64,000 nt of DNA, taken from the NCBI GenBank assembly GCA_947630965.1, contig CANRJO010000002.1:5038-69037 (forward strand), in the 5' to 3' direction. The translations under genes and the position numbers were made by a program. Origin of the DNA: an uncultured Alphaproteobacteria bacterium (lineage in GTDB: Bacteria; Pseudomonadota; Alphaproteobacteria; RF32; CAG-239). Below, piece after piece: positions 1 to 64,000 of this stretch. Positions within the stretch are counted from its first letter, which is position 1. Each line of letters opens with the position of its first letter. The notes beneath the pieces are model-generated. The model did no database searches. It worked only from the letters and a program-made list of their open reading frames with translations, and had not been told where the DNA came from.

Positions 1-154
1 AACCATGGCGCCGCGCACGGACAATTTTACTGGGTTGGAATGTTCTTTTCATAAGTTTTCTCCGGTTAATTATTGTTATTTAAAGCCTAAAAAAGGCTCT
101 CGGTATTTGTTCAAGAGCCTTATAACTTGCTTTTTTTCTTGAGTCAAGCAAAAA

Positions 155-1510
155 TTATAACGGAATGGCAATTAAAACTTTTAAGCCACCCATGCTGCTT
201 TTATCAAGCGTGATGGTTCCGCCGTGCGAAACAATAATGTCTTTGGCAATGGAAAGCCCCAAGCCGACACCACCTGTTTCCTTGTTGCGTGAGCCCTCAA
301 TGCGGTAAAACGCCTTGAAAACCTCTTCACGCTTGTCTTTGGGAATGCCAGGGCCGTCATCTTCCACCGTGATTTCCATTTTGTTATTATTGCTTTCAAG
401 GTTTACAGCAACAGTTTTGCCATAATAAAAAGCATTGGAGATGATGTTTGTGAGGGCGCGTTTTAAGGCTTGCTCACGCCCTTGAATGGCGCTGACTTCA
501 TCGTGCGTGGTATAACGAATGAGCGCTTTGGAGTTGCGGAATTTGTTTAAAATACTCATAATCAGCTCATTCATATCTACAAAGCTGTTTTGCTCACCTG
601 CCTCGCCGCTGACAAACGCTAAATAACCGTCTAGCATTTTTTCCATTTCGCTGATGTCTTCCAAAAACTCTTTGTTATCCGTGTTTTTGGGCAACATCGC
701 GAGCTGAAGTTTCATGCGCGTTAAAGGCGTGCGCAAATCATGCGAGACGCCTGCGAGCATTTGCGTGCGCTCAGAAATCTGCCTGTTAATGCGCTCTTTC
801 ATCTTGGTAAAAGCAATGCCCGCCTTGCGCACCTCGGATGATCCGTAAGGCTTGAAAGGCGTGTTGATGCCTTTACCAAAGTCTTCCGCCGCCTCAGCAA
901 GTTGCTTGATGGAGCGTGCTTGGACTCGTAAAAACATGGTTGATACCACAAAAAGCAAAAGCGAAGTGCCGACCATCCATGCGATAAACCCGAAGATTGA
1001 GGTGCTAAAAATGTTTTTGGTGGGTGTTTCAAAACGGAACAGGCCGTTTCCTGTGTCAATTAAAGCCAAAAGCGTAGAACGCCCCTCTTCAAGATAAAGT
1101 TGGGTTAAGGCATCAGGAAAATCCGCTTTCAAAGACTCTTCAAAAAAGCCCGTGACAAGCTTGTTTTGTTTGGAGGTTTTGCTTAAAACGGAATGTTTTG
1201 TTTCATTATCATAATATGTGACATCCAGATCATATAAATTGTGCGAAAGCATTTTAATTTTTCCAAATTGATCGGGGAAATCCTCGGTTAACTGCACAAC
1301 AAAAGCCATATTTGAGGACAAATTATTGGAAAGCCTGCGTCCTACCTTGCTCCAGTTGCCGTTAAAAAATGCGATGATGGACACAACCTGAACCACAATC
1401 AGCGGAATAAAAATCAGGAGCATGGTGCGGAAAAACAGCGTTTTCGGCAGAAGCTTCAATTTGAGGTAACGAAGTAAGTTATCTACTTTATTCGGAAATG
1501 TAATATGCAT
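155..1510 (-). CDS. Sensor histidine kinase, EnvZ/ChvG-like (two TM segments, HAMP, HisKA H-box, HATPase)
   Basis: Translated ORF carries an H-box SHDLRTPLTRM and a G-box GGTITLDKSSMGGLKV. The N-terminal half is hydrophobic. It sits immediately next to an OmpR-family regulator. Confidence 0.85.
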   Translation of the reverse strand: MHITFPNKVDNLLRYLKLKLLPKTLFFRTMLLIFIPLIVVQVVSIIAFFNGNWSKVGRRLSNNLSSNMAFVVQLTEDFPDQFGKIKMLSHNLYDLDVTYYDNETKHSVLSKTSKQNKLVTGFFEESLKADFPDALTQLYLEEGRSTLLALIDTGNGLFRFETPTKNIFSTSIFGFIAWMVGTSLLLFVVSTMFLRVQARSIKQLAEAAEDFGKGINTPFKPYGSSEVRKAGIAFTKMKERINRQISERTQMLAGVSHDLRTPLTRMKLQLAMLPKNTDNKEFLEDISEMEKMLDGYLAFVSGEAGEQNSFVDMNELIMSILNKFRNSKALIRYTTHDEVSAIQGREQALKRALTNIISNAFYYGKTVAVNLESNNNKMEITVEDDGPGIPKDKREEVFKAFYRIEGSRNKETGGVGLGLSIAKDIIVSHGGTITLDKSSMGGLKVLIAIPL

Positions 1511-1525
1511 AAGTATCTCCTTTAT

Positions 1526-2212
1526 TTATTCGGGCAGAAGCATATAGCCTTTGCCGCGAATCGTTTGTAAATGACGCGGGTTTTTAGAATCTTTTTCAAT
1601 TTTTTTCCTTAAGCGGGTGATTTGCACATCAATGGAACGCAGGCTTTGATCGCCACCCAAAATTTCCGAGAGTTCCTCTCGTGATAAAATCTGCCCCGAT
1701 TTCATGGCGAGCGCGTTTAATAATGCCTGCTCCACCGGCGTGATATGAATAATATTGCCTGATTTCGTTAAAAGCTCTTTTTTAGACGGATCAAAAATAC
1801 ATAGCCCTAAATCCAACGGGGCATTTTCATCATTTTTTTGAGGCGCGCGTTTTAAGATGTTTTTAACTCTCAAAACAAGCTCCTGCGGTTCAAACGGTTT
1901 GGGCAGATAGTCATCCGCGCCGTTTTCCAGCCCTTTGATCCGATCACACGTTTCACCCATGGCGGTCAGCATCATCACCGGCACATTATTTTCAAGGCGT
2001 AACGCTTTTAAAAAGTCAAAGCCGTTTTCGCCGGGCATCATTACGTCAACAATCAAAAGGTCAAACTTATATTGTTTGAGGAACATGCGCGCTTCGGCGG
2101 CGTCTTTGGCGCCACTGACGGTAAAACCATTTTCACGCAAAAAGCGCTGAAGCAGATTGCGCAGCCTTGTATCATCATCAACAACTAAAATGTGCGGTTC
2201 GTCACTTTGCAT
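1526..2212 (-). CDS. OmpR-family response regulator (receiver plus winged-helix DNA-binding domain)
   Basis: N-terminal receiver motifs ILVVDDD and DLLIVDVMMPGENG. C-terminal winged-helix region ...ITRLRKKIE....GKGY. Adjacent to the histidine kinase, 16 bp upstream. Confidence 0.9.
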   Translation of the reverse strand: MQSDEPHILVVDDDTRLRNLLQRFLRENGFTVSGAKDAAEARMFLKQYKFDLLIVDVMMPGENGFDFLKALRLENNVPVMMLTAMGETCDRIKGLENGADDYLPKPFEPQELVLRVKNILKRAPQKNDENAPLDLGLCIFDPSKKELLTKSGNIIHITPVEQALLNALAMKSGQILSREELSEILGGDQSLRSIDVQITRLRKKIEKDSKNPRHLQTIRGKGYMLLPE

Positions 2213-2859
2213 TAGGCTCTCTTTTTGGTTTTTGCAGTGCGCGCTTTTGAGGCGGCTTTCGGTGTGGGCGCTTTTTTCACCACAATTTTTGCCTCAACCG
2301 TTTTAACCTTTTCCAAAGAGCGGATATAATCCAAGCTCTTTTGGAAATACTGATAACCTGTGATAAATGTTAAAACGGCGGCAATCCAGAGCAAAAACTC
2401 GCCAATTCTGCCCCAAACCCAAAAACCGTTAAAAAGCATCATGGACAGGGCTGTCATCTGGAAACCCGTTTTCCATTTTGCCAAGCGCGTGACCGGCAAC
2501 CCAACATTGACTTCACGCAAAAACTCGCGCAGGCCGGAAACCAAAATTTCGCGGCACAAAATAACAAACGCGGGAATGTAACTTAAGGTTGTCCAAAGCA
2601 TTCCAGGCTTGACTAAAATCACAACCAACGCGGATGTGACCAAAAGTTTATCGGCAATGGGGTCAAGCAAACGCCCAAGTGCCGATGTCTGATGGCGCAG
2701 GCGCGCGAGGTAACCGTCAAAATAGTCCGTGATGGCGGCCATCACAAACAAGACGGCCACAAACATGGAGCAGGCAAAAGATTGCACATAGGCTGAGAGA
2801 AAGATAAAAACAATTACGGCAATCCTTGATATTGTGAGCATATTCGGCAGATTATACAC
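2212..2859 (-). CDS. pgsA: CDP-diacylglycerol--glycerol-3-phosphate 3-phosphatidyltransferase with a Lys/Ala-rich C-terminal tail
   Basis: CDP-alcohol phosphatidyltransferase motif DYFDGYLAR....GRLLDPIADKL. Multiple TM helices. Confidence 0.8.
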   Translation of the reverse strand: MYNLPNMLTISRIAVIVFIFLSAYVQSFACSMFVAVLFVMAAITDYFDGYLARLRHQTSALGRLLDPIADKLLVTSALVVILVKPGMLWTTLSYIPAFVILCREILVSGLREFLREVNVGLPVTRLAKWKTGFQMTALSMMLFNGFWVWGRIGEFLLWIAAVLTFITGYQYFQKSLDYIRSLEKVKTVEAKIVVKKAPTPKAASKARTAKTKKRA

Positions 2860-2912
2860 GGCATTTTCCCTTCATAAAAATTTTCCAAACAAATATAGTA
2901 TAAAACTTTTTT

Positions 2913-4769
2913 TTAATGATGGAAGTATTTAAATATTTTTTCAGCCGTTTTTTTACTGATGCCTTCCACTTTCATCAAATCTGGGATGAGCGCCTGTTTA
3001 ATATCCTCCGCCGAGCCAAAGTGCGCAAGCAGATCGCGCTTTCTTTTGGCGCCAATGCCCTCAATTTCATCAAGACTTGATTTATAAATGGATTTTGCGC
3101 GTTTTTTGCGGTGCGTGCCAATTGCGAATCGATGCGCCTCGTCGCGCAGATTTTGTAGATAAAACGCCACAGGCGATCGATACGGCAATGCAAAGCTTTC
3201 ACGCCCCAAAATATGGTAAAATTCTTTGCCTGCGTTGCGCTCTGGACCTTTGGATATGGCAATAATCGTGATGCCTGTTAAATCAAAATTTTTCAGGCTT
3301 TCATGCACGGCGTGAAGTTGCCCTAAACCGCCGTCAAGCAAAATGACATCGGGGCGATTTTCGGGCGTTAGTTTTTCAAAACGGCGCGTTAAAACTTCTT
3401 GCATCATGGCGAAGTCGTCGTTTGTGATGTTTGGGTTTTTGATGTTAAACGTGCGGTAGGCTTTTTTATCAAAGCCTTCGGGGGTTGCCACAACCATAGC
3501 CCCCACGGCAAAACTTCCCTGATTGTGCGAGTTATCATAAATTTCTATGCGTTTGGGAAGGTTTGGCAACCCGAAATATGTTTTCATTTCCTCAAGGTTT
3601 TTCTGCACCGAAGATTCCATGGCAATTTTCCGTTCCAGTGCCGCCAGAGCATTATTTTTGGCATTTTCAATCAGTTTTGCTTTTTTGCCGCGTTCAAATG
3701 TTAAGATTTTAACGCCGAGCGCTTCTTCCAAAAAGTTTGCGCTATCTAAAGTTTCAGAAATATAAATTTCTTTGGGCGGGATGTGATTGGCATAAAACTC
3801 ACTGATAAATGCCTCCAAAATTTCAGCATCTGTCGCGTCTTCTGTTTGTTTCGGGAAATATGGCACATTGCCGCAGTTTTGCCCGCCGCGAATGATAAAA
3901 AGCTGAATGCAGACTAGTCCGTTTTTGCGCGCAATGGCAATAATATCAACAGATTTCAAGTCAGCATATTCCACCAAATAACCCGTCTGAACCGAGGTCA
4001 GAGCCTTGATTCTATCACGCAACGCCAAAGCCTGCTCGTAGTCCATATTTTCACTTGCGGCGCGCATTTGCTTGGAAAGCGTTTCCTGAATTTTGGCATT
4101 TTTGCCTTCCAAGAAATCCACCACATCGCGGACAAGCGCGCGGTAATCATCCTTGCTGATTTTATCACAACACGGCGCCGAGCAACGCTTAATTTGGTAT
4201 AAAAGGCACGGGCGCTCGCGGTTTTTGAACTGTGTGTCGCGACAAGAACGGAGCAAAAACGCCTTTTGGAGCGTGTCCATCACGTTGTTGACCGCCATGG
4301 CGTTCACAAAAGGTCCGAAATAGCGGCATTTATCGGCGCGGCGTCCACGGGCTTTGCGCAGGGCGGGATAATCTTCCGCCAAGTTAATCATCAGGTGCGG
4401 AAAGGTTTTATCGTCTTTGAGCAAGATGTTAAACCGCGGCGAAAAGCGCTTAATCAGCTCATTTTCCATTAAAAGCGCCTTTGCCTCGTTTTCAACAATA
4501 ATAAACTCCATGCGATCCACTTCCGCCACCATGCGCTTTAAGCGAAGCGGTAATTTATCAAACTTAGTGTAAGCCACAATGCGCTTTTTGATGTTTTTGG
4601 CTTTGCCGACGTAAAGAACCTCGCCCGAGGCGCTGATCATGCGGTAAACGCCCGGCTTTTCAGGTGCAAGCCGAACATTTTTTTCAAGAACTTCTAAACC
4701 GTGTTGAATATTTGACATCTTTACCTCATGAGGTATAATATAACGCATATTTTTGAAAAGTGAAAACAT
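2913..4769 (-). CDS. uvrC: Excinuclease ABC subunit C
   Basis: N-terminal GIY-YIG motif (GVYRMISASGEVLYVGKAKNIKKRI), a UvrBC-interaction region, and C-terminal RNaseH-like and HhH regions. 618 aa. Confidence 0.9.
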   Translation of the reverse strand: MFSLFKNMRYIIPHEVKMSNIQHGLEVLEKNVRLAPEKPGVYRMISASGEVLYVGKAKNIKKRIVAYTKFDKLPLRLKRMVAEVDRMEFIIVENEAKALLMENELIKRFSPRFNILLKDDKTFPHLMINLAEDYPALRKARGRRADKCRYFGPFVNAMAVNNVMDTLQKAFLLRSCRDTQFKNRERPCLLYQIKRCSAPCCDKISKDDYRALVRDVVDFLEGKNAKIQETLSKQMRAASENMDYEQALALRDRIKALTSVQTGYLVEYADLKSVDIIAIARKNGLVCIQLFIIRGGQNCGNVPYFPKQTEDATDAEILEAFISEFYANHIPPKEIYISETLDSANFLEEALGVKILTFERGKKAKLIENAKNNALAALERKIAMESSVQKNLEEMKTYFGLPNLPKRIEIYDNSHNQGSFAVGAMVVATPEGFDKKAYRTFNIKNPNITNDDFAMMQEVLTRRFEKLTPENRPDVILLDGGLGQLHAVHESLKNFDLTGITIIAISKGPERNAGKEFYHILGRESFALPYRSPVAFYLQNLRDEAHRFAIGTHRKKRAKSIYKSSLDEIEGIGAKRKRDLLAHFGSAEDIKQALIPDLMKVEGISKKTAEKIFKYFHH

Positions 4770-4841
4770 AATTTTACGATTTTGCTTGCATTTTTGTTTT
4801 GAACGTGTTATATGTAAGGCAAATTTTGGAATGGATGTTAG

Positions 4842-5201
4842 ATGATTATCAATAGTAATGATAAGTTACAAAGAAACATCTTGACCAACAAGTGTTTCTA
4901 CCAAACTACCGCTCAAATTATGCGCGATTTTGAGCAGAAGGGCTATGCCAACTCTGCCGATGAAACCGCTAAAGTAATTACTGCTTATCATGCCCTTGTT
5001 CAGAAAAAAACTAAAAACAACTACAGCAAAGATTATAATGAAGCTTTCGGCAAAATAGATAATGCCATTCGGAATATGGCGAACAAAGTTTTTTATACCT
5101 ATGATAAAGAAAGCTTTGATTATGCTTATCACTCCTTCCAAAATTTTGATTATATCAATGCCATTATCGGGCGGCAACGTATGAAAAAGCAAAAGCCTTA
5201 G
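4842..5201 (+). CDS. Hypothetical protein (119 aa)
   Basis: Intact ORF between uvrC and a gpsA-like gene. No recognisable motif. Its AT-rich upstream region is consistent with a promoter. Confidence 0.35.
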   Translation: MIINSNDKLQRNILTNKCFYQTTAQIMRDFEQKGYANSADETAKVITAYHALVQKKTKNNYSKDYNEAFGKIDNAIRNMANKVFYTYDKESFDYAYHSFQNFDYINAIIGRQRMKKQKP

Positions 5202-5292
5202 GGTGGCTGTTGACTTTTTTGTTTTATCCGTTGCAAACTTTATAACGCCTTATTAAACTTATTTTATCAGAAACAATAAAAAAGAGGAACTT

Positions 5293-6255
5293 ATGAAACA
5301 AATCTCTCTCATTGGGTGCGGGCGTTGGGGCACGTTTTTAGGTTGGTATGCCGCCAACTATTGTGTTGACCAAGTTTTACTTTACGATATTCCGACATCA
5401 CCGAATTTTATTGAGCTTAAAGAAACGCGCAAAAACGCCTATTTAAGCTTAAGCGACAATATGTATTTGAAAGAGAAAATTGCCGATGTTTTAGAATCAG
5501 ATGACATCATCATCTCTATCGGATGCCAACATTTGAGGAGTTTGGCGCGTGAGCTCAATGGTTATAATTTGGCGGGCAAAAACTTTTTACTCGCGATGAA
5601 AGGGCTTGAGGAGCCGAGCGGCACCATTTTGGTTGATGTATTCCGCCAAGAAGTTAAGCAAGATGTGCATGTGGCGTGCCTTGGCGGCCCGGGTCATGTG
5701 CAGGATTATATGAAAAAAGTGCCCTCTTGCGCTGTGATTGACAGTTATGAAGAGGCGGCTAAAGAACATTGGATTAATTTGTTGCAAAGTGATCTCATCC
5801 GTTTTTATTACGGCAATGACGTGATTGGCAATCAGATTGGGGCGGCGCTTAAAAACGTAGTCGGTCTTGCCGCCGGCATTTTAGACGGTTTAGAGTGGTA
5901 TGGTCTTAAAGGCGCTTTAATGGCGCGCGCGCCTGTTGAAGTTGGGCGCTTTATCAAGCATTATGGCGGCAACCCGCTTTCAGCGTATGGCTTGGCGCAT
6001 TTAGGCGATTATGAAGCCACGCTTTTTTCAAAGCACAGTCACAACCGCATGTATGGCGAGATGTTTGCCAAAGGCGAGCGTTTCGGCAAGCTTGCCGAGG
6101 GTGTGCCAACGCTTAAAGCGGTTAAGCTGATTGCTGATAAGGAAAATATCGATATGCCGATTTGCCAGATGCTTTATAAGGTGATTTATGAAGAGGCAGA
6201 GATTAAGGAATCGATTAGGGTGCTATTTGATCGTTCCCTAAAAAGAGAATTTTAA
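5293..6255 (+). CDS. NAD(P)H-dependent glycerol-3-phosphate dehydrogenase family protein (divergent GpsA-like)
   Basis: N-terminal Rossmann motif ISLIGCGRWGTFLGWYAA. The length of about 320 aa and the overall layout are typical of GpsA. A GAGG RBS lies upstream. Confidence 0.55.
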   Translation: MKQISLIGCGRWGTFLGWYAANYCVDQVLLYDIPTSPNFIELKETRKNAYLSLSDNMYLKEKIADVLESDDIIISIGCQHLRSLARELNGYNLAGKNFLLAMKGLEEPSGTILVDVFRQEVKQDVHVACLGGPGHVQDYMKKVPSCAVIDSYEEAAKEHWINLLQSDLIRFYYGNDVIGNQIGAALKNVVGLAAGILDGLEWYGLKGALMARAPVEVGRFIKHYGGNPLSAYGLAHLGDYEATLFSKHSHNRMYGEMFAKGERFGKLAEGVPTLKAVKLIADKENIDMPICQMLYKVIYEEAEIKESIRVLFDRSLKREF

Positions 6256-6280
6256 GGAAACCCATCTCATGGGCGCCTAG

Positions 6281-6357
6281 AGTGATTTTTTGCTCAAAAG
6301 TGTCCTCATGTACCTTTTACGTACACTCCGGTACTTTTGAGCAAAAAATCACTCTAA
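6281..6357. repeat. Palindromic repeat element A (~77 bp, ~22-bp perfect inverted arms)
   Basis: agagtgattttttgctcaaaagt...acttttgagcaaaaaatcactct. Copies also occur at 43140-43215 and 61881-61953. Each lies just 3' of a gene end. Confidence 0.8.
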
Positions 6358-6369
6358 TCACCTCATTAT

Positions 6370-6630
6370 CTGGCTTTCCTTGCTTTGGCGTCTGTCGCCG
6401 CCTCGCAAGCTAACATACGCGTGATGTCGCCTATAAAACAATAATTACTTTTATTGTTTTATAGGCTTTCTTGCTCGTAAGCTCTGCTCTATGAGCAATC
6501 GCTAACTCGCTTCGGTCACCGCTCTGTAACGCTTGCTTTGGCGTCTGTCGCCGCCTCGCAAGCTAACATACGCGTTATCTCGCTTTCCAAACAACAATTA
6601 CTTTTGTTGTTTGGAAAGCTCTACTGTTAA
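6370..6630. repeat. Repeat element B, two tandem copies of a ~147-bp unit
   Basis: The string cttgctttggcgtctgtcgccgcctcgcaagctaacatacgcgt occurs at 6380 and again at 6527. A related copy is at 62031-62215 and fragments are at 25120-25150 and 25655-25690. Confidence 0.75.
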
Positions 6631-6915
6631 TTGGAGGCCGAGGGCGCGGAGGGCTTTGCAAATGGTTTCAAAGCGGGGTTTTGTGTTGCCGTTTAAGGAT
6701 TTATATAGTCCCTCGCGTGTGACACCCATTTTTTGAGCCAGTTCGTTCATCCCGCGCGCACGCGCGACATCATTGATGGCTTGAACCATAAATTCAGGGT
6801 CGTTTTCTTCAGCAGCTGCGCGTAAATAAGCAGCAATAGTCTCTTCGCTGTCAAGATAATCCACGACATCCCATTTGCTTAATTTACAGTCGTCTTTTGT
6901 AACTTTTAGAGACAT
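6598..6915 (-). CDS. HigA-family addiction-module antidote protein (HTH antitoxin)
   Basis: Sequence of the DNA-binding HigA/antidote type (…IAAYLRAAAEENDPEFMVQAINDVARARGMNELAQKMGVTREGLYKSLNGNTKP…). 105 aa. Confidence 0.65.
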   Translation of the reverse strand: MSLKVTKDDCKLSKWDVVDYLDSEETIAAYLRAAAEENDPEFMVQAINDVARARGMNELAQKMGVTREGLYKSLNGNTKPRFETICKALRALGLQLTVELSKQQK

Positions 6916-7009
6916 TTTTTCAACTCCTTTGCTTTTTCAATATCTTTGCTTTTAAGAGCTTAGATGTCAAGTTTTTTATTTTTGTATGACGTTGGGTGTG
7001 TCCGCCCCG

Positions 7010-7129
7010 ATACGTCACTCTGAGCGGAGCGAAGAGTCCAGGAGGAAAAACGAATCAAATTGTCATGCTGAACTCGTTTCAGCATCTTGTTTATGAGATC
7101 CCGAAACAAGTTCGGGATGACAATAAGGA
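7010..7129. repeat. Composite of small palindromic elements: type F (cgtcactctgagc…agagtccagga) followed by type E (two adjacent hairpins gtcatgctgaaYtcgtttcagcatc and atcccgaaacaagttcgggat)
   Basis: A near-identical E copy is at 24991-25052. F-like copies are at 24935-24973, 37497-37587, 44858-44897 and 62491-62530. Confidence 0.75.
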
Positions 7130-7280
7130 TGAGTTTGTTTTCACCTGGATTCTTCAACCCCTAAAGGGGTTTCAGAATGACGTACAGAGCGGGTTGCAGG
7201 CACCACCCGCCGTTCCACAGGATGACAGAGAGAGTAAAAGAAAAGGCGCCGGGAGGCGCCTTTTCTGAGGAAAGGAAGGA

Positions 7281-7955
7281 TTAATAATATTTCCAAGCAA
7301 CTGCTGGATTCTTTACATCGCACCATTTAATAGCCGTGGCAACAGCAACGGGTGTTGGGGTACCCGAGTTCCCGCCATGCGCGTCAGGTGATCCAATGTC
7401 GTTACTACTATTGCCGACGTAAAACTTGTCCAAGCCATTAAATGGAGAGTCATCATAGCTCGCACTACCAGCACCTGCGGTAACACCAACAAGACCTGAG
7501 CCTTGCCCGGAGCCCCAATCGCCTGTTACAACCGTCACGCAAGCTTCCGTGCTCAGGCCGGTATATTCAATCGTAAATGCAGCACCATCATTAGCTGAGG
7601 ATAAATCAGAGGCTTTAATATATACTTTACCACCAAATGCGTTGGATAACTCAAAATCAGAGTCTGAAGAGTAATTAGACGCAGTCAACTGTGTGGCATT
7701 GTACATATCATTCGGGACAATACCGAACTTAACGGCTTGACCGTTACCTAAGCCCACGTATGTGCCTTGAGTGGAAAATAATGTACGGATGTTTGCCACC
7801 AACATGGAAACCTGATCCGTTGTCTTGTTAATTTTGTATTTGTTCATGGCCTTGGAATAACCGGCGATACCGCCAACGGACAACACGCCGATAATGGCAA
7901 GCACGCCTAACATTTCAACCATCGAACGGCCCTGCTCGTTAAAATTTCTCATCAA
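7281..7955 (-). CDS. Type IV pilin-like protein with a prepilin-type N-terminus
   Basis: N-terminus MMRNFNEQG|RSMVEMLGVLAIIGVLSVGG: a short basic leader, Gly at the cleavage site, Glu at +5, then a hydrophobic helix. 224 aa, with a Gly/Ser-rich C-terminal half. Confidence 0.6.
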   Translation of the reverse strand: MMRNFNEQGRSMVEMLGVLAIIGVLSVGGIAGYSKAMNKYKINKTTDQVSMLVANIRTLFSTQGTYVGLGNGQAVKFGIVPNDMYNATQLTASNYSSDSDFELSNAFGGKVYIKASDLSSANDGAAFTIEYTGLSTEACVTVVTGDWGSGQGSGLVGVTAGAGSASYDDSPFNGLDKFYVGNSSNDIGSPDAHGGNSGTPTPVAVATAIKWCDVKNPAVAWKYY

Positions 7956-8086
7956 ATTTCTCCTTTGTCATAATTGAATTATATGCCGTTGCCCAAGGGT
8001 ATCAGCATAAAAGGACAACCCCTTTAATATTGAGTTTAAGGCATAAGGTCTTAAAAATCTGTTAAAAAATAATACATTATTGGGGA

Positions 8087-8479
8087 TTAATTGTATATTT
8101 TTTTTGTTTTTTCGCCCGTTTCTATTGTTACCGTTGGGATTTTGACCTCTTCTATCGCTTTGCTTTTTTCGCGCACAATGCGGCAACTTCCGTATAAAAC
8201 ACCGTGTTTTAAGCTTGTTGGCGCCTCCGCGGCATACTCAAAATATTCCCCAGGGTTGAGCTCCGGTAACTCGCCCTTGAAGCCAACCTCGGTATTGTAA
8301 AAATTGTTGCCCTGCTCGTCCGTGATGCAAAAGTCTTTCCCTAAAAGCTGAATTTTCTCAAACGTGTTGTTCTCTATGCGCAGATAATATGCGCACGGGG
8401 CATCATCTAACATGGCTTGGCAGGCGGAAATTTCTATCCCGTTCGTTTGTGTGGTGATGTATTCCGGCTCAAATGACAT
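8087..8479 (-). CDS. apaG: ApaG-domain protein (DUF525)
   Basis: 130 aa. Conserved ApaG features YxLRIENNTxxxIQLLxKDFxITDExGN…GxxPxLxPGExFEY. Confidence 0.75.
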   Translation of the reverse strand: MSFEPEYITTQTNGIEISACQAMLDDAPCAYYLRIENNTFEKIQLLGKDFCITDEQGNNFYNTEVGFKGELPELNPGEYFEYAAEAPTSLKHGVLYGSCRIVREKSKAIEEVKIPTVTIETGEKTKKIYN

Positions 8480-8635
8480 TTTGTTTTCCTTACGTTTTTA
8501 ACTTTTAATTAACTTTTTAGGCAAAGAAAACCCTTATCTCCCTCTTGTCCACAAGAATCTCTTTCCTAAAACCGGCGGTTTTAAATAGAATCGAGAGGGT
8601 GAGGTGTTTCGGGAATGATAATATGATTCAATTTT

Positions 8636-8675
8636 TCCTGGATCCTTCACTGCGTTCAGGATGACGGAGGGAGGG
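8636..8675. repeat. Short repeat element D (cctggatccttcactgcgttcaggatgacgg)
   Basis: Further copies at 25069-25105 and 25623-25660. Variants at 54483-54520 and 62546-62601. Confidence 0.7.
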
Positions 8676-8689
8676 GGTTGCGCCTTTTA

Positions 8690-9463
8690 TTATTCCGCGG
8701 TTGTTTCCACCAAACGATCCAGACTTTCTGTTTCCGTTTCCTGATAACCCTTGAAATCTTCCGCCGCTTTTTCTGCCGCGGTTTCCGCCGCCTTTTCAGC
8801 CGCTTTTTCTATTTTGGGTTGGACAAGATCTTGAAATAGCTCTTCCGTCTTGGCTTTTTCTTCTTCCTGGTCTTTTTCTTTTGCCTTTTCTTTTTCTTCA
8901 TCTTTTGCTTTGGCTTTGTCCGCCTTTTTCTTTTCACCAAGGCCGACTTTTTCGCCCTCTTTCTTTAGCATCTCCATGGTGTCTTCAGGGATAAGGCTCT
9001 CAATCGGCGCTGCAAATTTGCCTGCTAACTGATAATAATGCGACTCCTTAAATATGCCTTCTTGCGATTCCTCAGGCAACAACCAACTCATTAAAATGTT
9101 AAACAAAATTACAATCAGCGCCGCGCGTACCACACCGAAGAACAATCCTAAAAGCCTATCTAAAGCGCTTAATTTACTCGTGCGCAGCTTGCCTACCATG
9201 CGATCCGTTGATAAAATCCACACCACGAAAAATACCACCAAAATCACAAGCCCCGTCACAATGCCTGACATCAGCTCGCTTGCAATGTATTTGTGCGCCA
9301 CGGGCGTTAAAACCGGCAGTAAATAGACTTCCAGAACTGCCACCAAAACCCAACCGACAATGGATAAAACCTCTTTGACGAAACCGCGGCAAAGCGCAAT
9401 CAGCGCCGAAATTGCCGTGATGATTAAGATGATGACATCCAAGTTATTGAGCTGCTGCATCAC
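8690..9463 (-). CDS. cvpA: CvpA-family membrane protein with a Glu/Lys/Ala-rich low-complexity C-terminal tail
   Basis: Four TM helices in the first ~110 aa with CvpA-like spacing. Gene order cvpA-radA is common in Proteobacteria. Confidence 0.65.
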   Translation of the reverse strand: MMQQLNNLDVIILIITAISALIALCRGFVKEVLSIVGWVLVAVLEVYLLPVLTPVAHKYIASELMSGIVTGLVILVVFFVVWILSTDRMVGKLRTSKLSALDRLLGLFFGVVRAALIVILFNILMSWLLPEESQEGIFKESHYYQLAGKFAAPIESLIPEDTMEMLKKEGEKVGLGEKKKADKAKAKDEEKEKAKEKDQEEEKAKTEELFQDLVQPKIEKAAEKAAETAAEKAAEDFKGYQETETESLDRLVETTAE

Positions 9464-9470
9464 ATTCTCC

Positions 9471-10838
9471 TTAATTAAACCAGTTGACTAACCGATGCAC
9501 GTTGCCGATTTCATACGTGCTTAAAGCGCCGGCCTTTTTCTCTTTGCCGAACGTGGGCGGGACAATCGCATTCGTGAAACCCAATTTTTGCGCCTCTTTC
9601 AAGCGCAAGCCTGGTTGCGTTACCGCGCGAACCTCGCCCGAAAGCCCGATTTCGCCAAAAACAACCATATCCGAGGGCAATGGCTTGTTCGTGAGCGAGG
9701 ATATAACCGCCATCGCCACCGCTAAATCCGCCGCCGGTTCGGTGATTTTTAAGCCACCGGCAATGTTTAAGTAAACATCTTGCGCGCTCAAATTCATGCC
9801 GCAACGCGCTTCCAAAACCGCCAAAATCATCGACAGGCGGTTAGAATCCCAACCGACAACGGCGCGCTTGGCACCGCTATAGCCACTTGAGCTCACAAGC
9901 GCCTGAATTTCCATTAAGACAGGGCGCGAACCTTCAATGCCTGCAAAAACACACGAGCCTGAAACATTGCCCTGACGTTCCGCCAAAAACAACGCGGAGG
10001 GGTTTTCCACCTCAACAAGCCCTTTATCCTGCATTTCAAACACGCCAATTTCATCGGTGGCGCCGTAACGGTTTTTCACTGCACGCAAAATGCGGAAATG
10101 ATGCCCGCGCTCGCCTTCAAAATAAAGCACTGTATCCACCATGTGTTCCAAAACGCGCGGCCCTGCAATCGCGCCCTGCTTTGTGACATGCCCTACCAAA
10201 AACAGCACAAAACCTTTGCGCTTGGCAAGTTTGATCAGCTCATAGGCGGTCGCGCGCACCTGCGCCACACTTCCAGGGGTGGACTCGACATCTTCCAAAT
10301 ACATCGTCTGAATGGAATCGATAATCACAACGGCGGGTTTTGCCTTTTCAAGCGTGGCAATAATGTCTTTGACTTCTGTGGTGCTTGCCAATTTCACAGG
10401 CGATTGCGCCAAACCTAAACGCTCGGCACGGATACGCACTTGATCAATGGCTTCCTCGCCCGAAATATAAAAACATTCGTTCTCGGCAGAGGCGTTTGCG
10501 ACACTTGCGCATACCTGCAACAAAAGCGTGGATTTGCCAATGCCTGGATCGCCGCCAACCAAAATTGCCGACCCTGGCACCAAGCCGCCGCCCGTAACAC
10601 GGTCTATTTCACGAATGTTTGTTTTGATACGTTGAAATGTTTGCGCCGAGCCGCTTAACGGCACAAAATCTATGATGCCGCCCTTCTTTTTATTATTGAT
10701 GACGGAAAAACCCGAGGCTTCAACTTTTTCTTCCTCAATGGTGTTCCACTCGCCGCAAGAATCGCATTTGCCCTGCCATTTCGGATATGTGGCGCCGCAG
10801 TTTTGACATACATATTGCATGGTGCTCTTTTTTGCCAT
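9471..10838 (-). CDS. radA: DNA repair protein RadA/Sms
   Basis: N-terminal C4 zinc finger CQNCGATYPKWQGKCDSCGEWN. Walker A GDPGIGKST. KNRYG motif. C-terminal Lon-protease-like domain. Confidence 0.9.
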   Translation of the reverse strand: MAKKSTMQYVCQNCGATYPKWQGKCDSCGEWNTIEEEKVEASGFSVINNKKKGGIIDFVPLSGSAQTFQRIKTNIREIDRVTGGGLVPGSAILVGGDPGIGKSTLLLQVCASVANASAENECFYISGEEAIDQVRIRAERLGLAQSPVKLASTTEVKDIIATLEKAKPAVVIIDSIQTMYLEDVESTPGSVAQVRATAYELIKLAKRKGFVLFLVGHVTKQGAIAGPRVLEHMVDTVLYFEGERGHHFRILRAVKNRYGATDEIGVFEMQDKGLVEVENPSALFLAERQGNVSGSCVFAGIEGSRPVLMEIQALVSSSGYSGAKRAVVGWDSNRLSMILAVLEARCGMNLSAQDVYLNIAGGLKITEPAADLAVAMAVISSLTNKPLPSDMVVFGEIGLSGEVRAVTQPGLRLKEAQKLGFTNAIVPPTFGKEKKAGALSTYEIGNVHRLVNWFN

Positions 10839-10840
10839 TT

Positions 10841-11608
10841 TTAAACATCCATTTTAATCGGCCCGCGTGCGCAACCGTTGATGAATTGGCACACATAGGG
10901 GTTATCGGTTTTATCCATTTCTTTGACGGTTCCCTGCCAGATGATTTTGCCCTCATAAAGCATGGCAACCTTATCCGCAATTTTGCGCGCTGATGCCATA
11001 TCGTGCGTGATGGTTAAGGTTGTGGCGCCCAAGCCTTTGGCTGATTCAACAATCAGGTCATTAATGACATCCGCCATAATGGGATCCAATCCCGTGGTGG
11101 GTTCGTCAAAGAAAATAATCTCGGGCTTGGTGATGACTGCACGCGCCAAACCAACGCGCTTTTGCATGCCGCCCGAAAGCTCGGAAGGCGCTAAATCAGC
11201 CACATCGGGGGCAAGCCCGACCTGACGCAAAACACGCACTGCCTCAACCTTGGCGCTCGCCCGATCGATTTTTTGATTTTCTAAAAGCGAAAACGCCACG
11301 TTTTCCCAAACAGTTAGACTATCAAACAAGGCACCGCCTTGGAAGAGCATGCCCATTTTAGCGTGCATGTCTTTGAGATTTTTGCCTTTGGTTCCGACCG
11401 TTTCTTCGCCGTCAATTTTAATGGAGCCGGCATCAGGCGTTAAAAGCCCCTGAATGCACTTGATGAGCACCGACTTGCCCGTGCCCGAGCCGCCGATGAC
11501 CACCAATGATTGGCCTTTTTCAATATCTAAATCCACCCCATTTAAAACATGCTTTTTGCCAAAAGATTTGTAGAGGTTCCGAATTGAGATTTTTGTGTTT
11601 GTTTCCAT
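10841..11608 (-). CDS. mlaF: ABC transporter ATP-binding protein, MlaF-like
   Basis: Walker A GGSGTGKS, ABC signature LSGGMQKRV, Walker B IIFFDEPTTGLD. It sits immediately downstream of an MlaE-like permease. Confidence 0.8.
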   Translation of the reverse strand: METNTKISIRNLYKSFGKKHVLNGVDLDIEKGQSLVVIGGSGTGKSVLIKCIQGLLTPDAGSIKIDGEETVGTKGKNLKDMHAKMGMLFQGGALFDSLTVWENVAFSLLENQKIDRASAKVEAVRVLRQVGLAPDVADLAPSELSGGMQKRVGLARAVITKPEIIFFDEPTTGLDPIMADVINDLIVESAKGLGATTLTITHDMASARKIADKVAMLYEGKIIWQGTVKEMDKTDNPYVCQFINGCARGPIKMDV

Positions 11609-11620
11609 CTTCGCGCACCC

Positions 11621-12427
11621 TTACTTTGAAAAGAAAATTTCGGTGATAATGTAGTTGAAAATCAAGATCAGAATTGAGGCCGAGACAACCGCATTGGTTG
11701 TTGCCTCGCCAACGCCTTGCGCACCGCCTCTGGAGCGATAACCGTTGTAGCAACCCATGACTGCTATGATAAACCCGAACACCGCCGCTTTGACCAAGCC
11801 TGATATAATATTTAAGGCTTCCATATCCTCCAAGGTGGAGTTAATGTAATTGGCAGGATTGAAACCTAACTTGTAAACGCCGACCACATAGCCGCCGAAA
11901 ATACCGATAACATCGCCAATTAAAACCAAAAGGGGTAGCACAATCACGCCCGACCAAATCCGTGGCGCAACTAAATATTTGAAAGGATTTGTGGATAAGG
12001 TGACCAAAGCATCAATCTGCTCTGTCACACGCATGGTGCCAATTTCGGCAGCCATCGCCGCACCAATGCGCCCCGCCACCATTAAGGCAGACAACACAGG
12101 CGCTAGCTCGCGCGTGACCGAAATAAGCACCACGGAAGCAATGGCTTTTTCAGCTCCGAAACGCGCAAAGCCTGAATAACTCTGCAGGGCAATGACCATA
12201 CCGGCAAAAATGGTTGTGAGACCGACCACCGGCAAAGAATAAAACCCCATATCCAACAATTGACGTAAGAAATTCTTGCCGTAATATGGCGGCGTGAAAC
12301 AATGGTACAACGCTTGCAAGACAAACTGCATTAACTCGCCGAAGCGTATAACAAATTGTACCAACGGCTTACCTAAAGATCTTAAAAAGTTTTCAAATTT
12401 ATGTGCTCTCATCATCTTCCCCTTCAA
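11621..12427 (-). CDS. mlaE: ABC transporter permease, MlaE-like
   Basis: Polytopic membrane protein with MlaE/YrbE-like conserved motifs. Appears co-transcribed with the MlaF-like ATPase. Confidence 0.75.
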   Translation of the reverse strand: MKGKMMRAHKFENFLRSLGKPLVQFVIRFGELMQFVLQALYHCFTPPYYGKNFLRQLLDMGFYSLPVVGLTTIFAGMVIALQSYSGFARFGAEKAIASVVLISVTRELAPVLSALMVAGRIGAAMAAEIGTMRVTEQIDALVTLSTNPFKYLVAPRIWSGVIVLPLLVLIGDVIGIFGGYVVGVYKLGFNPANYINSTLEDMEALNIISGLVKAAVFGFIIAVMGCYNGYRSRGGAQGVGEATTNAVVSASILILIFNYIITEIFFSK

Positions 12428-12457
12428 AGAACATCTTTATTTTAGAAATTTTTTAGC

Positions 12458-12877
12458 CTAAATCAAGGGCGCATTTAACTTTATAACAATCTTATCTGTG
12501 GCGGAACTTTCAAAAGGACAAAGCCTTAAAAGCGGAATTGAAACGTCTTCAAAGTGCCAAAACGCAGGCTTGGGCATACGTTCAACCGCTGTCCTTTTCA
12601 CAAGTTCCACCACCAAATTTATTTGTGCATTTGGCTCAAAGGGCAGTCGGCACACACCAACGCCGCGCACTTCTAAAAGCCCCGCCAAAACAGCCGGCAC
12701 CGACGCTGATATTAGCGCGCCTTCGCGGGTTAAATCCACCCTATCATCTGCCACCAAAGAAGCGCCTTTGTCTTGGATGAGTCGCAAGGCTAAATCCGAC
12801 TTACCGGCGCCTGAACGACCGATCAGTAAAACACCTTTGCCTTGAAGTTTGACGCATGTGGCGTGAATATTTTTCAT
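12458..12877 (-). CDS. hprK: HPr kinase/phosphorylase C-terminal-domain protein (truncated HprK of the alphaproteobacterial type)
   Basis: P-loop GRSGAGKSDLALRL followed by LVADD and LEVRGVG motifs. Only ~139 aa, as in alphaproteobacterial HprK homologues. Confidence 0.65.
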   Translation of the reverse strand: MKNIHATCVKLQGKGVLLIGRSGAGKSDLALRLIQDKGASLVADDRVDLTREGALISASVPAVLAGLLEVRGVGVCRLPFEPNAQINLVVELVKRTAVERMPKPAFWHFEDVSIPLLRLCPFESSATDKIVIKLNAPLI

Positions 12878-13356
12878 TCTTCCTCCTCCAAAACATCAGG
12901 CTTTCGTACTGCGCTCAAAAAACGCTCTTTCTCTTTTGGCGGCACAAGTACTTTTATACGTCTGCCCGTCTGATAAGGCTCAATATTTATTTTGATGATG
13001 TTTTTGGGTAAATACGCGCCCATTTTTTCAGGCCATTCAATCAGGCAGACTGCGCCGCTTAGGGCCTCTTCCATATTAAGTTCCCAAATTTCCTCAGCAT
13101 TTTTAAGGCGGTATAAATCAAAATGATAAATCTCAAAATCAGGCGCTTCATAGGTTTGCACCAACGTAAAAGTGGGGCTTGGCACCTCGGGTGCGTTTGT
13201 TAAATGTTTGATAAAAGCGCGGGCAAAAACGGATTTTCCCATACCTAACGTACCGAAAAGCGCGTAAACATCGCCTTTATGGCTGACGTCCGCAAACGCC
13301 TCCGCCAAGGCTATCGTTACTTGTTCATCAGGACAATCGTAAATGAAAGCCGGCAT
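12874..13356 (-). CDS. tsaE: tRNA threonylcarbamoyladenosine biosynthesis protein TsaE (YjeE ATPase)
   Basis: P-loop LFGTLGMGKSVFARAF. 160 aa. Overlaps the downstream hprK start by 4 bp. Confidence 0.7.
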   Translation of the reverse strand: MPAFIYDCPDEQVTIALAEAFADVSHKGDVYALFGTLGMGKSVFARAFIKHLTNAPEVPSPTFTLVQTYEAPDFEIYHFDLYRLKNAEEIWELNMEEALSGAVCLIEWPEKMGAYLPKNIIKINIEPYQTGRRIKVLVPPKEKERFLSAVRKPDVLEEEE

Positions 13357-13358
13357 TT

Positions 13359-14297
13359 TTACCCGAAAATTCCTTTCAAACGTTTGGGCGGTTCAATGAT
13401 TTTGATGGTGGCTTTGCGGGATTGTATTCTGCGCCAATCCCAAGGTTTGTAAAACTTGCCCTGCCATAAGCCGCGGCGCGCTTTTTGCGCCTGCATTTCA
13501 TAAGGATAATAAATGTCCGTGACTGCCGTGTTTGCCACCGCCCAACCAGCATTGACCAACGCTGCACCTAAGTCATACGGACCGTAATTACATGTGCCCA
13601 ACAATTTCCCCTGTTTATCCTGATCTAAAACGTGGCACTCAATCTCATTATCTTTAATCCAGCTTTTGAGCCAATTCGCCGCCTGCTGTCCGCAATTATA
13701 TGACCGACCGCGTCCATCTGCGCAAGTCTGCTTGGGCTCCGGCGCATCAATACCGAACAAAACAAGCGAATACCCCTGAAGAACAAGCGTATCCGCATTT
13801 AAAACGCGGGCAGAACCGTAAATCGCCGGATAATCCATGGGGTTGAAACCTTGCGGCTCAGCTTCTTCTACGGGCTCGATCTCAACATCTTCCTCATAAG
13901 CGCCGTACAACTTCGGTGAAGCATCTTCTTCCGTTTGCTCCGTTTTTACCTCAGCTTTTTTTTGCCTTTGCGCCGGACGCGGCTTTTCTTCCTTGGCAGA
14001 TTGCTCCGTTCCAATGAAACTTAGAAGAGAATCCTTTAAACCGCCAATGCCGTTGTTAAAAAGCCCGAAAGTGTACATCATAAACATCGCGATCAGAGCC
14101 AAAATCAGCGTTGCCATCATACAACCCAATCCGCGCAAAACCATCTTGCCGAAAATATATAAAATGAGGAGCCCTGCCAGTAAACCAACAAAACCCAAGC
14201 CCTGCATAAACAAGCTGTTGCTCTGCGCACCGGAACCGCCTAAGTAAAGCACGGCAATTAAAGATAAACCCACAAAAACCTTTTTTATAAACGCCAT
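13359..14297 (-). CDS. Membrane-anchored thermonuclease (SNase-like) domain protein
   Basis: N-terminal TM helices, an acidic linker, then a C-terminal segment LVLFGIDAPEPKQTC…LLGTCNYGPYDLGAALVNAGWAVA typical of staphylococcal-nuclease homologues. Confidence 0.5.
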   Translation of the reverse strand: MAFIKKVFVGLSLIAVLYLGGSGAQSNSLFMQGLGFVGLLAGLLILYIFGKMVLRGLGCMMATLILALIAMFMMYTFGLFNNGIGGLKDSLLSFIGTEQSAKEEKPRPAQRQKKAEVKTEQTEEDASPKLYGAYEEDVEIEPVEEAEPQGFNPMDYPAIYGSARVLNADTLVLQGYSLVLFGIDAPEPKQTCADGRGRSYNCGQQAANWLKSWIKDNEIECHVLDQDKQGKLLGTCNYGPYDLGAALVNAGWAVANTAVTDIYYPYEMQAQKARRGLWQGKFYKPWDWRRIQSRKATIKIIEPPKRLKGIFG

Positions 14298-14360
14298 TTT
14301 TATGCCCTTTTCGGTTTAATTTACCCTATTAAAACACAGTTTTTTTCAGATTGCAATCAA

Positions 14361-16109
14361 TTAATCATACAAAGGGGGCAAAGGTGTTTTTGTTTCTTTT
14401 TGTTTCCTTTTTTGCTTTAAGATTTTCTGAAATGTATCGGCAAAAACTTTAGCATTAAACGTTTCTGCTTTGCTCGTACCATAAAGATTTTGAATGAGAA
14501 TATCAATTTGTTCTTTAAATTCGGGCATATTTGCTGCATTAGCAACATCATTTAAGTTTGTGATTGTCTTTTCAGGATAAAAACCCGTTGCCCAAGAAAC
14601 TAAAGCATCGCGCAAGGAACGGTAGTCATTCTGATAAGCTTTTTGCAGAATATATTTCGGGAACTGCCTTGTTTCGCACTGAGGCTTTTCACCGTGACGC
14701 CGGAACAAAAAAGCACTTAAAAAAAGCCCTGCCAAAAATGCCGCCGCCACTGCCAATGCCATCCAGAGGCTTTGCAGGGACTTATCTTGAGGCAGTTGAG
14801 CTTCAGGTTTTGGCGCCAGATTTTTTTGGGGCTCAAGGTTTGTTTCAGCGGTTACTTCGGGTTGTTCTTGTTCTTTAGGTGCGCTTTCAGCATTAAGAGC
14901 ATCACTTGCCGTCACATTTATTGTTTGCGCCGGCACAACTGCACGCTCCATTTTTTGTGTGGTTGTATTAAACCAATCCACACTTATTTCAGGGATTGTC
15001 AATTGACCCGCTTTTTCAGGAACATACACGTTTGTTACTTTTTTTTGCCCGGCAACAAGCCCCTGACGCAACAAATTAATGCCATCCGTTTTTTCGGCAT
15101 ATTGCTTAAAATCAGGCGTGGCGGGGAAAGAAATTTCCGGTAATTGCGTGAAACTTATGCCATCTGCCTCAAGCGTTATTTGGCGCCGAAAAGGCTCGCC
15201 TTGCAGGATCTCGGATGCGGGCGTTAACATTTCAGCCTTAAGCGTGACGTTTTTGGCAGGGAGCCACCAATCTTTTGCCTCAGGCGATGCCGGTAGAACA
15301 TTGATACTTTGTGCAGGTGCGCGTAAACTAACTGGGCGCTCAATGTTTAGAAAACCTTGCATCCCAATGTTGAATATACCCCCGAAATCAAGCGACATAT
15401 TTTGCATGGGATCGCCTAAAACATGACCGTCAAATGTTGCCGCCGGAATTTCTAGCTGACCACTTTTTTGCGCAAACATCGCGTATTTAAAAACAATTTT
15501 TCTTTGTGTCTGTCCATTGACAACTTCTGTGCTGATATCTGGATTTCCCAAGCTTAAAATCAGCCAATCATTGTTATTGTTTTCAAAAACGGGTTCGCCA
15601 CCTTGCAAGCCACCCGAATCCGTTAAGATGATGTTATAGTTCAGCTCTTGTTGCACATAATAAGCTTTGGGTGGATTAACAACCTCGCCTTTCATGGAAA
15701 ACGAGGCTTCGGGCGCGACTTGCGTATTAGTTGTTGTGGGCGCTTCTCCAATATCTAAGACTTTGATTTCAATAGGAGCGCTTTGTTCTGTACCAATATG
15801 AATTGCAGGTATCTGCTGAATGCCTGGTTTTAAGGAAATCAGCCCGATTTGCCACTTCATTGTTGAAGTCGCGTTGCCATTTATAACATAATCTTGTTTT
15901 GAAACAGTTCTGGAATAAATTTTAAAAGTAGGGCTCAAAACACTAAAATCCGGCTCACCGGAAACATTGCCCTCGGCGGTTAAGGTCAGCATAAAGACCT
16001 CACCTAACGGGACTTCCGAACGGTTGACACTTGCCCTGATTTGCGCTGCCGAAGCGAAAGAAGAATAAAGGCATAAAATTAATCCAAATAAAAATTTTTT
16101 CATGTTCAT
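14361..16109 (-). CDS. BatD-like aerotolerance-operon protein (signal peptide, C-terminal TM anchor)
   Basis: 582 aa with an N-terminal signal peptide, a TM segment near residue 450 and a C-terminal cytoplasmic tail. Last gene of a Bat-like operon; its start overlaps the upstream VWA gene by 4 bp. Confidence 0.55.
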   Translation of the reverse strand: MNMKKFLFGLILCLYSSFASAAQIRASVNRSEVPLGEVFMLTLTAEGNVSGEPDFSVLSPTFKIYSRTVSKQDYVINGNATSTMKWQIGLISLKPGIQQIPAIHIGTEQSAPIEIKVLDIGEAPTTTNTQVAPEASFSMKGEVVNPPKAYYVQQELNYNIILTDSGGLQGGEPVFENNNNDWLILSLGNPDISTEVVNGQTQRKIVFKYAMFAQKSGQLEIPAATFDGHVLGDPMQNMSLDFGGIFNIGMQGFLNIERPVSLRAPAQSINVLPASPEAKDWWLPAKNVTLKAEMLTPASEILQGEPFRRQITLEADGISFTQLPEISFPATPDFKQYAEKTDGINLLRQGLVAGQKKVTNVYVPEKAGQLTIPEISVDWFNTTTQKMERAVVPAQTINVTASDALNAESAPKEQEQPEVTAETNLEPQKNLAPKPEAQLPQDKSLQSLWMALAVAAAFLAGLFLSAFLFRRHGEKPQCETRQFPKYILQKAYQNDYRSLRDALVSWATGFYPEKTITNLNDVANAANMPEFKEQIDILIQNLYGTSKAETFNAKVFADTFQKILKQKRKQKETKTPLPPLYD

Positions 16110-17821
16110 TCTCCATACCTGTTTTTCAAATATTCCCGGCGGATAAAGGCGCGCAACAAGCCACCCTTATCTTCCGGAATTTGGCGATAAACTTGTTCTC
16201 GCGCTTGTGCGGTTTCGCTATAATTTTCGTTTCTACTGCTTTCTTTTGCCTGAAACGGATGTTCTTCTTTTTGATCTGCCGTCATATCAGAAGCTTCATT
16301 TTGCTCTTGGTTCTCATCTTGTTGAGATTCATCTTCCTGCGTTTTTTTATCTATCTGATTGCTTCCGCCATTTTGTGCTTTTGAATCTTCTGATTCTTCT
16401 TTTTCCGAGCCTTTGTCTTCACCTGTAAATTTTTCTTTATCTACCTCGTCACCGTCTTCTTGGTTTTCCGAACTTTGGGAAAGTTCTTGTTTTTCGCCGC
16501 CAGCCATTGCCATTTGATTTTGCTGTGGAGATTCCTGCATTTTTTTAATGTATTCCAAATTAAAACGCGCATCTTCATGGTTAGGATCTTTTTCTAAAAC
16601 CTGTTCATATACTTTAATTGCTTCCTCTGTCTGCCCTGATTTTGCAAGCGCATTGGCATAATTATATCGCATTTCATTATCTTCACCCTCCGAAAATGCC
16701 TCTAGCGCTTTCTGATAATTGCCCGCGCGATAATATGAAGCCCCTTTCCATTCTTGATTTTGAAATTTTTCAGCGGCTTCATCAAATTTTTTATCTTCAA
16801 ACATCTTTTGAGCAAGGACATTATCGCTTAACCAAAAACCTGCTTCGGCACGCACACCCCATGATAAAATAAGCAAAACGACCAACGCGCCTTTTCTAAA
16901 AAAGTAAAGGCAACATAAAAGCGGTAGGAACAAAAGGTAATAACCGTCATCTGCGCGAGAGTAAAGTTTGTTGGCGTTTGTATCAAGTATGGCGCTTGGC
17001 TTTGCTGAAATTTGCGATGTGATATGCGATAAGTTGTTTTCTTTTTCAACAAATATGCCATCGCCTATTGAGGCGATTTTTAATAAACTATCTTGAGATT
17101 TGTTTGAAACGTTTATTGCTGAAACTTTTATGCCGCTTTCCAACGCACGCTTTGCCGCCGATGCCGCCTGATTGAAACTTTCGCCCGTGCCGGTACTGAA
17201 AATGACAATATTACCTTTTGCATAACCCGCATTTTTGATGCGCTCAACCGCTAAATCTATGGCGCGGTCAACCCTGTTACCATTTATGGGCATAATGTCC
17301 GTGTTTAATGCGGGAAGTAAGTTTGTGATGAGGTTGACATCTGTTGATAAAGGCGAAACAATAAAAGGCTCCGCACTGTAAACAATCAACCCCGTTTCAA
17401 AATCAGTCATTGCTGATAAAAAATCCGTCATTTCAATTTTGGCACGAATTAAATTATCCTCTTTATTCATATCGGAAGATAAATCCAACAGCACAAAAAC
17501 AGGGGTTTCATTGAAAAGGCGCATATCTTGCTTTTGCCGCCATGATGGACCTGCCGCTGATAAAACGGCAATGATGAGCGCGGAATTGATGAGAAATTGT
17601 TTTAATTTATGCGCGCTATCTTTGTTTTTTATCAGCAAATATTGGAGCAATTTTTTATCACAAACTTTTTCCCAACTGCTTTTGGTATCTTTCTCTCTTA
17701 TTGCTTTCCAAAACATCAAAAGCGGGAAAATCAGCAATAACAACAACCATGGCCTTAAAAACTGAAAAGTAACCATCTGTTCCATTTTTAAAACCTCCAC
17801 ATCAAGATAAGCCCTAGGCAA
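16106..17821 (-). CDS. VWA-domain plus TPR-repeat protein (BatB/BatC-like fusion) with an acidic C-terminal region
   Basis: N-terminal TMs, a vWFA domain with a MIDAS-like DLSSDM motif, then TPR-like repeats (…YYRAGNYQKALEAF…AIKVYEQVLEKDPNHEDARFNLEYI) and a Glu/Asp/Gln-rich tail. Confidence 0.6.
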   Translation of the reverse strand: MPRAYLDVEVLKMEQMVTFQFLRPWLLLLLIFPLLMFWKAIREKDTKSSWEKVCDKKLLQYLLIKNKDSAHKLKQFLINSALIIAVLSAAGPSWRQKQDMRLFNETPVFVLLDLSSDMNKEDNLIRAKIEMTDFLSAMTDFETGLIVYSAEPFIVSPLSTDVNLITNLLPALNTDIMPINGNRVDRAIDLAVERIKNAGYAKGNIVIFSTGTGESFNQAASAAKRALESGIKVSAINVSNKSQDSLLKIASIGDGIFVEKENNLSHITSQISAKPSAILDTNANKLYSRADDGYYLLFLPLLCCLYFFRKGALVVLLILSWGVRAEAGFWLSDNVLAQKMFEDKKFDEAAEKFQNQEWKGASYYRAGNYQKALEAFSEGEDNEMRYNYANALAKSGQTEEAIKVYEQVLEKDPNHEDARFNLEYIKKMQESPQQNQMAMAGGEKQELSQSSENQEDGDEVDKEKFTGEDKGSEKEESEDSKAQNGGSNQIDKKTQEDESQQDENQEQNEASDMTADQKEEHPFQAKESSRNENYSETAQAREQVYRQIPEDKGGLLRAFIRREYLKNRYGE

Positions 17822-18801
17822 GAAAGGATAATGGCTGCTAAGAGCGGTATCCAGTAAAGATCTATCTGCGGGCGGGTAAATGCCTGCTCTTTTTGCGTGG
17901 GCTCCATTTCATCAATCGTTTTATACACTTCAATGAGCGCGTTTAAATTGTTTGCCTGAAAAGCTTTTCCATTTGTACTGTTGGCTAAGGCGGTTAACTC
18001 GCTATTTTCCAAGTTATCATTTTCAATCCCAAAAATTGAGCTGAAAAACGAAAATCCATCAAGCCCAACACTTATCGTATAAACTTTGGCATCTTCTTGC
18101 TTTGCTAACGCTAAGGCTTGCTCCATATTCAGACTGCCGTCATTATTTTCGCCGTCTGTGAGTAAAATAATGATTTTATCATTTAGGCTTTCGCCCGTAT
18201 TCTTTAAGGTTTTGAGTGCCATACCAACAGCATCACCAATGGCTGTGGAATTGCCTGCCATGCCTGCCGCCATGGAATCTAACACCTCTAACACCGCCTG
18301 ATGATCATAAGTCAGCGGGGCTTGTAAATAAGCCCTTGTGCCAAACAAAACAAGCCCTAGGCGGTCTTGCGGTCTGTTTTTTACAAAATCAGAAACCACC
18401 GCACGAACTGCCTGTAAGCGCGAAATTCGATTGCCTTGATAGGAAAAATCTTTCTCTAACATAGAAGTTGAAATATCCGTCACAAGCAAAATATCACGCG
18501 CATTTTGCGGCGTGCGCACAGGCTCGCCCAAAAAAACGGGACGCGCCGCTGCAAGTGTGAGCAAGAGCCAAATCAGGCTTAAGAAAATCAGGTGGCGCTT
18601 TTGATTAAAAGCATCTGTCGCACCGATTGATTTCGGGGTTTTATTGGCTATTTGTTTAAAATCTGAGACAAATGGCACCTTCAGCGCCTTTTCCTCAAGG
18701 GCTTGCACCGAACTCATAAAATGCCGCCAAATGAAAGGCACAACTAACAATAAAAACATCCATGGATAAAGAAAAGTGATCATAAATTTTCCCCTATCCA
18801 T
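17788..18801 (-). CDS. VWA-domain membrane protein, BatA-like
   Basis: N-terminal TMs, a vWFA domain with MIDAS motif DISTSM, and a C-terminal TM. Confidence 0.65.
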   Translation of the reverse strand: MDRGKFMITFLYPWMFLLLVVPFIWRHFMSSVQALEEKALKVPFVSDFKQIANKTPKSIGATDAFNQKRHLIFLSLIWLLLTLAAARPVFLGEPVRTPQNARDILLVTDISTSMLEKDFSYQGNRISRLQAVRAVVSDFVKNRPQDRLGLVLFGTRAYLQAPLTYDHQAVLEVLDSMAAGMAGNSTAIGDAVGMALKTLKNTGESLNDKIIILLTDGENNDGSLNMEQALALAKQEDAKVYTISVGLDGFSFFSSIFGIENDNLENSELTALANSTNGKAFQANNLNALIEVYKTIDEMEPTQKEQAFTRPQIDLYWIPLLAAIILSCLGLILMWRF

Positions 18802-19229
18802 TTTTGTATAAACAGGCGCACTTCTTCAAAATCAGGCTCTTTAAAATTTTTGCTTTGGGCAATATAGGGGGCATAAAGCAACAAATCAGCCGCTTTGCCT
18901 TTAAGTTTATTTTTACTGTGCGTGTTTAAGAAATTGAGCCAATCCGCACCCGAAAGACCAACTGCATCAGGAAATTTGAGTCTGCAAATGCGGCGCAAAA
19001 TTTCAGAAGCTAAACGCACGGTTTGAATATTATTTTCCGGCGCGTTTTTTAATAACCTTAAAGCATAAAACTTTTTGCTTTTTATGTACCAAATTTTGCT
19101 TAATTTATAAATAAAATAAGCTGCGCAAGCTAAAATAATCAGAACAAACCAACCGTACCCCGGCACAAAAGCCAAGATATCAGCAGGCAGATGAATATCT
19201 CTTAAAAGCGGCAGATTGTCTTCCATCAT
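18780..19229 (-). CDS. DUF4381-like small membrane protein (first gene of the Bat-like operon)
   Basis: LRDIHLP motif followed by a TM helix and a basic stretch, the typical DUF4381 layout. Overlaps the batA-like start. Confidence 0.5.
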   Translation of the reverse strand: MMEDNLPLLRDIHLPADILAFVPGYGWFVLIILACAAYFIYKLSKIWYIKSKKFYALRLLKNAPENNIQTVRLASEILRRICRLKFPDAVGLSGADWLNFLNTHSKNKLKGKAADLLLYAPYIAQSKNFKEPDFEEVRLFIQKWIGENL

Positions 19230-19374
19230 TTACCTTCATCTCAAGTTTTAAAACAATTTAGGACGTTTTCATATAAATATCAAGTCTAAAAAAAACGATT
19301 CATTAATTGAAAATTTAATTTTTTGTGCTATGAGGCTCTATAATTGACCGATTTTTTATGAGGATAATTTCAAG

Positions 19375-20124
19375 ATGGAAACACAACAACTTACGGATAT
19401 CATGACAAACACCGCTTCACAAATGTCTTTGTGGGATATGGTCTGGGCATCAGATACGGTCACAAAGCTTGTGATGATTGGGCTGATTGCTGCCTCGGTG
19501 TGGTCGTGGGCGATTATTTTTGAAAAGTTTGCCACTTTGCGCCATGTGCGTCGGCTTTCCAAAAATTTTGAGGAAGCCTTTTGGTCGGGTGGCTCGCTTG
19601 ATAAACTTTATGATAGCATCGGCTCCAAAGCGCGTGATCCGATGTCAGCCATGTTTATGGCGGCTATGAAAGAGTGGCGCCGCACGAATATTCTTAAATC
19701 TAAGACAGACCGCGGTTTACGTGGAGCATCGCTCCAACAGCGCGTGGAAAAAGCCATGTCTATTTCCATGGATAAAGAACTTGACGAGCTTGATCATCGT
19801 ATGGGCTTTTTGGCTTCCACCGGTTCTGTTGCCCCGCTTGTAGGGCTGTTCGGCACTGTCTGGGGCATTATCAACAGCTTTAACGCCATTGCCTTAACGC
19901 AAAGTAACTCGCTCTCAGCGATGGCGCCCGGTATTGCAGAGGCTCTTTTTACCACGGCTTTCGGGCTGATTGCCGCTATTCCCGCCGTTGTGGCTTATAA
20001 TATGATTACGTCTGAAATTGACCGCTATGCCAAACGACTCGAGAATTTCAGCGGCGAATTTTTGAGCATTCTTTCCCGCGAGCTTGACGATAACGCTATT
20101 AAAGCAGAACTTGCCGGAGAATAA
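19375..20124 (+). CDS. tolQ: Tol-Pal system protein TolQ (MotA/TolQ/ExbB family)
   Basis: Three TM helices and the conserved C-terminal region …APGIAEALFTTAFGLIAAIPAV…. Followed 3 bp later by a TolR/ExbD-type gene. Confidence 0.85.
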   Translation: METQQLTDIMTNTASQMSLWDMVWASDTVTKLVMIGLIAASVWSWAIIFEKFATLRHVRRLSKNFEEAFWSGGSLDKLYDSIGSKARDPMSAMFMAAMKEWRRTNILKSKTDRGLRGASLQQRVEKAMSISMDKELDELDHRMGFLASTGSVAPLVGLFGTVWGIINSFNAIALTQSNSLSAMAPGIAEALFTTAFGLIAAIPAVVAYNMITSEIDRYAKRLENFSGEFLSILSRELDDNAIKAELAGE

Positions 20125-20126
20125 TT

Positions 20127-20549
20127 ATGCGCAACACATCTTCCCGACGCCCGAATCGACGCAACGCCACAATTAACATCACAAACCTGATGGATGTGAT
20201 GATGGTTTTGCTCGTGGTGTTTATGGTTGCCGCGCCTTTGATGACTTCAGGCATTGCGCTTAATCTGCCGAAGGTGGGCGGAAAGTCGTTTGAAGGCAAG
20301 GAAACTTCCATTAACATCAGTGTGGATAAAGAAGGGCGCTATTACATCGGCAAAACAGAGGTGGAGCCTGATAAGATTATTGCCAAAGTTAAGGCTATCC
20401 GTGGTGAAAATAGTGAAGCCACCGTGACAATCTCGGGTGATACGGAATCGGCTTACGGGCGCGTGATTAACCTGATGGCGCTCTTAAAAGAAGCTGGTTT
20501 TGAAAAAGTGGGGCTCAAAACGGAACCTCGCCCACTGAACAAAGGATAA
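20127..20549 (+). CDS. tolR: Tol-Pal system protein TolR (ExbD/TolR family)
   Basis: INITNLMDVMMVLLVVFMV N-terminal TM. 140 aa. Confidence 0.85.
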   Translation: MRNTSSRRPNRRNATINITNLMDVMMVLLVVFMVAAPLMTSGIALNLPKVGGKSFEGKETSINISVDKEGRYYIGKTEVEPDKIIAKVKAIRGENSEATVTISGDTESAYGRVINLMALLKEAGFEKVGLKTEPRPLNKG

Positions 20550-20555
20550 CGCCCG

Positions 20556-21521
20556 TTGATGAAACCTTACCTTTACAGATCTATCGGTTTGCATATTGTG
20601 GTTTTTCTGCTGTTTGTGTTGGATTTGCCCTTTATGCACGCGCGCATGACCATTGGTCAGGCACCGATTATTGTTGATCTGAAAGATGTGAAACTCGCGG
20701 AAATGACCAACTTGCCGCCCAAAGCTGTGATTGGGGATGAAAATAAAAAAGCAACGGCGCCAAAGGAAAAAAAGCCTGAATTTACACACGAGGAAACCAA
20801 AAAGCCCGATACCCCGCCGCCGGCGCCTGAAATGAAAAAGGAAGATAAAGCCGACTATGTGAAAGAAGTAAAACCTGAGCCCGCGCCAACGCCTCAACCC
20901 AAGCCAAAGCCCAAACCTGAGCCGAAGCCCAAACCGAAGCCGCAGGAAAAACCAAAACCTCAAGCACCCACGAAGCCTAAGGAACAGCCCAAGCCTAAAG
21001 CTAAAGCGCAACCCAAGCAAGCTTCGAACAATACGGTTGCTAATCCGCTTAAGAGCTTAATGGATTCCGTTTCCGCCATGGAAAAAGAGATCGGCGAGGA
21101 GGCACCTGCCGTGATTAAAGAAGGCACACCTGTTGCTAATATGGGCATTGAGGGTGGTCGCGAGGGATCGTATTTTAGCGAGCTAACCATTTCTGAAACG
21201 GATGCCATTGCGGGGCGTTTAAGAGAATGTTGGAATTTGGATCCCGGCGCGCGTGGTATTGAAAATATGGTGGTTGAAATTCGCGCCACGCTGAACCGTG
21301 ACGGCTCTTTGAAAGATGTGAAGATTTTGGACACCGCGCGTTATAATGCCGATCCACATTTCCGCGCCATTGCCGAAAGCGCCCGCCGCGCCGTGTGGAG
21401 TTGCGCCAACAAAGACAATGTGAATATCTATAAGCTCTTCCCTGAAAAGTATGCCGATAAATACAGTTTGTGGCAAACGCTTTTGTTGCGCTTTAATCCG
21501 ATGGATGCCAGCATCCAATAA
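20556..21521 (+). CDS. tolA: TolA-like protein with a Pro/Lys-rich periodic linker
   Basis: N-terminal TM, then a long PKPKPEPKPKPKPQEKPKP-type linker and a C-terminal globular domain. It occupies the position of tolA after tolQR. Confidence 0.6.
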   Translation: MMKPYLYRSIGLHIVVFLLFVLDLPFMHARMTIGQAPIIVDLKDVKLAEMTNLPPKAVIGDENKKATAPKEKKPEFTHEETKKPDTPPPAPEMKKEDKADYVKEVKPEPAPTPQPKPKPKPEPKPKPKPQEKPKPQAPTKPKEQPKPKAKAQPKQASNNTVANPLKSLMDSVSAMEKEIGEEAPAVIKEGTPVANMGIEGGREGSYFSELTISETDAIAGRLRECWNLDPGARGIENMVVEIRATLNRDGSLKDVKILDTARYNADPHFRAIAESARRAVWSCANKDNVNIYKLFPEKYADKYSLWQTLLLRFNPMDASIQ

Positions 21522-21523
21522 AC

Positions 21524-22693
21524 TTATTTTTTGAGTTCAATGATGATATCGCGTTTTTTCGTGTCGTAGCACAAAACCGCCTTGCCTTTTCTGAAAGCCA
21601 AAGCATATTTGCCAAACATTTCATAACGCCAACCTTGAAGTGCGGGGTTTTCTTTGTCGTTATTTCCACAGGCAATTTGGCGCAAATCCTGCTCGGAAGC
21701 CACAAGCCGCGCCACAACGCCCTCTTGCTCGCTCCTGATTTTTAAAACCATACGCAAAACTTCCATTAAAGCGGCAGCTGTTGAAGGAACAACAAATTGC
21801 TTCTCACGTTCAATTTTGCGTAAATCGTTATTTAAGGGCTCGGCAAGTGCTTTTTGCACTGCCTCAACAATCTCAACACCGAGTTTGCCTTTGGCAATGT
21901 CAGAACGCATGTTGCGTACTTTCGCAAGCTCTTCAATGCTCTGCGGTGCCGCGGCGGCAATGTTTATTAAAATCTCATCTTTGATAAGTGTTCGACGCGG
22001 CAGGTTATGTTTCATGGCTCTTAATTCGCGCCATGTCGCCAACGCTTTCAGTACCGCCAAAAACTTGGGGCTATGCGCCGTATGATGTATTTTTTGCCAA
22101 GCATTCTCCGGATCGGGCTTGTACAAAGCCTCATTGCAAAGCGCGGCGGTTTCTTCTTTTATCCAACTCTCGCGCTTGTGCGTTTTAAGATAATCCGCCA
22201 AATATTGATAACACGGAATTAAAAATGTGACATCACGGAGCGCGTATTCCAGTTGCGTTTTATCAAGCGGGCGCTTGCTCCAATCCGTTAACCTGCTTGA
22301 TTTATCAAGCTCAGTCTGCGTTATCGCGCGAACCAAGCCATCATAACTGATTGATGCGCCAAAACCTGCCACCATGGCGGCAATCTGCGTATCAAAGACA
22401 GGGGTTGGAATTTTGCCGCTGATGTTATAAAAAATCTCAATATCTTGCCGCCCCGAATGCAAAACTTTTAAGATTTTTTTGTTTTGCATAATTTCTAAGA
22501 AAGGTCCTAAATCTAGCCCTTGCGCCAAAGGGTCAACAATGGCAGCATCGTCTAACCAACCCACTTGCAAAAGGCAAAGTAACGGATAATAGCTTTTTTC
22601 GCGGACAAACTCGGTATCTACCGTTATAAATTTTTGCTTTTTCAGCTCGCGGCAAAGCGCTTCTAAATCTTCGGTATTTTCAATTATTCTCAT
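21524..22693 (-). CDS. rnd: Ribonuclease D
   Basis: DEDDy 3'-5' exonuclease motifs (ITVDTEFVRE…, …YALRDV…) and an HRDC region. 389 aa. Confidence 0.8.
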   Translation of the reverse strand: MRIIENTEDLEALCRELKKQKFITVDTEFVREKSYYPLLCLLQVGWLDDAAIVDPLAQGLDLGPFLEIMQNKKILKVLHSGRQDIEIFYNISGKIPTPVFDTQIAAMVAGFGASISYDGLVRAITQTELDKSSRLTDWSKRPLDKTQLEYALRDVTFLIPCYQYLADYLKTHKRESWIKEETAALCNEALYKPDPENAWQKIHHTAHSPKFLAVLKALATWRELRAMKHNLPRRTLIKDEILINIAAAAPQSIEELAKVRNMRSDIAKGKLGVEIVEAVQKALAEPLNNDLRKIEREKQFVVPSTAAALMEVLRMVLKIRSEQEGVVARLVASEQDLRQIACGNNDKENPALQGWRYEMFGKYALAFRKGKAVLCYDTKKRDIIIELKK

Positions 22694-22812
22694 TTTCTTT
22701 TCCTAAAATGGGATTTTAAGGGGGATTACTTAATATTTTTTTAATTTTGTGTTGCTTTTTCGTGAAAGTGATTCTAAAACTAAACCAGATTAAAAAATAA
22801 AAAGAGGAAATT

Positions 22813-24579
22813 ATGAAAGAATATCGGACTCATACCTGCGGCGAACTCCGCAACACCCATATCGGGCAAAAAGTTAAGCTCGCCGGCTGGATTCATCGCA
22901 AACGCAACCTGGGTAATTTGTGCTTTGTGGACTTGCGCGATCATTACGGCATAACACAATGCGTTGTGGATTCATCGTCCGATTTGTTTGAAAAAATTGA
23001 AAATACGCGCGTGGAAAGCGTGGTTGGCTTTGAGGGCGAAGTTGTGGCGCGTGAAAGCGTTAATAAAAATATGCCAACCGGCGATATTGAAATTAAGGTT
23101 TCAAGCATGGTGGTTTATTCCGAGGCCGATGTTTTGCCGATTCAGGTTTTTGGCGAAGATGACTCTCCTGAAGAATTGCGCTTGAAATATCGGTTTTTGG
23201 ATTTGCGCAAAGAGCGGATTCATAACAACATCAAACTCCGCTCGCAAGTAATTGCCGAAATGCGCCGCTTGATGACCGAGCAAGGCTTTACAGAATATCA
23301 AACCCCTATTTTGACCGCGTCATCGCCCGAGGGCGCGCGCGACTTTTTGGTGCCTTCGCGGATTAATCCGGGGCGGTTTTATGCCTTGCCCCAAGCGCCA
23401 CAACAGTTCAAGCAACTTTTAATGGTTTCGGGCTTTGATAAATATTTTCAAATTGCGCCGTGTTTCCGTGATGAAGATCCGCGCGCCGACCGTAGCCCTG
23501 GCGAATTTTATCAGCTTGATATGGAAATGTCTTTTGCCACGCAAGAAGATGTCTTTGGCGTGATTGAACATACCATGGGTGGCATTTTTAACAAATTCGC
23601 CAATGGTAAAACCGTTTCGCAAGCACCTTGGGTTCGCATTCCGTTTAGAGAGGCGATGCTTAAATATGGCTCTGATAAGCCTGACTTGCGCAACCCGCTC
23701 ATCATTCAAGACGCAACAGACTTTTTTCACAATTCCGGCTTTGGGCTTTATGATTCCAAAGTCCAAAATGATGAAAAAATTCGCGCTATTGTCGCACCTC
23801 AAGCCGGCGATAAGCCGCGCTCGTTCTTTGATAAAATGGACGGCTTTGCTAAAGAAGAAAATATGGGCGGCGTGGCGTATGTGGCATTTTCTGCCGCAGG
23901 CGCCAAAGGTATTGCCAAATTTTTGAGCGCCGAAAAGCTTGATGAACTTAAGCAAAAATTCGGCGTTGCCGAAGGCGATGCTATTCTTTTTGTTGGCGGA
24001 AAAGAAAAGGTTTTGAATAAATTTGCCGGCAAACTCCGCAATAAATTGGGCGAAGAGCTTGGCTTGTTTGATTATAACACATTCAAAATTTGCTGGATTG
24101 TTGATTTCCCGATGTATGAGGAAAATGAAGAAACCGGCAAGGTGGAATTTTCACATAATCCGTTTTCTATGCCCCAAGGCGGTATGGATGCTCTGCAAAA
24201 CAAAAATCCGCTTGATATTTTGGCTTATCAGTATGATATGGTTTGTAACGGCGTGGAGCTTGCCTCGGGCGCGGTGCGTAATCATAAGCCCGAAATTATG
24301 TATAAGGCGTTTGAAATTGCCGGTTATGATCACTCGGTTGTTGATTCTAAATTCGGCGGTATGATTAATGCTTTTAAATATGGCGCGCCACCGCACGCAG
24401 GAGCGGCGCCAGGGGTTGACCGTACAGTGATGTTGCTCCTTGATGAGCCAATTATTCGTGATGTGATTATCTTTCCGCTAAACGGCAAAGCGCAAGACTT
24501 GTTGATGCAGGCGCCGAATGTGGTGACGGAGGAGCAGCTTGCAGAACTCCATATTGCTATCGTAAAGAAAGACGTATAG
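22813..24579 (+). CDS. aspS: Aspartate--tRNA ligase
   Basis: Class II aaRS motifs (…[24 protein letters not shown]…, …GGMDAL…, …[14 protein letters not shown]). 588 aa. An AGAGGAA RBS lies upstream. Confidence 0.95.
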
Positions 24580-24595
24580 CTGGCAGGGGAATGCG

Positions 24596-24900
24596 TCTAA
24601 TGGACGATTCATCGTTCAAAAAGAGGATTTGAAATTCACGTACGCTTAAGGTCTTACTCGTAAGGGTTGCCAGAAATGGCAACCCTAACTCGTTTCGGTC
24701 ACTTGCTTTGTAAAAGTTGTATCGGTCGTTATCACTTCCTCACAACTTTAACAAAGCTACGCCGCTTGTGGTAAAAACAACCCGTCGGGGTTGTTTTTAT
24801 CCTCGCGCGCTAAAATTCCAAATCCTCTTTTCTCACTTCTACTCGCCTCATTATCCGCATTCCCGCGGACTATGAAAAAAAATAAGAATTAGTTTTTTAT
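24596..24900. repeat. Repeat element C (~300 bp); second copy at 43255-43560
   Basis: Long stretches near-identical to 43255-43560, for example ctaactcgtttcggtcacttgctttgtaaaa… and ttaacaaagctacgccgcttgtggtaaaaacaacccgt.ggggttgtttttatcctcgcg.gctaaaattccaaatcctcttttctcacttctactcgcctcattatccgc. Both copies lie directly after the stop of a +-strand gene (aspS, fabG). Confidence 0.8.
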
Positions 24901-25362
24901 CCTCATTCCCAAGGACTATGAAATAGCCTACTGACGTCATTCTGACGACCGTAGGGAGGAAGAATCCAGGTGGAAATAAATTCATCCTTATTGTCATGCT
25001 GAATTCGTTTCAGCATCTTCCTTATGAGATCCCGAAACAAGTTCGGGATGACATTTTGATTTCTTTTTTCCTGGATCCTTCACTGCGTTCAGGATGATGT
25101 TGTGTGCCTGTTGGCGTCTTGGAAGCAACTTCACGCGTGATGTCATAAAAAAATACTTGCAAAAATCAGATTTTTATTTAACATAAACCCTGCCGTCGTT
25201 GGGCGGTGGTGTTCACAAAACATCTTTACCAACTAAACTCCTTGTTAAGGGGAGTTTCCGATATAAGGCTTTTGCTCGAATAAGGAAAACTGACAGTTGG
25301 CAGTTTTGTGGCTCCCCACCTTTTTTATAAAGGTGGTTTTCTTTAACCTCAAGGAGCTGAAA

Positions 25363-25614
25363 ATGAAAATAAAAAACAAAGATCTGACACTTTACATCAA
25401 AAAAACAATGATGACGCTTTTTCGTGAAGAACGTATTAAAAGGGGCGAAACTCTGGAACAAACGGCGCGTAAAATCAACATTCCGCTTTATGAACTTGAT
25501 TTCTTGGAATGCGGAAGAGGCTGTATTTCTTGGAAAAAAATGATTGATTATTTAGAAATGTACAATAAAACGCTTAAAATTACTTTAGAAGACGACCCCG
25601 ATGAAAGTAGCTAA
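25363..25614 (+). CDS. Small HTH-like protein (putative XRE-type regulator), copy 1
   Basis: Start reassigned to the internal ATG at 25363, preceded by AAGGAG with 7-nt spacing. The segment LFREERIKRGETLEQTARKINIPLYELDFLECG resembles an XRE helix-turn-helix. Confidence 0.5.
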   Translation: MKIKNKDLTLYIKKTMMTLFREERIKRGETLEQTARKINIPLYELDFLECGRGCISWKKMIDYLEMYNKTLKITLEDDPDESS

Positions 25615-25915
25615 TTTGTTGCCCTGGATCCTTCACTGCGTTCAGGATGACGGACGGAGAGGGTTGCCACCATAGCAAGCTAACAATCGCGTGATGTCAT
25701 AAAAAAATACTTGCAAAAATCAGATTTTTATTTAACATAATCTCTGCCGTCGTTGGGCGGTGGTGTTCACAAAACACTTTTCTAGTAAACTCCTTAAATA
25801 AGGGGAGTTTCCGATATAAGGCTTTTGCTCGAATAAGGAAGACTGATTACTAGCAGTTTTGTGGCTCCCCACCTTTTTTATAAAGGTGGTTTTCTTTAAC
25901 CTCAAGGAGCTGAAA

Positions 25916-26176
25916 ATGAAATTAAAAAACAAAGATCTGACACTTTACATCAAAAAAACAATCATGATGCTTTTTCGTGAAGAACGCCTCAAAAGGGGCG
26001 AAACTCTGGAACAAACGGCACGCAAAATTGATATTCCGCTTTATGAACTTGATTTCTTGGAATGTGGGAAAAATTGCCTTTCTTGGCGCAAAATGATTGA
26101 TTATCTAGAGATGTACAATAAAACGCTTAAAATTACTTTAGAAGACGACCCCGATGAAAGTACCAACGACTTTTGA
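25916..26176 (+). CDS. Small HTH-like protein (putative XRE-type regulator), copy 2 (paralog of 25363-25614)
   Basis: Same RBS and start context at 25916. About 85% identical to copy 1. Followed by a hairpin terminator. Confidence 0.5.
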   Translation: MKLKNKDLTLYIKKTIMMLFREERLKRGETLEQTARKIDIPLYELDFLECGKNCLSWRKMIDYLEMYNKTLKITLEDDPDESTNDF

Positions 26177-26183
26177 ATAGAAA

Positions 26184-26217
26184 AGGCGTCTAGCAGACAC
26201 CTAGACGCCTTTTCTTC
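26184..26217 (+). terminator. Rho-independent terminator after the second HTH gene
   Basis: Hairpin aggcgtctag-cagacac-ctagacgcct followed by tttcttc. Confidence 0.6.
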
Positions 26218-26234
26218 AGGTTAAAAAAAACGGA

Positions 26235-26591
26235 TTATTCAACTGCAGGACTTCCATCAGCTTGATATACCGTTGTTATATCATCTTCTGTTGTTAGCAT
26301 GTAGCTGCCGTCAGCATATACATCGCAACACTTCAGGTTATCCGCAACCAACGAGCCATCCTCCCGATATAACGCCACGCGATCCGTTGCTTCCAACTTA
26401 TACCAACCGTTGGCATAAACATGTTTTTTAAAAAACTTGTCTATCAGAAGTGTTCCGTCAGGCCGATACATAGACCAACCATCCTCGGTTTCCAACATGT
26501 AGTAACCATTTTCAAAAATGTACTTTTGCTTAAATAACAAGTTGAAAAGCTCGCGCAAGTACCATCCGATTTGTTTTAAAATAGTTTTCAT
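26235..26591 (-). CDS. NGWY-repeat protein (three 33-aa repeats), member 1 of a tandem paralog array
   Basis: N-terminus MKTILKQIGWYLREL…. Repeats of the form C.V(Y/F).NGWY.L.T..G.ALYR.D.SLVAD.L. No signal peptide. Confidence 0.5.
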   Translation of the reverse strand: MKTILKQIGWYLRELFNLLFKQKYIFENGYYMLETEDGWSMYRPDGTLLIDKFFKKHVYANGWYKLEATDRVALYREDGSLVADNLKCCDVYADGSYMLTTEDDITTVYQADGSPAVE

Positions 26592-26662
26592 AATTATTAT
26601 TTTTTAAGGATTAAACAAAATAATTTTTTTCTAAAGAATATATTATTTTCTTTTTAGAAAGA

Positions 26663-26705
26663 AATCAACAAAAAACCTCCGAATACACCAAGTATTCAGA
26701 GGTTT
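26663..26705 (-). terminator. Rho-independent terminator downstream of the 251-aa NGWY-repeat gene
   Basis: Minus-strand sense: cctctgaatacttggtgtattcggagg followed by ttttttg. Confidence 0.6.
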
Positions 26706-26720
26706 TTGTTTTAAAAACGC

Positions 26721-27476
26721 TTACTCCATTATTAAAAATAAGGAACCATCATCCCGATAAAATGCCGTGCCGTCCGCCGTTGTGACTACAGACAAGCCTT
26801 TGCGCTGAATATGGCAATTTTGTATTTTATCAGCAATCAAGGCCTCATCAGCACCATACAAAGCTCTGTTCTCCGGCGATTCTAGAAGGTACCAACCGTT
26901 TTTGTAAACAAAGCAAAACAACAAATTATCAGCAACTAACGACTCATCTTTCCGATACAAAGCCATACCTTCTTTTGACTTTAATTGATACCAACCGTTC
27001 AAATAAACATCGCAATGCTTGAGTTTATCCGCAACCAAACTTCCGTCTGCGCGGTACAAAGTCGTGCCTTTCTTTGTTTGCAGAAAATACCACCCGTTAT
27101 GAAAAACATGGCAATCTTCCAAATGATCAGCAACCAAAGACTCATCAGCTTGATACAATGCAAAAGATTTATCTGTTTTCAGTTTATACCAACCGTTGTC
27201 AAAAACTTGGCACTTTTTCAGTTTATCGGCAACAAGCGAATCATCGGCGCGATATAATGCGGTTCCGTTTGCCGTTTCTAACGCATACCAACTGTTTGGA
27301 TAAACGTCACAATCTTTTAACTGATTGGCAACCAAGGAGCCGTTTTTGCGGTATAAAGCATTGCCACAAGCCGAGCGCAACATGTACCAACCGTTATCAA
27401 AAATGTACCTGTGTTTCAAACATACGTGGTAAAACTTACGTAAGCGCCACTGAATTTTTTTCAAAATAGTCTTCAT
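26721..27476 (-). CDS. NGWY-repeat protein (about seven 33-aa repeats), member 2
   Basis: MKTILKKIQWRLRKF… followed by about seven tandem 33-residue repeats, each with a single Cys, NGWY, ALYRADxSLVAD. Confidence 0.55.
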   Translation of the reverse strand: MKTILKKIQWRLRKFYHVCLKHRYIFDNGWYMLRSACGNALYRKNGSLVANQLKDCDVYPNSWYALETANGTALYRADDSLVADKLKKCQVFDNGWYKLKTDKSFALYQADESLVADHLEDCHVFHNGWYFLQTKKGTTLYRADGSLVADKLKHCDVYLNGWYQLKSKEGMALYRKDESLVADNLLFCFVYKNGWYLLESPENRALYGADEALIADKIQNCHIQRKGLSVVTTADGTAFYRDDGSLFLIME

Positions 27477-27616
27477 AATTATTATTTTTTAGGATTAAAC
27501 AAAATAATTTTTTTCTAAACAATATATTATCTTATTTTTAGAAAAAATCAATAAAAAAGCGTCTTCGAATAAAAAAACTCCGGATACCGATGTAACCGAA
27601 GTTTTAAGCTTTTGCG

Positions 27617-28177
27617 CTAATAATCTCTTTCTAACAACATGCCGTCAGATCGGTATAAAGCACGACCTTTTTTCGTTCTTACTTCATACTTTCCGTCAGC
27701 GTAAACATCGCACCACTTTAGTTTATTGGCAACAAGCGATTCATCAGCGCGGTATAATGCAATTCCGTTTGCCGTTTCTAATGCATACCAACCGTTGTCA
27801 TAAACATTGCACCAATTCAACTTATCAGCCACAAGCGATTCATCGGCGCGGTATAATGCGGCTCCGTTTGGCGTTCCCAACTCATACCAATTGTTGTCAA
27901 AAAGATTGCACCAGTTCAAATTATCAGCAACAAGCGAATCATCGGCGCGGTATAATGCGGTTCCATTTTTCGTTCCCAACTCATACCAATTGTTAATCCA
28001 AATATAGCAATAAGTCAATTTATCCGCAACCAAACTTCCGTCAGATCGGTATAAAGCCGTTCCGTTTGGCGTTCTTATAAAATACCACCCATTTTCAAAA
28101 ACATACCTGTCCTTTAAAAAATAGTCATGATAAAGCTTGCGCAAATGCTGCTTAATCTTTTTCAAAATAGTTTTCAT
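27617..28177 (-). CDS. NGWY-repeat protein (about five repeats), member 3
   Basis: Start reassigned to the conserved MKTILKKIKQHLRKL. The ORF track begins 8 codons earlier. The upstream leader is conserved with members 1 and 2. Confidence 0.5.
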   Translation of the reverse strand: MKTILKKIKQHLRKLYHDYFLKDRYVFENGWYFIRTPNGTALYRSDGSLVADKLTYCYIWINNWYELGTKNGTALYRADDSLVADNLNWCNLFDNNWYELGTPNGAALYRADESLVADKLNWCNVYDNGWYALETANGIALYRADESLVANKLKWCDVYADGKYEVRTKKGRALYRSDGMLLERDY

Positions 28178-28385
28178 AATTTTTATTTTTTTAATAATCA
28201 TACAAAATAATTTTCTTTCGGGGCGGATGTTAGCATCTTTTTTATGGAAATCAACAAAAAAATCCCAAGCAATACTAAAATGCAGCTCTTGGAATAAAGC
28301 TGTTACGTATTTATTGACTTATTTGGGCATATTTGGTAACATTTGAAAAAGCATTGTTCATATTGGCTTTATAAAATTATTCAGA

Positions 28386-28625
28386 ATGCCTAAATTTTAT
28401 TCTCCGGGAATGGTAACCGCCGAAATTCAATTTATGGTTAGTGTTTTATTTTATGCTTATCTCGCAAAACACCACATGGCAACAGGTTTGGAATATGTGC
28501 TTGGGGCATTGTTCATGATTATAGCATTTATGATGATGCAAAAGTCTTTAGTAAAAATCATTGGAATAAAGAGTTATTTTGAAGTTCCGAAAATGGTTTT
28601 AAAAAGAATAAAAAGCAAATCCTAA
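28386..28625 (+). CDS. Possible small membrane protein (79 aa)
   Basis: Two hydrophobic helices. No RBS evident and AT-rich surroundings, so it may be spurious. Confidence 0.2.
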   Translation: MPKFYSPGMVTAEIQFMVSVLFYAYLAKHHMATGLEYVLGALFMIIAFMMMQKSLVKIIGIKSYFEVPKMVLKRIKSKS

Positions 28626-28639
28626 CTGCTTGAGATTAT

Positions 28640-28675
28640 AAAAAAAACGGCTCTTGCGAGCCGTTTTTTGATTTT
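28640..28675. terminator. Bidirectional hairpin terminator at the 3' end of rpoA
   Basis: aaaaaaaacggctcttgcgagccgttttttgatttttt: a GC stem flanked by A-run and T-run on both sides. Confidence 0.65.
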
Positions 28676-29686
28676 TTAGAAGTGATCATCACACTTTTTG
28701 ATCAATTCTTCAATGTTCTCAGGCGGCCAACCCGGCGTATCCATACCAAGATGAATGCCCATCTTTGCCAAAACTTCCTTGATTTCGTTCAAGGACTTGC
28801 GCCCAAAGTTCGGGGTGCGCAACATTTCGGCTTCGGTCTTTTGAACCAAATCGCCAATATAAACGATATTGTCGTTCTTGAGGCAGTTTGCTGAACGCAC
28901 GGAAAGCTCCAATTCTTCCACTTTCTTTAACAGATTGCGGTTGAAAGGCAACTCTTCCTTAATGTCTTCCGCCTCAGCCTCAGGCTCATCAAAGTTAATA
29001 AACGGTTTGAGCTGGTCTTGCAAAATACGCGCCGCAAAAGCAACCGCATCTTCAGGCGTGACCACGCCATTTGTTTCAACAACCATGGTGAGCTTGTCAT
29101 AGTCCGTGATTTGACCGACACGCGTATTTTCCACCTTATAAGAAACCTTTTTAACAGGCGAATAAATGGCATCAACGGCAATCAAGCCAATCGGGGCATC
29201 CAAAGGCTTGTTTTGCGAAGCCGGAACATAACCCTTGCCGGTATCCACCGTTAATTCCATATTGATTTTGCCGCCGGCATCTAAGTTGCAGATGACATGA
29301 TCAGGGTTCATAATTTCCACATCATGACCTGTTTCAATCATGGCCGCTGTAACCGTGCAGGGACCTTCTGCCTTCAAGGTCATCATTTTTTGCCCCTCGC
29401 TATGAACAGCCACAGCCAAACCTTTGATGTTTAAGACAATATCCGTCACATCTTCACGAACGCCCGGAATGACCGAAAATTCGTGCAAAACGCCGTCAAT
29501 TTTGATGGCTGTGACAGCACCGCCTTGTAAAGACGACAAAAGAACGCGTCTTAAAGCATTACCTAAAGTTAAGCCGAAACCGCGTTCCAGGGGCTCTACC
29601 ACTATTTTAGACTTATGTCCGCCTTCGCCGGATGTAACTTCTAAATTAGTCGGTTTAATAAGTTCTTGCCAATTCTTTTGAATCAC
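28676..29686 (-). CDS. rpoA: DNA-directed RNA polymerase subunit alpha
   Basis: 336 aa. Conserved N-terminal domain (…[21 protein letters not shown]…) and alpha-CTD (…[22 protein letters not shown]…). Confidence 0.95.
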
Positions 29687-29776
29687 CGGTATACCCTCTT
29701 TCTAATTTTGTGCACAATTTGAAATCGTTAAACAGCGGAGATTGTAAAGCCAACCTCCGCTGACCAAAAAATAATT

Positions 29777-30172
29777 TTAGACGCGGCGGCGCTTTCTTAA
29801 GCGACAGCCGTTATGCGGAATAGGTGTAACATCCTTAATAGATGTAATTGTAAACCCAACCACCTGCAAAGCTCTGATTGCCGACTCGCGCCCTGAACCC
29901 GGTCCTTTAACTTCAACTTCCAAAGTTTTCATACCGTTTTCCTGCGCTTTTTTACCGGCTTCCTCTGCGGCAACCTGCGCGGCATAAGGGGTGGACTTAC
30001 GAGAGCCCTTGAAGCCCTGTGCGCCTGCGGTTGACCATGCAACAGTATTGCCCTGTGCATCAGTAATGGTTACGCGGGTGTTGTTAAATGTTGAATTCAC
30101 GTGGGCAACGCCGGAAGTGATATTCTTTTTTTCTTTTTTCTTAACACGTTGTGTTGTAACTGCTTTTGCCAT
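29777..30172 (-). CDS. rpsK: 30S ribosomal protein S11
   Basis: 131 aa with a typical uS11 sequence (…[18 protein letters not shown]…[15 protein letters not shown]…). Confidence 0.95.
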
Positions 30173-30184
30173 TGCTACCTCACC

Positions 30185-30553
30185 TTACTTCTTCTTATTG
30201 GCGACGGTTTTGCGTTTGCCTTTACGGGTACGCGCATTTTGTTTGGTGCTTTGACCGCGAACAGGCAAGCCCTTACGGTGACGCAAGCCGCGATAGCACC
30301 CCAAATCCATCAATCGTTTAATGTTAACGCCAACTTCACGGCGAAGTTCGCCTTCAACTAAATAGTCCTTATCAATAACCTCACGGATTTTGGCGACATC
30401 TTCTTCGCTTAAATCCTGCACGCGCGAATCGGCATTAACGCCAGATTTTGCGCAAATGTCTTGAGCAGTTTTTCTCCCAATGCCAAAGATGTAGGTCAGC
30501 GCGATCTCAATCTTCTTTGCGGTGGGAATGTTTACGCCAGCTATACGAGCCAA
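30185..30553 (-). CDS. rpsM: 30S ribosomal protein S13
   Basis: [26 protein letters not shown]… is the canonical uS13 N-terminus. 122 aa. Confidence 0.95.
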
Positions 30554-30693
30554 ATTGTCTCTCCATCAACAAAAAATTAAAACATTTTATTTAAAAAATT
30601 GATCACCATTTTTCAAAATTAAGCGGATTATATCCAAAAAAAAATAAGAGTCAAGCAAGATTTAACAAAAAATTTATTTTTTTTCAAAAAAGC

Positions 30694-31374
30694 TTACTTT
30701 GCTTCGCTCAATCCAAGGATTCGCGCTATTTTTTGCGCCGTGGCCTCAATGGTGCCTGTGCCGTCCACGCAACTTAAAAGCCCCTCTTTCTCAAAATAAG
30801 GGATTGTCGGATATGTGAGCATGCGATAATTGACCAACCTGTTTTGCACAGTGGCGCGATTATCGTCTTGTCGGCGGGAAAAGCTTGTGCCACCGCAAAC
30901 ATCGCACACGCCGTAAACCTTGGGCTTTAAGAACTTGTCATGATAGCCCTGCCCGCATTGCATGCAGGAATAGCGCCCTAAAATGCGCTCCATGATGATT
31001 TCATCGGGTACCTGAATTTCAATGACGCGATTAAGCTTGATTTTCTTTTCCGCCAACATTTTTTCCAAAACTTCCGCCTGAAAAAGTGTGCGCGGAAAGC
31101 CGTCTAAAATAAAGCCATTGGCGCAATCCTGCGCGTCAATGCGGTTTGAAACCATTTCAATGATCATTTCATCGGTGGCAAACTCGCCCCGATCAAGCGC
31201 GGCTTTCAAGCTTTTACCTAACGGCGTGTCTTTTTGGGCTTCGGCACGCAACATCTCGCCGGTGGAAAGGTGGCAAATGTGCGCACGTTCTTTTAAGATG
31301 CGCGCCTGCGTGCCTTTACCGCACCCTGGTGCACCCGTTAAAACAATATGAAGCCCGGCGCCCTTTTGATCCAT
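30694..31374 (-). CDS. adk: Adenylate kinase with a Cys4 zinc-binding LID
   Basis: P-loop GAPGCGKGTQA. LID with CMQCG…CDVCGG. It sits between secY and rpsM, as in alphaproteobacteria. Confidence 0.9.
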   Translation of the reverse strand: MDQKGAGLHIVLTGAPGCGKGTQARILKERAHICHLSTGEMLRAEAQKDTPLGKSLKAALDRGEFATDEMIIEMVSNRIDAQDCANGFILDGFPRTLFQAEVLEKMLAEKKIKLNRVIEIQVPDEIIMERILGRYSCMQCGQGYHDKFLKPKVYGVCDVCGGTSFSRRQDDNRATVQNRLVNYRMLTYPTIPYFEKEGLLSCVDGTGTIEATAQKIARILGLSEAK

Positions 31375-32753
31375 TACTTTCTTCTCTTGTTTTGCAGAAG
31401 TTGCGCCTTTTTAATAAGCCCTTCGTACTGATACGCAATCAGGTGCGATTGAACCTGCGTCACAAAATCCATGGTGACCTGCACCACGATCAAAAGCGTT
31501 GTACCACCTAAAACAAACGGTACAGAGAGTTTGGAAATCAGGACTTCAGGCACAATGCACAAAACCGTTAAATACGCCGCGCCCAAAACGGTTAAGCGCG
31601 TGATAACGTAATCAAGGTATTCCGCGGTGTTTTTGCCGGGACGAATGCCCGCGATGAAGCCGCCGTGCTTTTTCAAGTTATCCGCCGTTTCCTCGGGGTT
31701 AAATACCACAGCGGTGTAGAAAAACGAGAAAAACACAATCAAAAAGGCGTAAAGCGCCAAATAAACCGGTTGGCCGTGACCGAGCCATTGGCTCAGGCTT
31801 TGCGCCCAAGACGGACCGTTTTGCGCCGAGAGGTTGGCAACTGTTATTGGCAAAAGCAACAACGAGCTTGCAAAAATCGGCGGAATAACGCCTGTGGGGT
31901 TAATTTTGAGCGGCAAGTGCGATGTTTCCGCCGCGCTGATGCGCATGCCCATTTGACGTTTGGGATATTGGATGATGATTTTGCGTTGCGCGCGCTCCAC
32001 AAACACAATCACATAAATGAGCGCTAAAGCCATGACCAAAAGCAAAGCAATGGTTAATAACGACATGGAGCCGACACGCCCTAATTCAAACGTGCGCGCC
32101 AAGGCTGTCGGGATGTTGGCGATAATGCCGACCGTGATGATAAGCGACGAGCCGTTGCCCACACCGCGCGAGGTGATTTGATCGCCCAGCCAAACCACAA
32201 ACATGGTGCCACCGACCAGCGAAACAATGGTTGTAAACTTAAACACAAAGCTCGGGATAACCACCGCCGAAGCGCCGGCGCCGCTTGTCATGCTTTCAAG
32301 ACCAACGGCAATGCCGTAGCCTTGAATAATGGTGATGAACACTGTTAAAATTTTGGTATAATGCGTGACCTTGCGATGCCCCGCCTCGCCTTCTTTCTTC
32401 AAAGCTTGCAAGGACGGGATAATCGATTGCCCGAGTTGGATGATGATGGAGGCGGAAATGTAAGGGAAGATGTTTAAGGCAAAAATGGTCATACGTTCCA
32501 AAGCACCACCGGAAAACATATTAAACATGCCCAAAATGCCGCCGTTGTGCTGTGAAAAAACCTCAGAGAGGATGTTCGGATCAATGCCCGGCAACGGAAT
32601 AAACGTGCCAAGGCGAAACACAACCAACGCCATGATGGTAAACCATAATCTTTTTTTCAGTTCGTCAGCTTTGCTAAAGGCGGACATATCCAAGTTTGCC
32701 GCCATTTTTTCTGCCAATGATGCCATTTTCTTTTCCTTTAAAATTACACACAT
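31374..32753 (-). CDS. secY: Protein translocase subunit SecY
   Basis: 10-TM protein with conserved SecY motifs (…GIMPYISASIIIQL…, …GGTSLLI…). The true start is probably a downstream Met (MASLAEK…). Confidence 0.95.
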   Translation of the reverse strand: MCVILKEKKMASLAEKMAANLDMSAFSKADELKKRLWFTIMALVVFRLGTFIPLPGIDPNILSEVFSQHNGGILGMFNMFSGGALERMTIFALNIFPYISASIIIQLGQSIIPSLQALKKEGEAGHRKVTHYTKILTVFITIIQGYGIAVGLESMTSGAGASAVVIPSFVFKFTTIVSLVGGTMFVVWLGDQITSRGVGNGSSLIITVGIIANIPTALARTFELGRVGSMSLLTIALLLVMALALIYVIVFVERAQRKIIIQYPKRQMGMRISAAETSHLPLKINPTGVIPPIFASSLLLLPITVANLSAQNGPSWAQSLSQWLGHGQPVYLALYAFLIVFFSFFYTAVVFNPEETADNLKKHGGFIAGIRPGKNTAEYLDYVITRLTVLGAAYLTVLCIVPEVLISKLSVPFVLGGTTLLIVVQVTMDFVTQVQSHLIAYQYEGLIKKAQLLQNKRRK

Positions 32754-32848
32754 AAACAGGGCGCTTACAGCCCTTTTGGCATAGTTAATACACCATTTAA
32801 AACAAATTGCAACAAAATAATGCGTTTTGTACAGAAAGAGGCGGAATC

Positions 32849-34054
32849 TTACTTGCTCGTCCAGTTTGGTGAGGAAGGAATATCCGTCAACGTTGTTGTC
32901 GCAGATGCTGTCGGGTGGTATGAAACACCTTTATAAACCAATGTGTCCGTCAAGTTAGAGGCGGTGATTTCTATAGTTTCCGGCCAAAGATCCGAACCAC
33001 CCTCTAACTCCAGAAAAACGGGTTTTTGCGGGGTGCCTGACAATACCAAATTATACTTATATTGCTTTTCATTTGTCATGCGCTCCGTAATATTGAAAGT
33101 AACCCGGCTTCCTTCCTCAATAACATATTCTCCCTTATGATCATAAGCAAAAAGTTTTTCTGCCGTTATGTTCGCCGTTGTTCCCTTAAATCTGAAAGGA
33201 GCTCCGTTAGAAAAAGTGTTTGCTTTCGTAATATTTATTTGCGCATTCTCAAAAGTTAACTCTGAGCCATGAAAAACACTTCCGTTAGGATTTGTGAAAG
33301 AGGCTGTCAAATCGGTGCCCGCAAATTGAACTTTTGAGGATGTGAAAACATTACAATGTATAGAGTTAATATCAAGGTCAATTTTATCTTTTAAAACATA
33401 AGTTGCCTTATTGAACGCCACATTTATTTGATTTTCTGTCACCTTAGAATCATAAATTAAAGAAACATTTTCTAAAGAAATCTCGTTTTCTGTATTAGAA
33501 CTGTTAAGGTAAACATTGTTATTGTGAGTTATGCTGTCTTGATGATGCAGATTAATGTTTTTGAAAGCGGTGTTGTTTTCTGCCGTAATGACTGTTTTAT
33601 TTGCTTGATTCGCGGAAGTTGATAACGTATGTCCGCCACCGTCAATCGTAGTGTTGGCGGCAAGCGTAAAGCCTTGGTTTGTTGGAATTGTGATGTCGCT
33701 TTTCATCGTGATGAGCTTGCATTTTCCTGAACCGGCGAGGTATTTAAGTTCGTCGTAGTTGGTCGCGATACAAGCTTTTTGACAAAGTGTTAAATTTTCA
33801 TTGCCCCTACATTTAATGATGTCAGCGCACCACGATGTTTTGTCCGATTCTGTAAAGCCAAGCTTGGTGCAATCGTAATTGACGCATCTTTTATAGGACT
33901 TATCAAAAGGGCAATACATATACCCGTTATCCGCACAGTTCGGGTCATTATCTTTGGAATAACCCAAGCTCGCGCAATCTGGCACTTTCTCACAATCCAT
34001 GGCATTTGCCACATTCGCAAACATCAAAGCCAACAAAAACAAAATATAGCGCAT
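32849..34054 (-). CDS. Secreted cysteine-rich protein with an N-terminal Cys module and a beta-helix-like Asn/Thr-rich C-terminal region (paralog of 62623-63846)
   Basis: Start reassigned to MRYILFLLALMFANVANA (signal peptide). An 8-Cys module DCEKVPDCASLGYS…NCADNGYMYCPFD…C..YDC. Then TIDGGGHTL and N-rich repeats. Confidence 0.5.
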   Translation of the reverse strand: MRYILFLLALMFANVANAMDCEKVPDCASLGYSKDNDPNCADNGYMYCPFDKSYKRCVNYDCTKLGFTESDKTSWCADIIKCRGNENLTLCQKACIATNYDELKYLAGSGKCKLITMKSDITIPTNQGFTLAANTTIDGGGHTLSTSANQANKTVITAENNTAFKNINLHHQDSITHNNNVYLNSSNTENEISLENVSLIYDSKVTENQINVAFNKATYVLKDKIDLDINSIHCNVFTSSKVQFAGTDLTASFTNPNGSVFHGSELTFENAQINITKANTFSNGAPFRFKGTTANITAEKLFAYDHKGEYVIEEGSRVTFNITERMTNEKQYKYNLVLSGTPQKPVFLELEGGSDLWPETIEITASNLTDTLVYKGVSYHPTASATTTLTDIPSSPNWTSK

Positions 34055-34083
34055 TTTCTTCTCCTTATTCGAATCGATCAAAA

Positions 34084-34175
34084 AAAGGGTACCTTTAAAT
34101 GCAACGCGTTAACCAACGCAAAATTGCGGGTTTTAGAGCTTGACAAGCCCATTTTTTTAGGGTACCTTTTTTTGC
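34084..34175. promoter_or_regulatory. ~92-bp element bounded by GGTACC-centred palindromic boxes (AAAGGTACCTTTAAA) around an embedded TTGACAAG, upstream of the Cys-rich gene
   Basis: Near-identical full copies at 62364-62458 and 63906-64000. Isolated boxes at 34265-34283, 34348-34367 and 37640-37660. Confidence 0.5.
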
Positions 34176-34596
34176 TTTTAGCGATCTTTACAATCAAGGA
34201 AAAATTAAAATGTTTTGAAAACTCGATGTTCATTCGAGCTATTAACTTTTTGAAATATAACGAAAAAAGGTACCTTAAAAAAGTGCCTTTGTCAATAATA
34301 AAAAATCAAGTAAATTCAATGTTTCGTGGTTTTTAAAAGTATAGCAATTTTAAGGTACCCTTTTTTTGATATATTCGAATCGAGAGGGGGAAATTTTTTT
34401 CTAAACAAGGAAAATGGACTATTTTGGGCTTTAAGCAACGCAAATTCGGGAATATGCCGTATTTTGCACCCCCTCAATGCTAAAAGCCCAAAGCCTCTTT
34501 TAAAAAAAGACGTTTGTCTTTGGAGTAAAGATTTTAAAAAATCGCTCAGAAATTAGACAAATGGTCGTTTTTTAAGAGGTTAAAGGAAGGGTAAGG

Positions 34597-37317
34597 ATGC
34601 GTAAAGTAGCGGCAATTATTTTTTTGGGCCTCATCAGCTTAAGCACTTCTGTGTATGGCGCATGTTTTAACGAGTGCAAAGCCGTGCCGGAATGTGCCAA
34701 AATGGGGTATAAATTACAAGGGGATATTTTCTGCCCTGATGGTTACATTACGTGTCCGTTCGATTCCCAATATATTTGGTGTAAAGAATATACCTGTAAA
34801 GATGGACGTTATAGTGATACGGAAGAGCTAACGGGCGAGAAAGGTTACGTTTGCGATGAGGTAGATTATCATCATCGGAAGTGTTATCATTGCCATTGTG
34901 ATCCTGACCCCGAAGAGTGTCAATGGAGTAATCTCAACAAAGGCGTTGGCGAGTTAGGCGATAGATGTTGTGACGGGCACTATGCCAGTTGTAGAAATTT
35001 ATGCCAAGACAAGGTCAGCGTGCCGGCTCACGCGCATGGTAATAAAGAGTCTTGCACGGGGTGCAATATTACAAAAGATATTATCACAAGTTGGTCATGT
35101 GATGACTGGTATGATCAAATGGGCGAAGCCTGTTATGCCCGCCAATGCCCCGATGGTTATACCATAACAGATGCTCGTATTGAGGATTGTGGACGCACAA
35201 AAGATCAAGGTTGGACATGGGAGAGCAAAGGTCAAAGCGGCGAGCAGATTTGCGGCAAATGCACCGCAAAGAGTTGTTCAGGCGATTACAGCACAGATTA
35301 CCCAGGCGTGGATAGTTGTGGCGATAGCGGCTCCAAGGGGTGGACTTGGAACCAAAGCGGTTGGAGTGGCGATGACGCCTGCGGCAAATGTACGGCAAAA
35401 GAGTGTTTACCAGGTTTTAGCACACAATATTCAAGTATAGCGAGTTGTGGCACAAGTGGCAACAAGGGTTGGACATGGGAGCAATCAGATCAATATGCGG
35501 GTAATGACATTTGCGGGAAATGCACCAAGAAAGAATGTGAAGAAGGTGACACTGACCCCGATATCAAGAGTTGCAAGTTTGAAAGCGATTATTTAGGAAG
35601 CAAGACTGAAAACGGATATTATAGCGAAGATAAAAAGTGTTACACTTGCCATTGTGCGGCGAATGATACGAACTGTCATTGGAGTGAGGGAAACAAAGGT
35701 CAGGGCAGATTGGAAACAAAATGTTGCAATGGTAAATATGCTACCTGCACATCAAATTGCGTTAAAGTTGAAGTGCCGGATCATGGTCAATGTGCTGATC
35801 GTTGCACAGGCTGTGAAACGGAAGTTTGTTCAGCATATAGTTGCGATAAAGGTTATCAAAAGGATAATTCACAGACAAAATGCGAAGTGGCGCCTTGTGC
35901 CAATGGTACGGCAACGGAAGCGAGCAAATGCGGGAATGGAACCGGTGCTGCAAATGGTTGGGAAACGAGCACTGACACAGGTCATTTAAGTGGTGAGAAG
36001 AAGTGTTATCAATGTACCATGAAAGATTGTCCGACAGGTGAGAGCACCGATTATCAAGATGTCAGCAAGTGTGGCACAGGTGCTTCTAAGGGAGCCGGGT
36101 GGACGAATAAGGGCACAACAAATTATCATGGCGACACAAGATGTTACAGTTGCAGTAAGAAAGCATGCACGGGTGGTTACGATACAAAATATAAAGATGT
36201 CAACAGCTGCGGCAAAGCGGGCGACAGTGGTTGGGACTGGAGCACAAACGGTTGGAGCGGTGATGAAGTGTGTGGTAAATGCACGCCTAAAACATGCCCG
36301 AATGGATACAGCAGCGAAAAGAAGAGTATTGATGATTGCGGCACCACAAAAGATAAAGGTTGGACATTTGAAAAATCTTCCACCAATTCCGGAGAGAATG
36401 TTTGCGGTAAGTGTGATGCTCGCCAGTGCCCAACTGATGAGAACACAAATGCTTCAGCATCAGATTGTGGCACAAGCGGTGAAAACGGTTGGACAAAGAA
36501 AACAACGGGGCATTTTGCGGGAGATAATGCTTGCTATAAGTGCGAGAAAAAGGTATGTGAAGGAGGTTCTAGCACCAAGTACCAAAGCATAAGTGACTGC
36601 TCGGCGGGGTGTGCAACTTACCACTCTGAGGGTTATTCAGGTGATCAAAAGTGTGGCGTTTGCTATTATACCGTTGATGAGCAGGTTCCTGAGAATGCAA
36701 CATGTACGTACACAACCAAATGCGAGAGAGGCACAGCCTGTACGAAATGGGATTGTAACGAGGGCTATACAAAATCAGCAGATGGCAAGAAATGTGATGT
36801 TGCCAAATGTCCGGAGGGATACGACGTACAGAAACAATCAGGCCCTGATTGCGGTAATGAAAGTGGTTGGCGTGTGGAAACTCTGGGCAAGAGCGGCAAT
36901 AAAAATTGCGGTAAATGCATTTGTGAGTCTAGTTGCACCTGGGACAATAACAATAAAGGCGAAAAAGGATCCTTAACTAATAAATGTTGCAATGGTAAAT
37001 ATGCCAATTGCACCAATAACTGCCCGAATGTTCAGGTGCCTCCGAACGCTTATGGAACAAACCCTTGCACGGCTTGCAATCAAGCGGTCAGATACGGCGG
37101 TTGGGAATGTAATGAAGGTTTCTTGAAATTAGACGGCGCATGCGTTGAGCAATGCAAAGACCCGCAAGTGGACTATGAAACTTGTTGGAATGGAAGTTTC
37201 GCCTCAGGCGGCGGTTTGTCTGACTGCGATAAGCAAGGCTATAAACACTCCAAAGGGGATTGCACTAACTTTATTGCTTGTCCGACGAATGCTAATAAAA
37301 TCCGTTGCTTACATTAG
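34597..37317 (+). CDS. Large secreted cysteine-rich modular repeat protein (906 aa)
   Basis: Signal peptide MRKVAAIIFLGLISLSTSVYGA. An N-terminal Cys module related to the 32849 and 37758 genes. About ten ~40-aa repeats of the form DCG.SG.KGWTWE..G.SG…CGKCT.K.C. Three ~50-aa modules of the form C.C..…W…NKG.G.L…CCNGKYA.C..NC..V.VP. GGA RBS upstream. Confidence 0.55.
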   Translation: MRKVAAIIFLGLISLSTSVYGACFNECKAVPECAKMGYKLQGDIFCPDGYITCPFDSQYIWCKEYTCKDGRYSDTEELTGEKGYVCDEVDYHHRKCYHCHCDPDPEECQWSNLNKGVGELGDRCCDGHYASCRNLCQDKVSVPAHAHGNKESCTGCNITKDIITSWSCDDWYDQMGEACYARQCPDGYTITDARIEDCGRTKDQGWTWESKGQSGEQICGKCTAKSCSGDYSTDYPGVDSCGDSGSKGWTWNQSGWSGDDACGKCTAKECLPGFSTQYSSIASCGTSGNKGWTWEQSDQYAGNDICGKCTKKECEEGDTDPDIKSCKFESDYLGSKTENGYYSEDKKCYTCHCAANDTNCHWSEGNKGQGRLETKCCNGKYATCTSNCVKVEVPDHGQCADRCTGCETEVCSAYSCDKGYQKDNSQTKCEVAPCANGTATEASKCGNGTGAANGWETSTDTGHLSGEKKCYQCTMKDCPTGESTDYQDVSKCGTGASKGAGWTNKGTTNYHGDTRCYSCSKKACTGGYDTKYKDVNSCGKAGDSGWDWSTNGWSGDEVCGKCTPKTCPNGYSSEKKSIDDCGTTKDKGWTFEKSSTNSGENVCGKCDARQCPTDENTNASASDCGTSGENGWTKKTTGHFAGDNACYKCEKKVCEGGSSTKYQSISDCSAGCATYHSEGYSGDQKCGVCYYTVDEQVPENATCTYTTKCERGTACTKWDCNEGYTKSADGKKCDVAKCPEGYDVQKQSGPDCGNESGWRVETLGKSGNKNCGKCICESSCTWDNNNKGEKGSLTNKCCNGKYANCTNNCPNVQVPPNAYGTNPCTACNQAVRYGGWECNEGFLKLDGACVEQCKDPQVDYETCWNGSFASGGGLSDCDKQGYKHSKGDCTNFIACPTNANKIRCLH

Positions 37318-37339
37318 AGCGCAAGTGCAATATATTAAA

Positions 37340-37374
37340 GACCGCCCCGAAAGTTCGGGACGGTCTTTTTCTTG
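37340..37374 (+). terminator. Rho-independent terminator after the 906-aa gene
   Basis: gaccgccccgaaagttcgggacggtc hairpin followed by tttttcttg. Confidence 0.6.
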
Positions 37375-37757
37375 AAAATAACCTTAAGCGTTTACAATCA
37401 GGCACTTTTTACAATTAATAGCTTTCGCTACACCGGCAAACAATGAAACAACAAAAACAAAATATATTTCTTTCCATTCCTTGCGTCTGCCTGCTGATGT
37501 TATTCTGAGGCGAAACTGAAGAATCTAGGTGGAAAATATAGCTCATTTGTTGTCCTGGACTCTTTGCCTATGGCTCAGAGTGACGGTTTGGAGTGTGTTT
37601 TACTCCTTTCCCGATGTTCGAGGTTGGCGAATCGATCAAAAAAAGGGTACCTTTAAATTGCTATATCAGAGCAACAAAAAACGTCCATTTTGAAATGGAC
37701 GTTTTTGTTAAGAACGATATTTTTTTCTAGCTTCTTATTCTTGCGGTTGCTTTCCGA

Positions 37758-38090
37758 TTAAAGGCATTTATAAAAGCCACCGCAAGTGTCACGGCTAGCG
37801 CGGAGCCCTGCCTTCACACAATCCTCTTTAGAAAAGGCATAATCCTCCGAGCAGCAACTTTTATAATACCATCTGTGATAAGGGCAAGGGTTTGTTAACC
37901 GATAACCTGCCTGGCATTTTGTTAGAGTATAACCTTCTGCCCGGCATTTTTCTTCCGGTTGTTTTTGTGAGGAACCAGTGCTCGTGTTACCCGAGCTCTC
38001 GCCCGGCAAAAACATCACTCCGGCATGAGCCGAAAACGCAAATGAGCCTAAAAAGAGCAATGTTAAGATTGTTAATTTCGTTTTGACCAT
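37758..38090 (-). CDS. Small secreted cysteine-rich protein (110 aa) related to the N-terminal Cys module family
   Basis: Signal peptide MVKTKLTILTLLFLGSFAFSAHA. KCRAEGYTLTKCQAGYRLTNPCPYHRWYYKSCC… resembles the GY…C.DGY..CPFD module. Confidence 0.4.
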   Translation of the reverse strand: MVKTKLTILTLLFLGSFAFSAHAGVMFLPGESSGNTSTGSSQKQPEEKCRAEGYTLTKCQAGYRLTNPCPYHRWYYKSCCSEDYAFSKEDCVKAGLRASRDTCGGFYKCL

Positions 38091-38148
38091 CTCAAATATC
38101 CTTTCTCTTTAAATTATAAGCAAAAAATTTGAAAACTCAAGTGTTTTT

Positions 38149-40458
38149 TCAACCAATGACTTCTCGCCGCCCGACATGGTCTGCCGCGCTGACAATGCCT
38201 TCTTCTTCCATGCGGTCAATGAGCGCCGCGGCGCGGTTATAACCAATGCGGAGTTTGCGCTGAATATAACTTGTGGAGGCCTTTTTATCATTTCGGACAA
38301 TGTTGACAGCTTCTCTATATAAATCTTCCTCGCCGCCCATGCCGGTGCTATCAAAAACAGCGCCTGTGTCTTTGGTGTTTGAAAGTTCGCCTTCCGTTAC
38401 ATCGCTGACGTATTCGGGTGCACCTTGGGTTTTGAGATATTCCACCACCGCCTCAACCTCGCTATCTTTAACAAAACTGCCGTGCACACGCAACGGACGC
38501 AAGCCCGCGGGCATATAAAGCATATCGCCCATGCCTAAAAGTTGTTCGGCGCCCATCTCGCCCAAAATGGTGCGGCTATCAATTTTAGACGTCACCTGAA
38601 AGCTGATGCGGCTTGGGAAGTTTGCCTTGATGGTGCCCGTAATGACATCAACGGACGGGCGTTGGGTGGACATAATCAGGTGTAGGCCTGCCGCACGCGC
38701 CATTTGCGCCAACCGCTGAATGGCGGCTTCTACCTCTTTGCCCGCTACAAGCATGAGATCAGCCATTTCATCAACCACAATCACAATGTAAGGCAAAGGC
38801 GTGGTATCAAGGGGCTGTTCTTCATATATCGGCTTGCCGGATTCGGCATCAAAGCCAACTTGAATGGTGCGGGTTAAATTTTCGCCGCTTTCGCGGAGCT
38901 CTTTAAGCTTTTGATTATAACCTGCAATGTTGCGCACATTAAGCTGCGCCATTTTGCGGTAACGCTCTTCCATCTCGCGCACCGCCCATTTGAGGCCGAC
39001 AACAGCTTTGGCGGAATCCGTAATCACTGGCGTTAAAAGGTGCGGAATGCCGTTATACATTGAAAATTCAAGCATTTTCGGGTCAATCAATATCAGCTTG
39101 CATTCCTCAGGCGTCATGCGGAACAAAAGCGATAAAATCATCGAGTTCACACCAACCGATTTACCGGAACCCGTTGTTCCTGCTACCAAAAGGTGGGGCA
39201 TTTTGGCTAAATCGGCGTAAGTGTTTTTGCCGCCAATATCTTTACCTAAAACCACATTGAGCGTGTTTTTTGTTTCGCGGAAATTCGGATCCTCCAAAAG
39301 ATCTTTGAGCCAGACGGTTTCACGCTTTTTGTTTGGTATTTCAATGCCGATGGTGTTAGACCCCGGAACAACGGCAATACGGACTGAAACAGCAAACATG
39401 GAGCGCGCAATATCATCCGCCAGACCAATCACACGGGCGGTTTTTGTGCCGGGCGCCGGCTCAAGCTCATAAAGCGTGACAACAGGGCCTGGGCGCATAC
39501 GCACGATTTTGCCGTTTACGCTGAACTCTTGTAAAACCTTCTCAAGCTTGCGCGCAACCTCTTCTAATTCTTTTTGGCTGATTTCCTGACCGCCAGTATC
39601 TTTCGGGCGAGAAAGCAGGTTTGTATCAGGAAAAACATAGCCGCTTTCCGAAACAGCGGGTTTAGAAACGGGCGCAGGTTTTGGTTGCGGTTTCGGCTCT
39701 TTTGCGAGTTTGGGCTCAGGCTTAATTTTTTTCTCAATCAAAGGCTTCTCTTTCTCGGGCTCTTCTTCTAAAAGTTGCGGTTCCTGACGCTTGAAAGAAA
39801 TTTTCTTAAACCTTATAGATTTTAACAAATTCAGCGCTGATTTTAAGCCTTTGAATATAAATATCACAAAAATTTTAAGCCCGCTGAAAATATAACGCAA
39901 GCACTTGAACCAATCGGTATAAGTTATGCCTAAAACCAAATTCAGCGCCAAAAAGCCGATGATGAATAATGCCCCGATAACTACAAGATCAATATGATGC
40001 GGATAAACACCCAAATTTAGCTTTTTTAAAAGTATCTGACCGATGTTTCCTCCCCAAAAACTGCCCGATATAGATGGCGGCATCTTGTGTCGAAGTGTAA
40101 AATTAAGCGCCACAGAAGAACTGAAAATGCCAATCACAAAAGCCAAAATCCGCGTTTTCCAAAATAAAAGCGCGTTGTAACGCACAAGATGATAACCCCA
40201 AACAAAAAAGCCAAGCATAAAAATAGGCAAAATAATGCCAAATGAGCTTAAAACAATGTCCGAAAGCCAAGCCCCGGAATTACCTAATAAGTTAAGCGCA
40301 ACACCATCATGCTGATAATTATACGAAGAATCTTCCTTATGGAAGGTTGCCACAGATAAAAACACGGCAAGCGCGGCAATAATTAAGAAAATTCCCCATA
40401 GTTTGGGCAGATATTTTTTAAATTTGCTTGTTAATTTTTTTTTGCTTTTCTTAGCCAT
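38149..40458 (-). CDS. ftsK: DNA translocase FtsK
   Basis: N-terminal TM helices, a Pro/Lys-rich linker, an ATPase domain with Walker A GTTGSGKS, and a C-terminal winged-helix gamma domain (…YIQRKLRIGYNRAAALIDRMEEEGIV…). Confidence 0.9.
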   Translation of the reverse strand: MAKKSKKKLTSKFKKYLPKLWGIFLIIAALAVFLSVATFHKEDSSYNYQHDGVALNLLGNSGAWLSDIVLSSFGIILPIFMLGFFVWGYHLVRYNALLFWKTRILAFVIGIFSSSVALNFTLRHKMPPSISGSFWGGNIGQILLKKLNLGVYPHHIDLVVIGALFIIGFLALNLVLGITYTDWFKCLRYIFSGLKIFVIFIFKGLKSALNLLKSIRFKKISFKRQEPQLLEEEPEKEKPLIEKKIKPEPKLAKEPKPQPKPAPVSKPAVSESGYVFPDTNLLSRPKDTGGQEISQKELEEVARKLEKVLQEFSVNGKIVRMRPGPVVTLYELEPAPGTKTARVIGLADDIARSMFAVSVRIAVVPGSNTIGIEIPNKKRETVWLKDLLEDPNFRETKNTLNVVLGKDIGGKNTYADLAKMPHLLVAGTTGSGKSVGVNSMILSLLFRMTPEECKLILIDPKMLEFSMYNGIPHLLTPVITDSAKAVVGLKWAVREMEERYRKMAQLNVRNIAGYNQKLKELRESGENLTRTIQVGFDAESGKPIYEEQPLDTTPLPYIVIVVDEMADLMLVAGKEVEAAIQRLAQMARAAGLHLIMSTQRPSVDVITGTIKANFPSRISFQVTSKIDSRTILGEMGAEQLLGMGDMLYMPAGLRPLRVHGSFVKDSEVEAVVEYLKTQGAPEYVSDVTEGELSNTKDTGAVFDSTGMGGEEDLYREAVNIVRNDKKASTSYIQRKLRIGYNRAAALIDRMEEEGIVSAADHVGRREVIG

Positions 40459-40470
40459 TTTCGGTTTCCG

Positions 40471-41292
40471 TTAAAGATTAAAATTTTTCAGCTCATTCAT
40501 GGAAAGATAGACGCTACGATCAATAAATTCAGATGATTGAAGCTCAATGTGTGCAATGTTGTTTGCCTTATAAGCATCAAAACGCAAAGCATTCGGCACC
40601 TTTTTTTTCTTGGCTCGAATTTTTGCCGAAAGTTTTTCCAAACGCGGTTCGTGATCAGGCGGGGTGGGCGGACCGTATTGCAAACGACACAGGCTCAAGA
40701 CCTCGTCCAAGCCTTGCGAAGAAAGCCCTTTTTGCATAAAATACATTAAAATGTCAGGATCATTATCTTTGGGCTTTATCGGTAAATATTTACGAATGTC
40801 CGCGCTGTTTAACATAAGCGTGGAAAGGCAGATTTCAGCCTTTTTATGATAATTTACTAAATTAATGTTCGGCTCTATTTTGCAACATCCAACGGGCAAA
40901 ACGGCGCATAAATTATCTATAAAAGCATAGCTTGTGTGGCATAGCGAGGTTTTATAACGCATAGCAAAGCCAATTTGCTTGCTGATTTTATCTTTTACCC
41001 AAACATTTTCAGGCTCCAAAAATGCAATAAACTTGCCTTGAGCTTCCTTTAATGCCGTATTAAACAGTACTTCCGGCTGTTGCGGCTCCAAAAACGGATA
41101 AACTTTCAGGCGCGAATCTTTGCTTTGATATTGCAAAAGTAAATCTAAAGTGCCATCGGTGGAGTGGTTATCCACAATCAGCCACTCGGCATTTTGATAA
41201 TCTTGATACGCAAAAGATTTATAGGCTGTTTCTATAAACTTGGCGCTGTTTTGCGTGATTGTCACAACCGAAACTTTTTTTGAAGAGTACAT
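40471..41292 (-). CDS. Family 2 glycosyltransferase
   Basis: VSVVTITQNSAKFIETAYKSFAYQDY…LIVDNHSTDGT is a GT-A fold GT2 signature with a DxD-type motif (VDN-STDGT). Confidence 0.65.
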   Translation of the reverse strand: MYSSKKVSVVTITQNSAKFIETAYKSFAYQDYQNAEWLIVDNHSTDGTLDLLLQYQSKDSRLKVYPFLEPQQPEVLFNTALKEAQGKFIAFLEPENVWVKDKISKQIGFAMRYKTSLCHTSYAFIDNLCAVLPVGCCKIEPNINLVNYHKKAEICLSTLMLNSADIRKYLPIKPKDNDPDILMYFMQKGLSSQGLDEVLSLCRLQYGPPTPPDHEPRLEKLSAKIRAKKKKVPNALRFDAYKANNIAHIELQSSEFIDRSVYLSMNELKNFNL

Positions 41293-41409
41293 TTTATCCC
41301 CGTATTTTATACCAAAGCCTGTGGCTCACTTTTTATAAAAACTTGACTTTATCTTAAAGTACACCTAAATTCCCAATAAAAGATTAATAAATAAGAGGTT
41401 TTTTTATCA

Positions 41410-42354
41410 ATGAAATATGCTTTTGTTTTTCCGGGGCAAGGCTCACAATTTGTCGGCATGGGCAAAGATCTCTACGAAAACTTTGCCGCCGCACGCGCGG
41501 TTTTTGAAGAAGTGAATGACGCACTTTCTCAAGATCTTTATAAGCTCATGACCCAAGGTCCCGAACAGGAATTAACTTTAACCGCCAACGCGCAACCCGC
41601 TTTAATGGCGCATTCTTTAGCGGTGGTTGCCGTTTTGGAAAAAGAGTTTGGCATTTTGCTTAAAAATAAGGCTTCATTCGTAGCGGGGCATTCTTTGGGC
41701 GAATATTCCGCGGCTGCCGCAGCGCATGTGTTTTCACTTTCAGATACGGCAAAACTCTTGCGTATTCGTGGTGATGCCATGCAAAAAGCCGTTCCGTTCG
41801 GCGTGGGCGGTATGGCAGCTGTTTTGGGCGTTTCGTTTAAAGACATTGATGCCCTTGTTGAAGCTTGTAACGATGAAAAAAATCTTTGTGTTGCCGCTAA
41901 TGATAACTCCGATGGTCAAGTTGTGCTCTCTGGACATATGGCTGCCATTGAAAAAGCTATTGAAATTGCGCCCGAGTTCGGCGCTAAGCGTTGCGTGAAG
42001 CTCCCTGTGAGCGCACCTTTTCATAGCCCGTTAATGAAACCCGCGGCAGAGGCTATGGCGCGCGCTTTAATGCAAGTTGAAAGCAAAGATGCGGAAATTC
42101 CGCTCGTTGCAAATGTTTTAGCTGCTCCGATAACAAATCATAAAGAAATTATCAAGCACTTAATTGAACAAGTGACCGGAACAGTCAGATGGCGGGAAAC
42201 CGTTCAATTTTTGAAAGAACAAGGCGTTACGGATCTTATAGAATTGGGCGCCGGTAAAGTTCTTTCTGGTCTTGCCAAACGTAGCGATAAAGAACTTAAC
42301 GCTGTTTCGGTGGGCTCTGCCGCCGAAATTGAAGAGTTGGCAAAAAATTTGTAA
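41410..42354 (+). CDS. fabD: Malonyl CoA-acyl carrier protein transacylase
   Basis: MKYAFVFPGQGSQFVGMG…GHSLGEYSA motifs with the active-site Ser in GHSLG. Confidence 0.9.
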   Translation: MKYAFVFPGQGSQFVGMGKDLYENFAAARAVFEEVNDALSQDLYKLMTQGPEQELTLTANAQPALMAHSLAVVAVLEKEFGILLKNKASFVAGHSLGEYSAAAAAHVFSLSDTAKLLRIRGDAMQKAVPFGVGGMAAVLGVSFKDIDALVEACNDEKNLCVAANDNSDGQVVLSGHMAAIEKAIEIAPEFGAKRCVKLPVSAPFHSPLMKPAAEAMARALMQVESKDAEIPLVANVLAAPITNHKEIIKHLIEQVTGTVRWRETVQFLKEQGVTDLIELGAGKVLSGLAKRSDKELNAVSVGSAAEIEELAKNL

Positions 42355-42375
42355 ATTTTAGAAAAGGAAAATACC

Positions 42376-43113
42376 ATGTTTAGATTAGATGGAAAAGTGG
42401 CTTTAATTACCGGTGCTGCCGGCGGTTTGGGAAACAAATTTGCCCGCACGCTTCACGCTCAAGGCGCAACTCTTGCCTTGACTGACAGACGCTCTGAACC
42501 TATGGAAGAGCTCAAAAAAGAACTCGGCGAGCGCGTGGAATGGTTTGTGGCGGATTTGTCCGATGCAAACGCTATTCAAGACTTGGTCAAACAGGTGGAA
42601 GAAAAATTTGGTCAGATCGATATCTTGATTAATAATGCAGGCTTAACACGCGACAACCTCTTTATGCGTATGTCTGATGAAGATTGGCAACTTGTTCTTG
42701 ATGTGAACCTCTCGGCAGGCTTCAAGCTTGCCAAAGCCGTTATCCGCGGTATGATGAAGCGTCGTTATGGTCGTATCATCGGCATTGCCTCCGTGGTGGG
42801 CGTTATGGGTAACGCCGGTCAGGCAAACTATTCCGCCTCTAAGGCCGGTATGATTGCTATGAATAAATGTCTGGCGCAAGAGGTTGGCTCGCGTGGCATT
42901 ACCGTCAACTCCGTGGCACCCGGATTTATCCGCACGCCGATGACCGATGTTTTGCCTGATGATGTTAAAGCAAACCTCTTAGCCCGTATTCCGGAAGGCA
43001 AGCTTGGTGAGGCTCAGGATATTGCCAATGCTGTTGCCTTTTTGGCTTCCGATGAAGCGCAGTACATTACGGGGCAGACTATTCACGTCAATGGTGGCAT
43101 GGCCATGATATAA
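42376..43113 (+). CDS. fabG: 3-oxoacyl-[ACP] reductase
   Basis: SDR: Rossmann motif TGAAGGLG, NNAG, catalytic YSASKAG. 245 aa, directly after fabD. Confidence 0.9.
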   Translation: MFRLDGKVALITGAAGGLGNKFARTLHAQGATLALTDRRSEPMEELKKELGERVEWFVADLSDANAIQDLVKQVEEKFGQIDILINNAGLTRDNLFMRMSDEDWQLVLDVNLSAGFKLAKAVIRGMMKRRYGRIIGIASVVGVMGNAGQANYSASKAGMIAMNKCLAQEVGSRGITVNSVAPGFIRTPMTDVLPDDVKANLLARIPEGKLGEAQDIANAVAFLASDEAQYITGQTIHVNGGMAMI

Positions 43114-43139
43114 TAGGGAAAGGCGTCTAGCTGGCACCT

Positions 43140-43215
43140 AGAGCAATTTAAGGGGAAAAAGTGTCCTCACGTACTTCTTATGTACGCTGCGGTACTTTTT
43201 CCCCTTAAATCACTC
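43140..43215. repeat. Palindromic repeat element A copy, immediately after the fabG stop
   Basis: aatttaaggggaaaaagtgtcctcacgtac…gtacgctgcggtactttttccccttaaat: a long inverted repeat whose core gtgtcctcacgtac…cgtacgctgcggtac is shared with 6281-6357 and 61881-61953. Confidence 0.75.
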
Positions 43216-43254
43216 TATCTGCACACGCTATCCACCTTTCCTTCGGTTTTGGAA

Positions 43255-43560
43255 CGCGTCTAATGGGCGATTAATCGTTCAAAAAGAGGATTTGAAATTC
43301 ACGTACCATTAATGGTCTTACTCGTAAGCTTTGCGCTTAACGCAAAGCTAACTCGTTTCGGTCACTTGCTTTGTAAAACCTGCCACGGTCGCTACCGCTC
43401 CCTAGCAGTTTTAACAAAGCTACGCCGCTTGTGGTAAAAACAACCCGTTGGGGTTGTTTTTATCCTCGCGTGCTAAAATTCCAAATCCTCTTTTCTCACT
43501 TCTACTCGCCTCATTATCCGCGTTCCTACGGCTTAGGTGCAAAAAATAAGGATTTTTTTT
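43255..43560. repeat. Repeat element C copy (~300 bp), paired with 24596-24900
   Basis: Near-identical to 24610-24880, including ttaacaaagctacgccgcttgtggtaaaaacaacccgttggggttgtttttatcctcgcgtgctaaaattccaaatcctcttttctcacttctactcgcctcattatccgcg. Confidence 0.8.
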
Positions 43561-43690
43561 ATCCGCGTTCTCGCGGCTTGGGATAAAAATAAGGATTTTT
43601 TTTATCCGCGTTCCCACGGCTTGGGATAAAAATAAGGATTTGTTTTTTATCCGCGTTCCTGCGGCTTGGGGATAAATTATAAAAAGGCAT
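43500..43690. repeat. Tandem array of ~44-bp direct repeats (about four copies) at the 3' edge of element C
   Basis: Unit atccgcgttcNNNcggcttgggataaaaataaggatttttttt occurs at ~43515, 43560, 43603 and 43648. Two degenerate copies are at 24845-24930. Confidence 0.75.
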
Positions 43691-43713
43691 TCTAACGGTT
43701 ACGTTAGAATGCC
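43675..43713 (-). terminator. Rho-independent terminator downstream of the OMP gene
   Basis: Minus-strand sense: ggcattctaacgtaaccgttagaatgcc followed by tttttataattt. Confidence 0.6.
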
Positions 43714-43777
43714 TTTCTTCTCTATAAAGGAATTTATTGACTAACAAATACGATTAATAATAAAAACCTTTCCTACT

Positions 43778-44488
43778 TTAGAAAGCGTAGCTTAAACCAG
43801 CCCGCACGCCATTATAAACTTGCGCTCTCGTTTGGTTATCTATCATGGGGTTGTTGGGATTGCGGTTGTATGTAGGACGTTTCACATCAGCCGTGTTTCC
43901 GGAGAATTGGTATGCAGCAAAAACACCAACGTTTTCCGTCACATCATAACGAAGACCGATTTCAGCTGAATAAGCCAATCCCCAAGCAGAATCGTCCACT
44001 TTTGTATTGTAAAACTCATCTGGTGCGTCTGATTGTGTTGACTTGTATTTCAGGTAAGCAACGCCCGCATTTACACCGGCAAAAGCTTTGAGCTTGTCTT
44101 GATAGACAGGTATGCTATAACGATATCCCGGCATGATGCTGAACAATTCAACTTTGTCTTTAACGCTAGTTGCTTCTCCATCGATATTGATTGAATCATC
44201 ACCTGCGGCGTATCCGAAACGCAATGTTAAAGCTTGCTTATCCGTTAAATTATAAACGCCCGTGACATCTGCCGAAATAAGATCAACTTTAGGCATTGAC
44301 AAGTTTGAACGATAAATATTTTCACCATTGCTTGCCATCGGTGATTTCTGAAATTCTCTGGCGGCAAATTGATAACCACCGGCTAATTCCACAGACCATG
44401 GATTTGTTGTTACAGAATTTGCTTGCGCAGTTGCGGCAGAAGTGACAATCGCCACGAAGGCTGTTGTTAATAAAAGATTGTTTTTCAT
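43778..44488 (-). CDS. Outer-membrane beta-barrel protein (OmpA/OmpW-like small OMP)
   Basis: Start reassigned to the ATG at 44488 (MKNNLLLTTAFVAIVTSAATAQA signal peptide) with a GAAAGG RBS. The track starts at an upstream TTG. Alternating amphipathic strands and a C-terminal …GLSYAF aromatic terminus. Confidence 0.6.
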   Translation of the reverse strand: MKNNLLLTTAFVAIVTSAATAQANSVTTNPWSVELAGGYQFAAREFQKSPMASNGENIYRSNLSMPKVDLISADVTGVYNLTDKQALTLRFGYAAGDDSINIDGEATSVKDKVELFSIMPGYRYSIPVYQDKLKAFAGVNAGVAYLKYKSTQSDAPDEFYNTKVDDSAWGLAYSAEIGLRYDVTENVGVFAAYQFSGNTADVKRPTYNRNPNNPMIDNQTRAQVYNGVRAGLSYAF

Positions 44489-44830
44489 ATGATAGAACCT
44501 TTCTTTTTTCAATTGTTAAAAAGAAAACCACCTCAAAAGGTGGCCGGAGAGTTCAACAATCATATTACTCAAAATGATTCCTTTAGCCTTTAAAGCCATA
44601 TCAGTATGTCTTCTGGACATTCGCTAAAAGCTCCCCGACCATATGAATATGAATCGGGGATATATCTACTGTCAGCTAAAATTCATAGCTGACAATATGA
44701 CGACATTATATCCTAACGCCGTGAGTAATATTGAGCCGTTGAAAGCTCCGTACCTCTTGGGTACTAAGCATAAAAACTTTTTATGCCTGAAAGTACTGTA
44801 AGATATTATTTAGCGAAATGCAAGGAAAAA
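44489..44830 (-). promoter_or_regulatory. Conserved ~300-nt structured 5' leader of the OMP gene, paralogous to 54111-54430
   Basis: About 90% identical to the leader of the autotransporter gene. Contains several hairpins (tgtcagctatgaattttagctgaca; tccccgattcatattcatatggtcgggga; ccaccttttgaggtgg followed by ttttcttttt). Confidence 0.6.
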
Positions 44831-44904
44831 TTTACAAATGTGTGTAATGAATAATTTGTTGTCCTTGACTCTTCGCTGAAGTTTAGAGTGACGGACGGTG
44901 CCTT

Positions 44905-45303
44905 TTATCGGCAGCCGTTGCCGCGCCATTGCCATGAGGTGATGATGCCGTCTTTAATCCAAAACTTGGTCTGGCAGACTTCTTGCACCTGATTATCCGT
45001 GATGATGGCTTCGGGGCCCATTTGCGCCTCGCCCATAATCGGGTCTAGAAGCACGTTTTCTTCACCCCATCCATCGTTATAAAAATAATACTCTGAGGGC
45101 ATATACCAGTCTTGCACGCGCGTATATGTAATGACGGATTCATTGGCGTTAATATACTGACGCATGCTCGGGCGTCCCCACGCGCTTATGAGCGAAGCCT
45201 CACTTTGCCCTACCCATTGTTTGAGCTTGTTATCATAAGTTTGTGTGTTGGCGCACGCCAACAAAAGCAATGTAAAAATCAGTCCGAAAACAACCTTACG
45301 CAT
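44905..45303 (-). CDS. Putative lipoprotein (132 aa)
   Basis: MRKVVFGLIFTLLLLAC: signal peptide with a lipobox (LLAC). No further homology recognised. Confidence 0.45.
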   Translation of the reverse strand: MRKVVFGLIFTLLLLACANTQTYDNKLKQWVGQSEASLISAWGRPSMRQYINANESVITYTRVQDWYMPSEYYFYNDGWGEENVLLDPIMGEAQMGPEAIITDNQVQEVCQTKFWIKDGIITSWQWRGNGCR

Positions 45304-45363
45304 TTTTTCCTCCGTTTTTCTTTGAAATAATGAAGGAAAAAATTTTTTAAATTATCTGATAGT

Positions 45364-46518
45364 TTAGTCGTCGCCAAACGAGCTGCGCCCTAAATTAATA
45401 TTACGGTTAACATCCATACATAAAATAATGCCGAAACTTGCCATAACCGAAAGCATAACCGTTCCGCCGTAAGAGATGAGCGGCAAGGGCACGCCAACCA
45501 CAGGCAATAGCCCCAAAACCATGGCGATGTTGATAAAAACATATAAAAAGTAATTGGTGTTCAGCCCGATAATAACCAACTTTCCAAAGTAACTTGTCAC
45601 GCGAAACGCAAACAAATAGCCGTAAACAATTAAAATTAAGTTCAGCAAAATCACCAGTGCGCCACCCATCATTCCGAACTCTTCCGACCACATTGTAAAG
45701 ATAAAGTCCGTGTGCTTTTCCGGCAAAAAGTTAAGGTGACTTTGCGTGCCATTCAAAAAGCCCTTGCCGAAGACCCCGCCGGAACCCAACGCAATTTTTG
45801 ACTGGATAATATGATACCCCGCGCCTAACGGATCGCGCTCGGGGTTTAAGAAAGTGAGCACGCGGTTTTTCTGATAATCATGCAAAAATTGCCACGCAAT
45901 CGGCGCCAAAACCGCCGCACCACCGCCCAAAAGCGCAAATTTCCACCATTGAACACCTACCACAAAAAAGATGGCCATGGTGGTAAACATTAGCATTAAT
46001 GCCGTCCCGAGATCCGGTTGTAAAATGATGAGCGCAGCAGGAAAAAGTGCCATCAACGCCGGCGCCACCAAACCACGAAGGCTCTCAATTTTGTTTAATG
46101 TGCAACCGTGAAAATATTTTGCCAACATCAAAACCATTGTGATTTTCATTAATTCCGAGGGCTGAATTTTGAAAATTTTAAGATCAATCCAACGTTGCGC
46201 TCCCATGCCGACATGCCCGCCGACTTCCACAGCAATCAATAGTAAAAGCACAAGAAAATAAGAAATGTAAGCAAATTTGAGATAATATTTTATATCCACA
46301 AGTGTTAACGCAAGCATCAACCCAAACCCAATGCTAAAACGCACAAATTGCGGCCATGCCCAAGGCATCCACTTGCCACCGGCGGCGGAATAAAGGCACA
46401 AAACGCCAATGCCCGCTAAAAGCATAATGCAAAATACATAACCAAAGTTTATGTTATAAAACTTGTCTTTAATGGATAGCGCTTGGCTTTTGAATCCGGA
46501 TTCATAATATTTGTACAT
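45364..46518 (-). CDS. mrdB: Peptidoglycan glycosyltransferase RodA (SEDS family)
   Basis: 10-TM SEDS protein (…PSEL.K…LQPDLGTA…GGTSM…) directly downstream of mrdA. Confidence 0.85.
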   Translation of the reverse strand: MYKYYESGFKSQALSIKDKFYNINFGYVFCIMLLAGIGVLCLYSAAGGKWMPWAWPQFVRFSIGFGLMLALTLVDIKYYLKFAYISYFLVLLLLIAVEVGGHVGMGAQRWIDLKIFKIQPSELMKITMVLMLAKYFHGCTLNKIESLRGLVAPALMALFPAALIILQPDLGTALMLMFTTMAIFFVVGVQWWKFALLGGGAAVLAPIAWQFLHDYQKNRVLTFLNPERDPLGAGYHIIQSKIALGSGGVFGKGFLNGTQSHLNFLPEKHTDFIFTMWSEEFGMMGGALVILLNLILIVYGYLFAFRVTSYFGKLVIIGLNTNYFLYVFINIAMVLGLLPVVGVPLPLISYGGTVMLSVMASFGIILCMDVNRNINLGRSSFGDD

Positions 46519-46526
46519 CTTTTTTC

Positions 46527-48338
46527 CTACTTTATATCCAATTTCAACGCTTCCTGCAAAATTTTGGAGGCAATTGGCGCCGCCACGCCCGAGCCCGAAG
46601 ACCCATGCTCCACCACAACCGCCACGGCATATCGCGGATTTTCATACGGTGCAAAGCCCACAAAAAGTGCATGGTTGCGCAAATTCCACGGTAAATCTTC
46701 ATCTTTGATAATGCCACTGCGGCGCTCTTGCAAGCTGATACGTCTGACTTGTGTAGTGCCTGTTTTGCCGCCCATTTTCATGCCATTGATGTTAAACCTT
46801 GCACCCATAGCCGTGCCGTGCTCGCCGTTGACTACCTCAAACATTCCTCGTTTGACAATGTCAATATTGTTTTTGGAAATGGCAAGTTTGCGGATTTTAT
46901 CTTTTTCTTTTAGGTTAAGCTTTTGGAATGTCGGGCTCACTTCATAACCACCATTAACCACGCGTGAAAGCATGGTTGCAAGTTGTAAGGGCGTGACCAA
47001 AACATAACCTTGCCCAATACCGGCAATCACGCTTTCGCCTTTTTGCCACTTTGTGCCGAAGCGTTTTAATTTCCATGCTTCATCAGGAATAAGCCCCTCG
47101 CGCTCATGGTCAAGCGTAATGCCTGTTTTTTCGCCAAGGCCCAAACGACGTGCCATAGCGGCAATTTTCTCTATGCCAAGCTCCATAGCTACTTGATAAA
47201 AGAAAATATCGCACGAGTTTTTAAGCGCTTCCACCACATTTTGCGGACCATGCCCCGAATGGCGCCAACAGTGAAACAAATGATTTCCAAGTTGCATCAC
47301 GCCCGTGCAATTAAATTGTGTGTCTGGACGAATAACACCTGCTTCCAAGCCTGCCAAAGCCACCACAATCTTAAAGGTTGACCCCGGCGAATATTGCCCG
47401 CTGATGGCTTTGTTCGTGAGCGGCTTTTTGGGGTTTGTAAGCAACTCATTCCATTCTTTACTGCCAATGCCTGTTGTAAACAAATTCGGGTCAAAGGAGG
47501 GCACCGACACAAACGCCAAAATTTCGCCGCTATGCACATCCATCACCACTGCCGCGCCGCTGTTATCGCCAAAGGCATCTTGCGCCACTTTTTGTAAGCG
47601 GCTATCAATCGTTAAATAAATATTTTCGCCCTCAACACCGCGGCTACGCTCTATTTCCTGCATCACACGCCCTAAGGCGTTCACTTCCAACTTCACATTG
47701 CCGCCTAGCCCGCGCAGACGGCTTTCATAAAATTTTTCAAGCCCCGCTTTCCCGATTTTGAACCCCGGCACCATCAAGAGCGGATCCGTATCTTTAAGAT
47801 CTGTATCTGACACAGCGCCGACATAGCCCAAGAAATGAGCGGTATAATTGCCCAAAGGATAACTCCTGTTTAAGCCCTCATCAATAATCACGCCCGGCAT
47901 ATCCGGCGCGTTGAGCTGAAGTTTGGAAACTTCTTCCCATGTCAGGTTATCTTTGAGTTTAACAGGCACAAACTTGCGCTTGGCCTTAATTTCCTCCCTA
48001 ATTTTGGTTTCTTCCTCAGGAGTCAGCGGCATTAACTCTTTAAATTTTGAGAGTGTTTCATCAATGTTGGCGGCTTGTTCGGCAACAATAAGGGCTTGAA
48101 AATTTTGTTCATTTGATGCCAAAATTTCGCCGTTGCGGTCATAGATAACGCCACGCGGGGGAATGAGCATACGCGTTGCAATACGGTTTTCATCGGCGAG
48201 CATTTTGTATTTTTCAGCTTGCAACACCTGCAAATAATAAACACGCCCGATGAGTAAAAACACGCATAAAATACTTCCGATTGTCAAAATCGAAAGCCTT
48301 TGAAGTAAAACTTTGCCTTTGTCATTATCCCTGTTCAT
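46527..48338 (-). CDS. mrdA: Penicillin-binding protein 2 (elongasome transpeptidase)
   Basis: N-terminal TM, a dimerisation domain, and transpeptidase motifs SPGSTFK, SCD and KTGT. The start is probably the MNRDNDKGKV Met at 48338 rather than the longer ORF, which would overlap mreD. Confidence 0.9.
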   Translation of the reverse strand: MNRDNDKGKVLLQRLSILTIGSILCVFLLIGRVYYLQVLQAEKYKMLADENRIATRMLIPPRGVIYDRNGEILASNEQNFQALIVAEQAANIDETLSKFKELMPLTPEEETKIREEIKAKRKFVPVKLKDNLTWEEVSKLQLNAPDMPGVIIDEGLNRSYPLGNYTAHFLGYVGAVSDTDLKDTDPLLMVPGFKIGKAGLEKFYESRLRGLGGNVKLEVNALGRVMQEIERSRGVEGENIYLTIDSRLQKVAQDAFGDNSGAAVVMDVHSGEILAFVSVPSFDPNLFTTGIGSKEWNELLTNPKKPLTNKAISGQYSPGSTFKIVVALAGLEAGVIRPDTQFNCTGVMQLGNHLFHCWRHSGHGPQNVVEALKNSCDIFFYQVAMELGIEKIAAMARRLGLGEKTGITLDHEREGLIPDEAWKLKRFGTKWQKGESVIAGIGQGYVLVTPLQLATMLSRVVNGGYEVSPTFQKLNLKEKDKIRKLAISKNNIDIVKRGMFEVVNGEHGTAMGARFNINGMKMGGKTGTTQVRRISLQERRSGIIKDEDLPWNLRNHALFVGFAPYENPRYAVAVVVEHGSSGSGVAAPIASKILQEALKLDIK

Positions 48339-48861
48339 AAACCGCCTCTTCTCCGGATAAAAGCCAATTTTGAACAAAAATATTAATGCGCGCAATCAGC
48401 GGATAAAGCAACAAAGTTGTAACATAACCCAAACAAATGCCGGGCAATGGTAAAAATGTGCTGTAATAAAAAGACGCCACCAACCACTTAAAAGCATATG
48501 CCCCAAGCGCCACCAAAGCAAAGCCACTCCAACTGACTGTGAAAGCTCTGGTATTGACATAACCGCGAAAGATGTTTGTAAGCAAAAATGCCGTCATATC
48601 CGCCATGACATTCAGTCCGATGGGCGAAAGACTGAGGCAATCCGTTATCAAGCCCAAGAAAAACGCCGAGCCAATCCCAAACAAATCGCGCCGGTAAGAT
48701 GCCCAAAAATAAACGCACATCAAGCTGACATCAGCAATGATATATTTTGAAAATACAAAGTGATAAGGAATGCAAGAAACCAAAATGAGTAATACCGAAA
48801 AACTTACCGGCACCAAGCGCTTCAACTGAAAACTTAAAACTTCAACAAACGAATCGCGCAT
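48325..48861 (-). CDS. mreD: Rod shape-determining protein MreD
   Basis: Small polytopic membrane protein between mreC and mrdA, the conserved mreBCD position. Confidence 0.6.
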   Translation of the reverse strand: MRDSFVEVLSFQLKRLVPVSFSVLLILVSCIPYHFVFSKYIIADVSLMCVYFWASYRRDLFGIGSAFFLGLITDCLSLSPIGLNVMADMTAFLLTNIFRGYVNTRAFTVSWSGFALVALGAYAFKWLVASFYYSTFLPLPGICLGYVTTLLLYPLIARINIFVQNWLLSGEEAVYEQG

Positions 48862-48862
48862 T

Positions 48863-49738
48863 TTAAAGTTTTCCTTTCGATTCCGTTTTCATCTCTTCCG
48901 AATCGGTTTTATAAGCGTCATACGATACAATTTTCACAAATTCAAGGCTTTCAACATCGGTTAAAAGCTTAATAACAATCTGATCCTTATTAACAAAGCG
49001 AACAACACCAAGCGGCAAGCTTGAAGGGAAAATACCACCTACGCCCGATGTTAAGATCAGATCGCCTTCTCTAATATCGGCATCGCGGGCAGTAAACAAA
49101 AGCTTGGGCGATAAGGTGTTATCGCCTGCCAAAATGCCTTGAGCACGCGTGCGTTCGGTTATGACCGGTATGCGCGAGTTGATATCTGTGAGCAAAATAA
49201 TGCGGGCATAAGGTCCGCTCACGCTTTCAACACGCCCGACCACACTTTCGGCACCCAAAACAACTTGCCCTTTTTCCACCTTATGCGTATCGCCAATATA
49301 TGCCATAAGCGAATGTGAAAAACCATCGCCCTCTTCCTGCACAACACGGGCAGTTACAAAACTTGCCTTAGCAGGTGGTGTATAATTTAAGAGATTCGCC
49401 AAAAGCGCATTTTCAATTTCGAGTGTGCGCACCTGATTTTTGAGCATGAGCATTTGCAGATTTTCCTGCTTCAGCTCTTTGTTTTGACTGTAAACAAAAG
49501 CCACATCACGCACTTTTTCATAACCACTATATAAAATTTGCGCCGGAAGTTGCATGCCTTGAATGAGCGGGCTTAAAAATGCTGCAGTCATATCCGAAGC
49601 CTTTTGTAAAAGCAAATTATCGGCTTTGCTCAAAATTAGCAAAGCTAAGGCAACAACAAACAAGACGGCCGTCACGCATTTTCGCAAAAACAGCCGAAAC
49701 TGGCTTAATTTTATAAATAAAACACGGCGCCGCCTCAT
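48863..49738 (-). CDS. mreC: Rod shape-determining protein MreC
   Basis: N-terminal TM, a coiled-coil, and beta-rich domains with …GDLILTSGVGGIFPSSLPLGVV… typical of MreC. Confidence 0.8.
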   Translation of the reverse strand: MRRRRVLFIKLSQFRLFLRKCVTAVLFVVALALLILSKADNLLLQKASDMTAAFLSPLIQGMQLPAQILYSGYEKVRDVAFVYSQNKELKQENLQMLMLKNQVRTLEIENALLANLLNYTPPAKASFVTARVVQEEGDGFSHSLMAYIGDTHKVEKGQVVLGAESVVGRVESVSGPYARIILLTDINSRIPVITERTRAQGILAGDNTLSPKLLFTARDADIREGDLILTSGVGGIFPSSLPLGVVRFVNKDQIVIKLLTDVESLEFVKIVSYDAYKTDSEEMKTESKGKL

Positions 49739-49771
49739 CTGTTATTTTCTCCCGACAGAACGGACGAACGG

Positions 49772-50812
<1,041 letters not shown>

Positions 50813-50979
50813 TCAATTTCTCCGGAAAAAATCATTCTTTTGTAAAATTTTTAGCCCCTTGAGGTCTTATTTTCAATATTTTTTTCATAATATCCTCTTT
50901 TTATTTAGGACACGCTTAAGGCGAGCGAATTTTAAAAGAAACAGCGCTAGAAGGTAAGACTTAAGAACTGTACTGTGAG

Positions 50980-51028
50980 ATAAACAAAAAGAGAGGATGA
51001 GTTATTGCACGAACTCACCCTCTTTTCT
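50980..51028 (-). terminator. Rho-independent terminator downstream of the autotransporter gene
   Basis: Minus-strand sense: gagggtgagttcgtgcaataactcatcctc followed by tctttttgttt. Confidence 0.55.
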
Positions 51029-51065
51029 CTATAAAGGAATTTAGAATAATATTTATGTTCTAAAA

Positions 51066-54000
51066 CTAGAACTTGTATTTGGCTGAGAGAATGCCGCTAT
51101 GATCTTCGAAATCTTTGCGGAACTTGCCTTCATAGCCGGCGGAAATATCCCAACTTTCGTTCAAGGAAGCTGTTAAGCCAACACCGGCTTCAACGCCAAA
51201 GCGTTCTAAGCTCTCGCCTTCAACCCGGTAGGAGCTGCTACCGACATTGACAACGGCGCTGTTATCGCCATCCATCAAGTCGTAGGTCACGCCCAAGCGT
51301 GCTTCAGGACGGAGGCTGATGCCGTTGTCAAACGCCACTTCTTTGGACGCTTTCACATCGGCAACCGCGGTCAAGATGTCTTGATCTTCGGCTTTCACAC
51401 GCTGACCTGCCGTGTCTGTGTAGGCTTCCTGATCAAGGTGTGCATAACGCAAACCAATTTCAGGTGTCACGTTCACGCTGCCTGCCAAGGCTTCATAGCC
51501 TGTCATAGCTTGCAAGCCGAAGACATCAACGTCATACTTGCCGCTGAAACCGCCTAACAAGCTGCTCTTCTTTTCTTTGTACTTAGACATACCATAAGAA
51601 GCAATGCCGTTGACATACCAGTTGCTCGGCTTATATTCGCCATAAAGCATAAAGGTGTGCGAATCGACATCAATATCGCGGTGATGACCGTCAATTTCCG
51701 TATCGCCATAAGCATAAGCAACACCGAGTTTCACGTTATCTGCCACTTCATGATGTGCACCAAAAGCAACGCCTTTTGTCTTGGCATCAAAACCTTTTGC
51801 CTCAGACATATCGTCAACGGTGGACTTGTTAAACAAAGCTTTCACCCAAACAACAGCCTTGTCAAACACGCCGTCGCCCGAAGATTTTCCGGCGGAAGCT
51901 GTGTCAATGCTGTTGGTGCTCAAGTTTGCGCTTACAGCGCCATAGGCGTGAGCCAATTGGTTGGTTTCAACTGTTTGAACGACAGGTGCGAAAGCCGGCG
52001 CCACGTCTTCAGCAAGTGCGGCAACGGTGTTTACATCGTGCTTTTGCAGATGTTCATACATGAAATCATGAATCTCTTTGGCTTTGCCATCCAGATTTTT
52101 CTCTAAGGCGAAAGCGCTCATCGCATTGGAAGCGTTTTCACCCGCACCGGCTTCTTGAGCTTTGGAAGCAATTCTTTCCGCCGAGTTCTTTGAGGCAACG
52201 ACTTGATTGCCTTCAACATTCAAATCATAAAGAACGTTTTCAGCGTGAAGTTTGCTCTTCTCGCCTTTCAAGAGTTCGTCTGTTACGACCTTGCCAAAGT
52301 TAAGCGCTTGGCCATCAATGACGTCACCGGCTTCTTCAGTAACATAAAAGTCAAGTGTGGCATTGCCATTTACGGTTAAATTGGCATAATCATCTTCATC
52401 GGATCTGATTTTACCGTTCACAAGAATGTCATTGTCAGCTTTTTCAACATCAACATGTAAGACGGAGCCATCCTTTAACGTTACGGCGCTGTCATATGTA
52501 CTTGTGCCTAGGTCAAGTGTGCCTGCAACGGCTGTTTTGGCAATGTCGTAATATGCGTCATCCACATGGAGCGTGGCATCCTTTTGGATTACAACTTTAT
52601 TGGCCGTGAATAGTTTTGTATTGTCTAGTGTGAACTCATGGCCGCCTGTGACAGTCATTCTCTTAAGCTCTGCTTTGCCACCAAAGAGACTGCCTGATGA
52701 GGTGTCGGCATTGATGTTTAAGTCTTTCAACAACCCACCTTCTGCAGTTTCCTGAATGGATTTAATTTTAGCTTCGGCTGAGTTGACGTTGATTGTGCCG
52801 ACATTTTCACCACCTATGATGCCGTCAATCTCGCCTTCAAGGTTTATAACAGCATCTTCATCATCCAATGTGAACGTTGATTTATTGATCGATTTCATCA
52901 CGCCGCCTTTTTTGACATTAATGGTGGCATTTTCAATGAACATATTGCCTTTATCATTCTTAGCTGTTCCGTCGCCTAAGGCGCCTTGTAGAAGCATACC
53001 GCCATCATCAATGGTAACCTCGGCACCATCGATTGTGTTTTCATCATCATAACCTGCAATATAGGCTTTGTTGCCATCGGCATCAGTGCCACCAATGTAA
53101 ACTTTAGTACGAATGATGCCTTTATCATCCGTATCGCCGTCAATCGTAAAATCAACGGCATCAATATTGGCGCCGTTCTTGACGGAAATGGTGTCGAGAT
53201 CATTTAGGAGAATTGTACCGCTTTCAACAGAGGCATCGTTATTATCATGTGTGTGAACGGCCACAATTCTTGCGCCATTTTCCAAGCTTATATTGCCACC
53301 ATCAACAGTAATGGTAAAATCTTCATCTCCTTTTGCTCTCTCAGTACTCTCTGTATGTGTGTCTCGACCTAACCAGCCACCATCAGAGTGATAATTTATG
53401 TTTTTCAATTCTAAATTATAAGAAGCAACCACTTTACCTTTATTTTCAATATTGGCGCCGTTCCCTTGACCTGTAATAATGAGGGGAGCAAGGCCCACAT
53501 ATTTTTGATCATCCGTGGTATTTGTCCCGTTACCGCCGTAAATCAGGTGGTCACCTTCTTCAAAGGTCAACGTTTTGTTTTCTGAAATATCTAAATAATG
53601 AGCAGTACCGTTTTTGGGTTTATTATTATACAAATAAATGTTGGTGCCATCTGCCATTTCGACATTGCCGACTGTCAGAGGCTTTCCTTTCTCTTCATTA
53701 TTTGGGTTTGAATTTTGACCAATAATAAGCTCACCTTCCGTAATGCCGGAAGTGCCTTTTTCAATCCGGAGATCAATGCCGCTTAAGTCAACACCTTTAA
53801 GGTCTTTCCACTTTTCTACGCCGGATTTAATACCGTCAACGGTTAAATAACCTTGCACGGTCATTTTATGTCCGCCTGTTAATTTTGAGCCATCATGAAC
53901 TGTAACCCAATGCCCTAACGTGACATCGTTTTCTACCTTAACGTCTTCACCGTTAATGTTAATGCGCGCACTTGAACTGTCGTGACTTGTTACATCACTT

Positions 54001-54110
54001 TCAACAATCAATGATGTGTAGTCATTCTTTGCAGCTTCTTCTGCTTGCGCATTTGAAACCGCAAAGGCGACACTCACGAGCGCTGTTGTTAATAAAAGAT
54101 TATTCTTCAT
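51066..54110 (-). CDS. Autotransporter (type Va) outer-membrane protein with a beta-helical passenger
   Basis: Signal peptide MKNNLLLTTALVSVAFAVSNAQA. A long Gly/Asn/Asp-rich passenger with repetitive beta-strand motifs. A C-terminal ~280-aa beta-barrel ending …LSAKYKF. Confidence 0.75.
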   Translation of the reverse strand: MKNNLLLTTALVSVAFAVSNAQAEEAAKNDYTSLIVESDVTSHDSSSARININGEDVKVENDVTLGHWVTVHDGSKLTGGHKMTVQGYLTVDGIKSGVEKWKDLKGVDLSGIDLRIEKGTSGITEGELIIGQNSNPNNEEKGKPLTVGNVEMADGTNIYLYNNKPKNGTAHYLDISENKTLTFEEGDHLIYGGNGTNTTDDQKYVGLAPLIITGQGNGANIENKGKVVASYNLELKNINYHSDGGWLGRDTHTESTERAKGDEDFTITVDGGNISLENGARIVAVHTHDNNDASVESGTILLNDLDTISVKNGANIDAVDFTIDGDTDDKGIIRTKVYIGGTDADGNKAYIAGYDDENTIDGAEVTIDDGGMLLQGALGDGTAKNDKGNMFIENATINVKKGGVMKSINKSTFTLDDEDAVINLEGEIDGIIGGENVGTINVNSAEAKIKSIQETAEGGLLKDLNINADTSSGSLFGGKAELKRMTVTGGHEFTLDNTKLFTANKVVIQKDATLHVDDAYYDIAKTAVAGTLDLGTSTYDSAVTLKDGSVLHVDVEKADNDILVNGKIRSDEDDYANLTVNGNATLDFYVTEEAGDVIDGQALNFGKVVTDELLKGEKSKLHAENVLYDLNVEGNQVVASKNSAERIASKAQEAGAGENASNAMSAFALEKNLDGKAKEIHDFMYEHLQKHDVNTVAALAEDVAPAFAPVVQTVETNQLAHAYGAVSANLSTNSIDTASAGKSSGDGVFDKAVVWVKALFNKSTVDDMSEAKGFDAKTKGVAFGAHHEVADNVKLGVAYAYGDTEIDGHHRDIDVDSHTFMLYGEYKPSNWYVNGIASYGMSKYKEKKSSLLGGFSGKYDVDVFGLQAMTGYEALAGSVNVTPEIGLRYAHLDQEAYTDTAGQRVKAEDQDILTAVADVKASKEVAFDNGISLRPEARLGVTYDLMDGDNSAVVNVGSSSYRVEGESLERFGVEAGVGLTASLNESWDISAGYEGKFRKDFEDHSGILSAKYKF

Positions 54111-54430
54111 ATGATTGAACCTTTCTTTTTAATCAATTGTTAAAAGAAAACCACCTAAAGGTGGCCGGAGAGTTCAACAATCATACATCAGTAAATGATT
54201 CTTTTAGCCTTTCAGCCTAAGCTTTGGACATTCGCTAAAAGCTCCCCGACCATATGAATATGAATCGGGGATATATCTACTGCCGGCTAAAATTCATAGC
54301 TGACAATATGACGACATTATATCCTAACGCCGACTGATGTTGAGCCGTTGAAAGCTCCGTACCTCTTGGGTACTAAGCATGAAAAAAGCTCCATGCCTGA
54401 AGGTACTGTAGGATATTATTTTAGAAAATG
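54111..54430 (-). promoter_or_regulatory. Conserved ~300-nt structured 5' leader of the autotransporter gene, paralogous to 44489-44830
   Basis: Near-identical to 44513-44820, including the leader hairpin ccacctttaggtgg followed by ttttctttt about 35 nt upstream of the ATG. Confidence 0.6.
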
Positions 54431-54678
54431 CAAGGGGAAAATTTAGGGAATGTGCATGATGAGTAATTAGCTATGTTTTTTGTCCTGGATCTTTCACTTC
54501 GTTCAAGATGACGTACCGAGGCAGCCGCTCCTTTCTTATCCAAGTTTCGACAAGGTGGAGAACCGTTTAGATAGAGTGAAAAATAAAGCGGTAAAAATTC
54601 TAGCGTACTAAAAAAGGTACATGAATTTTGCGAGACCCGAAAAAACGGCTTTAGATGCGCCGCTATACGTCTTTCCAC

Positions 54679-55401
54679 TTAAAAAAGTTCTTGTTGGATA
54701 TTTGTATTGATAATATTCAGTGCTTCCTTGACAATCGGTACTGTCACGGCACGTTGGCGTGCCAAAGAGACGGCGTCTATCTCTTCCACCAAGCGTCGCG
54801 CAAAGGCAAAGGAGCGCTCTATGTTTTGCACGATGTAATTTAACACTTCTTGCGAAACTACAATTTGTCTGTCGGTTAAAAGTTTTAAGACCAACGCCGC
54901 CAACATTTCATCATCAGGTTCTTTAATGGCAACCGTCGGGATCATATTCAGTCTTGACTGTAAATCAGGCAATTTAAAGTGCAAGCGCGCGGGCGGATTT
55001 TCGCCGGTGAATAGCACCGATCCCCCGTTGTTATGATATATGTTAAACAAATGAAACAGTGCTTCATTATCAACTTTTGGCAAAACATCCTCAACCACAA
55101 GGCAAGGACTTTCTTTAAATATTCTATCCACATTCTTGAGTTTGATGTCCTGCGCTTTGATAAACAAAACACGGAAAGGCTTGGCGCAATATTTTATGAC
55201 ATTTTCTGCAAAAATGTGCGCTAAATGCGTTTTGCCGCAGCCTTGTGGACCATATAAAAACAAAGCAAAAAACGTCCATTTAGGCCAAGCTTCTATGACT
55301 TTAAGCGCTTCAATGTTGCAACGCGCCGCCAAAAAATCTTCGCGGTTCATACACGGTTTGACCTCAAAATGAAACGGAATTTGCCTGCTTTGCTCAACCA
55401 T
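54679..55401 (-). CDS. hdaA: DnaA-related regulatory protein HdaA (DnaA regulatory inactivator)
   Basis: Short DnaA-like AAA+ domain: Walker A LYGPQGCGKTHLAHIF, Walker B CLVVEDV. No DnaA DNA-binding domain. 240 aa. Confidence 0.7.
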   Translation of the reverse strand: MVEQSRQIPFHFEVKPCMNREDFLAARCNIEALKVIEAWPKWTFFALFLYGPQGCGKTHLAHIFAENVIKYCAKPFRVLFIKAQDIKLKNVDRIFKESPCLVVEDVLPKVDNEALFHLFNIYHNNGGSVLFTGENPPARLHFKLPDLQSRLNMIPTVAIKEPDDEMLAALVLKLLTDRQIVVSQEVLNYIVQNIERSFAFARRLVEEIDAVSLARQRAVTVPIVKEALNIINTNIQQELF

Positions 55402-57976
55402 TTGTCTGCCCTTTATTTAACACCGCCAAAACTTTTTTGCTTAAATCGCCCAAGCTGTAGGGCTTGGCAATAAACTCAAAATCTTGCGAACCGGCAAGCT
55501 CCTTTTTCGCAATTTCTTCCGAATAACCCGAGGCTAAAATGATGCGAATGTCTTTGATTTTGTTCTTCACGCATATCGCAAGCTCCGCCCCGCTGATGCC
55601 CGGCATGACCATATCCGTAATTAAAAGGTTGAAGGTTTTGCCCTCGTCCAAAAGCTCTAGCGCTGCCTCGCCCGAGGCACAGCCTGTGACTTCATAGCCT
55701 TTTTTCTTTAAAGCCCGCACACCAAACACACGCACGGAATCTTCATCTTCCACAAACAAAATTTTGATGTCTTGCGGATTACCAATAGGCTCCATAACGT
55801 TATCAATTTTGGAAACGTTTAAGCCTAAAATGGGCTTATTGTTGCCCGCACCTGCCGTTAACAAGGGTGCTTTTTGCTCTTTGGGCGCTTGCTCTAAAAT
55901 AACATCGTCTTCATCAAGCGTGTCAAAACGCGGCAAATGTATGGCAAAAGTTGTGCCTTTGTTTAAAACACTTTCAACCTTTATGAAACCGCCTGTTTGA
56001 CGCACAATGCCGTAAACCATCGCCAAGCCCAAGCCTGTGCCCGAGCCGACAATGTTTTGCTTGGTGGAGAAAAACGGCTCAAAAATGTGGCTTAAATTTT
56101 CCGGCGGAATGCCACAGCCCGTATCTGTGACGCGGATAACCACAAAATCGCCCGGGGAAATGGTGTCCGCGCCGAACTGATAAGGCTCGCGCAGGGTTTC
56201 CGTATCCGTTGAAATGCTTAATGTTCCCTTGCCTTCCATGGCGTCTTTGGCGTTAACCGCTAAGTTCAAAATGACTTGCGAAAATTGCACCGGATCAACG
56301 CGAATATAGCCTAAATCGCGCCCATGATAAAACTCCAACTTAATCTGCTCGCCCAAAATACGCTTTAATAAATGCGAAAGCTCAATGAAGTTTTCCGTGA
56401 CATCTATGCGCTTTGGATTTAAGGGTTGTTGGCGCGAAAATGCTAATAATTGCCGCACCAAACTTGCCGCACGGTTGGCGTTTTGCTTGATCTGAATTAA
56501 ATCAGCAAATGAGGGGTCGCCAACGCTGTGACGCTGCAATAAAAGATCGCAAAAGCCAATCATGGCGGTTAAAAGATTGTTGAAATCATGCGCAACACCG
56601 CCTGCCATTTGTCCCATGGCTTGCATTTTTCCCCCTTGTACGGCACGCATTTCCAGATTTTTTTGTTCGGTCACGTCTGTTAAATACAAAACAAGCCCAT
56701 CATAAGATTTCTGCGCACTGTGCCCCCGACGGCGCGGCGCCGTAACAACACGCACAATTTTACCCGCTTTTAAGCGCGTTTCAAGCTTGTTCATATCGCG
56801 ATTTTTTTCGGACTTCGCGTACTGATTGTAAACTTCTTCCAACAAAGTTAGCGCTTTGGCTTGGAAAAAATCTTTCAATTTTTTAGTTGTCAATTCACTT
56901 AAAGGCGTGTCTAAAATTTCCGCTGATTTTGCGTTTGCATGCTCTATCCGCCCTAATTTATCAACAAATAAAATGCCTGTGGGCGCCGTGTTAAACAACC
57001 AGTCTATTTCATCAGTTACATAATTGCGGCTTTCCAAAATTTCAGAATCAAGTGGCACATGGCGCAAGATCAGCCCTCTGATTTTGACCTCATCATTTTC
57101 TTTAAAATTGTTCTGAACCACAAAAAATTGGGCGTTTGTTTTATCGGCTGTTTTAAAAAAGTTCAGCCCCTCAAAAGGCGTTGTGAGGGCATTATCTATG
57201 CAAAGTTGGGTTAAGTTTTTGCCGATTAAATCTTCCCGATTAAAACCTAACAGGCGCGCAAACGTTTCATTAACATATTCCAACGTTCCGTCTGTGCGCG
57301 CCGTGAAAATACCAATCGGTAAATATTGTATGAAGTTATGCAGGCGCTGGCGTTCGTTTTCAAAAATCTGCCCCATGTTGCGCGCTGCCGTGATGTTCTC
57401 AACCGTCCATAAAAAATATGTTTCGCGCTTGATTTTTTCAATGGAATATTCTTCCTCAAACAGCGCCGCTTTCTTCAAACTTATGGGGCGCAACGCCACT
57501 TTATACCACCCTTTGCCGTCCACATTAAGCGATAGCGTTATTTCTTCCTCGCGCAGTTTTTTTAGCGCGGTTTTTAGGCGCTCAAAATCCGTGATGTCTG
57601 CTTCTTCGGAAAGATTTTTTTCTAAAAAATCAATGACTTTTTCGTCCGTTTGGAAAAAGTTTTGCGCCGGCAAATTTTCAATGATGGGCGCGCCATCGGC
57701 ATTATCAATGCGTTTGATGATATGGCGGCTTTGCATGATTTCACTTACCAAACCGCCAAAGGCTATAGCGTCTTCACTAGAGCCTAAAACCCTGATGGCA
57801 AGCCCGATTGATAAGACGGTGATTATTAAAATTGCCATAATCAGCACAAGCGATTGTTGCGGATAAATGAACAAAAGCAACAAGCTGATTGTTAAGGCAA
57901 TCAGCGCGTAAACAAGCGCAATCAACGTTGATTCAAGCTGTTGATCTGGTCTGTCGGGTACGCGCTTTTTTAACAT
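55394..57976 (-). CDS. cckA: Hybrid sensor histidine kinase/response regulator with two N-terminal TMs and PAS domains, CckA-like
   Basis: H-box VAHDFNNLLTAMIGFCDLL. HATPase G-boxes (DTGCGIP, GTGLGLAMVYGI). C-terminal receiver (ILFVEDEDSVR…LITDMVMPGISGAEL). The layout, the HDFNNLL motif and the hdaA adjacency match alphaproteobacterial CckA. Confidence 0.6.
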   Translation of the reverse strand: MLKKRVPDRPDQQLESTLIALVYALIALTISLLLLFIYPQQSLVLIMAILIITVLSIGLAIRVLGSSEDAIAFGGLVSEIMQSRHIIKRIDNADGAPIIENLPAQNFFQTDEKVIDFLEKNLSEEADITDFERLKTALKKLREEEITLSLNVDGKGWYKVALRPISLKKAALFEEEYSIEKIKRETYFLWTVENITAARNMGQIFENERQRLHNFIQYLPIGIFTARTDGTLEYVNETFARLLGFNREDLIGKNLTQLCIDNALTTPFEGLNFFKTADKTNAQFFVVQNNFKENDEVKIRGLILRHVPLDSEILESRNYVTDEIDWLFNTAPTGILFVDKLGRIEHANAKSAEILDTPLSELTTKKLKDFFQAKALTLLEEVYNQYAKSEKNRDMNKLETRLKAGKIVRVVTAPRRRGHSAQKSYDGLVLYLTDVTEQKNLEMRAVQGGKMQAMGQMAGGVAHDFNNLLTAMIGFCDLLLQRHSVGDPSFADLIQIKQNANRAASLVRQLLAFSRQQPLNPKRIDVTENFIELSHLLKRILGEQIKLEFYHGRDLGYIRVDPVQFSQVILNLAVNAKDAMEGKGTLSISTDTETLREPYQFGADTISPGDFVVIRVTDTGCGIPPENLSHIFEPFFSTKQNIVGSGTGLGLAMVYGIVRQTGGFIKVESVLNKGTTFAIHLPRFDTLDEDDVILEQAPKEQKAPLLTAGAGNNKPILGLNVSKIDNVMEPIGNPQDIKILFVEDEDSVRVFGVRALKKKGYEVTGCASGEAALELLDEGKTFNLLITDMVMPGISGAELAICVKNKIKDIRIILASGYSEEIAKKELAGSQDFEFIAKPYSLGDLSKKVLAVLNKGQTNG

Positions 57977-57985
57977 CTTTTTCCT

Positions 57986-59605
57986 CTAGGTTATAACGTC
58001 TGCCTTGGCTTTGCCCGTGCGCGCTTTCACTTCCGCAATTTCAAAGGCAACTTCGGCAAGGCGTTCTAACATTTTTTTCGGTTCGGCATCAAAGTTTGAT
58101 TTTTCAAAAACTTCTAAATAGACTCGAAGTGTAGCGCCGTTTGTGCCTGTGCCTGAAAGGCGATAAACAATCCGTGCGCCGTTTTCAAACCAAGCAATTA
58201 AGCCGTTTTTAGTGCTTGAGCCGTCCACGGGGTCGTGATAAATGAAGGCGCCTGCCTCGGAAACTTTGTAACCATCAAAATCTTTGCCTTTTAAGGTTGG
58301 GAGTTTTGTTTCTAAATCTGCCATCAGCTTATCGGCGACAGTTGTGTCAATGCCCTCAAAGTCAAAGCGCAAATAATAGCTGCGACCATATTTTTTCCAA
58401 AAATCGCGGACGACTTCTTCCACCGTTTTGCCCGTAACGGCTAAAATATTGAGCCAGAATAAAACCGCCCAAATGCCGTCTTTTTCACGAATGTGGCTTG
58501 AGCCTGCGCCAAAACTTTCTTCCCCACAAAATGTGATGCGCTTAGAATCCATTAAATTACAAAAATATTTCCAGCCTGTCGGCACTTCATAGCAATCCAC
58601 ATTTAAAGCTTTTGCCACACGGCAAACCGCCGTTGAGGTTGCCGCCGATTTTGCCACACCGTGAATGCCGTTTTTATAAGCCGGGATGAGTTTGTAATTA
58701 TCTGTCAAAAGCGCTAAATTATCACTCGGGGTTACAAAAAATTTGCGTCCCAAAATCATATTACGATCGCCGTCGCCGTCATTTGCCGCTCCGAAATCTG
58801 GTGCGTGATCAGAATACATTAAATCAACGAGCTCTTTGGCATAAATCAGGTTCGGATCAGGGTGAAGCCCGCCGAAATCAGGCTTTGGCGTAAAGTTTTT
58901 GACAGAGCCTTTGGGCGCGCCCAAAATTTCTTCAAAAATGCGAATCGCATAAGGACCCGTGACGGCGTTCATCGCGTCAAAGCACATGGTAAAGCCTGAT
59001 TTGAAAAGTTTTTTGATGGCCTCAAAGTCAAAAATGTTTTGCATCATTTCAACATAATCAACAATCGGGTCAATGATTTCAATTTCCATGTTGCCGAGTT
59101 TTTGCATGCCGATGTTTTTCAAGTTAACATCGGGCGCGTCTTCAATCTTAAAAGATGAGATTTCTTTGCTTTTGGCATAAATTGCATCGCTGATTTGCGA
59201 GGAGCATTGTCCGCCGCTCTTGGTGGCGTATTTGATGCCAAAATCGCCTTTTTCGCCACCAGGGTTATGCGAGGCGGAAAGCACCAAGCCACCGTCGGCA
59301 TGATTTTTGAGCAAAACGTTGGAGCTTGCCGGTGTGGACATATAGCCGTTTTGTCCGATGATGAGTTTTTTCATGCCGTTTGCCGCGGCAATTTTGATGA
59401 TTTTTTGAATGGCAATATCGTTATAAAAACGACCGTCACCGCCAATCACAAAAGTTTGTCCTTTCACGCCGCCAATGGCGTCAAACAGGCTTTGGATAAA
59501 GTTTTCAATATAATTTGGGCGCACAACGTCCGTTACTTTTTTTCTGATGCCGGCGGTGCCCATTTTTTGATCGGTATAGGGGGTTGTTTGAACTGTTTTT
59601 ATCAT
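57986..59605 (-). CDS. pgm: Phosphoglucomutase (alpha-D-glucose phosphate-specific)
   Basis: Active-site loop SASHNPGGEKGDFGIKY, metal-binding GDGDGDRN, and a sugar-binding region. 539 aa. Confidence 0.9.
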   Translation of the reverse strand: MIKTVQTTPYTDQKMGTAGIRKKVTDVVRPNYIENFIQSLFDAIGGVKGQTFVIGGDGRFYNDIAIQKIIKIAAANGMKKLIIGQNGYMSTPASSNVLLKNHADGGLVLSASHNPGGEKGDFGIKYATKSGGQCSSQISDAIYAKSKEISSFKIEDAPDVNLKNIGMQKLGNMEIEIIDPIVDYVEMMQNIFDFEAIKKLFKSGFTMCFDAMNAVTGPYAIRIFEEILGAPKGSVKNFTPKPDFGGLHPDPNLIYAKELVDLMYSDHAPDFGAANDGDGDRNMILGRKFFVTPSDNLALLTDNYKLIPAYKNGIHGVAKSAATSTAVCRVAKALNVDCYEVPTGWKYFCNLMDSKRITFCGEESFGAGSSHIREKDGIWAVLFWLNILAVTGKTVEEVVRDFWKKYGRSYYLRFDFEGIDTTVADKLMADLETKLPTLKGKDFDGYKVSEAGAFIYHDPVDGSSTKNGLIAWFENGARIVYRLSGTGTNGATLRVYLEVFEKSNFDAEPKKMLERLAEVAFEIAEVKARTGKAKADVIT

Positions 59606-59675
59606 GCGTTCATCTCCTTTAAATATTTTTATAGATCTTATTTAACCCCAAAACATTCGAGGCGTAAAGTAAAAT

Positions 59676-60350
59676 TTATTTGTTCTGCCAAATAAAATCA
59701 GTTATTTTTTTCAAATCACGCCGGGCGTACAAATCTGGCATTTTGAAAAGACTTTCTAGACTTTTTATGTCTTTATCCATAACCGTAATGCCTGTTTTTA
59801 AGCCTGTTTCAAATTCCGCCCGATGTGGCAAACGTGGCGCCACTTCAAAGCCTGCGAATCGACCTGTTTTTTGGAGCTGTTGCTCTTCGGCCGAGGAAAA
59901 ATCATCATTCGGGACAACCACCCAACGAAAGGCGTTTTTCCCCATGGCGGCACGGCGCTTTTTGGCATCCCAAACCAATGATGCAAATGATGCCTTTGCC
60001 TCACTTAAGGCGCTCAAGCCGCTTTTGCCCTTCACGGGTGTGATAAGCACATCTGCCTCAGGGAAAAAATTGGGATCGGGCGCGTCTAAAATGACGGCAT
60101 CAAAATGAGAAAGGTTGTTTGTTAGCTCCGTTTTGGTCAAGCTATGATAAGCGGGCACAAAAAGATTGTAATTTTTGCTCAAATTCAGATGATAGCGCGC
60201 TGCAATAAACGCCGCTAAAGGGCTTTTTTCCGCCGCCGAATCGAAGAGCGCGGTTTTATAATCTTTGCAAAGCATAACACTTAAATGCGCGCTTAAAAGC
60301 GTTTTGCCCGATTGCGCATTTAAGCTGCTAATGACAATTACTTGAGCCAT
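59676..60350 (-). CDS. P-loop ATPase, ParA/MinD-superfamily-like with a deviant Walker A
   Basis: Start set at MAQVIVISSLNAQSGKTLLSAHL (AQSGKT P-loop). ~225 aa. No obvious partner gene. Confidence 0.45.
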   Translation of the reverse strand: MAQVIVISSLNAQSGKTLLSAHLSVMLCKDYKTALFDSAAEKSPLAAFIAARYHLNLSKNYNLFVPAYHSLTKTELTNNLSHFDAVILDAPDPNFFPEADVLITPVKGKSGLSALSEAKASFASLVWDAKKRRAAMGKNAFRWVVVPNDDFSSAEEQQLQKTGRFAGFEVAPRLPHRAEFETGLKTGITVMDKDIKSLESLFKMPDLYARRDLKKITDFIWQNK

Positions 60351-60351
60351 A

Positions 60352-61515
60352 TTACCTCTGCGCGTAAGTCCGCGGTTTTTGAGACGCAATCACAACGCAT
60401 GTTTGCCCCTGCTTTTTAAGCCAAGAGCAAGCTTTTTGCGCATTGCTTTTGTTCAAACCCGCCAGTTTTGCCCGATAAACAACACCTTTTTTAAGCGAGA
60501 CTTTTTCAACACTCACCTGACTTGCGCTAATTTTGCCCGAAAGCTTGCGTTTGTTGTTTTCCGCCACTTCTTTTGCCGCGGCATAAGTGTTGAATGCACC
60601 CATTTGAATGCTCCAATCGCCCGCCACAACTTTGGCTTTTTTATTTGTTTTGGCTTTGGGCGCGAGTTTTAAGGCACTGTTGATTTCAGCGGCTAAAACT
60701 TTCGGGTTGATTGTGTCGGTCTGTTCCATTTTTTCTAGAGCTTTATCCATCATGGCATAAACCTTTTGGTCACGATCTTTGGCCTTTTTGTGTCCCATCG
60801 TCACGGCAATCACGCGATGATTGCCCCGCTTTGCCGAAGTCACAATATTAAAGCCCGCCGCTGCGGTATAACCCGTTTTCATGCCGTCAGCGCCCGCAAA
60901 TTCTTCTAAAATCGGGTTATGCGCGGAAATCGTTTTGCCCTGAAATTCAAACGAGCGAATCGAGAACCAAGCGTAATATTGCGGAAAATGATGATATAAC
61001 GCCGCCGCCAAAATTGCCATATCGCGCGCGGTGGTTTTTTGCGCACGGTTCGGCAAACCCGAGGCGTTTTTGAAAGTGGTGTTTTTCATGCCCAATTTAT
61101 GCGCCGTTTCCGTCATTAGGCGTGCAAATTCACGCTCGTCTTTTGCTAAAGCCTCGCTCAAAACAGAGGCGCAATCATTGGCTGATTTGATGATGGTGCC
61201 TAAAATCGCCGTGCGGACATCAATCGTCTTGCCAGGGGTTAAGCCTAAACGCGAGGGCGAACGACCCGCCGCCGTGTAAGAGATTTTGAGATTGTCATCC
61301 AAGGAAAGCTTACCCTTTTCTAAAGCATCAAACGTGATGTAAAGAGTCATGAGTTTCGTTAAAGACGCCGGATAACGCAAAGTATCGGCATTGTCCGAAT
61401 ATAAGACGCTACCGCTACCGGCATCTATGATAATGGACGAAACCGCCGCCTCAGCAGGTGCGTATTTTAATAAAAATAAGGCAAAAGCCGCTAATATATA
61501 AATTATTTTCTTCAT
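60352..61515 (-). CDS. dacA: D-alanyl-D-alanine carboxypeptidase (PBP5/6 class) with a C-terminal SPOR domain
   Basis: Signal peptide, then SLTKLMT (SxxK), SANDCA (SxN) and KTGYT (KTG). C-terminal SPOR-like segment …WSIQMGAFNTYAAAKEVAE…GVVYRAKLAGL…. Confidence 0.8.
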   Translation of the reverse strand: MKKIIYILAAFALFLLKYAPAEAAVSSIIIDAGSGSVLYSDNADTLRYPASLTKLMTLYITFDALEKGKLSLDDNLKISYTAAGRSPSRLGLTPGKTIDVRTAILGTIIKSANDCASVLSEALAKDEREFARLMTETAHKLGMKNTTFKNASGLPNRAQKTTARDMAILAAALYHHFPQYYAWFSIRSFEFQGKTISAHNPILEEFAGADGMKTGYTAAAGFNIVTSAKRGNHRVIAVTMGHKKAKDRDQKVYAMMDKALEKMEQTDTINPKVLAAEINSALKLAPKAKTNKKAKVVAGDWSIQMGAFNTYAAAKEVAENNKRKLSGKISASQVSVEKVSLKKGVVYRAKLAGLNKSNAQKACSWLKKQGQTCVVIASQKPRTYAQR

Positions 61516-61660
61516 TTTTTCTCAAAACTTTTTTCGTTGCAATTAACTTTTATTTTAACCCGTAAATCGCCAATAAATTGTTAATATCATAAATATTTTT
61601 GAAGTTTGAATTTTTTTATTGACTTTCAACAATAAACTTTGTACAAACGCTTTAATCCGT

Positions 61661-61737
61661 GGCGGACGTAGCTCAGTTGGTAGAGCCCCGGTTTGTGGTA
61701 CCGGTTGTCGTGAGTTCGAGCCTCATCGTCCGCCCCA
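61661..61737 (+). tRNA. tRNA-His (anticodon GTG) with an encoded G-1 and an encoded 3' CCA
   Basis: Cloverleaf: extra 5' G, acceptor GCGGACG/CGTCCGC, D-arm GCTC-AGTTGGTA-GAGC, anticodon arm CCGGT-TTGTGGT-ACCGG, T-arm GTGAG-TTCGAGC-CTCAT, discriminator C plus CCA. Confidence 0.85.
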
Positions 61738-61770
61738 GATTATTTTTTTTGTTTTTTAAAAACATCCTTT

Positions 61771-61846
61771 GGGGCTGTAGCTCAGTTGGGAGAGCGACAG
61801 GTTCGCAATCTGTAGGTCGTGGGTTCGATCCCCATCAGCTCCACCA
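61771..61846 (+). tRNA. tRNA-Ala (anticodon CGC) with a G3:U70 pair and an encoded CCA
   Basis: Acceptor GGGGCTG/CAGCTCC with G3:T70, D-arm GCTC-AGTTGGGA-GAGC, anticodon loop TTCGCAA, T-arm GTGGG-TTCGATC-CCCAT, discriminator A plus CCA. Confidence 0.85.
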
Positions 61847-61880
61847 ATCCTAAAACACGTATAGCAGCGCATCTAGCGCA

Positions 61881-61953
61881 ATTTTTTGCTCAAAAGTGTC
61901 CTCACGTACGTCTATGTACGCTGCGGTACTTTTGAGCAAAAAATCACGCTATC
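61881..61953. repeat. Palindromic repeat element A copy, just after tRNA-Ala
   Basis: aattttttgctcaaaagtgtcctcacgtacg…cgtacgctgcggtacttttgagcaaaaaatcacgct. Confidence 0.75.
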
Positions 61954-62030
61954 TACACTACTCTCCGTGTTTTATATTTTCTATTACATTTGCGGACATT
62001 TTTTATCTGGTGTTCGCTGTGGGGGTCTAG

Positions 62031-62215
62031 CTCATAAGTGTTGCCTACTGTGGCAACACTAACTCGCTTCGGTCACCGCTCTGTAACGCTTGCAGCGGCG
62101 CCTGCCGGCACCTCGCAAGCTAACAATCGCGTAATCTCACCTAAAAAACAACAATTACTTTTGTTGTTTTTTAGGCTCTTCTTGCTCCGTAAGCTCTAGC
62201 AATCCTAAAATAAAA
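62031..62215. repeat. Repeat element B copy
   Basis: …aactcgcttcggtcaccgctctgtaacgcttgc…cctcgcaagctaacaatcgcgt…caattacttttgttgtttt… is related to 6370-6630. Confidence 0.7.
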
Positions 62216-62363
62216 CTTTCACGTTTTTGTGAAAGCCTTTATTTTATCCATAAAGTAAATTTTTCCCTAATCTATCCCTAATTTTGTGGAGCTGATACCT
62301 GTTCTATGGTAATTTTATTATAAAAACCGCCTGTATGAATATGGGCGTTTTTTTAATGGTGCA

Positions 62364-62458
62364 ATTTAAAGGTACCTTAAAAATTTGGGGTTGTCAAGCT
62401 CTAAAACCCGCAGTTTCGCGTTGGTTAATCTGTTGCATTTAAAGGTACCTTTAAATTG
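62364..62458. promoter_or_regulatory. GGTACC-box element (two palindromic boxes flanking TTGTCAAGCTCTAAAACCCGCAG) upstream of the second Cys-rich gene
   Basis: atttaaaggtaccttaaaaatttggggttgtcaagctctaaaacccgcagtttcgcgttggttaatctgttgcatttaaaggtacctttaaattg. Same orientation relative to its gene as the 34084-34175 copy. Confidence 0.5.
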
Positions 62459-62490
62459 ATGCGTCAGGAAAGGAGTGAAACACACTCCAT

Positions 62491-62601
62491 ACGTCACTCT
62501 GAGCCATAGGCGAAGAGTCCAGGACAACAAATTAGCTATATTTTCTCCTGGATCCTTCGCGAATGCCCTTCAGGCAAAGCTCAGGATGACGGACGGAGAG
62601 G
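62491..62601. repeat. Type F plus type D small palindromic elements, immediately upstream of the Cys-rich gene
   Basis: acgtcactctgagccataggcgaagagtccaggacaac (F) followed by cctggatccttcgcgaatgcccttcaggcaaagctcaggatgacggacggagagg (D variant with an internal insertion). Confidence 0.7.
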
Positions 62602-62622
62602 AACGAAAAAGAGGAGTATAAA

Positions 62623-63846
62623 ATGCAATATGTGTTGATTTTGTTGGGTGTGATGTTTGCGAATGTGGCAAATGCGATGGATTGTGAGAAGGTGCCTGAT
62701 TGTGAAAGCTTGGGTTATTCCACCAAAGATGACCCAAATTGTGCGAATGATGGCTATATGTACTGTCCGTTTGATCAGGATTATAAGGTGTGCGTGCAGT
62801 ACAATTGCGCTGCCTTAGGTTTTACGGAATCGGACAAAACGTCTTGGTGTGCAGACCTCATCAAATGCAAGGGCAACGAAAAAATGACACTTTGTCAAAA
62901 ACCATGTTTTGCAACCAATTATACTAGCCTGAAAGAACTTGCGGAATCGGGAGATTGTAAAGTCACAACTGTGCAGGGCGATATCACTATCCCCGAAAAC
63001 CAAAGTGTCACTCTTGCAGAAAACACTGTCATCGATGGCGGAGGTCATACACTTTATACATCGGGAAATCAAAAAGACTTAACCGTTTTTTCCATGGGTA
63101 ACAACACAGGTTTGAAAAACCTTAAACTAAAACATACACAAAAAGAGACGCAAGATGGTTATTCTCTCTTGTTCTCTTTAGCTCCCGACGATGTCATTTC
63201 TCTTGAAAACGTGGATATTACTGTTAATTCAGACAATGTGGAAGATGTGCGCGCGCCTGTTATTGGCAATGGTATTTATAATATCCATGGAAAATTTGCA
63301 CTTACTCTAGACTCAAGGATTCGACTTATCGCTTTCCAATTTAATACCATGAATTTCACGGATGCACAGGTTTCCATTATTACTCAGGGAACGGAAACTG
63401 GTAACGCTGATATGGCGGAGGGTTCAACGTTAACGTTTACAAACTCTACAGTGGAGGTGAGTGTTGATGGCTCCACTTTTACAAAAAACGGAACTGCAAC
63501 CTTTATAAACAGTCAAGCAAACATTAGCGCAGCTGCTCTTTTCTTTGGAGATACAACAGAGAATCATGAAATCTTCTTAGATAAATCTAGCCTTACAAGC
63601 AAGACGACTTATCGTATCAGCAACCACATTCAAAAAAGCATTACCCTCAAGGGAACAGGCGAACAGCCCTCTATTTTAGAAATGACATATAATAAGCCGG
63701 ATACGGATGTTCCGACCAATATTGTGGCGACAAACACAACGGATAAAGTGATTCTTAACGGTATTACCTATCGTCCGAAACAGGCAGGAATGACTAAACT
63801 TTCGGAAATAGGTAGCTCGAAAAACTGGGAAAAGGTTTTACAATAA
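62623..63846 (+). CDS. Secreted cysteine-rich/beta-helix-like protein (paralog of 32849-34054)
   Basis: Signal peptide MQYVLILLGVMFANVANA. Cys module DCEKVPDCESLGYS…NCANDGYMYCPFD… about 70% identical to its paralog over the first 150 aa, then divergent. AAGAGGAG RBS upstream. Confidence 0.55.
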   Translation: MQYVLILLGVMFANVANAMDCEKVPDCESLGYSTKDDPNCANDGYMYCPFDQDYKVCVQYNCAALGFTESDKTSWCADLIKCKGNEKMTLCQKPCFATNYTSLKELAESGDCKVTTVQGDITIPENQSVTLAENTVIDGGGHTLYTSGNQKDLTVFSMGNNTGLKNLKLKHTQKETQDGYSLLFSLAPDDVISLENVDITVNSDNVEDVRAPVIGNGIYNIHGKFALTLDSRIRLIAFQFNTMNFTDAQVSIITQGTETGNADMAEGSTLTFTNSTVEVSVDGSTFTKNGTATFINSQANISAAALFFGDTTENHEIFLDKSSLTSKTTYRISNHIQKSITLKGTGEQPSILEMTYNKPDTDVPTNIVATNTTDKVILNGITYRPKQAGMTKLSEIGSSKNWEKVLQ

Positions 63847-63905
63847 GCATTTTTCTCTTTATCTACATCTAACGCCGCATTACTGCGGCGTTTTTTAATG
63901 GTGCA

Positions 63906-64000
63906 ATTTAAAGGTACCTTAAAAAAATGGGGTTGTCAAGCTCTAAAACCCGCAGTTTTGCGTTGGTTAATCCGTTGCATTTTAAGGTACCTTTAAATTG
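63906..64000. promoter_or_regulatory. Third full copy of the GGTACC-box element, downstream of the Cys-rich gene at the window edge
   Basis: atttaaaggtaccttaaaaaaatggggttgtcaagctctaaaacccgcagttttgcgttggttaatccgttgcattttaaggtacctttaaattg, same orientation as 62364-62458. Confidence 0.5.

Follow-up and report, generated by a model that had tools for sequence, protein, structure and literature searches.

The window analysed here, a 64-kb stretch of DNA, contains two units that lie head to tail and repeat every 553-554 nt, as revealed by a direct-repeat search and pairwise alignment. Each unit comprises a promoter-like site, a leader of approximately 155 nt, a Shine-Dalgarno (SD) sequence and an open reading frame (ORF) for a protein of 83 or 86 residues. 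The repetition falls into blocks of 94 nt (25134-25227 and 25688-25781, 96% identity), 300 nt (25246-25545 and 25799-26098, 91% identity) and 28 nt (25070-25097 and 25623-25650, 100% identity), and the 553-554 nt spacing of these blocks bears out a preliminary description of the region as a tandem duplication. Since the blocks and the alignment place the start of similarity at about 25134, from where it runs to the stop codon, the unit borders given in that description (25139 and 25691) are approximately right and miss the true ones by a few bases. Across the 64 kb, only the two units match 27-nt probes taken from the leader; the number of matches expected by chance is zero. The 28-nt block is a REP-like palindromic element (CCTGGATCCTTCACTGCGTTCAGGATGA) that lies at the upstream edge of unit 1 and again between ORF 1 and unit 2, where no T run follows it; about 36 nt of low similarity between the units separate it from the promoter block. 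This element is dispersed, with a further identical copy at 8637-8664 and a copy with three mismatches at 54484, and at other loci it lies outside the conserved module.

The promoter-like sites of unit 1 (25157-25184) and unit 2 (25711-25738), both on the + strand, are identical and, in unit 1, consist of a -35 element TTGCAA (25157-25162), a 16-nt spacer and a -10 element TAACAT (25179-25184). The unit 1 site was read directly from the sequence and agrees with the consensus at 8 of 12 positions, under the scan cut-off of 9 of 12; the block CTTGYAAA..TTTATTTAAYATAA is found at the same distance from the first leader helix (P1) in most of the distant homologues, and the segment 25134-25186 is identical to 25688-25740 at all 53 positions. 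Transcription of unit 1 would begin at about 25187-25191. An AAGGAG stands 6 nt 5' of the ATG of both ORFs, the SD lying at 25351-25356 (+) in unit 1 and at 25904-25909 (+) in unit 2. ORF 1 (25363-25614, +) encodes a small XRE-type helix-turn-helix (HTH) protein of 83 residues and ORF 2 (25916-26176, +) a paralogue of 86 residues that is 88% identical to it; the sizes of 84-87 residues given earlier were one too long. The starts proposed at 25363 and 25916 hold, because their ATG and GGAG are kept in all relatives and the in-frame TTG extension upstream, which had been regarded as probably untranslated, runs through the terminator and lacks conservation. A clean terminator follows copy 2 only, as had been noted: it is a bidirectional terminator-like hairpin with a perfect 15-bp inverted repeat (26179-26215), which copy 2 shares with a convergent NGWY-repeat gene (26235-26591, - strand).

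The leader folds into five helices followed by an intrinsic terminator. In copy 1 (25187-25344, +), which scores 139.5 bits (E = 5e-36) against a covariance model of the family, P1 pairs 25190-25197 with 25202-25209, P2 pairs 25213-25221 with 25303-25311, P3 pairs 25229-25235 with 25294-25300, and P4 pairs 25237-25243 with 25249-25255. P5 (25256-25259 with 25284-25287) encloses the internal loop GAUAUAAG/CGAAUAA and a further helix, P5b. An invariant GCUCCCC tract (25311-25317) leads into the terminator stem (25316-25323 with 25329-25336), and a U-tract (25337-25344) ends the element. The leader of copy 2 (25741-25897, +; 141.7 bits) has P1 at 25744-25763 and P4 at 25789-25808 (both strands with the loop in each case), P2 at 25767-25775 with 25856-25864, P3 at 25782-25788 with 25847-25853, P5 at 25809-25840 and the terminator at 25869-25889. 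It differs from copy 1 only in P3, where the sequence of both strands has changed, in the adjacent linkers and in the P4 loop. Two hairpins noticed previously thus find their place in this fold: AAACTCCTT..AAGGGGAGTTT is helix P4, and CCACCTTT..AAAGGTGG followed by TTTTCTTT is the terminator-like hairpin at 25316-25336 and 25869-25889.

Comparison of homologous leaders provides strong support for this fold. In an alignment fitted by hand to the structure, which covers seven helices and 46 pairs, 99.5% of the 551 cells are standard pairs, and 29 of the 46 pairs show compensatory double changes. MAFFT mis-registered P1 and P3, so an N-padded structural alignment was used and re-derived with the covariance model. 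None of 500 shuffles reaches the observed pairing values, and pairing in slid registers is at most 48.5%. RNAalifold independently recovers P1, P2 and P5 as well as the terminator, and 20 of its 38 pairs are compensatory. The consensus fold is matched by the single-sequence minimum free energy (MFE) folds of copy 1 (z = -2.8) and of four diverse members. P1, P2, P3, P5 and the terminator covary freely. In P4, which is paired in all 12 sequences, five of the seven pairs are invariant and the other two vary on one side only. The P4 hairpin ACUCCUU/GGGGAGU and the GCUCCCC tract are invariant across leaders, the latter remaining unpaired in the consensus fold just ahead of the terminator, and the P5 internal loop (consensus GAWAUAAG/CGAAUAA) is also conserved. 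Two local hairpins were considered and set aside: the 'ACUG-loop-CAGU' segment in fact belongs to long-range helix P3, as its 3' strand, and a GGUGU/ACAYC hairpin clashes with P2 and may exist, if at all, as an alternative state. A peptide encoded in the leader was likewise rejected, as the changes are compensatory at the RNA level and no reading frame is conserved in the leader (on direct reading, the frame differs between the window and the homologous locus L006).

The preliminary description of a long, conserved and hairpin-rich leader is therefore confirmed, but its treatment of the leader as an accessory of the gene is not, since the leader is the better-conserved part and a structured RNA with heavy covariation. 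It represents a previously undescribed structured RNA family. Searches against Rfam 15 give no match in the window at gathering thresholds, only chance-level matches (E of about 1 or higher) in the repeat region at permissive thresholds, and no consistent match across seven homologous loci. With filters off, the covariance model detects no additional, diverged copy elsewhere in the window, the regions before the NGWY-repeat and Cys-rich genes included; the next best score is 10 bits. A description of the leader RNA was not found in the literature. A catalogue of structured RNAs from the human microbiome lists many candidates near HTH-XRE genes (PMC8040213); leader sequence strings are absent from the 200 of its 408 supplementary files that were searched, and the RNA may yet be listed in the others.

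The ORF product is a divergent XRE-type HTH protein that is predicted to bind DNA. Its AlphaFold2 (AF2) model (pLDDT 78.8) has four helices in a compact lambda-repressor-like fold, and the best 50 PDB matches found by Foldseek, all with XRE HTH proteins (HipB, DdrO, ClgR, C.Esp1396I and SinR among them), agree with the XRE-like HTH assigned from the sequence at the outset. The Foldseek probability is 1.00, and the best matches superpose with an rmsd of 1.4-2.3 Å over 55-64 columns. A profile-to-PDB search of the protein points the same way (DdrO, E = 0.0017; ClgR, E = 0.02). In Pfam, HTH_25 is the best match at 17.1 and 15.0 bits (E = 0.005 and 0.022), under the 24.6-bit cut-off, and an NCBIfam search of the protein gives nothing meaningful. 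The signature I-S-x-x-x-L-x-x-x-E-x-G is present, and W57 together with the C-terminal tail Y-x-x-x-I-x-I-x-L-x-D is conserved and specific to this family. The family is tiny, with 11 clusters found among 5.8 billion proteins and only three representative clusters at E <= 0.001 among 1.84 billion.

The predicted helical fold resembles those of the DdrO N-terminal domain, HipB, ClgR, the C proteins of restriction-modification (R-M) systems and SinR (TM-score to the target of about 0.6-0.85). Unlike the HipB, R-M and ClgR types of XRE protein, the module has no partner toxin, R-M or protease gene, and in the absence of a conserved partner gene the toxin-antitoxin and R-M controller readings were rejected. 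With regard to type II toxin-antitoxin systems (HipB/HigA-like), no toxin gene is present in the operon and each unit has its own terminator; with regard to type III systems (ToxIN-like), the leader lacks short tandem repeats and the downstream protein is an 83-residue HTH protein. PADLOC gives only a generic HTH match for one relative and PHROGs a generic HTH similarity only, so no defence system can be assigned.

All 11 protein clusters carry the leader RNA wherever upstream DNA exists, and at every such locus the covariance model scores 127-148 bits. The leader is conserved even upstream of proteins that are only 30-41% identical to those of the window (L006/L007, which come from an uncultured alphaproteobacterial MAG, and L017, L021, L024 and L008), and it lies directly upstream of an ORF in 12 of 13 non-redundant copies. 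At one locus (L010), it precedes a different gene that encodes a secreted LRR-like protein. Judging from their sequences, the copies are mosaics in which helices and coding regions reassort between paralogues: L023 combines the RNA of L006 with an L007-like coding sequence, and L001 combines an L002-type RNA with a copy-1-type coding sequence. Given these combinations, hypermutation was rejected in favour of recombination as the cause of helix variability. The fast-changing helices P2, P3 and P5 might serve as insulation or specificity elements between paralogues. In viral contigs, a specific pattern has no match and a loose pattern has 13, none of which fits the covariance model at E <= 1e-15; a phage origin is thus not supported.

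The preferred reading, which we hold to be somewhat probable, is that each unit is a self-contained transcription unit in which the leader gates HTH expression in cis as a terminator-type attenuator or riboswitch-like element. A sigma-70-like promoter would be followed by the leader with its intrinsic terminator, the SD about 15 nt further on and the small XRE-type HTH ORF. Every leader copy has a GC-based terminator stem of 8-10 bp and then a U-tract. A second promoter would not fit in front of the SD, so expression of the ORF needs read-through. GCUCC can pair with the GGAGC of the SD in 10-13 of 13 sequences; a point against the gate is that at L024 the SD is weak (AAAGGAAAA) and not sequesterable by GCUCC. 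By default, the terminator would form and the GCUCC just 5' of it would pair with GGAGC, so that transcription stops, translation is blocked and an RNA of approximately 155 nt is released.

GGGGAGU, the 3' strand of P4, has two possible partners, being complementary to GCUCCCC as well. The hairpin ACUCCUU/GGGGAGU and GCUCCCC thus form a chain of mutually exclusive candidate pairings that ends at the SD; changes in P4 and GCUCCCC never break pairing, and their invariance is what a link to the SD by way of this chain would predict. In the proposed mechanism, opening of P4 would allow GGGGAGU to pair with GCUCCCC next to P2 on its 3' side, either in an H-type pseudoknot or by refolding. The terminator would thereby lose the two lowest C-G pairs of its stem and the anti-SD would be released, so that RNA polymerase could read through and the HTH protein could be translated. 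Closure of P4 may be set by the three-way junction of P3, P4 and P5 and by the conserved P5 internal loop, which together form the likely binding site for a putative ligand or factor. Folds in which GGGGAG:CUCCCC is forced lie just 2.2-6.4 kcal/mol above the MFE, and with two base pairs lost, the stability of the copy 1 terminator drops from -10.0 to -4.1 kcal/mol. For the candidate alternative helices, pairing is possible in all 12 sequences and double-sided covariation is absent; as these helices involve only positions that are invariant or vary on one side, covariation neither supports nor refutes them. In a nested alternative fold, ACUCCUU, once released, pairs with the SD instead, and it is not obvious that such a state would switch on translation.

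The leader shares with terminator-type riboswitches and attenuators, such as the preQ1 and SAM-II pseudoknot riboswitches, its position in the 5' UTR. In preQ1 and SAM-II, a 3' tail that carries SD or terminator bases pairs with a loop. The leader likewise has a domain of several helices in which the stems covary and certain junction and loop positions never change, so that a structured domain supported by covariation is present in the 5' UTR, together with an intrinsic terminator, an SD-complementary tract and, in GGGGAGU, a strand with two possible partners. Unlike known riboswitches, it matches no family in Rfam 15, its effector is hypothetical, its alternative pairing lacks covariation support and the gene downstream encodes an orphan transcription factor, not a protein of metabolism or transport; the family is, moreover, limited to a narrow group of uncultured Alphaproteobacteria. 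The occurrence of the RNA before a non-HTH gene at L010 suggests a function independent of the protein and speaks for a gate in cis. The downstream genes, an orphan HTH and once an LRR protein, offer no metabolic clue, which would be unusual for a metabolite riboswitch and counts against one. That the leader is a new riboswitch class, or an RNA sensor of a cellular factor, with an orphan transcription factor as its output and several recombining paralogues per genome, is put forward as a tentative possibility.

The strong terminator and 5' hairpin would fit a stand-alone small RNA (sRNA) as well. The leader would then be mainly a trans-acting sRNA, ended by its own terminator and protected by P1, whose exposed CU-rich, anti-SD-like tracts (GCUCCCC, ACUCCUU) pair with the ribosome-binding sites of other mRNAs, and the HTH gene would be expressed by leaky read-through. 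A precedent for such a dual sRNA/small-protein cassette is provided by the alphaproteobacterial CcsR or 'cuckoo' (ar14) sRNAs, which accompany the DUF1127 protein CcaF1, lie within a 5' UTR in S. meliloti and occur at duplicated and rearranged loci (PMC8034643); here too, one alphaproteobacterial transcription unit joins a structured RNA, whose CU-rich tracts resemble an anti-SD, to the gene for a very small protein. The promoter-like site, the stable fold and a GCUCCCC that is single-stranded next to the terminator are in keeping with this reading, as is one locus (L022) at which a second promoter and RNA come straight after an RNA copy without an intervening ORF, but L022 is a 676-nt metagenome contig that may be a repeat-induced misassembly. 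The ORF immediately downstream in 12 of 13 non-redundant cases (approximately 15-25 nt from U-tract to SD), the pairing of GCUCC in cis with the adjacent SD and the lack of known targets make the sRNA reading unlikely. The precedent also differs: cuckoo RNAs are hairpin pairs with CCUCCUCCC in their loops (PMC8034643), a motif absent from all leader copies, whereas the CU-rich tracts of the leader lie in a stem and a single-stranded linker of a five-helix fold, and the protein in the window is an XRE HTH with no DUF1127 match. Neither the ar14 nor the cuckoo models of Rfam match the leader.

Rather doubtful, in our view, is a cognate RNA-protein pair in which the HTH protein binds its own leader and autoregulates read-through, or processes or stabilises the RNA as CcaF1 does for CcsR. 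Candidate sites would be the pseudo-symmetric P5 internal loop in the RNA or, in the DNA, a GAWATAAG direct repeat at approximately +70 to +95 or a palindrome in the promoter spacer. Small XRE proteins commonly autoregulate, RNA and protein strictly co-occur in the 11 clusters, the P5 loop is near-identical on its two strands and would suit a dimer, and the inverted repeat AAAAATC-A-GATTTTT occupies the promoter spacer of both window copies. That palindrome is not conserved at other loci, however, and XRE HTH domains are DNA binders, for which RNA binding is purely hypothetical here. The conserved RNA loops hardly vary, although protein identity falls to 30-40%, the reassortment seen in L023 and L001 argues against tight pairwise specificity, and at L010 the RNA is present without an HTH gene downstream. 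Least probable is the reading that the proteins are duplicated local regulators dedicated to the NGWY-repeat or Cys-rich genes, as the preliminary description suggested, and that the leader hairpins are ordinary mRNA structure. The units do adjoin three NGWY-repeat genes, two of which carry a conserved upstream palindrome (26628, 27512) that could be an operator, but NGWY-repeat genes and TTTCTAAA..TTTAGAAA palindromes occur beside the module only at this locus (the window and L005, which represents this locus in a different sample). The module stands without NGWY genes or palindrome in eight or more unrelated contexts. Its neighbours in other contigs include fabG, uvrA, tgt/engB, a TrcR-domain gene, a HAD hydrolase gene and 5S rRNA, and no neighbouring ORF is conserved, the flanks differing at every locus examined. 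A dedicated role is thus not supported, and the view of the leader as ordinary mRNA structure is largely refuted by its 29 compensatory pairs and by its being better conserved than the protein. There may still be a loose association with Cys-rich secreted proteins, since these flank two other copies (L002 and L003).

In annotation, the 'long conserved leader' calls for an entry as an RNA gene or element, and assignment of the HTH proteins to the NGWY array should be avoided. The mosaic copies show, in nature and on a small scale, how a regulatory RNA can recombine module by module while the flanks stay identical. The evidence for the leader fold is strong enough for experiments to start at once, and the invariant chain of SD, anti-SD and anti-anti-SD defines precise test mutations. 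If the leader is a sensor, it would represent a further class of structured RNA, new and with a clearly recognisable expression platform, and would be one of the rare RNAs whose target gene encodes a transcription factor, giving a two-tier cascade from RNA to protein. It would do so in a lineage of probably host-associated bacteria that is known from metagenomes only and in which essentially no regulation has been studied.

The window carries two head-to-tail units (copies 1 and 2), each comprising a promoter-like site (TTGCAA-16 nt-TAACAT, which scores 8/12 to consensus, under the cut-off of the scan), a leader in which TTTTCTTT follows a terminator-like hairpin (CCACCTTT/AAAGGTGG), an AAGGAG motif, and a small open reading frame (ORF) of 83 aa in unit 1 (25363-25614) and 86 aa in unit 2 (25916-26176). 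A repeat search of the window identified direct-repeat blocks of 94 nt (25134-25227 and 25688-25781, 96% identity), 300 nt (25246-25545 and 25799-26098, 91%) and 28 nt (25070-25097 and 25623-25650, 100%), spaced 553-554 nt apart, and pairwise alignment shows unbroken similarity between the two units that begins at about 25134 and extends as far as their stop codons. Probes of 27 nt from the leader match only these two units in the 64 kb, with no matches expected. Since the repeat blocks, the alignment and the contents of the units agree with it, the preliminary description of a head-to-tail duplication with a hairpin leader, a ribosome binding site and a small ORF is correct; the clean terminator that it placed after the second copy only is also borne out, at 26179-26215.

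Several other elements lie in and near the spacers. The 28-nt block is a REP-like palindrome (CCTGGATCCTTCACTGCGTTCAGGATGA) that also occurs at 8637-8664 and, diverged, at 54484-54511; the module conserved at other loci does not include it. The spacer between aspS and unit 1 contains clustered short GC-stem hairpins resembling a REP-like element (24930-25060) and, downstream of aspS, 27-nt direct repeats (TTATCCKCATTCCCRMGGACTATGAAA; 24851-24877 and 24897-24923) that are 89% identical and 46 nt apart. The REP-like elements or spacer hairpins may have mediated the duplication. At a homologous locus on another contig (L021), a separate terminator-like hairpin (AAAAGAGTTGC...GCAACTCTTTTTT, 2400-2450) ends a long stretch, rich in AT and lacking ORFs, that lies directly upstream of the module promoter; the hairpin may mark another small RNA.

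The leader, more than the protein, is the conserved part of the module: it can still be recognised by its sequence and architecture upstream of relatives sharing only 30-41% protein identity. RNAalifold on 13 sequences predicts the terminator, a hairpin at the 5' end, and one long-range and one internal helix, with compensatory changes in 20 of 38 pairs. In copy 1, these and further elements are: P1 (25190-25209, 8 bp, at the predicted 5' end); P2 (25213-25221 with 25303-25311, 9 bp); P3 (25229-25235 with 25294-25300, 7 bp); P4 (25237-25255, hairpin ACUCCUU/GGGGAGU); P5 (25256-25259 with 25284-25287), which surrounds the internal loop GAUAUAAG/CGAAUAA and P5b; and the terminator (25316-25336), followed by a U-tract. 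ACUG and CA on either side of the P3 3' strand are invariant, as is GCUCCCC (25311-25317). P3 is a further long-range helix whose sequence varies among nearly all copies, including between copies 1 and 2; its 3' strand was initially read as a variable hairpin loop, a reading dropped on inspection because the strand pairs 70 nt upstream.

Twelve non-redundant copies were aligned on structure by hand, so that the pair counts are inflated; standard pairs make up 99.5% of 551 pair cells, and double compensatory changes occur in 29 of 46 pairs. None of 500 shuffles matched the observed values, and sliding the partners by 1-3 columns lowers pairing to 39-48%. The P3 complement is a perfect 7 bp in 11 of 12 sequences (6/7 in copy 1) within a search space of about 15 nt, which is far beyond chance; single-sequence minimum free energy (MFE) folding of four diverse members reproduces the fold; and under a covariance model derived from this alignment every copy reaches 127-148 bits, while the rest of the window, even with filters off, yields no site above 10 bits. 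For these three reasons we take the fold to be real despite the hand fitting. No Rfam 15 family matches the window or seven homologous loci at any threshold, and no description of the RNA was found in the searchable literature.

The sole Pfam match to the small protein is HTH_25, below threshold. When the helix-turn-helix (HTH) fold was checked by comparing the family profile with the PDB, DdrO, ClgR and XRE HTH domains were matched (E = 0.002-0.04), and the 50 best PDB neighbours of the four-helix AF2 model (pLDDT 78.8) are exclusively XRE-type HTH proteins, including HipB, DdrO, ClgR, C.Esp1396I and SinR (probability 1.00). Profile and predicted structure thus support an HTH fold and the XRE-like segment proposed earlier. 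The family has remarkably few members: searching 1.84 billion representatives exhaustively with HMMER gives 3 clusters, among 5.8 billion proteins searched by profile the family closes at 11 clusters, all metagenomic and none named, and a single species-representative genome, an uncultured Alphaproteobacteria MAG, encodes the protein, in two copies. No toxin, restriction-modification or other partner gene lies beside it at the loci examined.

Elsewhere the module is set among unrelated housekeeping genes. Its neighbours are fabG (L006, L017), uvrA (L020, L024), tgt and engB (L008), a TrcR-domain gene (L004), a HAD hydrolase gene (L001) and 5S rRNA (L002), and only at the window locus do NGWY-repeat genes with upstream palindromes lie beside it. 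The module is autonomous, and the suggestion that the HTH proteins are dedicated regulators of the adjacent array is not supported. The sole non-HTH downstream gene observed is at L010, where the same leader RNA (299-459, 137.8 bits) precedes an ORF (486-1337) for a signal-peptide, LRR-like protein (BspA-type by eye) in place of the HTH gene. The NGWY array itself (26235-28201, minus strand) consists of three paralogous genes of 118, 251 and 194 aa built of 33-aa (99-nt) 'NGWY...ALYR.DGSLVA' repeats; none of the three matches Pfam or NCBIfam in a meaningful way, and a palindrome (TTTCTAAA-N17-TTTAGAAA, at 26628 and 27512) and a conserved 5' region are common to the genes of 118 and 251 aa. Cys-rich proteins are encoded beside or near the module on several contigs (L002 2-340, minus; L003 743-1198, minus; L017 15270-15623, plus), those of L002 and L017 with signal-peptide-like N-termini; they echo the Cys-rich loci of the preliminary description and may simply mirror a genome abundant in such genes.

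There is no space for a promoter of the ORF's own, so expression would occur only when transcription reads through the terminator of the leader. How conservation is spread over the helices is informative, and we infer a probable mechanism from it. Helices other than P4 all covary freely, and P4 and GCUCCCC show no change that breaks pairing. The Shine-Dalgarno (SD) GGAGC is complementary to GCUCC in 10-13 of 13 sequences, GCUCCCC to GGGGAGU (P4 3' strand), and GGGGAGU to ACUCCUU (P4 5' strand); since the SD is held constant by the ribosome, this chain would freeze every member, which fits the invariance observed. In the OFF state, P4 would be closed, leaving GCUCCCC free, the full terminator formed and the SD maskable. 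In the ON state, P4 would open and GGGGAGU would pair with GCUCCCC directly 3' of P2, taking two C-G pairs from the terminator base and releasing the SD. Loss of these basal pairs weakens the copy 1 terminator from -10.0 to -4.1 kcal/mol, and nested folds with the pairing enforced lie only 2.2-6.4 kcal/mol above the MFE. The P3/P4/P5 three-way junction, with the conserved P5 internal loop, would be a natural site for a ligand or factor deciding the fate of P4. The switch model has weak points: the alternative helices show no double covariation, the nested alternative fold lets ACUCCUU pair again with the SD, the SD of L024 is poor, and the genes downstream do not point to any effector.

We lean towards a leader acting in cis, as an attenuator or riboswitch-like element. 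That it is primarily a trans-acting sRNA, for which the CcsR/cuckoo-CcaF1 cassette (PMC8034643) is the nearest precedent, seems unlikely. At L022, a new promoter and full RNA (111-273) and then the HTH ORF come 55 nt after the 3' end of a leader RNA (P3 3' strand to terminator, 1-55); this tandem pair without an intervening ORF could be real, with the RNA able to stand alone, or a misassembly of the 676-nt contig. A cognate autoregulatory pair of RNA and HTH protein appears more doubtful still. Action in cis, action in trans and such a pair are not mutually exclusive.

Three sequence comparisons show the module copies to be mosaics. Copies 1 and 2 have identical promoters (53/53) and, from P5 to the SD, differ by one base, in the linker 3' of P5; their 20 RNA differences are otherwise restricted to P3, its linkers and the P4 loop, and their coding sequences are 90% identical (9 synonymous and 11 non-synonymous codon changes). 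L006 and L017, one locus in close strains, show 5 differences over 714 nt of flanks and coding sequence and 26 over 164 nt of RNA, 15 of them in paired columns with pairing kept, so that the RNA core differs about 20-fold more than its surroundings. L023 combines the L006 RNA with an L007-like coding sequence, and L001 an L002-type RNA with a copy-1-type coding sequence, the latter on a short-read contig that begins within the repeat and may be chimeric. These patterns are most simply explained if paralogous modules recombine frequently at their invariant segments, and the two tandem units in the window offer ready material for such exchange. The leader RNA constitutes a new, well-supported structured family whose expression platform is built on a terminator and which is linked with an orphan HTH family of uncultured Alphaproteobacteria.

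Follow-up and report, generated by a model that had tools for sequence, protein, structure and literature searches.

Terminator-like hairpins form the last helix of two conserved structured leader RNAs in an uncultured alphaproteobacterium

A short inverted repeat with a U-rich tail precedes four genes in the 64,000-nt stretch of DNA analysed here (the window), which derives from an uncultured alphaproteobacterium. The hairpin is itself an ordinary terminator and is the last helix of long, conserved, structured RNAs, designated leader A (in front of small putative HTH genes) and leader B (in front of genes for surface proteins). Leader B is a structured RNA family not described before, and leader A can be regarded, by analogy only, as a functional counterpart of the Bartonella Brt RNA/Trp pair. 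The hairpin is probably a Rho-independent terminator that serves as the expression platform of both structured 5' leaders, with read-through brought about by capture of one of its arms.

The repeated hairpin and the shared 3' module

Exact searching of the window for CCACCT-N(1-12)-AGGTGGTTTTCTTT returned four matches, at 25316-25344 and 25869-25897 on the plus strand and at 44520-44543 and 54143-54164 on the minus strand. None of 100 dinucleotide-preserving shuffles of the window contained a match to CCACCT-loop-AGGTGG-TTTTCTTT, against four in the real sequence. The sequences quoted for these sites in an earlier note were correct, although for some sites the coordinates deviated by about 8-10 nt. 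That note had counted four genes of two unrelated families; the motif is indeed present at four sites, but these represent only two independent leaders, because one HTH unit is a tandem duplicate of the other and the leaders of the outer-membrane protein (OMP) and autotransporter genes are paralogues.

All four sites were terminator-like in a consensus scan, and resemble ordinary Rho-independent terminators in their stems of 7-8 bp with four G-C pairs, loops of 4-5 nt and U-rich tails (UUUUCUUU(U), directly after the stem). The hairpins are stable alone (-11.0, -10.7 and -9.4 kcal/mol; z = -2.6 to -3.6), and are weaker than two gene-end terminators of the window (-13.9 and -17.4 kcal/mol). They differ from ordinary terminators in being placed between a promoter and the following gene rather than after a gene, and in the constancy of the stem sequence, which does not change among diverged homologues although covariation is free in other helices of the RNA; part of this constancy comes from the way in which homologues were retrieved. 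The start codons lie 18-35 nt from the hairpins, and no promoter-like site was found by scanning between terminator and start codon at the four sites. With a positive terminator scan, a sigma70-type promoter about 150-270 nt upstream and none after the hairpin, the earlier description of an intrinsic-terminator-like hairpin and U-tract within a 5' leader, in an attenuator layout, was borne out. The earlier note did not mention that the hairpins end long structured RNAs, nor that the HTH case parallels the Bartonella Brt/Trp module.

The hairpin motif is not unique in itself, because the tail TTTTCTTT is frequent among the terminator-like sites of the window and because a multi-genome pattern scan returned the same pattern from more than 100 unrelated genomes, where it is an ordinary terminator. 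The matches listed in that scan were mostly unrelated Firmicutes and Bacteroidota terminators, with at least 16 relevant loci. Because most homologues were recovered by the exact hairpin pattern, ascertainment bias accounts for part of the invariance of the stem. Copies recovered without requiring the hairpin (L209b, L217, L219, L220, L221 and L126-128) retain the CCACC/GGUGG stem, with loops and tails that differ among them.

What the two families have in common extends beyond the stem. Both leaders end in the same 3' module of about 45 nt, consisting of a closing-helix strand (UUGAAC), a CUCC linker and the terminator, and in the folds the module occupies the same structural position in A and B. 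Local alignment of A with B gave a score of 31 in the window (shuffles 17-18, sd 2.6, maximum 29-30), and a score of 42 over 48 columns in another genome (shuffles 19.6 +/- 2.4); no similarity between the two leaders was detected by local alignment upstream of the module. On these sequence scores the cross-family resemblance is judged to be beyond chance, and either common descent or common constraint would account for it. Both families carry this hairpin within the same genome in three cases, namely the window, MAG RGIG5458 (L075 and L097) and MAG SIG43 (L100 and L058). The earlier suggestion of a common regulatory device is a fair reading, because the families share the module of about 45 nt and not the stem alone, and because it recurs in other genomes.

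Leader A, leader B and the genes that follow them

Leader A of the first HTH unit lies on the plus strand, downstream of a promoter recognized by sequence (-35 TTGCAA at 25157-25162, a 16-nt spacer and -10 TAACAT at 25179-25184). This promoter is identical in the second copy and conserved in the relatives L126 and L127, and relatives of the L075 type have TTGCAA-N16-TATAAT at the same place. The predicted Brt-like leader RNA, of about 154 nt, was assigned to 25191-25344 by folding and an alignment (A5), with ends that are inferred. In order, it contains a 5' hairpin, a closing helix (25214-25221 with 25303-25310) round an inner multi-branch domain that includes a GGGGAG hairpin (25249-25254), and the terminator, and it folds with an MFE of -49.4 kcal/mol (z = -2.8). 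A GGUGG copy of the terminator 3' arm at 25205-25209 overlaps the 3' arm of the 5' hairpin and is the candidate antiterminator strand. The terminator pairs CCACCUUU (25316-25323) with AAAGGUGG (25329-25336) across the loop UUUAU, followed by the U-tract UUUUCUUU at 25337-25344 (-11.0 kcal/mol). A small putative HTH gene of 83 aa follows at 25363-25614, with the SD AAGGAG at 25351-25356; it was assigned by Pfam, hhalign and a structure model.

The second unit, at 25711-25897 on the plus strand, has its promoter at 25711-25716 and 25733-25738, leader RNA A at about 25745-25897, the GGUGG copy at 25759-25763, the terminator stem at 25869-25889 and the U-tract at 25890-25897. Its putative HTH gene (25916-26176, plus strand, 86 aa) encodes a product 88% identical to that of gene 1, and the two units form a 553-nt tandem duplication with 91-96% identity. 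Relatives of leader A were compared by folding each sequence separately, which returned the same architecture built from different helix sequences; a global RNAalifold consensus failed, because MAFFT aligns the three subtypes of leader A poorly. In a scan of a viral collection, L222 was noted as a possible distant relative of the leader A core.

Leader B occurs twice in the window, both times on the minus strand. Upstream of the OMP gene its promoter consists of -35 TTGCAT (44823-44818), a 17-nt spacer and -10 TACAGT (44800-44795), and homologues keep the hexamers and the 17-nt spacing, with a spacer that varies in sequence. The leader RNA of about 270 nt was placed at 44518-44789 by folding and covariation and contains P1, P2 (44764-44760 with 44754-44750), a long-range closing helix P3/P4 and P5-P9, before a terminator in which CCACCU (44543-38) pairs with AGGUGG (44533-28), followed by a U-tract at 44527-44518. 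The gene that follows (43778-44488, minus strand; SD AGAAAGG at 44504-44498) encodes a beta-barrel outer-membrane protein of 236 aa, recognized from its translation (Pfam OMP_b-brl, E = 2.8e-9). For the autotransporter copy, the promoter is at 54433-54428 (-35 TTGCAT) and 54410-54405 (-10 TACAGT), the leader RNA of about 258 nt at 54142-54399, P2 at 54373-69 with 54363-59, the terminator at 54164-59 (CCACCU) with 54156-51 (AGGUGG) and the U-tract at 54150-54142. It precedes an autotransporter gene of 1014 aa (51066-54110, minus strand; SD AGAAAGG at 54126-54120), likewise recognized from its translation (Pfam Autotransporter beta-domain, E = 9.3e-47). About 330 nt of upstream DNA and the signal peptide are common to the OMP and autotransporter genes, at about 87% identity.

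Leader B is kept at 68-78% DNA identity in at least 13 loci of gut Alphaproteobacteria MAGs and in five human-gut contigs, and the flanking DNA is mostly not alignable. One further copy, L221, came from viral collection scans, and scanning of plasmid collections gave no match. The genes after leader B copies encode autotransporters, an OMP, lipoproteins of 131-132 aa and a 307-aa protein; because the downstream genes differ between copies, leader B is the conserved unit. The OMP copy of the window folds with an MFE of -102.6 kcal/mol (z = -8.26). The RNAalifold consensus has 11 helices and 88 pairs, 33 of them with compensatory changes; in the 16-sequence alignment 97.5% of cells pair, compared with 41-51% with partners slid, and none of 500 shuffles reached any of the leader B pairing or covariation measures.

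When the window was searched against Rfam 15, only two tRNAs passed the gathering threshold and the leaders matched no family; the same search of L075, L043, L041 and L058 gave nothing above threshold. The best sub-threshold match was PyrR (20-22 bits, cutoff 54), and the PyrR, Phe-leader and sRNA matches were dismissed as noise, all being below the gathering threshold and lacking a meaningful E-value. A T-box, or pairing of a UGGU in the leaders with a tRNA end, was rejected for want of an Rfam T-box match. A short ORF (MVGELLANVQ...) inside leader B lacks an SD, and L008 has TTG in place of its ATG, so a leader-peptide model was also set aside.

A candidate arm-capture switch and its analogues

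In the proposed mechanism, each leader would be transcribed from its own sigma70-type promoter and would fold into a multi-helix domain shut by a long-range helix, the 3' strand of which would lead through the CUCC linker directly into the terminator. Because there is no promoter between terminator and gene, the downstream gene would be expressed only upon read-through by RNA polymerase, and each termination event would release a short, stable leader RNA, about 154 nt long for A and about 260-270 nt long for B. Read-through would occur when an upstream copy of the terminator 3' arm captures the terminator 5' arm, a pairing that would form by extension of the closing helix. The capturing copy would be GUGGUACGGGG or AGGU(A/G) in leader B, otherwise locked in hairpin P2, and GGUGG at 25205-25209 in leader A, otherwise locked in the 5' hairpin. 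What was observed comprises the sequence, the features typical of a terminator, the conservation, and a leader fold supported by covariation; that RNA polymerase does terminate or read through, that the arms switch partners, and where the transcripts begin and end is what we infer.

When leader B sequences were folded after being cut before the terminator 3' arm, the 5' arm and linker paired with the P2 3' arm and a G-run in 16/16 sequences. In the cut folds of leader A, CCACC pairs with GGUGG and extends the closing helix in window copies 1 and 2 and in L127, the candidate antiterminator strand of L126 is GGUGA, with a 4-bp pairing, and the terminator 5' arm of L075-type and L043-type sequences is unpaired, which suggests constitutive termination in those types. 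The candidate antiterminator helix is 93.7% paired, against 40-58% with partners slid, and is devoid of double compensatory changes, since one of its strands, the terminator arm, is constant. A conserved alternative pairing that excludes the terminator is a prediction of the folding. A second conserved complementarity of leader B, between GGUCGGGGAG and CUCUCCGRCC, is 100% paired with no compensatory changes. A competing model, in which the antiterminator would be formed by GGGGAG with CUCCCC in leader A or by this complementarity in leader B, is the second candidate, ranked so because the cut folds prefer pairing with the P2 arm. Equilibrium energies favour the terminator state, by 4-12 kcal/mol in most copies, and only the OMP copy of the window comes close (-1.1 kcal/mol).

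The layout resembles platforms of the riboswitch, PyrR and T-box types in having an intrinsic terminator in a 5' leader, a large conserved structured domain upstream, and a conserved upstream strand that could pair with the terminator 5' arm and could be locked by an anti-antiterminator hairpin. It differs in that no Rfam family was matched at threshold and in that the genes encode surface proteins and regulators; since these do not form a metabolic pathway, they suggest no ligand. Heme, to which Brt1 is reported to respond, may by analogy be a candidate for leader B.

For leader A the closest parallel is the Brt/Trp module, reported as Bartonella-specific, in which Brt1-9 are 194-203 nt long and 74-100% identical (PMC5387305, PMC8070961). 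Brt RNAs rank among the most abundant transcripts of B. henselae, with hardly any transcription of the trp genes, and have been proposed to act in trans (PMC5387305, PMC8070961). Deletion of the Brt1 3' stem-loop raises trp1 transcription, an experimentally shown attenuator (PMC8070961; Tu et al. 2016, PMC5387305), and the DNA upstream of badA, which encodes an autotransporter adhesin, is bound by Trp1 and Trp3 (PMC8070961). Both systems have a structured RNA with its own promoter and a stem-loop 10-18 nt before a small promoterless HTH gene; in leader A 18 nt separate the end of the U-tract (25344) from the ATG (25363), and the same placement before an XRE-HTH gene was found in L075, L100, L217, L219, L220 and L043. 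Both are multi-copy and tandem, and a link with the control of autotransporter adhesins counts among the likenesses. Brt1 also has a long closing helix round a multi-branch core, the 3' end of which abuts the terminator 5' arm, and an upstream hairpin arm complementary to that arm (UUCCGGGG with CCCCGGAA). The Brt terminator, in contrast, is CCCCGG...CCGGUGGGG with a poor U-tract, the leader A RNA is predicted at about 154 nt and not 194-203 nt, and the window has a GC content of 43.8% and relatives among uncultured gut Alphaproteobacteria rather than Bartonella.

The leaders showed no similarity to Brt1 in blastn (word size 7) or nhmmer searches and none to the pBGR3 plasmid copy, while Brt1 and the pBGR3 copy, as a control, were 76% identical over 195 nt. 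The HTH protein of the window matches Pfam HTH_25 below the cutoff (E = 0.0048), is weakly XRE-like by hhalign against a Trp-like XRE (E = 0.014, in the HTH register), gave no BLASTP alignment with a Trp-type XRE, and has a low-confidence structure model (pLDDT 57) with helices at residues 31-37 and 42-48. Identity to a Trp-type XRE is 33-34% for the XRE proteins behind L075/L100-type leaders and 36% for that of L043, and one profile recovers the L075/L100-type proteins together with the Bartonella Trps. A Bartonella origin, or membership of the Brt family, was rejected for lack of similarity to Brt1 or pBGR3 and of a BLASTP alignment between the HTH protein and Trp, and given relatives that are gut MAGs.

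Alternative readings and implications

That the same 6-bp stem simply happens to occur in the ordinary terminators of two unrelated leaders, the sharing being meaningless, is very unlikely. The generic nature of the pattern, its common tail and the lack of detectable A-B similarity upstream of the module would fit such a coincidence, and, given that the window has some 25 distinct terminator-like sites, finding a shared GC-rich stem of 5-6 bp post hoc is, by our estimate, not very improbable. The resemblance, however, covers about 45 nt including the UUGAAC strand and the CUCC linker (42 against 19.6 +/- 2.4), in the same structural position in both leaders, and turns up in three genomes in which divergence has otherwise brought the leaders down to about 70-78% identity. 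Translational control by AGGUGG as an SD sequestered by the anti-SD mimic CCACCU, offered in the earlier note, is hardly credible. AGGUG is able to base-pair with 16S rRNA at its 3' end, and the U-tract of leader B is complementary to the true SD region (helix 11, 94.6% paired), but no start codon lies 5-10 nt past AGGUGG, the SDs of the genes (25351-56, 44504-498 and 54126-120) are outside the hairpin, 15-25 nt downstream and unpaired with CCACCU, and a U-tract after the stem is a signature of termination. We give just as little credence to CCACCT/AGGTGG as a DNA operator for a dimeric regulator such as the adjacent HTH protein, with the OMP and autotransporter genes in its regulon. XRE-type regulators bind palindromes, Trp1 and Trp3 bind upstream of badA (PMC8070961), and the repeat precedes both regulator and surface-protein genes; against this, the distance from the promoter down to the site is 150-270 nt, and the half-sites are 2 to 13 nt apart among homologues with the stem and U-tract fixed, which fits an RNA hairpin and not an operator of fixed geometry.

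A less remote alternative, still unlikely, is that the leaders are stand-alone sRNA genes with constitutive terminators that act in trans, the genes receiving only leak-through and no regulated switch; pairing of the CU-rich CUCCCCACCU / CUCUCCGRCCACCU segment with SD-like sequences would be an example of a trans route. The abundance of Brt RNAs beside barely transcribed trp genes in B. henselae, with the proposed trans role (PMC5387305, PMC8070961), would agree with it, as would the unpaired 5' arm in cut folds of L075-type and L043-type leader A and a terminator state that is thermodynamically favoured in nearly all copies. The downstream genes, on the other hand, have no promoter of their own and always lie within 18-35 nt, and the leader is retained before very different genes, as expected for cis control; duplex energies of leader A with leader B were within the shuffled range (RNAduplex with full-length RNAs, a crude and uninformative measure). 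An sRNA role does not exclude the attenuator reading, and Brt1 has been proposed to do both.

On the preferred reading, that of a terminator used as an expression platform, an ordinary-looking terminator has revealed two conserved structured RNAs that were previously uncatalogued, and the covariation support of leader B exceeds that of many accepted Rfam families. We put forward only tentatively that leader B is a new large (about 270 nt, 11-helix) riboswitch-like or factor-dependent antitermination RNA that gates surface genes through a platform shared with the Brt-like RNA. The shared 3' module raises the idea of one signal for regulators and surface proteins, and if the platform is common to both, a single trans-acting signal (ligand, protein or RNA) would co-control the two. 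The analogy suggests that RNA-plus-regulator modules of the Brt/Trp type have counterparts outside Bartonella in host-associated Alphaproteobacteria; if true, the 'genus-specific' Bartonella Brt/Trp/adhesin circuit would extend to a far wider range of these bacteria. The gut Alphaproteobacteria concerned have never been grown in culture, and the position of leader B before their autotransporter, OMP and lipoprotein genes offers a handle on the control of their surface.

Hairpin sites in the window and their surroundings

An exact search for CCACCT-N(1-12)-AGGTGGTTTTCTTT returned four sites in the window, belonging to HTH genes 1 and 2 (25316-25344 and 25869-25897, + strand), the OMP gene (site 44520-44543; gene 43778-44488, Pfam OMP_b-brl; − strand) and the autotransporter gene (site 54143-54164; gene 51066-54110, Pfam Autotransporter; − strand). 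The pattern was found in 0/100 dinucleotide-preserving shuffles of the window, which confirms the hairpins described in the earlier note. All four were called terminator-like in a consensus scan, and isolated hairpins gave −11.0, −10.7 and −9.4 kcal/mol. The HTH units form a 553-nt tandem duplication, and the OMP and autotransporter genes have ~330 nt of upstream sequence and the signal peptide in common; the four genes of two families counted previously are therefore four sites but only two independent cases. The tail TTTTCTTT was frequent among the window's terminator-like sites, and a wider search for the motif, as the note had proposed, gave the pattern as a generic terminator in >100 unrelated genomes among the matches listed. 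What is to be explained is the context and cross-family identity of the hairpin, rather than the motif as such.

The window has 43.8% G+C, and exact matches to its proteins were found only in metagenome assemblies and one 81.5-kb NCBI contig. Loci with homologous leaders came from uncultured gut 'Alphaproteobacteria bacterium' MAGs, 'Candidatus Scatocola', 'Acetobacter sp. 46_36' and human-gut contigs. Bartonella was accordingly rejected as the source organism. Contig L060 (CAVDQP010000037.1), labelled Holdemanella biformis (Firmicute), is probably a binning contaminant, because it bears an alphaproteobacterial leader B (the RNA before OMP and autotransporter genes) and an autotransporter gene.

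Other repeats lie nearby. A ~320-nt non-coding element was present in two copies of 86% identity (24588-24908 and 43251-43570, + strand), after aspS and after a fabG-like gene. It includes a terminator-like hairpin, CAACCC-gtYg-GGGTTG-TTTTTATC (24778-24793; 43441-43456), flanked in copy 1 by 18-nt inverted repeats inside the element (24619-24636 / 24814-24831); it matched no Rfam family and may represent a further sRNA gene or be MITE-like. A dispersed REP/MITE-like repeat with CCTGGATCCTTCACTGCGTTCAGGATGA (24934-25100, 7012-7183 (both orientations), 8608-8664, 25623-25650 and 54478-54514) has copies just upstream of both HTH leader promoters and of the autotransporter leader promoter, the last on the + strand, opposite to its leader (− strand).

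Leader A and the Bartonella Brt RNAs

Leader A, the RNA before the small HTH genes, was predicted to span ~154 nt (25191-25344, + strand), downstream of the promoter TTGCAA-N16-TAACAT (25157-25184, + strand) and ending in the terminator. In the predicted fold (MFE −49.4 kcal/mol, z = −2.8) a hairpin at the 5′ end is followed by a closing helix (25214-21 with 25303-10) that encloses a multi-branch core, and the terminator comes last. Relatives, numbered by retrieved locus, formed three subtypes: window-type (L123, L126-128), L075-type (~230 nt; L075, L100, L217, L219, L220) and L043-type. The architecture and a core, (G)GGGA..AUA(A)GGCUU..CGAAUAA..CAGUUU..UCCCCACCUUUU..AAAGGUGGUUUUCUUU, are common to the subtypes, and the closing-helix sequences differ in each (CACAAAAC with GUUUUGUG, UAACAAAC with GUUUGUUA, UUCAAAAAC with GUUUUUGAA, AUUAACAA with UUGUUAAU). 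In every case a small HTH gene followed within ~20 nt.

Against the Trp-type XRE of B. grahamii pBGR3, identity was 33-34% for the L075 and L100 XREs and 36% for that of L043, and a single profile recovered L075/L100-type XREs along with Bartonella Trps. The window's 83/86-aa proteins are weakly HTH-like (Pfam HTH_25, E = 0.0048; hhalign E = 0.014, in HTH register; AlphaFold pLDDT 57). HTH gene 1 lacks its own terminator (25614-25869). A transcript reading through leader 1 and gene 1 would continue into leader 2 and end at the hairpin there, so the tandem units could be coupled. A leader A core, AUAAGGCUU-N3-CCGAAUAA, was also seen on L222 (IMGVR_UViG_2848865092_000001), a high-GC (66% G+C) prophage-like contig, on the minus strand in a stretch reaching from ~170 nt before position 640 to 120 nt past it; a possible phage regulator gene lies downstream. 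This core has a CUCCC/GGGAG hairpin 5′ and ..UUCGAACCUCCCGCC-gccag-GGUGGG 3′, with no U-tract, and may be a distant relative or a chance match.

Tu et al. (PMC5387305) described nine Brt RNAs of 194-203 nt in B. henselae, with a promoterless XRE gene (trp) 10-18 nt downstream of each. Brt levels were high and trp transcription very low, and a terminator or riboswitch function was suggested for the 3′ stem-loop. According to a later review (PMC8070961), deletion of the Brt1 3′ stem-loop increased trp1 transcription, read-through responded to heme, and Trp1 and Trp3 bind upstream of badA, an autotransporter adhesin gene. The references were Brt1 (L215), which precedes a 118-aa B. henselae XRE, and the pBGR3 copy, with 76% identity between the two; blastn and nhmmer detected no resemblance of either to the window leaders. 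Membership of leader A in the Brt family was rejected on sequence, size and taxon. Leader A and Brt agree in layout: a long closing helix encloses a multi-branch core, the 3′ end of this helix abuts the 5′ arm of the terminator, and one arm of an upstream hairpin is complementary to the terminator 5′ arm (in Brt1, UUCCGGGG with CCCCGGAA). By analogy of layout, leader A is taken to work like Brt.

Leader B

Leader B is a ~260-270-nt RNA downstream of TTGCAT-N17-TACAGT, a promoter whose hexamers and spacing are conserved among homologues with variable spacer sequence. It recurred at 68-78% identity in at least 13 MAG loci and 5 human-gut contigs, and was almost the sole window part aligning to those loci in whole-window BLAST. 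Since the gene behind it varies by copy (autotransporters, OMP, 131-132-aa lipoproteins, a 307-aa protein), leader B is the conserved unit. It matched no Rfam 15 family, and no description was found in a literature search.

RNAalifold analysis of a 16-sequence alignment (A4) gave 88 pairs in 11 helices, with compensatory changes in 33. In an independent count 97.5% of cells were paired versus 41-51% with partners slid by 1-3 columns, and 0/500 shuffles reached any of five pairing measures; the window copy folded at −102.6 kcal/mol (z = −8.26). A variable 5′-end hairpin (P1) is followed by P2 (GUACC with GGUAC) and by a long-range, two-tier helix of ~20 bp (P3/P4) enclosing P5-P9, then by the terminator. 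P4 (A4 columns 122-129 with 308-315; in the OMP copy approximately 44732-44723 with 44577-44568, − strand) is hypervariable, differing in nearly all copies, even paralogues of one genome (the two window copies, winOMP and winAT; L209AT and L209b). It is fully paired throughout, with compensatory changes in 7/8 pairs, and behaves as a copy-specific 'barcode' helix.

A short ORF within leader B (44643-44602 and 54254-54213, − strand; MVGELLANVQKTY-stop / MVGELLANVQSLG-stop) has ten conserved first codons, no SD, a length of 13 to 22 codons and, in L008, TTG for ATG; a leader-peptide role is improbable. The terminator's U-tract and the purine-rich SD region of the gene that follows are complementary (helix 11; 44527-44498 and 54150-54120, − strand; A4 columns 360-391), with 94.6% pairing and mostly one-sided changes. 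In read-through transcripts this could mask the SD weakly, or may merely be base composition.

The common 3′ module and predicted attenuation

The terminal ~45 nt of leaders A and B align, and upstream of this module no similarity between them was detectable. It consists, 5′ to 3′, of the closing-helix 3′ strand (..UUGAAC), a CUCC linker, the CCACCU stem, the loop, AGGUGG and UUUUCUUU. Local alignment scores were 42 in MAG SIG43 (shuffles 19.6 ± 2.4) and 31 in the window (shuffles 17-18 ± 2.6), and both families carry the hairpin in three genomes: the window's, RGIG5458 (L075 and L097) and SIG43 (L100 and L058). A common regulatory device, as suggested in the earlier note, is a reasonable reading of this likeness; the hairpin pattern itself is also a generic terminator elsewhere. 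CCACC/GGUGG was kept in every copy retrieved independently of the hairpin (L209b by leader similarity; L217, L219, L220 and L126-128 by protein; L221 by the P5 core), with varying loop, tail and other helices. Stem invariance is partly ascertainment bias, because the majority of homologues were retrieved via the hairpin.

No promoter-like site was found between hairpin and start codon, and gene expression would therefore require read-through. Folds were run on transcripts ending just before the terminator 3′ arm. In 16/16 leader B folds the 5′ arm and linker (CUCCGRCCAC) paired with the P2 3′ arm and next G-run (GUGGUACGGGG; AGGUG..GAGAG in two copies; AGGUACGGAG in the window), extending P3. 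In window-type leader A, CCACC paired with GGUGG at 25205-25209, overlapping the 3′ arm of the 5′ hairpin. The extended closing helix would be an antiterminator, alternative to the terminator; P2 (leader B) or the 5′ hairpin (leader A) would be the anti-antiterminator, and the terminator would compete as third element for the 5′ arm. Such a three-way pairing constraint would also explain the lack of drift in the stem. A second conserved complementarity in leader B was 100% paired. At equilibrium the terminator state had an advantage of 4-12 kcal/mol in most copies; only the window OMP copy came close, with −1.1 kcal/mol and a terminator probability of 0.73. The attenuator reading proposed previously is supported in part: the predicted terminator has no promoter-like site after it, but the antiterminator helix, 93.7% paired versus 40-58% when slid, had zero double compensatory changes, and L075-type and L043-type leader A gave no 5′-arm capture.

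Purely trans-acting sRNAs with a constitutive terminator are an unlikely reading, and one compatible with attenuation. Coincidence of two ordinary terminators is considerably less probable, as the resemblance spans 45 nt and recurs in three genomes. It is very improbable that the inverted repeat is a DNA operator, its half-site spacing ranging over 2-13 nt while stem and U-tract are fixed. We give equally little credence to SD sequestration by the hairpin, the note's alternative: the real SDs lie elsewhere and no start codon follows AGGUGG. The hairpin is accordingly read as a predicted intrinsic terminator closing two structured leader RNAs, one of them Brt-like and the other apparently an undescribed, strongly covarying RNA family before surface-protein genes.

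Follow-up and report, generated by a model that had tools for sequence, protein, structure and literature searches.

Four genes for secreted, cysteine-rich proteins

The window, a 64,000-nucleotide stretch of one contig from an uncultured alphaproteobacterium, was originally predicted to encode four secreted proteins that share a cysteine-rich N-terminal module. All four open reading frames are present, at the positions and on the strands that had been predicted. We refer to them as A, B, C, and D, and we list the genes and their parts below.

32849-34054, - strand: gene A (401 amino acids), with a signal peptide, a two-unit Cys module, and a right-handed beta-helix
34001-34054, - strand: signal peptide of A, residues 1-18, MRYILFLLALMFANVANA (hydrophobic core and ANA motif; conserved in 30 homologs)
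33767-34000, - strand: Cys module of A, residues 19-96 (invariant cysteines; unit HMM)
32852-33766, - strand: neck and beta-helix body of A, residues 97-401 (AF2, Foldseek, and an alignment of 30 homologs)
34597-37317, + strand: gene B (906 amino acids, 98 of them cysteines), with a signal peptide, unit 1 of the module, and X and Y repeats arranged as a mosaic
34663-34797, + strand: N-terminal module unit of B, residues 23-67 (independent HMM; BLASTP)
34882-35145, + strand: X-unit 1 of B, residues 96-183 (CYHCHC...CC.G.YA.C...C..V.VP...C.GC; this Cys spacing occurs three times)
35638-35895 and 36916-37152, + strand: further X-unit copies in B
35146-35535, + strand: Y repeats 1-3 of B, residues 184-313, with the 43-residue consensus CPTGYSTDYQSVSDCGTKGSNGWTYSSSGYSGDTACGKCTAKT (HMM, E = 1e-15 to 1e-16)
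35896-36666, + strand: Y repeats 4-9 of B, residues 434-690 (HMM domains)
36808-36927, + strand: Y repeat 10 of B, residues 738-777 (HMM, E = 1.5e-11)
37219-37314, + strand: tentative unit-like motif at the C-terminus of B, residues 875-906, CDKQGYKHSKGDCTNFIACPTNANKIRC (regular expression)
37758-38090, - strand: gene C (110 amino acids, 8 cysteines), predicted to be a small secreted protein
37764-37946, - strand: region of C that aligns to the module, residues 49-109 (hhalign with shuffled controls)
62623-63846, + strand: gene D (407 amino acids), with the same architecture as A; its module (residues 19-96) is at 62677-62910

As expected, all four proteins have a Sec-type signal peptide at the N-terminus, in which a positively charged start and a hydrophobic core are followed by an AXA-like cleavage site. 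As read from the sequence, cleavage would fall between VANA and MDC in A and D, between SVYG and AC in B, and between SAHA and GV in C. We rejected the possibility that these are lipoproteins: the lipobox ([LVI][ASTVI][GAS]C) is absent at all of these cleavage sites, and the cysteine of A and D is at position +3. Searching A-D against Pfam, NCBIfam, and PHROGs gave only noise, far below the cut-offs (Nodulin_late, E = 0.11; DUF4369, E = 0.028; FliY, E = 0.031).

The next gene after A is secY. D is 0.8 kb downstream of tRNA-His and tRNA-Ala, and the next gene after D is another paralog. In the window, Rfam matched just two tRNAs. Very probably, this is a fifth family member of 399 amino acids just past the end of the window; the 399-residue tandem paralog is seen in locus L014. 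Within the window, we identified neither a secretion system nor a partner gene.

A, B, and C had been noted to sit together. They do not form one cluster: the place of C beside A and B is due to its synteny with ftsK. C always comes after ftsK, and its ortholog follows ftsK in a genome that has neither A nor B nearby, so we also rejected the idea that C is part of an A/B insertion.

The genes are flanked by copies of a repeat element and by the remains of another family member:

34065-34184, - strand: repeat element with GGTACC-palindrome ends, directly upstream of A
34263-34394, unstranded: two more palindrome half-sites, in the divergent A-B intergenic region
37362-37466, - strand: decayed stub from the 5' end of another member of the family (signal peptide and the beginning of the module)
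37628-37665, unstranded: element arm (DNA repeat families D4 and I2)
62349-62458, + strand: element copy upstream of D
63891-64000, + strand: element copy downstream of D (95% identity to the copy at 62349-62458)

The right arm of the element at 34065-34184 lies inside the 5' leader of A. The arm at 37628-37665 shares 31 identical nucleotides with positions -16 to -46 of A and is the inverted partner of 34340-34377. The copy at 63891-64000 probably precedes the next paralog, past the end of the window. Rfam found no known RNA at the repeat element. The stub contains frameshifts and stop codons; it is 74% identical to the 5' coding region of A over 108 nucleotides (blastn), and tblastn detects it at E = 7e-7.

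The module and the domains behind it

The module had been described as having about 60 residues. Its actual length is about 78 residues, and it comprises two related four-Cys units in tandem. Unit 1 directly follows the Sec signal peptide and has the pattern C-x3-G-[YF]-x(4-8)-C-x(5-8)-C-P-[FYL]-[DN]-x(5-7)-C, which is found in A, D, and B. Unit 2 (C-x2-[LM]-G-F-T-x2-D-K-x2-W-C-x5-C-x7-C) is present in A and D. B lacks it at its N-terminus, with the HMM match stopping at model position 51. In A, the cysteines of unit 1 are C27, C40, C48, and C57, with C21 just before; those of unit 2 are C62, C76, C82, and C91, with C95 after the module. The unit HMM, which includes the sequence of A, matches both units of A (E = 2.7e-19 and 1e-11). 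The prediction that the Cys spacing is conserved was borne out: 11 cysteines are invariant across 30 A-type proteins. The module also has conserved aromatic-rich motifs (GY, GY, PFD, YK, GFT, and DK.SW).

A six-frame scan of the whole window found the module in A, B, and D only. By BLASTP, A or D and B have only about 53 N-terminal residues in common (36-38% identity, E ~ 1e-10), and an HMM that was built without B-type sequences (from A-type and DUF1566-type proteins only) matches residues 26-74 of B at E = 3.2e-10. Thus the claim that the module is common to the four genes stands for A, B, and D, and the membership of C comes from weak profile-profile evidence. BLASTP found no match between C and A, B, or D, and two HMMs scored C no better than shuffled sequences. 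In a profile-profile comparison, residues 46-79 of C align to unit 1 with four cysteines and the GY, GY, and CP[FY] motifs in register. The score was 21.0, as compared to 9.9 ± 2.3 for column-shuffled profiles (maximum 17.9; 0/150 reached 21.0). The alignment to the wider two-unit profile has 46 collinear columns and continues into unit 2 (score 19.5 versus 10.8 ± 2.7 for shuffled profiles, which reached 18.8 at most; none of 200 reached 19.5). As judged by hhalign, these are weak matches, with P = 2e-4 to 3e-3 (2e-4 to 6e-4 for unit 1) and probabilities of 11-47%. C fits the pattern of unit 1 except that loop 1 is shorter and loop 2 is longer, and it aligns to only the first three cysteines of unit 2. 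C has just four homologs. These alignments suggest that C is probably a diverged, stand-alone relative of the module.

The module had not been recognized as a described domain, and we agree that it is not one: it has no match in Pfam, NCBIfam, or PHROGs, and comparing its sequence profile to the PDB gave only hits with E ≥ 1. AF2 models unit 1 with moderate confidence (pLDDT 64-78) and unit 2 poorly (pLDDT below 50). The module is rare, with 231 clusters among 1.84 billion protein cluster representatives. In nearly all of the best 150 matches, it is located at residues ~19-45, in proteins that range from 62 to 2519 amino acids. Different bodies follow the module, which is 65-75% identical across them. 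Proteins that are stand-alone modules also occur (P0143 and P0174; 95-115 amino acids).

These observations bear on whether the module lacks a partner of its own and serves only as a structural cap or spacer. In that case, it would be the first two copies of a stalk repeat stapled by disulfides, and its conservation would be due to folding constraints and gene conversion. Some relatives do look like this. P0125 has unit 2 five times in tandem, followed by a beta-helix; unit 1 is internal in P0088 and P0095; a unit-like motif ends B; and 89 of 134 further module proteins are rich in cysteine (4-12%, and mostly 7-12%) and look like repeat proteins. The homogenization of 5' ends between tandem paralogs, which can be demonstrated (see below), also fits. 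However, a mere spacer would not be expected almost invariably right after the signal peptide, or as a stand-alone protein, and the module is conserved far above any of the repeats downstream of it. We consider a cap or spacer unlikely, albeit with a real chance of being correct.

The original prediction was also right that the C-terminal parts differ: A and D have beta-helix bodies, while B is a mosaic of Cys repeats. A and D are full-length paralogs (45% identity, E = 6e-116 by BLASTP), and a protein that is identical to A is in the database (P0001). AF2 supports the predicted beta-helices, with pLDDT values over 90 across most of residues 100-401 in A, and the model of A is a three-stranded right-handed parallel beta-helix, as in the pectate-lyase-like superfamily (at the level of the fold). 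The top Foldseek matches to this model were all beta-helix proteins (probability up to 0.99, E ≥ 4e-3, TM 0.30-0.36). The best match was the SRRP adhesin from L. reuteri, followed by lyases and Ag43; fucoidan lyase, the AlgE4 epimerase, and polygalacturonases were also among the matches. A and D resemble the beta-helix adhesins and enzymes (SRRP, 5NY0/5NXK; the Ag43 passenger; and the pectate lyase/polygalacturonase superfamily) only in their fold, with 7-14% identity. In contrast to these families, A and D have no Pfam match, no autotransporter barrel, and no serine-rich repeat, and their N-terminal Cys module is not found in SRRP, Ag43, or pectate lyase-type families.

Within the body of A, conservation is seen at the two ends (the first rungs and the C-terminal cap), and the middle is hypervariable. 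Across the 30 A-type homologs, the only invariant positions in the body are T135, D138, G139, N166, F244, and W398; apart from these, which belong to the two ends, invariant positions occur only in the module. None of the catalytic residues of the pectate lyase or GH28 type are conserved on the face of the helix in these homologs.

These results also bear on whether the module could be a small lectin-like domain (compare hevein or peritrophin) that tethers the protein to the cell's own LPS or capsule, to host mucin, or to dietary polysaccharide, with A and D acting on polysaccharides. Six conserved aromatic residues, along with Gly, Ser, and Asp, within 78 disulfide-rich residues would suit carbohydrate binding, as would the fold matches to fucoidan lyase, AlgE4, and polygalacturonases, and one of the partner domains of the module, DUF1566, has been proposed to recognize carbohydrates (PMC11162425). 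However, the Pfam models for carbohydrate-binding modules, hevein, and peritrophin do not match even at E ≤ 1, the module has no sequence match in the PDB, the Foldseek scores are weak, and the central rungs of the beta-helix have no invariant residues from which a catalytic site could be built. A lectin-like module seems decidedly improbable to us.

With 98 cysteines in 906 residues, B is the Cys-repeat mosaic that had been described. Its X-units correspond to DNA repeat families D2 and D8. Its ten 43-residue Y repeats are modeled with high confidence (pLDDT 97), yet we found no similar solved structure in the PDB and no sequence-profile match. The Y repeat has a C-G-K-C motif, and its best Foldseek matches are DR5 and GITR from the TNFR family, which are not significant. 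Like the CRDs of TNF receptors, the CXXC repeats of Giardia VSPs, and EGF-like repeats, the Y repeats form elongated, disulfide-stapled tandem arrays of about 40 residues per repeat; B has no Pfam model match or significant structural similarity to the EGF, TNFR, or VSP types. We rejected homology between the module unit and the Y repeat, as hhalign aligns only four columns. The C-terminal motif of B has E = 0.22 with an independent HMM and E = 3.8e-6 with the unit HMM, whose training set included that sequence.

Three relatives of B (P0085, P0087, and P0092) are type Va autotransporters that share the 43-residue Y repeat with B. They have an autotransporter barrel and no module, while B has the module and no barrel. 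Another ten relatives (P0081, P0082, P0084, P0086, P0088-P0091, P0093, and P0094) have the module and no barrel, so the barrel and the module are complementary among these proteins (3 versus 10). Because the autotransporters carry the Y repeat as an extracellular passenger, this argues that the repeat works outside the cell. The C-terminal beta-barrel (PF03797) is found in P0085 and not in A, B, C, or D. In the window, a PF03797 barrel is encoded by an unrelated gene (51066-54110).

Other relatives have Lcl_C, a phage Collar domain, a Pectate_lyase_5 "adhesive domain", or Cys-repeat rods behind the module. Many relatives of A have a DUF1566-like head after the same module, although most of their matches to Lcl_C are under the Pfam cut-off (29.9 versus 34.9 bits). 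A, B, C, and D have no match to Lcl_C/DUF1566 (PF07603) at E ≤ 1, and a custom HMM of DUF1566-like bodies found no such member in the window. These partners are domains of the binding or adhesin type. Judging from the beta-helix closest to SRRP, from DUF1566/Lcl_C and the phage tail collar, and from the autotransporter relatives, the original suggestion that the family consists of surface or host-interaction factors is plausible.

Duplication and exchange of 5' cassettes

The modules of A and D have diverged little at nonsynonymous sites (pN = 0.14, versus 0.50 in the body). Because pS is saturated (0.70) while pN is low, purifying selection accounts for the conservation of the module between A and D; for the same reason, we rejected recent gene conversion as the cause, and this is also evidence against a mere cap or spacer. 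In contrast, D and its tandem neighbor have pS of just 0-0.14 in the 5' part and 0.56-0.73 in the body, which is explained by gene conversion.

Further comparisons also show a mosaic. The bodies of A and P0004 are 80% identical while their modules are only 55% identical; conversely, P0004 and P0012 have modules that are 78% identical and bodies that are 29% identical. In a related genome from rabbit gut, the loci that we fetched (about 150 kb) contain at least 19 module ORFs. These modules are 70.6% identical to each other on average and 55.5% identical to those in the window, while the SecY proteins of the two genomes are 93.7% identical. These comparisons show that the family diversifies by duplication, along with recombination among paralogs, which swaps or homogenizes a 5' cassette consisting of the leader, the signal peptide, and the module. 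With orthologous bodies at 80%, modules at 55%, and SecY at 94% identity, the family is a clean case of concerted evolution. Gene conversion alone, without a functional partner for the module, could account for the similarity of modules within a genome.

A conserved N-terminus, a variable C-terminus, many paralogs, and recombination at the junction are also features of polymorphic toxins or bacteriocin-like effectors such as CDI, Rhs, and MafB, in which an N-terminal delivery domain is joined to variable killing domains, and the 5' stub might seem to fit as well. But an orphan cassette in a toxin system is a 3' end, and the stub retains the conserved 5' end. Also, the genes downstream of A and D are secY and a paralog rather than small immunity-like genes; no toxin family was found in the window's proteins or in the 137 relatives that we scanned; and C-terminal beta-helices, lectin folds, and repeat rods are typical binding modules. 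We think it very improbable that these proteins are toxins.

The Msp2/P44 proteins of Anaplasma are a multigene family of surface proteins with conserved ends and a variable core that is altered by gene conversion; they are outer-membrane beta-barrels. The family described here similarly has many paralogs, conserved termini, a hypervariable middle, exchange of segments, and truncated copies. The two families are not homologous, and unlike in Anaplasma, every copy that we saw has its own start codon and leader. Among these copies, there was no sign of a single expression site or of programmed switching.

A possible handle for variable binding domains

A, B, D, and probably a degenerate C are members of a family of modular proteins that are Sec-exported and disulfide-bonded. 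The family is lineage-restricted and occurs in uncultured gut-associated Alphaproteobacteria. Interchangeable parts follow the module, namely beta-helices in A and D, Cys-rich rods in B, and DUF1566/Lcl_C-like heads with a lectin fold or a phage collar in the relatives. Our best explanation, which is tentative and which we would put at somewhat less than even, is that the N-terminal module is a handle for variable binding domains. The module would then give every family member one common interaction. Most likely, family members would attach to a shared partner in the cell envelope, which could be a protein or a glycan, or they would be recognized at a shared step of export or assembly. The parts behind the handle would bind different ligands.

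A similar arrangement has been described for Lcl from Legionella, which has a DUF1566 head and an N-terminal region that was proposed to be a surface anchor (PMC11162425). Lcl and other DUF1566 adhesins resemble the family in their Sec export and in their layout, with an attachment region at the N-terminus, then a stalk, and a binding head at the C-terminus. On the other hand, Lcl is anchored by an amphipathic helix and has a collagen-like stalk, while this family has a two-unit, disulfide-rich module and stalks of Cys repeats.

If the module is a common handle, then it defines the secreted or surface repertoire of these poorly known gut Alphaproteobacteria, and such proteins could be listed from metagenomes with a single profile. 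The module would also be a counterpart to the known sorting tags, one that is N-terminal and based on disulfides.

A more ambitious version, which we consider unlikely, is that the module is a new N-terminal sorting or anchoring domain, in a clade of uncultured gut Alphaproteobacteria, for dozens of cargo proteins per genome that are otherwise unrelated, all served by one dedicated machinery for surface display or attachment, and that the Y repeat of B is a new disulfide-rich fold. The module's role would then be like that of the T9SS C-terminal domain, LPXTG, or PEP-CTERM in other bacteria. It would co-evolve with its machinery, which would be why it is homogenized within genomes yet diverges quickly between close relatives.

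Whatever their functions, the module and the Y repeat of B are undescribed domain families. The Y repeat, which is modeled so confidently and has no solved relative, merits a curated family model and an experimental structure.

The shared N-terminal module

Four ORFs in the window encode secreted cysteine-rich proteins, which we call A to D. The original prediction had these ORFs right:

32849-34054 (-): gene A, ORF of 401 aa with 12 Cys
34597-37317 (+): gene B, ORF of 906 aa with 98 Cys
37758-38090 (-): gene C, ORF of 110 aa with 8 Cys
62623-63846 (+): gene D, ORF of 407 aa with 11 Cys

Read by eye, each of the four sequences starts with a Sec-type signal peptide and lacks a lipobox. A and D are paralogs over their full length (45% identity, E = 6e-116, BLASTP), B matches A and D over ~53 N-terminal residues only (E ~ 1e-10), and C does not match A, B, or D. 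An independent HMM was built without B-type sequences, from the modules of proteins with the architecture of A and D ("A-type") and of proteins with a DUF1566-like domain. This HMM found the N-terminus of B (E = 3e-10) as well as those of seven relatives of B. The proposal that all four proteins share an N-terminal module thus holds for A, B, and D, to which the module was confined in a six-frame scan of the whole window.

Against two module HMMs, C scored no higher than shuffled sequences. In profile-profile comparisons, residues 46-79 of C align to the first unit of the module (P = 2e-4), with four cysteines, both GY motifs, and CP[FY] all in register; the score was 21.0, versus 9.9 +/- 2.3 for column-shuffled controls (0/150 reached 21.0). 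Against a broad two-unit profile, 46 columns are collinear and extend into unit 2 (score of 19.5 versus 10.8 +/- 2.7; 0/200 controls reached 19.5). These alignments weakly support C as a probable diverged, stand-alone relative of the module.

In alignments of 30 A-type proteins and of 35 modules, the module spans ~78 residues and comprises two related 4-Cys units: DC-x-[SE]-L-G-Y-S-x6-C-x3-G-Y-x2-C-P-F-D-x2-Y-K-x-C (unit 1) and C-x2-L-G-F-T-x-S-D-K-[ST]-x-W-C-x5-C-x7-C (unit 2). Additional cysteines lie before unit 1 (one) and after unit 2 (two). The 30 A-type proteins have 11 invariant cysteines: unit 1 and the stretch just before it account for five, unit 2 for four, and the others are C95 and C112. 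Because this number is odd, one cysteine may be free or may form an intermolecular disulfide. The N-terminus of B has unit 1 alone, and there is tentatively a unit-like motif at its extreme C-terminus. Among the database relatives, P0125 has five copies of unit 2, and P0143, P0174, and P0207 are stand-alone module proteins of 95-115 aa. In the AF2 model of A, pLDDT is 64-78 for unit 1 and below 50 for unit 2.

As originally predicted, the module is not a described domain: A, B, C, and D had no match in Pfam, NCBIfam, or PHROGs, and a sequence profile search of the PDB with the module gave no match (E >= 1). It is also rare. Of 1.84 billion cluster representatives, only 231 matched the two-unit profile at E <= 1e-3, and only 133 did so at E <= 1e-10. 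For almost all of the best 150 of the 231, the match starts at residues 19-45, right behind the signal peptide, and the lengths of these 150 proteins span 62 to 2519 aa.

Variable bodies behind the module

The C-terminal parts differ as the original prediction described, with a beta-helix in A and D and a Cys-repeat mosaic in B. The AF2 model of A (mean pLDDT 83.6, with most of residues 100-401 above 90) gives the A/D body as a right-handed parallel beta-helix. Foldseek against the PDB returned beta-helix proteins only, all weakly (E >= 4e-3, TM 0.30-0.36 for the leading hits): the SRRP adhesin of L. reuteri was the top hit, ahead of fucoidan lyase, AlgE4, and polygalacturonases. Further down the ranking, and with a lower TM, was Ag43. 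Invariant positions across the 30 A-type proteins are restricted to the module, the first rungs (IDGGGH), and the C-terminal cap (LVLNGVTYHP...NW), and the central rungs are hypervariable. This pattern favors a binding or variable surface over an enzyme.

Another ~48 relatives resemble A over the first ~95 residues only (65-75% identity), after which comes a DUF1566/Lcl_C-like domain. In the Legionella adhesin Lcl, DUF1566 forms the head, and the N-terminal region has been proposed as a cell-surface anchor (PMC11162425). The layout of the module proteins, with an N-terminal part and a binding head, would parallel that of Lcl.

Two kinds of unit make up the body of B: an X unit (CYxCxC...CCxGxYAxC...VP...CxGC), present three times, and a 43-aa Y repeat (consensus CPTGYSTDYQSVSDCGTKGSNGWTYSSSGYSGDTACGKCTAKT), present ten times. 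The autotransporter passengers of P0085, P0087, and P0092 are made of this Y repeat, which supports a location for it outside the cell. The module is absent from these barrel-bearing relatives of B and present in ten barrel-less ones. An autotransporter in the window (51066-54110 (-), 1013 aa, PF03797 E = 9e-47) has a passenger without Y repeats or the module, and shows that a type V secretion route exists in this genome.

We sorted 134 further module representatives by body type with custom HMMs:

Body types behind the module
A-type beta-helix: 12/134
DUF1566-like: 23/134
Y repeats: 10/134
other, with 4-12% Cys (mostly 7-12%): 89/134

Pfam also identified a phage tail collar domain behind the module in one relative (E = 9e-22) and a "pectate-lyase-like adhesive domain" in one more. 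The module is fused to binding-type domains. The proteins are unlikely to be polymorphic toxins. We infer a common handle with variable, ligand-binding bodies: the module would most likely attach the protein to an envelope partner or glycan, or be recognized by a shared export step, and the bodies would bind diverse ligands. A lectin-like, carbohydrate-binding module is a rival explanation that could itself provide the anchoring; another is that the module is purely a structural cap. Modular, paralogous, secreted adhesin-like proteins are a familiar kind of system. The module and the Y repeat each define a new domain family, and a shared, Cys-based N-terminal handle that evolves in concert would be an unusual variant.

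Paralog expansion and mosaic evolution

The species-representative genome collection contained just one related genome, a rabbit-gut MAG ("uncultured Alphaproteobacteria bacterium") whose SecY shares 93.7% identity with that of the window. The family has undergone a large paralog expansion: this MAG has 13 A-type paralogs and, in the ~150 kb fetched, at least 19 module ORFs, often paired. In the window's species, a contig that encodes an identical D protein (L014) has a tandem 399-aa paralog 3' of D (L014 4808-6007), so the end of the window very probably cuts a tandem pair. The signal peptide and module of this paralog are nearly identical to D's in DNA, and the body has diverged.

Substitutions between paralogs
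A vs. D, module: pN 0.14, pS 0.70
A vs. D, body: pN 0.50, pS 0.68
D vs. tandem neighbor, signal peptide: pN 0, pS 0
D vs. tandem neighbor, module: pN 0.02, pS 0.14
D vs. tandem neighbor, neck and body: pN 0.30-0.33, pS 0.56-0.73

The A-D counts show strong purifying selection on the module, and the counts for D and its neighbor show that their 5' ends have been homogenized. The family is a mosaic, as pairwise module and body identities show, and its 5' segment is exchanged like a cassette.

Identity of module and body
A vs. P0004: module 55%, body 80%
P0004 vs. P0012: module 78%, body 29%
P0012 vs. P0028: module 100%, body 35%

Mean module identity is 70.6% within the rabbit-gut genome, versus 55.5% to the window's A and D. 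Thus, the 5' cassette shows concerted evolution within genomes and rapid divergence between close relatives.

Repeats and genomic surroundings

A repeat of ~97-110 nt, with 21-nt inverted ends centered on AAGGTACCTT and a central TTGTCAAGC, is confined in the 64-kb window to sites beside A, B, and D (9 pattern matches versus 0.21 expected):

62349-62458, 63891-64000, 34065-34184, 34263-34394, 37628-37665: AAGGTACCTT-ended repeat

The two copies that bracket D are 95% identical to each other, and the one after D probably lies ahead of the next paralog. In the rabbit-gut genome, five paralogs (L003, L004, L006, L007, L010) have a comparable element (GGTACC and CGTACG palindromes ~75 bp apart, central TTGTCAAGC) 240-290 nt upstream. 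No Rfam family matches the AAGGTACCTT-ended repeat, which could be a family-specific operator/promoter cassette or a small mobile element. Family 5' leaders also contain short repeats of another class that form hairpins, TGTCCTGGACTCTTCGC...GCTCAGAGTGACGG plus the reverse complement (window 62460-62620 and 37540-37600; upstream regions in L006 and L010). P0011, P0031, and P0041, for example, have spurious N-terminal extensions where gene callers read through such upstream repeats.

Between the terminator of B and C, a further family member is represented by a decayed 5' stub (37362-37466 (-)), truncated and frameshifted, with a signal peptide and the start of a module. The stub matches A's 5' coding region at 74% nucleotide identity (tblastn E = 7e-7), and the sequence before it includes 31 nt that match A's leader exactly.

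The window is a chromosomal alphaproteobacterial stretch with MipZ, MreB, MreC, PBP2, RodA, FtsK, rpoA, and the unrelated autotransporter described above. The tRNA-His and tRNA-Ala genes lie 0.8 kb upstream of D, and 95 bp separate A from secY-adk-rpsM-rpsK, which is downstream of it on the same strand. In the secY-adk-rpsM-rpsK-rpoA block (29777-34054 (-), including A), A takes the place of the usual preceding rplO and rpmD. The rabbit-gut genome has a different, oppositely oriented paralog ~2.8 kb away from secY (L004), so the neighborhood of secY may be a recurrent site for the family. A, B, and C are neighbors beside the secY block, as first noted, but C lies 58 bp after ftsK in every contig recovered, and a more distant genome has ftsK and C followed by prfA and hisS, with no A or B there. 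Their adjacency is therefore no evidence for one island.

Two ORFs of 250 and 193 aa downstream of rpoA (26721-28201 (-)) have no match in Pfam and lie where the GC content of the window is lowest (38%). On the opposite strand, repeated MRFRLPFLTHTNC-like ORF fragments suggest an internal DNA repeat.
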